A stretch of DNA of 35,499 nucleotides, taken from NCBI GenBank assembly GCA_032718475.1, contig JAUCBJ010000199.1, positions 1-35,499 on the forward strand, written 5' to 3'. Both the position numbers and the translations under genes were made by a program. The notes below the pieces were generated by a model that made no database searches, was not told where the DNA came from, and was given only the letters and a program-made list of their open reading frames with translations. Positions 1 through 35,499 of this stretch are shown piece after piece (positions within the stretch are counted from its first letter, which is position 1; every line of letters begins with the position of its first letter). The DNA is from Nemertoderma westbladi. Its lineage: Eukaryota > Animalia > Xenacoelomorpha.

Positions 1-329
1 CTAATCGAATGTGCCTATCAACCACTTTACAACACAAATATAATGCCTACACTAATTATTCTCGGAAAGCACTGTACACTAAACCCTAAATTAGGTACGA
101 GTACTTGTACAACAGATAATCAGTAATTAAATATACTTGAACAGCTAAAAGAACCACGGCATCTGCTGGAGTGACCGATGCACAAAATCACCAGTCTTTA
201 CCTACGCCAAGCAGCCCGTGTAGTACCGAGGTTAATTTAACTATAGCGGTATGTATAACAAACACAATTACTGTAGGAACAAACTTGGGGACTTGAATGT
301 TGCGAATAATCGCATAAACTCTGAATAGT

Positions 330-1250
330 AAATATTACGCTACGCGTACAAACCACTCAAACAAAAATGCAGACTAAATACTGACAGACTACTATCAAGC
401 CTAAATAAACTACAGGACATGCAGACTCCGAAATAGTTAGGTAGTATGCGTTCTAACCCAGTAGTACGACTTATTCTTTAATTGGGGGTTTACTTTACAG
501 CAATGGCTACCCCATCTTCCCAACCGTTCTTTATCGGACAAGGGCTCTACACACACTGCAATCCGTTCAGACCTAATAACAGACAGACAACTATCCAGCC
601 CACAAATTATCTAAATGATATTATACGCTACCTGTACAGACTACACAAACAAAGTACAGACCAAACGATGGCAGACTACTCTCAAGCCTAAATAAACTAC
701 AGGACATGCAGACTCCGAAATAGTTAGGTAGTATGCGTTCTAACCCAGTAGTACGACTTATTCTTTAATTGGGGGTTTACTTTACAGCAATGGCTACCCC
801 AACTTCCCAACCGTTCTTTATCGGACAAGGGCTCTACACACACTGCAATCCGTTCAGACCTAATAACAGACAGACAACTATCCAGCCCACAAATTATCTA
901 AATGATATTATACGCTACCTGTACAGACTACACAAACAAAGTACAGACCAAACGATGGCAGACTACTCTCAAGCCTAAATAAACTAGAGGACATGCAGAC
1001 TCCGAAATAGTTAGGTAGTATGCGTTCTAACCCAGTAGTACGACTTATTCTTTAATTGGGGGTTTACTTTACAGCAATGGCTACCCCAACTTCCCAACCG
1101 TTCTTTATCGGACAGGTGACCTACACACACTGCAATTCGTTCGGACTTAACAGCAATCAGACAACAGCTCAGCCTACAAATCGTCTGTACAATATGATCA
1201 GGCTTACACGCCTTCTGTTCAATACTGGCCTACAAATAAATAAAACTTGA
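330..1250. repeat. 287-bp tandem repeat, about 3 copies (near-identical core, diverged edges)
   Basis: The same sequence recurs at 482, 769 and 1056 (spacing 287) with only isolated substitutions from about 387 to 1113; flanking parts are diverged copies. The repeated 69-aa ORFs are a by-product. Confidence 0.95.
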
Positions 1251-1572
1251 CAGAAATAAGTAAATATCTCAATAAAAAACCAGGGCTGCAGTCCCTGATT
1301 AATTATTAAGGCCTACTGGTATATAATAATCAAAATCGAATAATACTGCTGTAGGTACCGGTCCGGATGATCAGGCAGTCAGGCCTACTGGTTACCGGTC
1401 GACCGGTACTTTCGACTTTATTGCTTACTGCAATAAAGAAGCTATATCCTTTAATGTTCGCGCTTTCAGACCTTTGGCAGTTTAACCTGCCAAATTAAGA
1501 TGTCTTCTAGATATTAAATCGCTTTTTAGCCTATGACAAGTATTTGATTCACTACACTAGTCGAAACCAATC

Positions 1573-2741
1573 TGTGCGCGACCATTCACCCGCTGGATAT
1601 TCCCGGGAGATTGGGTTCGACGGTTTAATTTTATTGCTATGTAAGCCTAATGTATTATTCGACTGACGGTATTATATAATCTCTGACAATATTATTCACC
1701 TTCGGGAATATTAACAGTTCCTTTAGGACGTGGCGCTTTATCTATATAAACAGAGTTATGACTTAAACTACTCACAACGATATGGCTTAATTATAATTCA
1801 CATATATGGCGCATTCTTTAGGAATTGCTTCTTTAACAGACTCACTCATACACAATGCTGCACAATACTGCACACTAATCTGCCAATCTTCACTGATTTT
1901 AGTCACATATAAAAGGAACACAGACTGACTCATGTAGGGTCTATCAAATAACATTAGATTCACTTCAAACCACTTTAACATAAGTCACAATCGTTATTGG
2001 TAACCTTTCTCTCTTACCTTCGGTATATCAAGAATATTGGGTTTTCGGGGTTATTTCTCGTTATTCCAATATAATAATTCATCAACCAATATAATGAATA
2101 ACCGACAACAAATAGCAGTACACAGTATCGATTGAGCAGGTAATTTTAGCAGTTTCAGCAGTTATTAAAAGCCGTGTGTCAGCAGTCAGTGTATTCCCAG
2201 ATCAGTGATTCCATGAGTTTGATCGGTATGTCAGTTAAAGGATATATGCCCTTATAATTAAACCTACTAGTGTAAGACTAAAAACTGAAAACACGGAGGT
2301 GCCAAAAGCCGGTTCTTAGGCTCTGGGCAAAAAACATAACACTGAACTACTGAGTTTCTGTATATACCTCCAACACAGAGACAACAAACGCTCTGATTGG
2401 TCAACCTGAACAACGAGAGAACAAAGAAACAAAGAAACGTCGACGTGGCAATATCAGCTGCTAGCCGTCGTCATGGTAGCGACACTGTTTCAAAGTATCC
2501 AGCTATTGCGTCACGAGATTGTGGATTATGTCCTCTACAGTACAAATACAGTACAAATACATAAGAAATGACTTTTATGTCCTCTAAAACACCAGTACAG
2601 CAAGGACACGGCCTTTTTATGCCTGGCAAACCAACTACAGAGTACTTTAAGGGAAAATAACCGGCTAATTACGCAAAAGCTTTTACAGGGGGGGGGGGGG
2701 GGGGGGGGGTCGCTAAGTGCGTCTTTGGGAGGGGGGTAACA
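1573..2741 (-). mobile_element. Putative 5' LTR of a minus-strand LTR retrotransposon; internal region runs off the left edge
   Basis: Minus strand begins TGTTAC at 2741, has CCAATCAG (~2400), TATATA (~2362) followed by TCAGT, AATAAA (~1633), ends GCACA at 1573, then GAT and TGG-start PBS-like TGGTTTCGACTAGTG. No second LTR or coding region in the window, and the primer tRNA was not identified. Confidence 0.4.
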
Positions 2742-2814
2742 GCACGGGACGATACTTCCATTGATTTATCCACATTAGTACAAACATAAGAATCTGGATA
2801 AGTCTGTTATAATT

Positions 2815-3593
2815 GGAACGTCCGACACCATAATTCCGACACAAAACGTCCGACACCATTTAATTTACAATCAAACTGCAAAAACTGTGCGTTAGATTGA
2901 TGATATTACAAAAGTTGATATATATTAGTTAAACACATAGTTGCAGATTATTGTGGTTAACCATAATTTAACCATTTAGCACCACATAAAAAGTTTTCGA
3001 GAAATAAGTGATAAAAAAATGTACAGTTCGATAAACATGCCATAATTTGAAAAGTTGTGAACGAAATTATTTTAATTTTCTACCCCCGTAAAGCAGAGAT
3101 GTTGTTTAAGACAAAGCGAATATGAACCCTCGCATTCATTACCAACAAAGTACAAATAAAAGAACCTGGATTAGTGGGCAAATCCCAACGTCCGACACCA
3201 AAAGTCCGACACCATTTCAATTCCAATCAAACTACAAAAACTGTATGTTAGATTTAGGATATTACAAAGGTTGGATTAATACTAGGTAGCCAAATAGTTG
3301 CTGATCACTGTGGTTAGCCAAAATTTGCAAAACCTCTCATCGGCACTGTTACACGAATGTTTTAATTTTTAGCCAAAAATTACTGTCCCAAAACTCAAAC
3401 GTCCGACACCCACATTTTAAACTCGAATTTCTAGTAGTTTTCAGTGGACTCATTATGTGTTCTCATATATAGCTTCGAATTTGCGGAAGTATAAGCATTA
3501 CTCTGATTGACCTTGAATTAACAACTTCCTATAAATAGTAAAAAACAACCGAAAATTTGGGTTTGCCCCAACGTCCGACACCATGGAATTGAC
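2815..3593. mobile_element. DNA transposon end fragment with repeated ACGTCCGACACC motifs
   Basis: TCCGACAC(C) motifs cluster at ~2818-2858, ~3188-3213, ~3400 and ~3572; 2843-2970 and 3201-3326 are diverged duplicates; ends in GGAATTGACC. The other terminus was not found. Confidence 0.5.
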
Positions 3594-4475
3594 CATTTAT
3601 TAAAATTTGTGTTTATAACCAATCACACAACCATCAATCGGTTAGTAATGTCTGGCACTAAGGCCGCACACCCCTTTACTGAATGAAAAAATCTATGGGG
3701 GTTTTCGGGGTCGGTGATTTCATTTCCGACATCATTTGTAAGGTTTGGTGGAATCTAGTCTGTCTGTCTGATGGTTTGTCTATTTGTAGGTCTATAACTT
3801 CTTAAATTTAAGCGCACAAATGGGTAGACAAAAGACAGCGATAACTCGAGAACTAAATAAGATCTCGCTAAAATAGCGAGAAAATATTAGCGAGTAAAAA
3901 TGTGTGACTGGACAATTACAATTAATTTTGTCTCGATAGCGATTGGACAAATTTTATTGTAGGAAAGATAGAAAGAGTATTAAGGGGGAACCCAACCAAC
4001 GCAGACTCCTCAAGAGGATGCGTCAAGAATCAAAAGCGATAAGAGCTTTTTTATAAATTAATTTTAAACTGTAATTCAAAATGGATGCTTACGATTTGCT
4101 TTTGCGTCATTAACAGAAGAAGGAACAGAAAATACAAGTATTATGGCTGCATCCCTTGAGGCTCAGCCTAGCAGTCCAACACACGCAGTCCAGGTCCAGC
4201 AACAAGACTGTAGACTAAACGTAATACTACAAGCCCTGCACTGTAGGAGTTTATATAATACAGAACAATTTATCATTTGCTCAGTATAATTAATTGTACA
4301 GTTATATTAATTATGTAGGTAGGTAGGTAGGTGAGCCCTAGAGCTCTTAAATTGACAAATAATAATATAAAATTGTATATGTGTTTAACATCCATAGATT
4401 GTATAAATTAATAAGTAATTAAACAGGACTAAGGATGATCCAACTCTATAGCAAATGGAGCAGAAAAAATAAATT

Positions 4476-4547
4476 CGCCACCAGCGGGGATTGAACCCGC
4501 GTCTCCCGATAAACGTTCAGGTATGCTAACCACTACACCTCCGTGGT
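4476..4547 (-). pseudogene. Degenerate tRNA-like sequence (SINE head or tRNA pseudogene; GTT at anticodon position)
   Basis: Minus strand: D arm GTGTAGTGGTTAGCAT, anticodon stem CCTGA/TCGGG, T arm GCGGG-TTCAATC-CCCGC, T-run just downstream. Acceptor stem has two mismatches and U8/U33 are absent, so it is not a functional tRNA. Confidence 0.75.
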
Positions 4548-4579
4548 GTATAACTAGTATAAGTATAACTCTATAAGTT

Positions 4580-4780
4580 ATAAGTATAAATGTATAGTAT
4601 AACTCCTTCGAGAATCTTTCCGAAAATGCAAATTGTGGATATTGGTCTATATGATCTAGATGAAAGTACTGGTCGATTCTTTCCTTTATAAATATTGGTT
4701 ATTAGAGTATTCCCAAAGAGAACTGGGATATCTCCATATCTGAGACATACATTGAACATGTCATCTATTAATGACGTATT
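4580..4780 (-). pseudogene. Non-LTR reverse transcriptase N-terminal fragment
   Basis: MFNVCLRYGDIP...IYKGK...SYRPISTICIFGKILE matches the LINE RT domain-1 signature; probably the continuation of ORF2 broken at ~11916. Confidence 0.8.
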
Positions 4781-4820
4781 AAATGACTATTAGTGACTAT
4801 TAATGACTATTAATGAATGA

Positions 4821-6399
4821 CTATTAGTACCGGGCTATAAAATGTTGTACAAATACCGGGGGAGGGGGGTCATATTGACCCCCCCCCCCCCCCCCCCCCC
4901 CCCTCTAAAATCTACAAATAGTTACGAAAACGTCTGATTTTTTGTTTGTACGTAGGTATCACTTGTCTGGATCCGACCGAAAAAAGTATTTTTCGAAAAA
5001 ATGTACAGGGGTGGTTATATTGCAGCACCAAAATTACAAGTAGTGCACAATTTTCACCAAATTTGAAAGTTACATTTTCAGCTAATTATTTTTCAATACA
5101 GGTTTTCTGGGGTGCAAAATACATTGGAAAATATTAAAAAATGATATGATTACTATAACTGGCTGTTTAGTCCTCTCTGCGTAGGAAAAAAATGAAAAAA
5201 ACAAGTAACCAGCACTTTTCAGTTAGAACACAAAATTTTTAATTCACTTATACATACGATGCTATAAATTCACATTTTCAGGTTTTCGAGGGCGCTGATT
5301 CTAATGGAATACATTTCTAATATGCCAGATCATTGCTACTTGTATTTTTCGGCGTAATTTGGAAAATTTTGGTGCTAGAACCAAATTTCGTACCCATCAC
5401 CAAAAAGTACAAGTTTGCGATGTCCAGTGCTGTTTTTATTGATTCCATCGGATTCAGGACCCTCATAAACCCGTATAACGCAAGAAACAAGGTGATACTA
5501 TCTACTTATTAATTTGCATATTTTCCAAAATTTGGTGCTGGCACAACAATTTTGACCCACCGGCGAAAAATACAAGTTTGAGAACTCTTATGAAATTTTT
5601 ACTGATTCCATTGAATTCAGAACCATCACAAACCCGTATAACGCAAGAAACAAGGTGACACAATCAATTTATATATTTGATGGTTTTCAAAATTTGGTGC
5701 TAGCACCACATTTTGCACCCAATCCGAAAAATACAAGTTTGAGATGTCTAGTTCGATAATTATATTTTCCATTGAATTCAGAAAAGCCATAAACCTCTAA
5801 AACGCAAGAAATAAATTGTCACAAGCAATTTTATCTATTGAATGGATTTTCAAAATTTCGTGCTAGCACCAAAATTTGCACACAGCACCGAAAAATACAA
5901 GTTTGATACGCTTGGAGCAACTCGTATATATTTCATCGAATCCAGAAACCCAAAAAACCCCAATTGCGTAAAAAACAAGTTTCAAACGATCAATTTACAA
6001 AATTGACTTACTTCAAAATTTGGTGCTGGCACCAAAATTTGGCACCCACCGAAAAAAACATGTTTGAAATTTCTAAATCAATTTATATGAATTCCATCAA
6101 ATTTCTAACACCAAAAAACCGGTGTAAATCAAAAATAGAGATGTTACAATTCATATTTAATGAAATGTAATTTTCAAAAAACGTCTCAAAAAAAGTGCCA
6201 AAAGTAGGGTTAAAAAATGGTGCTATAACTCGAAAAGTACCCAATATTTTTGAAAACGGTTTTCACTACTAGGAAGACAATAGATTTTTAGGAAAAGTCT
6301 TAAAATTTCAGATTCCCAACTGCGTTTGTTTCAGAATTATAATAAAAAAACCACGGGGGGGGGGTCATATTGACCCCCCCCCCCCCGGGTTTAATAGGG
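4821..6399. mobile_element. Non-autonomous piggyBac-type element (MITE-like), copy 1; extreme left tip lost
   Basis: Right end CCCGGGTTTAATAGGG followed by TTAA (6400-6403); left end CTATTAGTACCGGG matches copy 2, which starts TTAA-CCCTATTAGTACCGGG. Subterminal GGGGTCATATTGACCCC near both ends; no transposase ORF. Confidence 0.85.
5360..6075. repeat. About 163-bp diverged tandem repeat (about 5 units) inside the MITE
   Basis: AAAATTTGGTGCT(A/G)GCACCAAA-type quasi-palindrome at ~5364, 5528, 5689, 5852 and 6015, each followed by an AAAATACAAGTTTG-like motif. Confidence 0.85.
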
Positions 6400-6439
6400 T
6401 TAATAACCACTTATGCAACCGAAGACCTGATCGTAAAAT

Positions 6440-6970
6440 GTTAAACGTGCGACGGAGATATACCCAAACATTAAGCGAATTTACATACAGTCCGCAACAA
6501 ATGACCTCGATCACCCAGGAGGTCTGAGTATGATCATTACAAACATGTCCAAAGCGATTAAACTAGCCAAGGAACGCAGGATTAACGTGCGGTTAGTTGT
6601 ATCGTCAGTTCTTCCGAGAAGGGATATGTCGGTGCTCACGGTAAACAACCGTATCCGCAGAATGTGCGAACATCAATCTGCCATTCTTGCGGATCACAAA
6701 CTGGTCACATGTGATCACTTATACGAAAATAAACATATAAAGGAGAAATTTATAAAGATAATCGGAAAAACTATTAAGACAAGTTTATTCGCACGAACAC
6801 AGAGACTGAAACAGCAACCGAATAATCAAGTCGCACCAATAATACGCTGCAGAGCTATCCCTGGACAATGCGCGAGCACATACAGCCAGATCCTAAGAAC
6901 ATCCCACCGCACAACCGGCCAGCGCCACACACTTCTTCCCACTCCACCGGCGATAAACAACGGCAACTAG
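6440..6970 (+). pseudogene. LINE ORF1 SGNH/GDSL esterase-like domain remnant
   Basis: In frame upstream of the listed ORF: IYIQSATNDL (GxND-like block), then VVSSVLPRRD, VNNRI and DHLYENKHI (DxxH-like block), typical of CR1/L2/RTEX ORF1 esterases. Confidence 0.7.
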
Positions 6971-8061
6971 CGTATACGATGTACACTCCTCGCGACCCCG
7001 CAACAAAACGAGCTAACTCTGCCACCAGTCGCAGGTGGAGTAACCAATATGGAAGATCCAATACCACAGTGTTTACCTTCCTGCGAGAAGGTGGTCATAC
7101 CCGAGAAGGCCACTGACAAACAAGTGACCAGCCGAATCACAACAATGATATCACTATTGCAGCTTCTAGCATAAACGAAGCTCTATCGATAAACGCCATG
7201 ATCAACAATATAATAGCCACGTGAAAATACGGCTTTTTAAATAGAATCTTTATCTTTCAAATTACTACCTAACGATAATTACAATAGTAATTTTTTAAAA
7301 ACATATAATCAACTATTACTACCTTTCAGCTCATATATATCTGCCCAGCGGTGTCTAAAATATATGCTTTGGCTCTCAGCTGCAATATAGTCGTGATAGC
7401 GTGCAATCTGCAACAACATAGAAAGATAGCATACCAGCTTTTTATTGATGATATAAATAACTTTTAACACGCCCTTTATTTTTTGCTGTTATTAGGATTC
7501 TGGGTTCGTCAAGTACAAGTACATTGTACTTGACTTTTTTAACAAACTGTACTTATTATATAGTTCAGCTATATTGGGTTGTGTTTATTTTTTCTGTAGT
7601 TTTGTTTGTATATTGGTTACATTTACTAGTGCATTAACTACTCTAATTAGGGCATACTTTTATCAGTCAATTATTTTATTGTTTTATTGTGCGTGCAGGG
7701 GTGAGGTCTGGTGGCCTTTGTTCGCGGTAGCTGCTGTGATTGGCGGAACGGGCATCGGCGACTACACCTATACTACCCAAGTTTATCACAATATTAGACT
7801 TATCAGCATAACAATCTTTATCATTATAGTACACGTACAATATAATCTAACAAATATAATATACCATTTCCATAACAAATGCATAATTTTACTTAAATAT
7901 ATACTATTATATAATAGGAAAAACAAAAATTACCAGCAGATTAATAAAATGGATAGACATCTTAACCGAAAACGCAAATCAAATCCAAAACAAATCACAA
8001 AACAAATACAAAAAACAAATCCTCTTTAATTTAACAATAATGACTGGCCACACACGTTTAA

Positions 8062-9428
8062 ATCAGTTTTTTAGCAGTTAAGGCTGCATCTAGATCCCTG
8101 AACAGGCAGTACTCTGCTAATCTACAGGAGCTAATAAACCAACAGGTTGATGCCATCAATGATGCTGACGACAGCAGGCAATCATCACAGGCATGGAAAT
8201 CGATCAATCTGCTTACTGGGCGGAAAAGCCAACCAACCACCAAGGTTAAGGCTGAATCACCAGCCGATCGCCTCAATGGTTGGAAGGCCCACTTTGAAAA
8301 GCTCCTCAATAATGACAGGGTATTGCCTGATAACTTTATAGAAGTAAAAGTGTCTGAGTCCGTACTCCCAGATATTCCCATTGGAGATATCTCCTTTACA
8401 GAAGTGAAGGCTGCTGCAAAGAGCATTAAGACCAATTGTGCCAGTGGAGTAGATGGTGTTCCCCCTGAGGTCTTTAAAATACCTGAGTGTTTAAAGCTCA
8501 TCTATCCCATCATAGTAGACATGTACCGAACAACAAGAGTCCCACAAGAAATGAAAACAAATAAGTTGGAGCCAGTTCCCAAGAAGGGCAACCTAACACT
8601 ATATGGATCTTTTCGGGGAATCTCATTGATCTCGATTGCTGCAAAGCTATACAATAGAATTCTATTAAATCTTATCAGGGATCCCATTGAGAGACTGCTC
8701 CGTGGAAATCAGAATGGGTTCCGTAAAGGTCGTGGGACCATGGAGCCCATTTTGGCACTTAGAAGGATAATTGAAGAGTTATCAAAAAAGAAAGACAGGC
8801 ATCTGGCTGTTATCTTTGTTGACTTCTTCAAGGCCTTTGATTCAGTCTCTCGCTCACGTATGTTCAGCATACTTTCATTATATGGGATTCCTGATGAAAC
8901 TATTGCAGCAATCAGATCAGTATACGATGGTTCAACAACATTTGTGTCTACTTTTGACGGTGACACAGAACCATTTGAAGTGTTATGGGGCGTCCTCCAA
9001 GGAGACACACTTGCACCATTCTTGTTCATTATTGTGGTTGACTATGTTCTACGCATGTCCTTAGATCATGATGGGCTGATGATAACTCCACCTACTGGCT
9101 CCAGAAGTCGAGGAAATCCTGCCAAGTACCTAACTGATCTAGACTTTGCTGATGACTTAGGAGTACTCTCAGAATCATTAGAGGGAGCCCAACGGCTCCT
9201 CAGCTCATTAGAACATGCTGCTTCTAGTGTTGGTCTTTTTATTAACTCCAGAAAGACCAAAATTCTGACAGTTAACTTTGAAAGTCCTCAGCAAGTCTCT
9301 GATCGGATGAGCATAAGCTCAAAGGATGGTATGCTTGAGCATGTGGACGACTTCTGTTACCTGGGATCATGGATCCGGAAGTCAGGTGAGGACCTTCGAA
9401 TACGTAAGGGAAAGGCATGGGCAGCGGG
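8062..9428 (+). mobile_element. Internal RT fragment of an RTE-clade LINE, stop-free, truncated at both ends
   Basis: Frame open from 8062: ASGVDG, FRGISL, NQNGFRKGRGT, FVDFFKAFDSV, GVLQGDTLAPFLF, LDFADD, FCYLGS, RIRKGKAWAA; breaks into unrelated L2-like sequence at ~9428. Confidence 0.85.
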
Positions 9429-11656
9429 TGTATGAGAGGGACTATAGCAAATTCAATAAAGATCATTTCATTAGGGACATAAATAATGCAAATTGGAAAG
9501 GGGTATATACAGATGATGACATAAATATAAATTATGATTATTTTGAAAATGAAATAGAACAAATATTAAATAAGCACGCACCAATAAAAAGGAAATTAAT
9601 CCATAGAAATAGTAATATAAACAAAAACAATCCTTGGTGGAATGACGACCTAAAGCGACTCTCTGAAATAAAAAATTCTGCTCTAATTAAATGGCGCCAA
9701 TCAAAAAGTGAAGTAGACTACAATCTTTTCAAAAAAGCACGAAACTCGTTTAACTCATCAAATAGGAACTCATCAATCTAAAAATAACTACATAAAAAAT
9801 AAATTTCAATCATCTGAACATCCTCGAACCAAATGGAAAATAATAAATTCCATCCTAAATAAAACAGTTAGAATTTGCACTATAAAAGAGCTTATAGATA
9901 AAAAGGGAACTCTAATCAAATCAAATGAAAGAATAGCCAATTTGCTCAATTCAACATATATAGCGATGGCCGAATTTACAGGAATATCGCAAACAGTAAA
10001 TAAACTTAACAAATTCCATATATCACCGGACGTGGAAGGTCAGCCCTGCTTTAGTTTTCATAATACAGATGAACTAACGGTGGTGTATGAATACTTGTTA
10101 AAAATTAATATCAATAAATCTATAGGCCCATCAACATTACATCCAAGAATTATCAAACTAATTGCACCACAAATAGCTCGATCACTGGTATACCTAATTA
10201 ATAAATCAATCACTCATTCAATTTTTCCCACTAAATTAAAGTTCACCGAGATAACTCCGGTTTATAAAAAAGGCCAACAAGACGACCCTGAAAATTACAG
10301 GCCAATTGCAGTAACAACCACACTAGAAAAAGTATTTGAAAAAATAATTTATCAACAAATAATTAATTATTTAGATAGAAATAAGCTAATAAACACCACC
10401 CAATTTGGGTTTCGTAAAAACTACTCAACTAGAGATGCACTAATATTCGCCACGGAGTCGTGGAGATAAAGTCTAAATAATGGCAATTATGTAGCTATAG
10501 CAGCCCTTGATCTTAGTAAGGCATTTAATTCACTAAACCACGATATGCTGCTAAACAAACTATCGGACCTTGGTTTCCATACAACAGCTACAGTACTAAA
10601 CTAATAGGTAGTTTTTTGTACCCAAGATACCAAAGAGTTAAAACCAACGGCATTAAATCAACATGGCAAACTTCAGTAAGAGGAATCCCACAAGGGACTT
10701 TACTCGACCCACTGTTATTTTTAGCGTATGTAAATAAACTAAGTAATAAATCAGACTTAGGAATAGTGCAATATGCAGATGACACCTTGCTATATTGCAC
10801 CAGTGAAAATCCAAACATAACAACAGAATGATTAGCCAATAAAAGAAAAACTCTTAACCTGAAATTTAATGATCTACACTTACAGCTTAACAATAAAAAA
10901 ACAGAATTTATGTTAATATCACCAAAACCACGTTCAGATACAATTGACAAAATAAACATGCTTCTGCCAAATAACAAAAGGATACTACTTACAATCTCGC
11001 AATCACAATCGATAAAATATCTAGTTGTATACATCGACAATACAATGGAATGGCGTGAGCACATAAGGAATATTTCAAATAAAATGACTCATGCAATATC
11101 AGGTCTCCCTCAAATAAGGGGACAACTGACAAAGCAGTGCAAATTATATTTATACAAAACACTAGTATTACCACACCATAACTATTGCTGCGAAATTTTA
11201 ACATCACTCCATAATATTCATGGTTTCAAAGAACAACTATATTCTCTAGAAAAAATACAAAATTATGGTCTGCGGGTAGTATATAGCAAAAAAATACAGG
11301 ACTTAACAGGAACAGAGTTACGGTCACAATCAAAGTTGCCTACACTAAAGGCTCTAAGGGAACACTTTGCACTAAAATACTTCTACAGATATATATACAA
11401 TTTATCAAAGCCATTTAACGACCTTACTCTACCATTTTTAAATAGACAGAACTCACCAGTCATAAATGCAAGAACGCACAAAATTAAAACACCGCTATCG
11501 AAAAATAACAAAGGATATAATAGCATAATTTTAAGCATGATAAGACTATGGAACTCCCTAGATGATAATTTTCGTAGTATCACAAAATATAGCACATTTG
11601 AAAATACAATCAAAAAACACTATTACTCCTTATATGAACGAGACGCAATTACTTAG
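9428..11656 (+). pseudogene. L2/CR1-group LINE ORF2 (linker and RT), multiple stops and frameshifts
   Basis: RDYSKF, NPWWN, KSIGP, NYRPIAV, QFGFRKNYST, LDLSKAFN, GIPQGT, QYADDT, KYLVVYID and RLWNSL in correct order across ORFs 9326, 9942, 10616 and 10910. Confidence 0.9.
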
Positions 11657-11915
11657 ATAAAAATAGATTAATGTAAAACACATTAGTTAGAAGTCAGTTA
11701 TACAATTATAAAATTTATTTATTTATTAAATTATCTTTAGGGGTGTAGTAACTTGAGGTAATGTAGGGTCTGGTGCTTAAAAACTACTGTGGTTGCTGAC
11801 GCTTAATCTTAGCCAATCATAAGCTACGGTGGGCCATTCCCTCCAGGCTTCCTCCACAATTGTTTTCTCAATTGTTGAGTTTTGAGATTAAAAGATAGAA
11901 TAATAATAATAATAA

Positions 11916-13465
11916 TTTATTTAAACACAATAAATGCTCTAGAACTAGACTGGAAGCATCTGGTGATTTGCCATGCGCTAGAAATTCCAATGCCCATTCA
12001 ACAGTTCTAGGAGAAATAATGGGTGGAATGGTTGTGGTACAGGTTTCTTGTATATTCGCTTTGAGTATGTTGAGCTCATCCTTGAGTTTGAGATCAGGAT
12101 TGCTATTGTTTCTCATCTCTTCCTTAATAACGGGTTGAGCTTTTTCCGAAGCTATTAGCTTATCTTTGCTATTGAAGTAGTTCCAGAATCTCCGCGGGTT
12201 ATTGTGCATTAGCCCAGCTTCCTTTTTGACTTTTGTGGCCAGTGCACTCTTTGCAAGAAAGTTTTTCAAGCGTCTAATTGATCGGCGAGATTCGTTATAT
12301 GCAGGTTTGTATATACTAGACTCATTCTTGTTATCATTGCTCCATAAGTCATATAGTTGACTGCAGGTTCTGATACGGCTCTTTAGTTTCGGAGATGCTC
12401 TGATGCGAAGATTCTTGGTATGTTGTCGAGTTGCAGTTCGTTTAGGTAAGTGATGGGCAGCCGCTTCATAAATGGATTTCTCAATATCTGATGCAAACAA
12501 TGTAACATCTGCAATTGTCCATTGTGATAATTGACTAGGTTGCACATTATAGGTTACTTTCAGTCGTCTAACAACTTCTTCCTGATATTGAGTTAGCATG
12601 ATCGAATTTACCTTTTCCCATGCAATATGTGGTTTGACTCTAAGTGTCCTAGGTTGAGTGGTATGCTTAACTATTGTATGGTTTGTTTTACAATGAGAAT
12701 CTAATAGGCATGACGATGTAGCATGTACAGGTTCATTATCAAGATGGAAATGAGCAACCACTGGTACATGATCTGAATATAGTTGGAAGTCATGCTCAAA
12801 TACTTTCCCTTTTGTTACACAATTGAGCATATGTTGATTGGTGATAATGTGATCTATGTATGAGAAACAATTACCACGAAATGTAATACAAGGTCCGGAA
12901 AATGGAGAGTAGGTATCAATTGCTACCAGCTCAGATTCTTTGAGGTAATTATGAAGTCCTCTTTTGCTTATTTTGAGTTTCCATTTCCTAGGACCTTGTA
13001 GGTTACCTAAGTCTGTGTTGTGTCAGCTAGGATTACGGGTGATGAATCGCTATGTACCTAGAGAATAGTACTAAGCCGCCCAACGTGGTCATTGTAGAGT
13101 GTGGAGTCTTTGGATGTGTCCGGGAAGTAGCAGCATGCCACTACAAGTGGCTGTTGGTATTTACAATAATTAGCACGGATTCCAACTATATCATCCTTAG
13201 AGTCAAACTGAGTTGTGTTGTTGAAAGCTGAAGTCCTATAGAACAATACTACTCTGCTATGTATTATAGTAGATGAGTTATTTATAGTAGTGAAGACACA
13301 ATCAAAGTCGTCATGTAGCCCCAACAGTAATTCCTTAGCTTCAAGCTTGTCTAACCAATGTTCCTATAGCGCGAGGACGTCCAACTGGCTGAGAAGATCT
13401 TTAACAGCATCGCTGCTTGAAGTGAAACCATGACAGTTAAAAGTTCCTAAATGTAAATCCCGTAT
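11916..13465 (-). pseudogene. LINE ORF2: APE endonuclease and linker up to RT domain 0
   Basis: LHLGTFNCHG, DVLAL*EHWL, CCYFP, SYIDHII, YSDHVPV, then NPRRFWNYF and EHL; contains stops and frameshifts. Confidence 0.85.
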
Positions 13466-13534
13466 CGATTCATCACAAGCTTGTAAAGTTATTGTGTTAG
13501 GGGCTACATTATCATTGATGTTAAACATACTGCC

Positions 13535-13922
13535 TCATATTTGGATGGAATGTCTCGAATGGTAACTCGGATAAATCTGCTTTGTTATATCATCAAATTT
13601 GTTATCTCCAGACCTTCCCGTGGAGTAGTTAATCAATTTGTGACATTCTGTACCAGTTGGCCAGAAGGAATGATTAAGCAGTGTAGTGCAGTTTCCGCGG
13701 TCAATGGTTACTCTCATACATATATTGTTGTTGTCAGACATAACATGAGATATTCTGTGATGTGAACAGGGATACGCCTGTCTTGAAGATAATCCTTGAT
13801 GCAGTGAGTCGAGTATTAACTTTATTTACCTTTCCCTTTACAGTTAGATACGCATAGGGGTAGTCATGTCCTGAGAACTTATTTGGTGGTTGCTTGTAGA
13901 CTGCATGATGATTGGAATGCAA
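13535..13922 (-). pseudogene. LINE ORF1 C-terminal region remnant
   Basis: CMRVTI...LLNHSFWPTG resembles the FWPxG motif that ends ORF1 in several LINE clades; directly upstream of the endonuclease. Confidence 0.55.
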
Positions 13923-14379
13923 AGAGGATGTTGGCTTCTAATAAGCACATAAATAAATAAATGAAATAAATATAATAACTAAACTAAATAAATAAGCTCG
14001 TAAATGTCTAGGTTCAGATCTTTCATGGAGTTTCTGGGTCTAAGCTCTAGTGTAGAGGATTGTGTTTGTTTCATTAATCCTTTGGCGCCAATAAAAAGAT
14101 TGTCTCTTGTCTGGAGAAGAGTTTTATTTGATTCTGCTGATAGTCGTTTTAAGGCATTCTTTTTGTTTGCTGATAAAATATTGTTGATGTCGATTGTTAG
14201 TTTTGGGAAATTTACTTGGCTTGATGCAGGTTATCTTTCATTACTGTTTCCTAACGTAGAAACGGAGCACTGACCAAAAACACGGCATTCGCATTGCGAC
14301 AAGGATTTGCAGGTTGAACAGGGATACTGGGATGTTAACAGTTCTTTGTGATCAGGAAGTTTGTAGCACTTTACGTTAT

Positions 14380-14965
14380 CTATGCTGTTTCGCACCCATT
14401 TTCTCGCTTCTTTACTGTCGTGAATCACAGGTGATATGGTTGATTCTCCTCTGACAATTGCAATAGCATATGCTCATAGAAAGATACCACAATCATGGCT
14501 ATTCTTTTGAATAGTGAACTTATGAGGAGAGGTAGTAGTTTTCCATTTTGTATTTGTAGAAGGAACTCCACAGAACCTATCAATTTCGTTAAGAATGTGA
14601 GCGATTTCTTCTGTGACATTGGATGGGTAGATATGACCCGGTGAACATACCCTATATATGAGCATCCTGTTTAGGTTAGCAACGTGTAATACAAAATGCG
14701 AGCCTTTTCCATTCTTTACCACACATTCTGGAAAAAATATAAATGAATCTTTTTGATATACACTGTTGTTCTTCATGTTGATATACCGCTTTGCCACATA
14801 CTGAACTGCAGTGAGCTTGTCAAACTTATTTCTATGAACCTTCTGTGTGAATTGACTGAGTACAGCTGCAGAGTCATAATTTAGAGAGATAATGCCAAGA
14901 AATCCATATATTACTGAGTCAGAAATCCAGCGTTTTCCACTTAAAGTGTCCACATCCGAGGGCAT
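14380..14965 (-). pseudogene. Ulp1/SENP-like (C48) cysteine protease domain within LINE ORF1
   Basis: DVDTL..KRWISDSVI (WLND motif), FFP...SHFVL (catalytic His), QKNSHDCGIFL*AYA (oxyanion Gln, catalytic Cys). The usual DS reads CS, and a stop follows GIFL. Confidence 0.8.
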
Positions 14966-15884
14966 TGGGAGAACTAAACCTGGTGTCGTTTTATCAAGTC
15001 GTATTGATTCAATATATGCTTTAATTTATGTGTCCATCTCAGAGGGGTTCTTTGGTAGGTTGTCTTGGCTGCCTCTGTCGGGAAACACTTCGAATAAATC
15101 AGGATCATTATTGTTGATATCCATGTCCCATTTCCCTTTAGTGTTGGTTGATTGTAGGCCTATAGTTGAATTTTGAGGTATTTTTGAATGGTCATTTATA
15201 ATGTAGTTACTTGTCGGCAGTCAGGGTTCAAACATCTGAGCGTCTACAGACAGATTGGATGATGCAGCATTTGATGGTTGCTGCAGTTGGATTTCTTGGT
15301 CACTGTCACCGGCAATTGATCGAACTGCCCAATTTCCATCCTCCATTTCATCCTCCACTACCACGATCTCATAATGAGGTTTTGGTTCAGTTGGGACCTT
15401 GGTAGTATCCGTATCTGCGTGAGGTGGATTTGAAGATGGTTCAACTGCAGTTGGAGATGAAACTCGACTTAAAAGGTACTCAGATTCCAGGACACCAATG
15501 CCCAGCTGAGCCAGGAGATCATGGGCTGTATGGATGCCCAGGCCTCCCACCAGACTCAGGTTAGCAGACACTCCTTCCACACGTTTATTAATTGCTCATT
15601 CACATTCAGGTTATTACAAAATATCCAGGATCATTACAAAAAGATGAGTTCGCCTGCTTTGTATAATTGCTATCCTTCTTTGTAAAATATTCAGATATCT
15701 TTGTCTTGCGAGTAGACTTAATATTAATAGTATTATTATTCACATTCTTCTGATTAATGGGCAAAAACTGAGGATTCAAAAGTCTGTTGGATCTGGGGTT
15801 TGTCTCAACGTTGGGCGGACTTGGAGGAACCGGAAGTGAAAGTCCATTGTTGTTCACCATGTCATTGGACGAGGATGTACTCAG

Positions 15885-16395
15885 AGCAACTGGAAATCCG
15901 TCGGAGTTCACATGGTTTTGGGCGAACGCGGAGCAGCTGGAAGTCCGTCAGAGTTCAACACAGCGTTGGGCAAACTCGGAGCAGCTGGAAGTCTGTTGGA
16001 GTTCAACATGGCGTTGGGCGAATTCGGAGCAGCTGGAAGTCTGTCGGAGCTCAACAAGGCATTGGGCGAACTCGGAGCAGCTGGAAGTCTGTCGGAGTTC
16101 AACACGGCGTTGGACGAACTCTGAGCAGCTGGAAGTTCGTCGGAGTTCAACACGGCGTTGGGTGAACACGGGGCAGCTGGAAGTCCGTCGGAGTTCAACA
16201 CGGCGTTGGGCGAACTCAGAGCAGCTGGGAGTCCGTCGGAGTTGGAGTTCAACACGGCGTTGGGCGAACTCGGAGCAGCTGGGTGTCCGTCGGAGTTCAA
16301 CACGGCGATGGGCGAACTCGGAGCAGCTGGGAGTCCGTTGAAATTCGACACGGCGTTGGGCGTACTCGGAGCAGCTGGAAGTCAGGTTGGAAGTC
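15885..16395 (-). repeat. 48-bp coding tandem repeat (about 10 copies) encoding NSDGLPAAPSSPNAVL
   Basis: GAGTTCAACA-type start recurs at 15951, 15999, 16047, 16095, 16143, 16191, 16245 and 16293; in frame with the upstream SAP domain; a 1-bp deletion near 15910 shifts the frame. Confidence 0.95.
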
Positions 16396-16504
16396 CGTCT
16401 GAGCTGGGGTAGGGCTCAGCATGATCATGCGTATCGGTGCACGATTGAGCGGATGAAGTGCCTAAGTCCCGACGGAGGTCCTCTGGAAATATCGCTTTTC
16501 CCTT

Positions 16505-16630
16505 TAAATCTAAAAGGCGCATAGCACGCTTGAGTTTTTCTGGACAAGATCCCGTAGTGATTTAATCGTTCTTGTCAAGGTACCGTTTCAGTGTCTCCGT
16601 GTTCATTTTACGGAGACGAGATTAATCCAT
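16505..16630 (-). pseudogene. SAP DNA-binding domain at the N terminus of LINE ORF1 (two premature stops)
   Basis: Hand translation from ATG at 16630: MD*SRLRKMNTETLKRYLDKND*ITTGSCPEKLKRAMRLL, fitting the SAP pattern LxxLxVxELKxxLxxxGLxxxGxKxxLxxRL. Absent from the ORF track because of the stops. Confidence 0.65.
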
Positions 16631-17158
16631 ATCCAGAAATACGTGGACGCCAGCACTCAGCTATACGCCCGTTCTGTCGATCCGAGGGATCGCTTGTTGA
16701 GGTCTCAAACGTGGTTGTAGGCTACGAACCCGGCCTCCAGCGAGTATTCTCTGCCAGAAACCTTCGCGCACGTATTACAGTTGACAGTAAGTACAGCAAA
16801 TAAAATAAAATAAAATAAAATCGGAGATAAAATTAAGTAAAAACACCAGTACTGCGACCGTTACGGTACAGCAGTACGGCAGTAAGGCTTATAGTTAGGT
16901 GTATAGAAACACGTGACCCTTATTTCATACAATGATGATGAATAATGATGATATTGTAGTAATTTATATATTAATTTGGTTAACATTGAATACAGGTCCT
17001 ACTTTAGGCTTAGTCAATTTATTATCTGATGATACAAACATGAATGAATTATTTAAAAATGGTCTCAAAAAACTTGACTAGATACAATTTGTCCTGTAAC
17101 CATCTTTAACTTTTGTTTATTGCTTTGGTGCACCCAGATTAATTTTAACACTTTAACT

Positions 17159-17277
17159 GGGGGGGAAGTGTCAGGGGGGAAGTGTCCGGGGGGGAAGTGT
17201 CCGGGGGGAAGTGTCCTACTTGGGCGGGAGGGAAGTGTCCGGGGGGGAACTGTCCGGGGGGGAAGTGTCATAGATCC
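17159..17277. repeat. G-rich about 14-bp repeat GGGGGGAAGTGTCC (7 units), probable DNA transposon subterminal array
   Basis: Repeated G6-8AAGTGTCC-type units ending at ATAGATCC; G-quadruplex-compatible. Confidence 0.7.
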
Positions 17278-17419
17278 AAATAAATAAATACGCACGAAAA
17301 AGCGATGGTTACCTAATAGTAGAAAAACAATATTTAATAATAAATATAATAACGAAACAAAATATTGTTAAAGATCAAGCCCAAACATATTACTTCTGTA
17401 CATTTTACTATTGGATATT

Positions 17420-17597
17420 GCCTTTGACGCGTCCGCGTGTGTTGGGGCTCCCATAGACTTCAATGCTTTATATAATTTTGACGCGTCCGCAAAATATGTC
17501 CGAGACCTGAATTATTGTCAAAATCTGCTTGCGGATTTTTCTCCCCGGTCAAAATATGCCGGGGGGGGGGGGGGGGCATTTTCGCCTGTCACAACGG
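17420..17597. mobile_element. Possible DNA transposon terminus
   Basis: TTTGACGCGTCCGC twice, then CAAAATATGCC-polyG-GCATTTTCG quasi-palindrome ending CTGTCACAACGG; no partner end seen. Confidence 0.3.
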
Positions 17598-17961
17598 ATC
17601 CACTTACACTGTCTGTCTGGTCCTTTCTTATGCGGCAGATCAGTAGCAATTCTGGCCTTTGACAAATTTACTAATGCTCTATATCCTTTCTAATAAACAA
17701 CGATTGGTTAAACATTGTTTAGATAATTATTTTTTCATCGCAAATAAGTAAGTATAAGGAAAAAAAATTACTAATTCTTCCAAGAATGGGGATAAAAAAC
17801 AATTTATTTAATCAATGGTCAAATTGAATCTTCAGTATAATATTATTATTATTTACTCTTTATCAGTAATATCTTTATCCTTAATTTATATCTGTAATTT
17901 GTAATAAACCCATCATATTGTGTTATAGTTAGAACTGTTATAAAATATTAAATTCACTCAC

Positions 17962-18194
17962 ATCCCACAAATAACTCTGACAGAAGATGTTTTGTCATTC
18001 ATCCCGTCTGCAGTTAACTGAGTAGAGTCCGTTGTCGTTGTGTAGGTTTTATAAGCTCCGACGTTTCCCTGGTTGTTATCATCAAACAACCAGATCTCCG
18101 GTGTACATCCTAGCAACTCCTGTCCGCTGACCAGAACAGTCGACCACAGAGTGATCGACCAGGTCACACCAAGAAAAGAGCAACCTAATAGCAT
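17962..18194 (-). CDS. First coding exon of a secreted beta/gamma-crystallin-domain protein (probable host gene)
   Basis: ACAATG start, signal-peptide-like N terminus ending VSG-Q, then IWLFDDNN...GMNDKTSSVRVICG (Greek key motif). Frame meets splice donor AT|GTGAGT at 17962/17961 just before the expected Trp. Downstream exons not found. Confidence 0.7.
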
Positions 18195-18683
18195 TGTACA
18201 CTCCCTGTTCTACGAGTTACAGTACTTTAATTGAATAAAAGTTGTTATACGTATATTATAATAATTATATTGGGATAGTTAAATTATAATGAAGAGGAAC
18301 TTATCTTGTTGGTTTTATGTCAGAGCTGCATTCATTCATATTAAGTAACGTTACGTAACGCCCAGCAAATATAATTAGGCTGTAGCAACCTCCATCTTCC
18401 TGAAATTCCATGCTATACAACGAATAATGCTGACGTTAATTAGAAAATCAATAGTCGAAATAGTCGAAATTTTGAGTTAAGAGTGGATCTCATGCTGTGA
18501 GATGACGCAGAACAGATGTCCCTAGAATTTTATCATTGATCTATGCAAGCAAGGCTCTTACATACATGGCAATGGGACTCACTTACATATTGTACTGTAC
18601 ATTGCAGCTACAGGTAAACTATGAGCTTGCAACACAATAGTAATAGAAAACCCTAATATATTGTTAAATTATATTGCGCTTAA

Positions 18684-18716
18684 CCCTATTAGTACCGGGC
18701 TATAAAATGTTGTACA

Positions 18717-18747
<31 letters not shown>

Positions 18748-19070
18748 CATATTGAACCCCCCCCCCCCCCCCCCCCCCTCTAAAATCTACAAATATTTAC
18801 GAAAACGTCTGATTTTTTGTTTGTACGTAGCTATCACTTGTCTGGATCCGACCGAAAAAAAAAAATTTCGAAAAAATGTACTGGGGTGGTTATATTGCAG
18901 CACCAAAATTACAAGTAGTGCACAATTTTCACAAAATTTGAAAGTTACATTTTCGGCTAATTATTTTTCAGTACAGGTTTTCTGGGGTGTAAAATACATT
19001 GGAAAATATTTAAAATGATATGATTACTATAAATGGCTGTTTAGTCCTCTGCCCGTCCTGAGTAACCAGC
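18684..19070. mobile_element. Non-autonomous piggyBac-type element, copy 2 (left part, interrupted at 19070)
   Basis: TTAA (18680-18683) then CCCTATTAGTACCGGG; highly similar to 4821-~5210, with shared AGTAACCAGC as the last matching block. Confidence 0.9.
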
Positions 19071-19297
19071 AGTAGTATATATTAGTAGCCCCTCACGCCG
19101 TGGTCACCCATAGCCCAGCATTACCGTCCAATTTTAGTACTCCATCCAATCAGAAGCCACCATTTCATCCATTAGCAGTAGTCGTTATTATTTCAACCAA
19201 TCAGATATCAGCATTTCATTCGTAACCATGGCAACTTCTCAAGTTCCCGCATCTTCCGCTAGAGGCGTTATTAGTCACCCAACGCTAGTACTCCGTC

Positions 19298-19560
19298 CAT
19301 TCACCAACCTTTATTTTACAGGTGTTCGGGTGTCTACACTTAGCATCAGGTAACGTCTACTATTTTTCAAATCGCTATTTTTCAGCAACCAGTATTTTCA
19401 TATTCACCAACCTTTATTTTACAGGCGCTACGAGTGTCTACAGGTAACTTCTACTATTTTTCATTTTCGCTATTTTTCACCAACCAGTATTTTTCATATT
19501 CACCAACTTTTATTTTACAGACGCTAGGGGTGTCTACAGGTAACTTCTACTATTTTTCAC
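19298..19560 (+). repeat. About 96-100-bp tandem repeat (about 3 units) in the left TIR
   Basis: ATTCACCAAC(C/T)TTTATTTTACAG...CAGGTAAC(G/T)TCTACTATTTTTCA repeated three times. Confidence 0.9.
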
Positions 19561-20798
19561 CAGTAACTAAATTTAATTTTGCAATTTTTCAGATAACAAA
19601 ATATTCAACCGGATTCGAACTCGGGACTGTTATAACTCCTCACAATTCACCACTCACTCTCCCATCCAACCTCGAGAGAAAAAGGCGATAAATATCCGAG
19701 TTATAGCTGTTGAATGCCAAGTAATAACTATTCAATATCGATTTATTCATCATAACTGGTCGCAGATGTTTACAAATAGCTTGTGGTAGTATCAATTATA
19801 AATTATTGTTTATTGAATTCTATACTATAGCATATGTCACCAACGAGATCCAATTATTAACTAATGATTTCGATAGCATAAAATGCATATTAATTAATAC
19901 GAAATACATCTAACTAATAATAATAATCTACTTGTTCTACATACATTATCAGTACAATATTGACAGGTTAATTACGTTTGAATATAAGATGGAATGATAA
20001 TTAATGTTTAGATGTAGGGTATTGTTTGTTGTGAGTATGTAGACTACAAAAAAAAAAAAAATTCATTGCGCGCGCAATGAATTTTTTTTTTGGCTTATGA
20101 AATTTCTTCAGTAAATGCGAGACTGCTGTAATCATCTACTTTTTTTTTAGTAAAAAATAATAAACTTACAGTATATATGTTGAAAACCAAACATCACGCT
20201 ACAGAAAAAATATTAACTTAAAATTTTTCACAAACTTATTAACTGAAAACAGTATTTAGCATATATCCAACGTTTAATTTTACATTTTTTTTTTAGTCAA
20301 AGGTAGATTCACTGACATTGTTCTAGAACTTAATAGAAATCTGAGCTAGACATTGAAGCACTATCTTAAGGTAGGTGTGACAATGTGTGAAATATATTTC
20401 ATGTATTATGATCAAGTGAGATATTGTTATGATTATAAAAGCTAGTATGTTTGTTTAGTTAATAAAATAATAATAAGGTTATGAAGTCATATTATAAGAT
20501 TATAAGGTCATTCCATAATCGATACACAAATAGTATGTTACAACTGGAAATACAAGTGTTAACTACATTTGTCCTGGAAAATAAATAATCGACACACAGG
20601 AAGATGTTCTATTTACGCCACCTAGAGAAATGAATAATTTGGCGATTATCAAAGATGAAATACACTCTGCTCCCGCTGGGCGGCTTTATCCTGAATAAAT
20701 TTAGAAATGCCTTCAAAGGGAACAGGAATCTACCTTTGACTAAAAAACAAAATGTTAAATTTAATGTTGTCTATATGCTAGATACTGTTTTCAGTTAA

Positions 20799-23700
20799 CC
20801 CTTCTGTGTCCCTCAAAATAACATACACATTAGTCCCTTGGGGTCATATGTGACCCCATGTACGAAATGTATGTGTAAGAGCACAAACACCAAACGCCAG
20901 AGTGAGTCATTTGTTCAGGCAAGAACCAGGACCATGATTTACACCGAATTACATGAAAATAGGACAACATGCCATCTATGTGTGTCCGTCTGTCTGTCCA
21001 TTTGTAAATTTTGTAAACAACATAATAAAGATATATTATTGTTAGTAGTTATAATTAGTATAATTTTTAACATTTTTTTGGAAAAAATGTAGAAAATCAA
21101 TAAGACTGTCTTTTTTATGAAAGATTTCGAGGGATACTAATGCATGTCTGTCTAGACATAGTATTGTCTGTCCGTCTGTCCCACTCAGTATTTGGTAAAC
21201 AGCATAATAAATGAGCATTTCATATGTAAATAATTACAATCAGTATACAATTTCTGAAATTGTTTAGGAGACATAGACATTTACATGCAAAACTAATATA
21301 CTTAATTTACGAAATTATTGAGCAGTACAATCAATACAGATGGGAAATCCATGTTCACTACAAACAAAGTTAGTGCAAACTGAACAACATAAAAATGTCT
21401 TTATGTCCTTAGAACGATCACACTTATAACATCGCCCTCTCTTCCCCTTCCTACACTCAGTGATTGAGATTAGCTTTGTTTGGTCATTCGAAGTACTCTT
21501 GTGTTGTACTCCTTGTACTCTATCAACAATTTGTATGGCAAATGGGCAACGTGGACGGGTGGAACGCTGTCGAATCCAAATGGACACTAATTCCTGTCCT
21601 AGCTCTGTCAGATAAATTCGACGTCGGTGAAGTTGTGTTTTGTTCCATTCAGGAAAAATGTCCCTGTAAATAACACATGCGTTGTATGCTGCTATATCAA
21701 TGATGTTCGAAAAAACTACCATAGGCCACCTCTTCGTACCACGCTTTACACTATATGTAGACAATGATTGATCACTGGCATCAACTCCACCTTTATATTT
21801 GTTATATGACAGAATAATATCCGGCTTTTTATCATCACGTGAGGACAAAGATGCATCAGCATGCATTGTGCTCAACAGCGTTACAACCTTGCCGCGTTTG
21901 GGACAATAAGAAACAATTGTACAATCTTCAGTGTGAGCAAATATGCTGCTGAACCTTTCCCGACCTTTGGTTTCCACAAATTCTGCAGGTAATTCTGGCT
22001 TATTTTTGCGCATTGTACCCACCACCGTCTGATTGCGCTTTAGAAGTTCCTGGGATAATGAGTATGAAGTAAAAAAGTTATCAACAGTGATATTTCTTCC
22101 AGGTAGACCTTTAGTCGACTCCAATACAACCCGCTGACCTTGATTCTTCTCTACATTATCACCCTGTTTACCAGTATAAGGTTCAATATTATGAATATAG
22201 TTTTTATCACCAGTGGTCGTAACCCAATTTTTTAAACCATAACGTGCTGGCTTGTTTGGCATATATTGACGGAATGAACATCGCCCTCGAAATGCCACCA
22301 ATTGTTCATCCACACAAAGATTTTCTGAAGGAACACATGCTAGAGGTAACTGCTCAACAAATTTTGTCCATATATTTCGAATAGCTGCAAATTTGTCTAA
22401 ATCACGTCGCCTTTTTGTTTTGTCATCAAACCTCACAAATCTACAAATTTGTTTGAATCGTTTCAATGACATAGTAGCGCGAAAAATAGGTCTACCAAAG
22501 TCAGCTGACCATAGCTGAGTTACATGTTCAGTGGAAGAGCGAAATACACCACCAAGAATCAACAACCCAATGTAGGCCATAAATTCATCGAATATAATGG
22601 GTTTCCAATTGTCACCAAGATTTCTATGTGCCTCATTATTTGTCATTTCAAGTATAATATTAATCATTGTAATAGTAAAAAATATATAGAAAGAGGAAAG
22701 GATATCTCTACACTGACATCGAGCATAACGTGTAGGCCCCGGTGTATTATGAATTACATTTCTTTGAGGAGTCTTTTGGGAAACATTGTATGGAGTTTTT
22801 CGCCATGAAATCCCCTTTTCAGCGTTTTTACCTTTATGTCTTGATTTATAAAATAAAGTACTGCTACCCAATACGTTATCATCATCGGCAGTATCGACAT
22901 CAGGATCAGACTCTGTATCTGACAAATTCACTTCTTGATCTTCATCAATTGCGACAGGAGCATCAGATTCATCAGCTTCTTCTTCACTACTGCCAACTCC
23001 ACCTCCTTCAGCATCACTGTCACTATCGTCAATTTCATTAGTCATTGAAAATGTGGAAAAACTGAATGGAATTCGTTGCACACGGGTCCGTACTGGGTAT
23101 TCTCTTCTACCGGTAACCATTTCCACATTTTCGGTACCTGAAGTTGAACTGGTTCCTGCTGCAGCACTATCATTCTCCATATTGCAGTAATGATAAATAA
23201 TGGTCAAAGAATGTGAAAAACTGAAATATTATATTGAAAAGTGTATGTACAGTACATGTACAGCATAGGCCTAATCTCGAGAATTCAATACACAATTATT
23301 ATACAATAACATAGAATACATTATTATTTCCCTTGTACTCTGGTACTACCGGTACTGCGGTAGCTGACTAGCTTGCTACTACTGTACTAGCAGAAGCAGA
23401 CTACAGGACAACTGGCTGATTGGACTAGGTCAGTACTGCAGTAGGTCTATACACAATACCTGAATACAGCAATACACACACACACTGCAGCACTGACACA
23501 GGTCACAGATACAGACAGCAGGACAGACAGCTTTAGCTGTAGGCCTATTGTATTTATTTGTATTATTATAATTATAGCATATAGGGTAGCCTAGGTCTGT
23601 AGGTCAGTAGGTATTTCTTATTGGCAGAATGGTGAAGGAAGGGCCTGACACCTGACAGTCGCCTCTCCAGCTCTCAATACACAAGACTGCAGTACTGCAG

Positions 23701-24216
23701 CAGTAGCCCTACTGCATGAATATTGAATACAGGAATAGTGAATAATGAATAGCTGTCCCCTCACAGAGTCTGGTGTTTTCAGTTATCGGTATACAATCCA
23801 CAATCTGACAGTTCTGCAGTTTTTATAGGTCACTAGGACGGGTAAATCTTTTCGACCTACGCGTAGGTCGATAAATAATAATTTAGGTAATAATGTATTA
23901 ATTCAATAACAAGGGAAATAATGATTTAAAATTGCCACCACGTGAAGATCAATATATTTACCCAGGCAAGTGTTTTAGGCATTACAGTTATTGAATTTAT
24001 GTATTGGGGTCGCATGTGACCCCAGGAACCTAAGAGGTTGTTAAGGGATGTTTCCCACCTAGATGGTGGGGGGGTAAAAAATTTATACGTTTTTTTGTTC
24101 ACCATAACCAGGGTTATGCACTTCATGAAAACCAACCCAATTTACCTGCACACAAGAAAGCTGTGCTGCTGCAAAGTCGGGTTGGGGTCACACATGACCC
24201 CAGGGACACAGAAGGG
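20799..24216 (-). mobile_element. Full-length piggyBac DNA transposon (3418 bp)
   Basis: TTAA TSDs at 20795-20798 and 24217-24220; perfect 15-bp TIR CCCTTCTGTGTCCCT; GGGGTC-N6-GACCCC subterminal palindromes at 20840, 24006 and 24184; intact transposase. Confidence 0.97.
21315..23180 (-). CDS. piggyBac transposase (PGBD4-like DDD transposase with C-terminal Cys-rich domain)
   Basis: Acidic N terminus; CVDEQL, YMPNKPARYG, TVDNFFTS, GTMRKNK, YNKYKGGVD, KRWP; C-terminal RCYKC...CSVC...CSEH...CIDC. First ATG at 23180 (ORF track start 23207 is TTG). Confidence 0.95.
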   Translation of the reverse strand: MENDSAAAGTSSTSGTENVEMVTGRREYPVRTRVQRIPFSFSTFSMTNEIDDSDSDAEGGGVGSSEEEADESDAPVAIDEDQEVNLSDTESDPDVDTADDDNVLGSSTLFYKSRHKGKNAEKGISWRKTPYNVSQKTPQRNVIHNTPGPTRYARCQCRDILSSFYIFFTITMINIILEMTNNEAHRNLGDNWKPIIFDEFMAYIGLLILGGVFRSSTEHVTQLWSADFGRPIFRATMSLKRFKQICRFVRFDDKTKRRRDLDKFAAIRNIWTKFVEQLPLACVPSENLCVDEQLVAFRGRCSFRQYMPNKPARYGLKNWVTTTGDKNYIHNIEPYTGKQGDNVEKNQGQRVVLESTKGLPGRNITVDNFFTSYSLSQELLKRNQTVVGTMRKNKPELPAEFVETKGRERFSSIFAHTEDCTIVSYCPKRGKVVTLLSTMHADASLSSRDDKKPDIILSYNKYKGGVDASDQSLSTYSVKRGTKRWPMVVFSNIIDIAAYNACVIYRDIFPEWNKTQLHRRRIYLTELGQELVSIWIRQRSTRPRCPFAIQIVDRVQGVQHKSTSNDQTKLISITECRKGKRGRCYKCDRSKDIKTFLCCSVCTNFVCSEHGFPICIDCTAQ

Positions 24217-25115
24217 TTAATAAGTTTGTGAAGAATTTTAAGTAAATAGTATATAAGTTAATATTGTTTCTATAGGGTGATGTTTGGTTTTAAACATATA
24301 TACTGTAAGATTATTATTTTTTACTAAAAAAATAGCTGATTACAACAGTCTCACATTTACTGTAGAAATTTCATATTTTTGAATAAATATAACAGTACTT
24401 ACTCAGTTTTAAGGCTTACATTTTAATTTTCACATTTTTTACTCAAAATAGATAGATAGACAGTTTGTTGTCAAAGAATAGTTGAGGAATGTCTCGCAAA
24501 GTTTATTCATGGAATTTTTCAGTGATCTAATTTCGCAATAAAAAAATGTCAAATTAATAGTGCTAAAACCCAGCATCACTCTGTAGAACCAATATATTAT
24601 AAAAAATGTAATATACTATATTAACACTGACTGCTATATCTAGCACATACTCACAACAAACAATACCCTACATCTAAACATTAATTATCATTCCATCTTA
24701 TATTCAAACGTAATTAACCTGTCAATATTGTACTGATAATGTATGTAGAACAAGTAGATTATTATTATTAGTTAGATGTATTTCGTATTAATTAATATGC
24801 ATTTTATGCTATCGAAATCATTAGAATAATTGGATCTCGTTGGTGACATATGCTATAGTATATAATTCAATAAACAATAATTTATAATTGATACTACCAC
24901 AAGCTATTTGTAAACATCTGCGACCAGTTATGATGAATAAATCGATATTGAATAATTATTACTTGGCATTCAACAGCTATAACTCGGATATTTATCGCCT
25001 TTTTCTCTCGAGGTTGGATGGGAGAGTGAGTGGTGAATTGTGAGGAGTTATAACAGTCCCGAGTTCGAATCCGGTTGAATATTTTGTTATCTGAAAAATT
25101 GCAAAATTAAATTTA

Positions 25116-25663
25116 TGTGACGGGATCCAAGAGAGATCCCGGTTTATCCGGTGTTAGTTCACGCGTCCCCGCCGTGTATAAAGAGTAAATGAGTTTGTGC
25201 TGTTCGTCGTATATAATATTTGGGTATACAGATATAGATATAGGTATAGATATGAGATAATATGATTGTTGTATACGGAAGGCGGGATACGGTAACTAAA
25301 GTCCCGGTCCTTCCCTAGCTAAACTATGTAACCTAAACTAGCACCAATATTGCACTGAGATAACTGAATTGATATGATTACTGCCAAGTGGCTATATTGC
25401 ACGGTTGGCCTTTTTACTCTACCTAATCGATGCCTTTCCCCCCTCTGATTGGTTGATACCCTTGTTGGCGCCCTTTGGAGTGTTCCCGTTCACTCCACCT
25501 GTTCTCTCTGGGTTAGGGGTTTGGCCCCTGACCCTCATTGTGTGCTTCTCCTTCCCATTCTCATTGGGATGGCACGAGTTTGTTAATTACCCAATCTCGT
25601 GGCTCCCAATATTGCTTATCGGCTTAACTTTATGGGGTGTTAGCGGGATTGAATAAGCTAACA
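25116..25663 (-). repeat. 3' LTR (548 bp)
   Basis: Minus strand TGTTAG...GTCACA; preceded by PPT; outer end coincides with loss of inverted-repeat homology at 25115; CCAATCAG and TAAAAAG inside. Confidence 0.85.
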
Positions 25664-25672
25664 CTCCCCCCC
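25664..25672 (-). other. Polypurine tract
   Basis: GGGGGGGAG immediately 5' of the LTR TG on the minus strand. Confidence 0.85.
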
Positions 25673-26373
25673 ATGCTATCTTCCCGGTAAGAAGATAGCA
25701 TCAACCAAAAAAGTGCGCTACAATCCCGCTGGATCCCGATCTAGTATCGGGTGTGGGGTGGAATTCTTTTCTCTCGGAGCCGGCTTTCCAGGCCGCTCCC
25801 TATGGGTATGATAACGCTACCCTGTGTGCTTGGCGTCTCATGTCGGGCCGATCGCGCTCACCTCTCACACAACTTTTGTTTCCCCAACACTTCCGCCCTA
25901 TCTCTTCTTCACTCTCATCCTAACTCTCTCATACACTCGGACCTCCTCGTCCCTCACTCAGCCTCTTATTCTCCCCCCCCCACACTAGAATTGCGTCCGC
26001 ACTCTCTCTGCACTTCGCTCTATTACTCCGTCCCTCAACCCCACCTTGACTACCTCATTCCTTCCGACGAATCTCCCCCCCCTTTTGTGCCGTCGCACTC
26101 AAGAAGTGTGAAATTGTCTGGTGTCTCGTCCATAGTGCCATAGTCAGTTATCCCCCAGTCCCAGTAGCTAATTGAGAAAGGTTGTATGACTATAGTACTT
26201 ACTCCGAACGTATATATTTGTAGATTACTAATTACTACGTACGTACATACAAATTGCACTTATATGATTATTTGCATTAATTAAATTTGTACTTAATAGT
26301 TCGTACGTCCCACGCGGCGCCTTCCAGGCGCACCACGTCCAAGTCTCAGTCTCTCTCCCTCGGCTCTGGGAAC

Positions 26374-28920
26374 CTATCTGTTCCTCTGGGGATACTTCCC
26401 CCTGGCGTCCTCTTCCCTGGGTCGTTTCTTGGTTACCACCGTTCCTCTGGGATCCGCTTTCTGCTTTCGGACCTTCGCCGCCACCTCCCTGCTGATCCCG
26501 GTCGTTGGCTCCTTGGGCGCTGGTGTTATTAGTGCCCGATATCGCTTCGCCGGTGGCCCCTCAGAGTGGCCCGGTCGTCTCCCTCTGGTGGCGTCCCATA
26601 GGATAATTTTCATTGCTTGCAGTACGTGCTCCGCCAAGAAATCCCTAAACTCCCTTCGGTTCTGTGGCGTCCACCTGTCCAAATATCTTTGCGTGTTCAT
26701 CACTCCGGCGTACGACGCCGCCATTGCTACCTCTTGGTAGGTAAACGGTAGCCTCCGCTTTATGATTTCCATGTGTGTCTCCTGATTGATAAGGAAGAAA
26801 CCCCACTTGAACTCCTGGGCCTTCATGCGCTGGCGCGTCATGGCCCCGACGTCGGCCCACTCCTCGAATCTTGTGAACTTCTCCTCGTCGTTCATCCAGT
26901 CGCACTCGCATCCGTAGTGTCCCCGAAAGTGGCACTTTGGACAACGGTTATGCAACCGTGGACACGCCCCCATCCTGTGGCTTGGCTCTCGGCAGTAGAG
27001 ACAAAAGGTTCCCTTCTGGAACCGGTACAAGCAGCTCCTTTCCTGGTGGGTCTGTCTCCCACAGTAGTCGCAGCCGAGTACCAATGTCTCCCGTCCCACC
27101 TCGTCTTTCGTCCCAAGCGATCTCCACGGTCTGTGGAGTCGCTGGTAGGCGAACTTCTCCACGTTGGTGTCTCTATTTACGTCGATCTCTCCGCCCCTCT
27201 CGGGCATCGTCTCCCCGAATACTATCCGTGGTGCCGTCCCCGGTTGCTTGCCCAACCTGATAGTGCTCCCCGCGAAATCCATCGCCGGCTCCTCGTGCAC
27301 CCAGGTCCGCTTGCCGGATCTGTTCCAGAAGGCCCTCGCCCCACTGGCCGTCACCACCCTTCCGCCAACCCAGTCCGTGTCCGAGTGGCCTATCCTCTCG
27401 ATGGGCGGCATCTCTCCGAACTCATCGTCGTCGTCCTCCTCCTCTGGCAGTGACTCCAACCCTGGTATCCCAATGGATCCACTATGTCCCTTCCCGCCTT
27501 GGCTCTCGCCCGTAGCTCTCCATCCCTCTAGCTCCCTTAACTTCCTTGGCGGTTGGTCGCACTCGGCGCCCGCTGGTATGGGCATCGTTTGCAACCCCGA
27601 CGTCGACTGTTTCGGCGATCCCACCGTCCATCCCAATTCTCGCCCTAGAGACTCCCCCGAACTCCCTGATGAAGTCCAATGAAGTTCGTCTAAGCCTGCC
27701 TGTTCCTCGAAGCCGTAACTCTGCGTCCTGGCCTCCTCTTCCCTCTCCTCTGCTTCTATCCTCTCCCGTCTAGCGACTTCTTCCAGTCGCTTTGGTTCTC
27801 GTCTATCCGTCTCTAGCTGCTCCCATCTCTGATACGGTGTATCTGTCTCCCCGTCTACCAGATGCCGGCTGTCGTAGTACACCGACTCGCCCTTCAGCCC
27901 CGGGTGGTCTACCAGACCGTCAAAGGCCGTCTTAAAGGCTCTCCTGTAGCTTAGGGGTGATCCCGATAACAGAAATGCCCCTGGTTCCCTCTCGATAACC
28001 ATGGTCATGAATAAGTTAAGCAAACTTATCATCATCCAGTCCTCCTGCAGGATATATCGCTTCTGATATACCTTTATCGCTCCCCTGCGGAATTGATATA
28101 CCTCCTGCTTTCCCGGTCTCGCTCCCCACTTTAGCGAGTTCGCTAGTTCTGCTCCGTATTCTTCCCTAAACTTCCCCCAATCCATCGGTTTGTGGCATAT
28201 GAGCCCCAATAGCTGGCCCATTGCCACCGCCCCGCATTGGCCTGTGTTTTCGACTACCCCCAACCCATCCGGTGCCGTCATAGCCATAAAGACCTTCTGC
28301 ATATCCAGGAGGTTGGTGGCGTCCGGACCGATGATTCTCTCCGCATCCTCGCGAATCGCCGATCCCACTTTCGTCGTCGACTTCTCTCTTACCAAGACTT
28401 GTACCGCTTTCGGTAACCGGTTTAATTTCGGCCCGTCCTTCTTCCCATACGTTCCTAGATCGAATAAGAAGATGTCCCCATTTGGCGCGGCCAAATGTAG
28501 GAGTATGGTCCTCGCCGACCCCGCCGTTCCTCGTCTCGAACCCGCCTCGTCTTCCACGGTTCCCTCGTCGTCTAGGATCATATATCCTCCTCTGTTGACG
28601 GACTCTATGAATCTCTTCCAGTCCTTCCTCGGTGATTCCCTCGGGTACTTCGGAATCCCGAACTTCGCCTCGTCCCCTTTTACCACGTAGTGGAAGTGTT
28701 GGAAGATCGCGTTGTCCAGCGACGGCGTCCCGTAGGTCCCGACCAGCCGCTGTTCGTGCATCTCCCGGAAGTGATCCTGCAGCGCTCGTGCCGCGTGACC
28801 CCTTTCCAACCTCTCGTAGTATCCTCTCATCTTCTCTTCCGGATGCCTCTCGGTGAAATCCACCAGTATCTCCTTTCCTCCTGACTCCGCCTTTCTCTTT
28901 CTGATCAACTTGCTCGCCAT
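26374..28920 (-). CDS. Accessory retrotransposon ORF: DEDDy (WRN/EXD/MUT-7-like) 3'-5' exonuclease plus three CCHC zinc knuckles
   Basis: Intact 848 aa. MILDDEG (Exo I), LLHLA..G.IFLFDL, LP.....V..KSTTKVGSAIRED (Exo II), NLLDMQ, QKRYILQED (Exo III). Then acidic linker and CDYCGRQTHQERSC, CLYCREPSHRMGAC, CPKCHFRGHYGCEC. Confidence 0.8.
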   Translation of the reverse strand: MASKLIRKRKAESGGKEILVDFTERHPEEKMRGYYERLERGHAARALQDHFREMHEQRLVGTYGTPSLDNAIFQHFHYVVKGDEAKFGIPKYPRESPRKDWKRFIESVNRGGYMILDDEGTVEDEAGSRRGTAGSARTILLHLAAPNGDIFLFDLGTYGKKDGPKLNRLPKAVQVLVREKSTTKVGSAIREDAERIIGPDATNLLDMQKVFMAMTAPDGLGVVENTGQCGAVAMGQLLGLICHKPMDWGKFREEYGAELANSLKWGARPGKQEVYQFRRGAIKVYQKRYILQEDWMMISLLNLFMTMVIEREPGAFLLSGSPLSYRRAFKTAFDGLVDHPGLKGESVYYDSRHLVDGETDTPYQRWEQLETDRREPKRLEEVARRERIEAEEREEEARTQSYGFEEQAGLDELHWTSSGSSGESLGRELGWTVGSPKQSTSGLQTMPIPAGAECDQPPRKLRELEGWRATGESQGGKGHSGSIGIPGLESLPEEEDDDDEFGEMPPIERIGHSDTDWVGGRVVTASGARAFWNRSGKRTWVHEEPAMDFAGSTIRLGKQPGTAPRIVFGETMPERGGEIDVNRDTNVEKFAYQRLHRPWRSLGTKDEVGRETLVLGCDYCGRQTHQERSCLYRFQKGTFCLYCREPSHRMGACPRLHNRCPKCHFRGHYGCECDWMNDEEKFTRFEEWADVGAMTRQRMKAQEFKWGFFLINQETHMEIIKRRLPFTYQEVAMAASYAGVMNTQRYLDRWTPQNRREFRDFLAEHVLQAMKIILWDATRGRRPGHSEGPPAKRYRALITPAPKEPTTGISREVAAKVRKQKADPRGTVVTKKRPREEDARGKYPQRNR

Positions 28921-29399
28921 TCCGAACGTTCACTCGCTCACCTGCAAGGTGGTGCCTTACCAAGGCGCAATACAGATGAGTGATGTATCTAGGATGTTCT
29001 GTACGGTTCGATAATGGCCTATTTCTTACTTAACTGCGCCTTTTAACCTAAATTATTACTAATTAATTTTGAAGCTAGTAAATGAGCGTAATTTACGATT
29101 TCTGTCCCTTACTTTTATTATGTTCTAGAATAACTTTCCTTGTGTTGCCATTATTTGTAACTTTCAGCCCTATTCTATTTATTTATCTATTTAATTTTGA
29201 TTCTACTGTCCTACTACTTACTACTGCCTATGGATTATTCTATTCTCTAATCCACATTCTGGCCTACTCTGTGGGTCTATGCAGTACAGCAGTATGCGTC
29301 GTGTGGCCACACGATTTACCCAGCTGTACTCATATGCCCCCCTCTCGCTACTAACTGCTAACTAATATCTATATCTTATATACCCCTTTTACCTCTTAC

Positions 29400-29925
29400 T
29401 CTCTCTCTTCTAACTAACGGTACTACGTACCCTCTAACTCTTCTCTAACTAACTAACGGTACTACGTACCCTCTAACTCTCCTCTAACTAATGGTACTAC
29501 GTACCCTCTAACTCTCTGACTAACTATCGGTACTACGTACCCTCTAACTCTCTAACTAACTAGCGGTACTTACGTACCCTCTAACTCTCTAACTAACTAG
29601 CGGTACTTACGTACCCTCTAACTCTCTAACTAACTATCGGTACTACATACCCTCTAACTCTCTAACTAACTATCAGTACTTGCGTACCCTCTAACTCTCT
29701 AACTAACTATCGGTACTACGTACCTTCTAACTCTAACTAACTATCGGTACTTACGTACCCTCTAACTCTCTAACTAACTATCGGTACTACATACCTTCTA
29801 ACTCTCTAACTAACTATCGGTACTTACGTACCCTCTAACTCTCTAACTAACTATCGGTACTACGTACCTTCTAACTCTCTAACTAACTATCGGTACTACG
29901 TACCTTCTAACTCAAACTAACTATA
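29400..29925. repeat. About 36-37-bp minisatellite (14 units), each with a GGTAC-loop-GTACC hairpin
   Basis: Unit CTAACTCTCTAACTAACTATCGGTACTACGTACCCT between pol and the accessory ORF. Confidence 0.95.
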
Positions 29926-30072
29926 TTCTGCCTACTTACTGCGTACCTACTATGTACTTATTAATTTTATTTTTTTTATTTTCTATTTTTTGTGTGTGGG
30001 AAGGGCGTCTCGCCCTCAATCCCACCCCCCTCAGTCCAAATCTTGGACGACTAATACTAAAGACAAACTCCA

Positions 30073-33000
30073 CTAAGGTGCCCCTTCTAGCAGACAGCAT
30101 TTTCCCACAGCTCTCCTGTAGGTTTTTCTGTCCTTCGCACCTATCTTACCACCTATCCACACTTCTACCGATCGGACTCTTCCGTCCTCGTCGGAGTAAG
30201 TGCCTACAACTCTCGCCAACCGCCACTGGTTGTTGATGATAGTATCATCCGTAACGATTACGAGATCTCCCTCTCTTAACTCCCTATTTGGCTTCCTCCA
30301 TTTACTCCTTTTATGGAGTATGGGTAGGTATTCCTCGACCCACCTCCTCCAATACTCTGTGCTTATTGCTTTAGCGACTTTCCAACTTTGGCGGGAGTGT
30401 ATGTCATCTGGGTCTACACCCCGCATATCGATGGTCGCTGGCCTTTCCATTAGGAAATGGCTAGGCGTTAGCACGTCTAATGACTCAGGGTCATCATTCT
30501 CCGGATATAGCAGTCTGCTATTAATGATCCCCTCGCACTTCGCAAGTACTGTCCGTAAGACATCCTCAGTGACCATGTGGGTGTTCATTAGCTTCGTCAT
30601 TAGACGCTTTGAACTGCCCACCAGTCTCTCGACGCATCCTAGTGTATGTGGTGCATACGGCGTCCTTCTCTCCCACTTTACTTGTGGTCGTCTCATGGCT
30701 GCCCTGACTTCTTCTCCCTCCAAGATGTCCAAGGCCTCTGCCATCTCACTCTCTGCGCCCACAAAGTTGGTGCCGTTGTCGCTGTATATCACTGCGATCG
30801 TCCCACCTTTGCGGTCTCTAAACCTTTCTAAGGCATTAATGAATGCTGATGCGGTTGCATCTTGGGCGAGTTCTATCCCTACCGCCCGTGTGTTGTTGCA
30901 TACGAAGATAATGCCGTAGCGTTTCTCCGTGTGTCGCATCACTTTGATCTTTATCGGCCCGAACATGTCCACACCGCAATGCGTAAATGGCGGGTCGTGC
31001 TGTCTTACCCTACTCGCCGGTAGTGGCGCCATCTCCTGTACGGCTCGCTCCTTCTTCGCTCGTCGGCAGGTCTGGCACTGCCCCACTACCGCTTTTACCT
31101 TCTTCCTCAATTGTTTGACCCAATAGGTCCTCCTTATCTCTGTGAGGGTTCGGTTGGTGCCCCCATGTAATATCGATTTGTGGGAGTCCCAGATAATCTG
31201 GTGGACTATTGGCGATCCTGTGGGAATGATGATGGGTTTCGGTGGTACGACTATGCTGTTGTTGTATCCCACCCTAGAATTCATTACTAGAATCCCGTCG
31301 TCATTGAGTTGTGGCGACAGCGTAATCAGCTCGCTGTCCCGTCGGAGGTGCTGTTGGTTACCGACGCGTTCCACCTCGTCGCCATAGTTCTTCCGTTGTT
31401 CATAGCGGATCACTGCCTTGGCCGCTCCTTCCAGATCTATGGTTGTCCTGATCTTCTTGTCCTTGCCAACTCCCGCAAGGAAATTCCCGAAGGCTCTCCA
31501 GTACGCCACTAGTTTCTTGGTCTTATACCAACTAGAGCTGTATCTGAGGAGTTTATCCGTCGGGTTATCGCACAGTTCTTCTGGTTTAGGTTGCACGTCC
31601 CTTATCTCCCTCACCATCTGGGAGTATATCTCTTCTCCCTCTGAATCTCCCTCTTCTCCCTCTGATACTGCTTCTCCCGAGCCCGGGTCCACCTTTCTCA
31701 TCGGCGACCAGGCCTCCTTGTCGTTCAGAAACTGTGGCCCGTGTTGCCACAATACTTCCTTCTTCAAGAAAGTGTGGCGTACCACGCCCCTCGATAACAA
31801 GTCCGCTGGGTTCTCGTCCGTTGGGCAGTAGTGCCACCTTTCCAATTCTGTGGTCGCCCTTATTTCGTCCACCCTATTCGCGACGAATATATGGTATCTC
31901 GTCCTTTCGTTATGTAGCCAACCAAGCACTACCATGGAGTCCGTGCAGTAGTGTGTCTCTACTATGTTGGGAATAGTATCCACTAGGTAGGCTGTGGCTC
32001 TAACTCCTAGTCTCGCAGCTGTCAATTCTAACTTGGGAACTGATGCTGAATCTGGGGGCGTTGACTTTGCTTTGCTAAAGGCTAATCTGGGCTTATGTGC
32101 CCCCTCTCGTTGTACTAAGTAGAGTGCCGCTCCGTACGCTTCCAACGACGCGTCAGAGAACATGTGTAGGTCCAGATTCGTCATGTTCCCATCCGGGAAA
32201 TACACCCGTGGCATGTTGTATGTTCCCATCTCCTCCAAGTCTCCTGTCCACTTGCTCCACTGTTTCTTGATTTCCTCTGGTACCTCTACGTCCCACTCAT
32301 CCTTTAGTTTGTATACTCTCTTGAGTATCTGTTTCCCCGTGACTAATAATTGGGATGCTAGGCCTAGGGGATCGTATATCCTTGCTATATACGATACATA
32401 GCCCCTCTTCGTGTGGATGTCTGCGCCCTCCTGGCTCAGCTGATACTTCAGTTCGTCTGTCTCTCTATCCCACACGATTCCCAATGCCTTCTGTTGAAAT
32501 TCTGTTCTCTTAATCGCCATGTCCTGCCCTTTGGCTGTTGTGGGATTGTCATTGGTCGATTCTGGTCTCCTGTCCTCTATCGCCTTAATAAATTCTTCCG
32601 AACTGGATTGGAATTTGGTCAGGTTAAAGCCGGATCCTTTTAGGATGTCGCGAACCTCGCGCCCTGTGTCCAGTATCTCCTTAACCGTATTTCCAGACTC
32701 CATTCCGTCGTCTACGTAGAAGCCGCGTCGAATCATATCGACGGCCCTACTGCTGTATCTATCTTCCTTCCCCTTCACTGTGTCTCTCACTGCCATAGTC
32801 GTCGTAAATGAAGACGACTTGGCCCCCATGTTCTGTACTACCATCTTATATGCCGGTATTATCAACGGTTCTTCCTCGCCGTTATACCATAAGAAGCGTT
32901 GACTGTCGCTATCTTCTTCCGTTACACGGACTTGGTTGAACATGCCTTCTATGTCGCACGTGAAGGCGTGTTTCCCATTTCTGAATCTAAGTAACACCTC

Positions 33001-33795
33001 TATGCCCGAATTGTATATGTTTGGGCCTTCTAACAGGTAGTCGTTTAAGCATTTTCCATCGGTCTTTGCTGATGCGTCGACTACCATCCGTAGTTTACCT
33101 TTCTTTGGGTCTAAAGCCACGTGTAGTGGCAGGTAATATGTCCTGTCCGTGTTCGGCTCGTCGACCGGTAACTCCACGGCCCATCCTTTCTCGACGTACT
33201 TCTTAATTGTTCTTTGGATGTACTCATTCTTCTCGGGGCTCCGTTTTAGTGTTTGTTTCAGCTTGCGGAGTCTCGTGAGTACCATCCCTCTATTGTCGGG
33301 CAGCGGTATCTTCGGTAGTTTCCATACCATTCCTATAGTATACCGCCCCTCATTGCATGTCATCGATTCCTCCACGCTTTGTAAAGCCTGCTTGTCTTCT
33401 ACTGAGGTCCCGACTCCGGTTTCTTTCAGTCCCTCGAAATCCTGTCTGAGCAGTCTTTTAAGCTGCTCCTCTGCTCCCTCGTCACCCATTTCCTGCATTG
33501 TTCCCGCGAACATGCATCCTGATGTCTCCGACATCCTAAATGGTATCTTGCTCTTAATTGGACCACTCAGCGTCCACCCGAATGGTGTTAATATGGCCAC
33601 CGGGTCACTCTGCTTGTCTTCGCCGAAGACCGTTTGCATTCTTTCGTGGGCCGTTGGGCAGTCCATACCTACTATGATGGACACCTTCCTAACGTCCACG
33701 TCTGGGATTGAGAAGTCAATGTCGTCCAGGAATTTATACTGCTCGACCTCGATGTTGGTTGGCCGCCTGGCATTGATATTAACCTGTGATAGTAA
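30073..33795 (-). CDS. BEL/Pao pol: protease C-terminal part, RT, RNase H, integrase
   Basis: TPFGW, LRMVVDAS, CLNDYLLEGP, DIEGMFNQV, FYVDD, YDPLG, FSDAS, PKLEL, TDS, NPADLLSRG, H..H..CQTC, GVDMFGP, SDNGTNF, VERLV, WRRWVEEYL. Stop-free but separated from gag-PR by an insertion. Confidence 0.95.
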   Translation of the reverse strand, partial: LLSQVNINARRPTNIEVEQYKFLDDIDFSIPDVDVRKVSIIVGMDCPTAHERMQTVFGEDKQSDPVAILTPFGWTLSGPIKSKIPFRMSETSGCMFAGTMQEMGDEGAEEQLKRLLRQDFEGLKETGVGTSVEDKQALQSVEESMTCNEGRYTIGMVWKLPKIPLPDNRGMVLTRLRKLKQTLKRSPEKNEYIQRTIKKYVEKGWAVELPVDEPNTDRTYYLPLHVALDPKKGKLRMVVDASAKTDGKCLNDYLLEGPNIYNSGIEVLLRFRNGKHAFTCDIEGMFNQVRVTEEDSDSQRFLWYNGEEEPLIIPAYKMVVQNMGAKSSSFTTTMAVRDTVKGKEDRYSSRAVDMIRRGFYVDDGMESGNTVKEILDTGREVRDILKGSGFNLTKFQSSSEEFIKAIEDRRPESTNDNPTTAKGQDMAIKRTEFQQKALGIVWDRETDELKYQLSQEGADIHTKRGYVSYIARIYDPLGLASQLLVTGKQILKRVYKLKDEWDVEVPEEIKKQWSKWTGDLEEMGTYNMPRVYFPDGNMTNLDLHMFSDASLEAYGAALYLVQREGAHKPRLAFSKAKSTPPDSASVPKLELTAARLGVRATAYLVDTIPNIVETHYCTDSMVVLGWLHNERTRYHIFVANRVDEIRATTELERWHYCPTDENPADLLSRGVVRHTFLKKEVLWQHGPQFLNDKEAWSPMRKVDPGSGEAVSEGEEGDSEGEEIYSQMVREIRDVQPKPEELCDNPTDKLLRYSSSWYKTKKLVAYWRAFGNFLAGVGKDKKIRTTIDLEGAAKAVIRYEQRKNYGDEVERVGNQQHLRRDSELITLSPQLNDDGILVMNSRVGYNNSIVVPPKPIIIPTGSPIVHQIIWDSHKSILHGGTNRTLTEIRRTYWVKQLRKKVKAVVGQCQTCRRAKKERAVQEMAPLPASRVRQHDPPFTHCGVDMFGPIKIKVMRHTEKRYGIIFVCNNTRAVGIELAQDATASAFINALERFRDRKGGTIAVIYSDNGTNFVGAESEMAEALDILEGEEVRAAMRRPQVKWERRTPYAPHTLGCVERLVGSSKRLMTKLMNTHMVTEDVLRTVLAKCEGIINSRLLYPENDDPESLDVLTPSHFLMERPATIDMRGVDPDDIHSRQSWKVAKAISTEYWRRWVEEYLPILHKRSKWRKPNRELREGDLVIVTDDTIINNQWRLARVVGTYSDEDGRVRSVEVWIGGKIGAKDRKTYRRAVGKCCLLEGAP

Positions 33796-33798
33796 CCT

Positions 33799-34744
33799 GA
33801 TACAGATAATAAGCAGTGATTTTTATGTTTTAAACTATAACGTTAGTGTTAGCCTTACAGTGTATCAGTATGAAGCTGAGTAAACATTCGCCTTATAAGC
33901 ATACAACCTCCAAAGTATTAATGTTGGACGAAAGATTTAAAAATAAAATACAGTGCAGTAGTACTCTGTAACTAACAGTCATTCAGCTTGCACTACATGT
34001 CAATCACCTATAAAACATTTTGAATGCCACAGTGATTATTAACCCAATACAGATAATAAGAAGTGATTTTTATATTTCAAACTATAATGTTAGTCTTAGC
34101 CTTACAGAGTATCAGTATAAGGCTGAGTAAACATTCCACCTTATAAGCATACAGCCTCCACAGTATTAATGTTGGCATAATGTAGCCAATACACTGTATA
34201 CCTAATAGTCATTCAGCAGGGGGAAGAGTTATTCAGCTGAGGCGGTAATAGATTGCAAACTAAACCAACCAGTTGGCAGCCTCATCGATTTATACTAAGC
34301 CTGTGTAGAACCACAAACTAAATCAACCAGTTAATATTTGCTTTGACAGAGAGTGCAGGGCCTAAACAAATAGTATGGGTGTACTAAGTACAATAATCTT
34401 GGCAACCTCATCGATTTATACTAAGCCTTGTGTAGAAATGCATTACATAAGCCATTTTTCATCACGGCACCAGCTGTCATTGGTGTTATTTTACCATTGC
34501 GCCAATGGCGTTTTTTCGTTTATGTCTATTTTTCGAGCCCACGGCTCATGGACGAAATAGCGGAACATACCTGAGACCTTAGAATCGCGGTATCCAGCCG
34601 CTGTGAAAATTTCATCAAAATCGTTAGAGTAGTTTTGGCTGTAGATCAGCCAGCCAGTCAGCCAGCCAGTCAGCCAGCCAGTCAGCCAGCCAGCCAGTCA
34701 ATCAGCTAACAATTCTTACAGTAATCAAGTCTAACGACAGCCAC
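33799..34744. mobile_element. AT-rich insertion splitting the protease region; Helitron/Helentron-like non-autonomous element
   Basis: Abrupt compositional shift; internal duplications (33800 vs 34047, 34280 vs 34406); AAATTTCATCAAAATCG followed by (CAGC/CAGT)n at 34647-34705. Boundaries approximate. Confidence 0.55.
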
Positions 34745-35499
34745 TGCTGCAATTGCGCACCGTCCTGTTCTCATCTCCAGGATCTCATCTTTGCTAGAGA
34801 TGGTTGTTACCGCTATTCTGCTTGGCCTCGTTCTCAATCCTATCTCTTCGGCCACCCATTCCTCGACTAATGTGAAGGCAGCTCCACTATCAACCAGCAT
34901 TAGTGTTGTTACTGAACGATTGCCTTCCCCGATCACTCGCACGGGTACTACTCCAAGTAACACCGTTCCTCTCTTCTTCGCCCCTACTGTGCTCGTCGCC
35001 ATCGTTTGGCCTCTCCTCTGACCAAATTTTATCGGCTTCTCCTTGCACTCCCTTGCTCTATGTCCACTCATTACACATCGCGAGCAGATTCTATTGCTCG
35101 ACGCATAATCTATCTGATCTTGCCTAGGTAGCGCCTGCCAGTACCTGCAGTTCATGGTTTGATGAAGCGCATTTGCGTGTAGCTGGCATTTGCTCTTTGG
35201 GTCGTAGCCCTCTTTATACAATGCATTGCGTATCGCAGTTGCGTTTGTACCAAAGTCCCTACTATTCTTATTGTTCGGGTTCAGCCTACTGGACGTACTG
35301 GGGTTATGTTTATTCGTGTTGTTATTGTTTCCCTGTCCGTTCCATGGTGTTGTCTTATCCTCGGCTAGCTGTGGACTTGCAGTCCCCTGCGTCGCTGCAT
35401 ATGGCAATGATAGCCTGAGTCTCGGTAATGCGTTTGATGTATTGTGCTCTGGTTTCAGTCTATGGTAATCTGTCTTCGGTCCCTTTCCCAGGCTATCTT
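34745..35499 (-). CDS. BEL/Pao gag C terminus and aspartic protease N-terminal part (partial)
   Basis: Frame open to the window edge; CQLHANALHQTMNC, CSRCVMSGHRAREC, VLLGVVPVRV, MLVDSGA. Confidence 0.9.

Follow-up and report, generated by a model that had tools for sequence, protein, structure and literature searches.

Background

Juno, Vesta and Athena are gypsy-like clades of retroelements. In bdelloids, the Juno and Vesta LTR retrotransposons and the Athena/Terminon elements are reported to carry an ORF3 of the DEDDy type (PMC5408684, PMC6431247). In Trypanosoma brucei RNase D (TbRND), a DEDD exonuclease is followed by CCHC fingers that are described as binding RNA and raising cleavage, with all four fingers supporting the latter (PMC7797062). 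With regard to genes located behind pol, UGA-C and CAR-YYA have been given as readthrough contexts, and pol and env of SIRE1 are separated by a stop; for Tca2, the same article reports that a similar junction gave no readthrough in yeast (PMC2194720). The named sub-clades of BEL/Pao include Bel, Pao, Tas, Suzu, Sinbad, Dan and Flow. Five deep environmental BEL clades (BEC1-5) have been reported from plankton (PMC5029228).

We describe here a third gene, ORF3, in a BEL/Pao retrotransposon of Nemertoderma westbladi. It lies on contig JAUCBJ010000199.1 (assembly GCA_032718475.1), in a stretch of 35,499 nt that was analyzed as a whole and is referred to as the window. Its product combines a predicted DEDDy exonuclease domain with CCHC zinc knuckles. 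A DEDDy third ORF is already known in bdelloids; what is new, within the literature searched, is the BEL/Pao host and the co-diverging fusion to a knuckle module. No BEL/Pao exonuclease ORF was reported in that literature, with repeat databases (Repbase, Dfam, GyDB), subscription journals and supplements outside its scope, and a survey of BEL/Pao nowhere uses the word ‘exonuclease’ in its main text (PMC3118150). The preliminary description of the window had likewise given no precedent for this fusion in BEL/Pao.

Methods

A HMMER search of 1.84 billion protein representatives was performed, with 72 matches at E<=0.001. Metagenome contigs were scanned with the back-translation of a knuckle motif common to 60 of 76 family proteins; this gave at least 120 loci, 80 with flanks and most from few assemblies. 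The motif had one match in the window and none in 100 shuffles. Since it carries no information on pol, the test of linkage between ORF3 and pol is independent of the search. The 29-row family alignment is referred to as A1. The catalytic census was based on 88 aligned domains, not de-replicated, of which 16 were gapped at a scored position, leaving 72 scorable domains. LTR evidence in the window is confined to the 3' side, the 5' LTR being beyond the window end.

Results

The window element

By its pol domains, the window element is a member of BEL/Pao (Belpaoviridae). Its pol ORF matched Peptidase_A17 (3e-38), DUF5641 (8.5e-23) and integrase in Pfam, and the order Asp protease, RVT_1, Peptidase_A17, integrase and DUF5641 is that of BEL/Pao (Table 1). 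Pol has 921 relatives at E<=1e-100, with PF05380 present in those listed; it is at most 35% identical to any relative among the matches listed and forms a long branch in trees. This copy of the element is broken, because approximately 1 kb of other DNA splits pol, and ORF3 is intact all the same. A purine tract occurs ~700 nt beyond the end of ORF3, with the candidate 3' LTR next to it, and in aligned contigs other flanks start at ~25113-25115, near the edge of that LTR. A similar G-rich tract lies ahead of TG in half of the related loci with sufficient downstream DNA (29/58). Contig cover of ORF3 in the window's species is as continuous as that of pol and is multi-copy. In a putative RNA run, whose type was guessed and which is given no weight for expression, cover of both ORF3 and pol was patchy.

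Table 1 Features of the BEL/Pao element in the window (positions in nt; residues refer to ORF3)
Feature	Position	Strand	Remarks
Candidate 3' LTR, TGTT...TCACA (TG...CA), 548 bp	25116..25663	-	no partner within the window
Polypurine tract, 9-nt purine run	25664..25672	-	
ORF3	26374..28920	-	848 aa: exonuclease-fold domain, disordered linker, triple CCHC knuckle, helical domain, basic tail
Helical domain behind knuckles, residues ~678-745	26686..26889	-	pLDDT 81-97, no named family
Three CCHC zinc knuckles, residues 617-630, 640-653, 660-673	26902..27072	-	
Predicted disordered linker, residues ~398-611	27088..27729	-	pLDDT <50
Predicted DEDDy (RNase D/EXD/WRN-type) 3'-5' exonuclease fold, residues ~74-312	27985..28701	-	
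Non-coding spacer, pol stop to ORF3 start	28921..30072	-	1152 nt, stops in all frames
Tandem array, ~36-bp units, within the pol-ORF3 spacer	29410-29921		
BEL/Pao pol: reverse transcriptase, RNase H (Peptidase_A17), integrase, DUF5641	30073..33666	-	
Non-coding, partly repeated DNA (~1 kb) splitting pol, protease versus reverse transcriptase	33790..34750	.	edges approximate
Gag end (knuckle) and aspartyl protease	34751..35499	-	element continues past the window end

Architecture of the ORF3 protein

Searched alone, ORF3 had zero Pfam matches. Its N-terminus is basic and hydrophilic, and its 19-residue hydropathy mean peaks at only 1.18, which argues that it has no transmembrane helix. No viral fusion protein is present among the listed BFVD and PDB fold matches of the ORF3 model, and an envelope identity was rejected on both grounds. 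The three knuckles share the form C-x2-C-x4-H-x4-C, and the helical domain behind them has the conserved pattern F..xA..G..T..R...WGF. All 11 invariant columns of A1 fall within this knuckle-helical module, at the knuckles. NLS-like basic runs were found in 29 of 38 complete ORFs, a weak signal given that shuffled sequences average 0.9 per protein. The frequency of T at third codon positions is 0.08 in ORF3 and 0.12 in pol, versus 0.42 in a neighbouring piggyBac ORF.

These results agree with the preliminary description on several points. It had placed an 848-aa ORF on the strand of pol, ahead of the polypurine tract and 3' LTR, and ORF3 is indeed open with a tract and candidate LTR downstream; it had noted a base composition like that of the element, and the third-codon make-up resembles pol and not the piggyBac ORF. 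Its three CCHC knuckles at about 26900-27075 were recovered, and its view that the protein is not an envelope stands.

Predicted fold and catalytic residues

The N-terminal domain of ORF3 is predicted to have a DEDDy exonuclease (DnaQ-like) fold. In the ESM Atlas, DNA_pol_A_exo1 was assigned in 25 of 30 matches (0.94). The best match of the A1 profile was human EXD2 (E 2.5e-12), the helix ahead of Exo I included, and T. brucei RNase D was matched over both domains together (E 3e-07); Egalitarian (0.0028) and WRN (0.28) were weaker. The alignment-based model from A1 contains two confident domains joined by a disordered linker (pTM 0.47), and its core strands and helices have pLDDT values mostly of 70-94; the single-sequence model reached a pLDDT of only 31.5. 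Foldseek returned 17 PDB matches of the model at E<=0.001 with T. brucei RNase D on top; RNase D, Rrp6, Nibbler, Egalitarian, EXD2 and EXD1 are represented, and the top matches are all DEDD exonucleases. The Atlas, the EXD2 profile match and Foldseek thus bear out the DEDD-type motif order and fold that had been proposed beforehand. Pfam DNA_pol_A_exo1 was matched in only 2 of 29 family members, and the gene may have been overlooked because Pfam is nearly blind to it.

The motifs of the window copy are Exo I D117-x-E119, Exo II D192 and Exo III Y289-x3-E293. The preliminary description had read Exo III as YILQED, departing from YxxxD; the alignment instead gives Y289-x-x-x-E293. All four acidic positions are filled in the window copy, since E293 is a D-to-E change in the normal register. 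In this column the acid is D in 43 and E in 21 of the 88 aligned rows. Against a nuclease role of the window copy, its Exo III acid is E rather than D, a form whose activity is putative. Among the 72 scorable domains, D-E-D-D occurs in 31 and D-E-D-E in six, including the window copy, so that the catalytic set is kept in 37; Exo II is E or T in four, and Exo I is lost in 31. A nuclease or a pseudo-nuclease had been suggested; both kinds appear to exist within the family, and the window copy keeps D-E-D-Y-E.

Family members and linkage to pol

All 72 HMMER matches were made by the knuckles and the domain that follows them, and many of the longer ones have an N-terminal domain that aligns with window residues 74-312. 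Unlike HMMER, word-index protein searches with ORF3 and with A1 returned nothing. The knuckle motif had no matches in viral contigs. Of the 80 flanked loci from the motif scan, 76 matched the knuckle-module profile and 62 had the exonuclease upstream. A BEL-type integrase was located upstream of ORF3, on the same strand and within 5.5 kb, at 44 of them, and 42 of these 44 have the exonuclease. In the remaining 36 loci, upstream DNA was too short in 27 and the contig was filled by a long ORF in four; three are a near-identical decayed stand-alone copy (L008, L032, L072), and L012 is a decayed copy with pol absent across 9 kb. L071 was rejected as a bacterial chance match.

A Pfam scan of 81 ORFs found no other type of reverse transcriptase directly upstream. 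For L041 and L056, a link to gypsy was weighed and discarded: the rve-type integrase of L041 is downstream, and an integrase of BEL type lies upstream in both. ORF3 is enclosed by paired repeats in L013, L022 and L023, and in L047 and L059 the knuckle module is present with an undetectable exonuclease. Judged from these loci, ORF3 is linked to BEL pol throughout a lineage and is not a one-off capture.

Descent and selection

Distances for ORF3 and integrase were strongly correlated across 31 elements (Mantel/Spearman 0.88), with none of 999 permutations as high. The integrase tree contains ten of the 11 strong splits of the ORF3 tree, strong splits never conflict, and a 14-element clade is present in both trees with support of 99 and 100. 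The 13 scorable members of this clade are all without Exo I; the dead L015 falls outside it. An unrooted RT-RNase H tree separates the window and 25 ORF3 loci from 14 other BEL pols taken from among the best-scoring ones (95/89). In that tree the window has a long branch and lies, by path, nearer to the other BEL pols than to the ORF3 loci. A single origin of ORF3 is possible on this tree and no more, because the window is long-branched and nearer to other pols, which may or may not have a third gene.

Pairwise dN/dS of the exonuclease was 0.04-0.51 in 15 of 16 pairs, with one saturated and all values rough at dS ~1. Seven pairs of dead enzymes from the 14-member clade spanned the same range (0.04-0.51), and the knuckle module gave 0.02-0.40 in 13 of 15 pairs. 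Within the window's own family, 29 of the 40 best-supported among 78 differences in the exonuclease region were synonymous, versus 33% expected (transitions; P 5e-7); these 40 variants leave the catalytic residues unchanged, and no indel is listed. By the trees, ORF3 has long been passed on vertically as the third gene of a divergent BEL/Pao group, and by the substitution rates it is under purifying selection, dead-exonuclease lineages included. The preliminary description had proposed looking for linkage to BEL pol in other copies and for dN/dS among them; the former is seen in the 44 loci with an upstream BEL integrase, and the latter, mostly 0.04-0.5, indicates purifying selection.

The pol-ORF3 junction

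ORF3 of the window has its own ATG, and the spacer holds 46, 49 and 36 stops in the three frames; the 46 in-frame stops rule out readthrough in this copy. In ten of the 36 relatives in which the end of pol and an exonuclease are both present, the ORF3 frame continues directly past the pol stop for 450-840 nt. The in-frame junction stop is TGA in all ten. Such junctions were found at 9 of 15 TGA-C loci and at 1 of the 21 others; none of the 15 TAA/TAG loci has one. A Fisher test overstates this contrast because the loci are related. CAA-TTA follows the stop at two in-frame junctions. The in-frame spacers have little protein conservation. The other 26 relatives are not in frame behind a single stop, and most members have their own start. 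Eight of the ten in-frame loci fall in the group with lost catalytic residues. Together, the junctions suggest that in a sub-lineage ORF3 may be produced as an extension of Pol by UGA readthrough, which we treat as a lead and not as a result, because the loci are related and GC-rich.

Discussion

We propose, at about even odds (a probability near 0.5), that ORF3 serves the RNA-protein particle of its own element as an accessory protein that binds RNA and, in some lineages, also trims 3' ends. This reading is drawn from the constancy of the knuckle-helical module, which persists in members with a dead or undetectable exonuclease, and from the analogy with TbRND. The knuckle module would bind the element's own RNA and, in lineages with catalytic residues, the window copy among them, the exonuclease domain would trim RNA 3' ends. 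If ORF3 works like T. brucei RNase D, single-stranded RNA may be gripped by the knuckles and its 3' end fed into a two-metal active site; this hand-over may not transfer, since ~210 disordered residues part the two domains of ORF3 and the linker of TbRND is short. The essential job could be binding, in the assembly, protection or 3'-end shaping of the element's particle, with cutting optional. Loss of Exo I in 31 of 72 domains, conservation of the dead clade and the exonuclease-less L047 and L059 lead us to infer that catalysis is optional. In the sub-lineage, UGA readthrough would yield a Pol-ORF3 extension that could carry the protein into the particle.

A wider picture is offered tentatively, as one that we consider possible and less than probable: an undescribed branch of BEL/Pao in aquatic animals may have possessed, since its origin, a third core gene for a particle-associated ribonuclease or RNA-binding protein, which one sub-lineage may have turned into a pseudo-nuclease made as a readthrough extension of Pol, and which may shape or shield the element's own RNA against host small-RNA surveillance.

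The main rival to the particle-accessory reading is that ORF3 counters host small-RNA silencing, its catalytic forms degrading piRNA/siRNA or their precursors and its dead forms serving as decoys for host EXD1, Nibbler/MUT-7 or Maelstrom-type partners; we hold this to be somewhat unlikely. The fold is common to Nibbler and EXD1, yet the best sequence match is EXD2 and neither of these two. For bdelloid DEDDy ORFs, Rodriguez et al. raise a role in silencing and point to inactive DEDD derivatives that act in piRNA biogenesis (PMC5408684). An own start in most members would release a free protein, and the NLS-like runs in 29 of 38 complete ORFs, weak as they are, point the same way; however, a diffusible suppressor needs no fusion to Pol, which is probable at 10 of 36 loci. 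Vertical descent and purifying selection would fit a counter-defence gene too, although the trees of 31 elements give no sign of ORF3 swapping among elements and dN/dS is <1 in every finite pair (a pairwise, not a site-level, measure). On balance, comparison of the family members favours a role on the RNA of the element itself over that of an anti-piRNA weapon.

It is improbable that the exonuclease works on DNA or RNA-DNA hybrids during reverse transcription, whether in proofreading, in trimming of cDNA or primer ends or in hybrid clearing. EXD2, the closest profile match, is reported both to digest and to protect RNA-DNA hybrids (PMC13425236) and to cut DNA or RNA depending on the metal (PMC6648332), and fusion to Pol would set the domain beside the reverse transcriptase and integrase. 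However, the enzyme appears to be dead where that fusion is commonest, because eight of the ten in-frame loci belong to the Exo-I-less group. Less plausible still is an adaptor of the Egalitarian type, by which element RNA would reach the germline nucleus or the oocyte. Egalitarian is a structural match and a weak profile match, its solved complexes include one of Egl with an I-factor RNA signal (by structure title), and dead versions of ORF3 are conserved; yet the match is limited to the exonuclease domain, catalytic residues are retained in about half of the family, and a BicD- or dynein-binding part is not among the identified parts of ORF3. That ORF3 is cargo of no effect, a neighbour by chance or a host gene next to the element is scarcely credible. 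The stand-alone decayed copy (L008, L032, L072) and the pol-less L012 have to be set against the linkage at 44 of 80 loci, the agreement of the trees, the low dN/dS and a multi-copy cover that is no less continuous than that of pol.

A conserved, co-diverging third gene of nuclease type implies that a diverse part of BEL/Pao has an extra, unexamined step in its life cycle. The family also has built-in controls, with catalytic, dead and exonuclease-less members and with separately started versus likely Pol-fused forms. The role of retroelement DEDDy ORFs, which the bdelloid work left open, becomes testable because these controls lie within a single family. The knuckle motif is a simple marker with which further copies of the gene can be found.

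Comparison with known systems

Belpaoviridae with an env-like gene share with the window element the order of pol domains, the polypurine tract, the size range of the LTRs and a third gene after pol; the family profile contains gag, pol and env-like genes only, whereas ORF3 is a predicted soluble protein with a nuclease fold (PMC8742986). The junction resembles that reported for SIRE1 in that a single in-frame UGA, mostly UGA-C, parts pol from the third gene at ten related loci; it differs in that the window copy is without such a junction and that readthrough in its relatives is predicted from sequence alone.

Human EXD2 (PDB 6k17) has D108/E110/D171/Y242/D246 reported at the positions of D117/E119/D192/Y289/E293 in ORF3 (PMC6648332), but is described as having a mitochondrial outer membrane anchor and a swapped dimer (PMC6648332, PMC13425236). 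ORF3 was not accepted as an EXD2 orthologue, as it has no transmembrane helix and only the exonuclease domain matches. TbRND, with solved structures (PDB 7c42-7c4c), has the same arrangement of an N-terminal DEDD exonuclease and C-terminal CCHC fingers (PMC7797062), a cellular parallel that the preliminary description had not drawn. That article describes a cellular enzyme of ~350 aa that trims guide RNAs in mitochondria and whose four fingers follow a short linker (PMC7797062), whereas the knuckles of ORF3 number three, its disordered linker is long and a helical domain is added; shared ancestry of the fusion is not implied.

The bdelloid ORF3 is the closest counterpart within retroelements, being an RNase D-like DEDDy third ORF after pol, described as having no transmembrane domain and as carrying a D/E variant of the tetrad, in that case DEED (PMC5408684). 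Its hosts are given as the clades Juno, Vesta and Athena and not BEL/Pao, and the terms ‘CCHC’ and ‘zinc knuckle’ are absent from that article (PMC5408684), whereas the BEL/Pao ORF3 has a constant knuckle module. Finally, the bdelloid gene is reported to have been gained at least twice and exchanged across element classes (PMC5408684), in contrast to the BEL/Pao ORF3, which co-diverges with the integrase of its own element.

Pol-ORF3 junctions

At ten related metagenome-contig loci (L007, L021, L029, L031, L034, L065, L068, L069, L076 and L080), a single TGA separates pol from an in-frame ORF3, the third gene of the BEL/Pao element. The stop context at most of these junctions is TGA-C, and TGA-CAA-TTA occurs at two of them. 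The arrangement of the reading frames suggests stop-codon readthrough from pol into ORF3 at these loci. In L037, L062, L006 and L043, the ORF3 frame instead overlaps the end of pol, with a TGATG stop-start at the overlap in L043. In the window copy, the tandem array between the two genes differs in unit number between the contigs compared. A splice-site-like word, CAG-GTGAG, is located ~20 nt upstream of the window ORF3 start.

Repeats, mobile elements and variant third ORFs
Feature	Location	Remarks
Long inverted arms	window 19568-20040 and 24645-25115	99-100% complementary; segment 19568-25115
piggyBac-like transposase ORF	window 21315-23180	DDE_Tnp_1_7, 3e-71; between the two inverted arms
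Candidate non-LTR retrotransposon reverse transcriptase fragments	window 8521-11656, 11868-12830	nested and broken; by inspection only
Tandem array	window 29410-29921	~36-bp units; within pol-ORF3 spacer
Third ORF of BEL element	L047:3341-6529	knuckle-helical module
Third ORF of BEL element	L059:6880-9648	knuckle-helical module

Genomic context and variant architectures

One arm of the inverted pair enclosing the piggyBac-like ORF adjoins the BEL LTR end. L008, L032, L072 and L103 represent one near-identical, decayed, stand-alone copy of the ORF3 gene, which is split by inserted sequence and surrounded by host-like DNA; pol is absent from the 0.9-1.9 kb upstream.

No exonuclease was detectable in the third ORFs of L047 and L059, in which the N-terminal part differs. 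ORF3 is very long (1300-1600 aa) in L005, L051, L052, L015 and L043, with large N-terminal extensions that had no match in Pfam. In P0121, a protein member of the family, the knuckle-helical module (CCHC knuckles plus helical domain) occurs twice in tandem, together with a degenerate exonuclease part.
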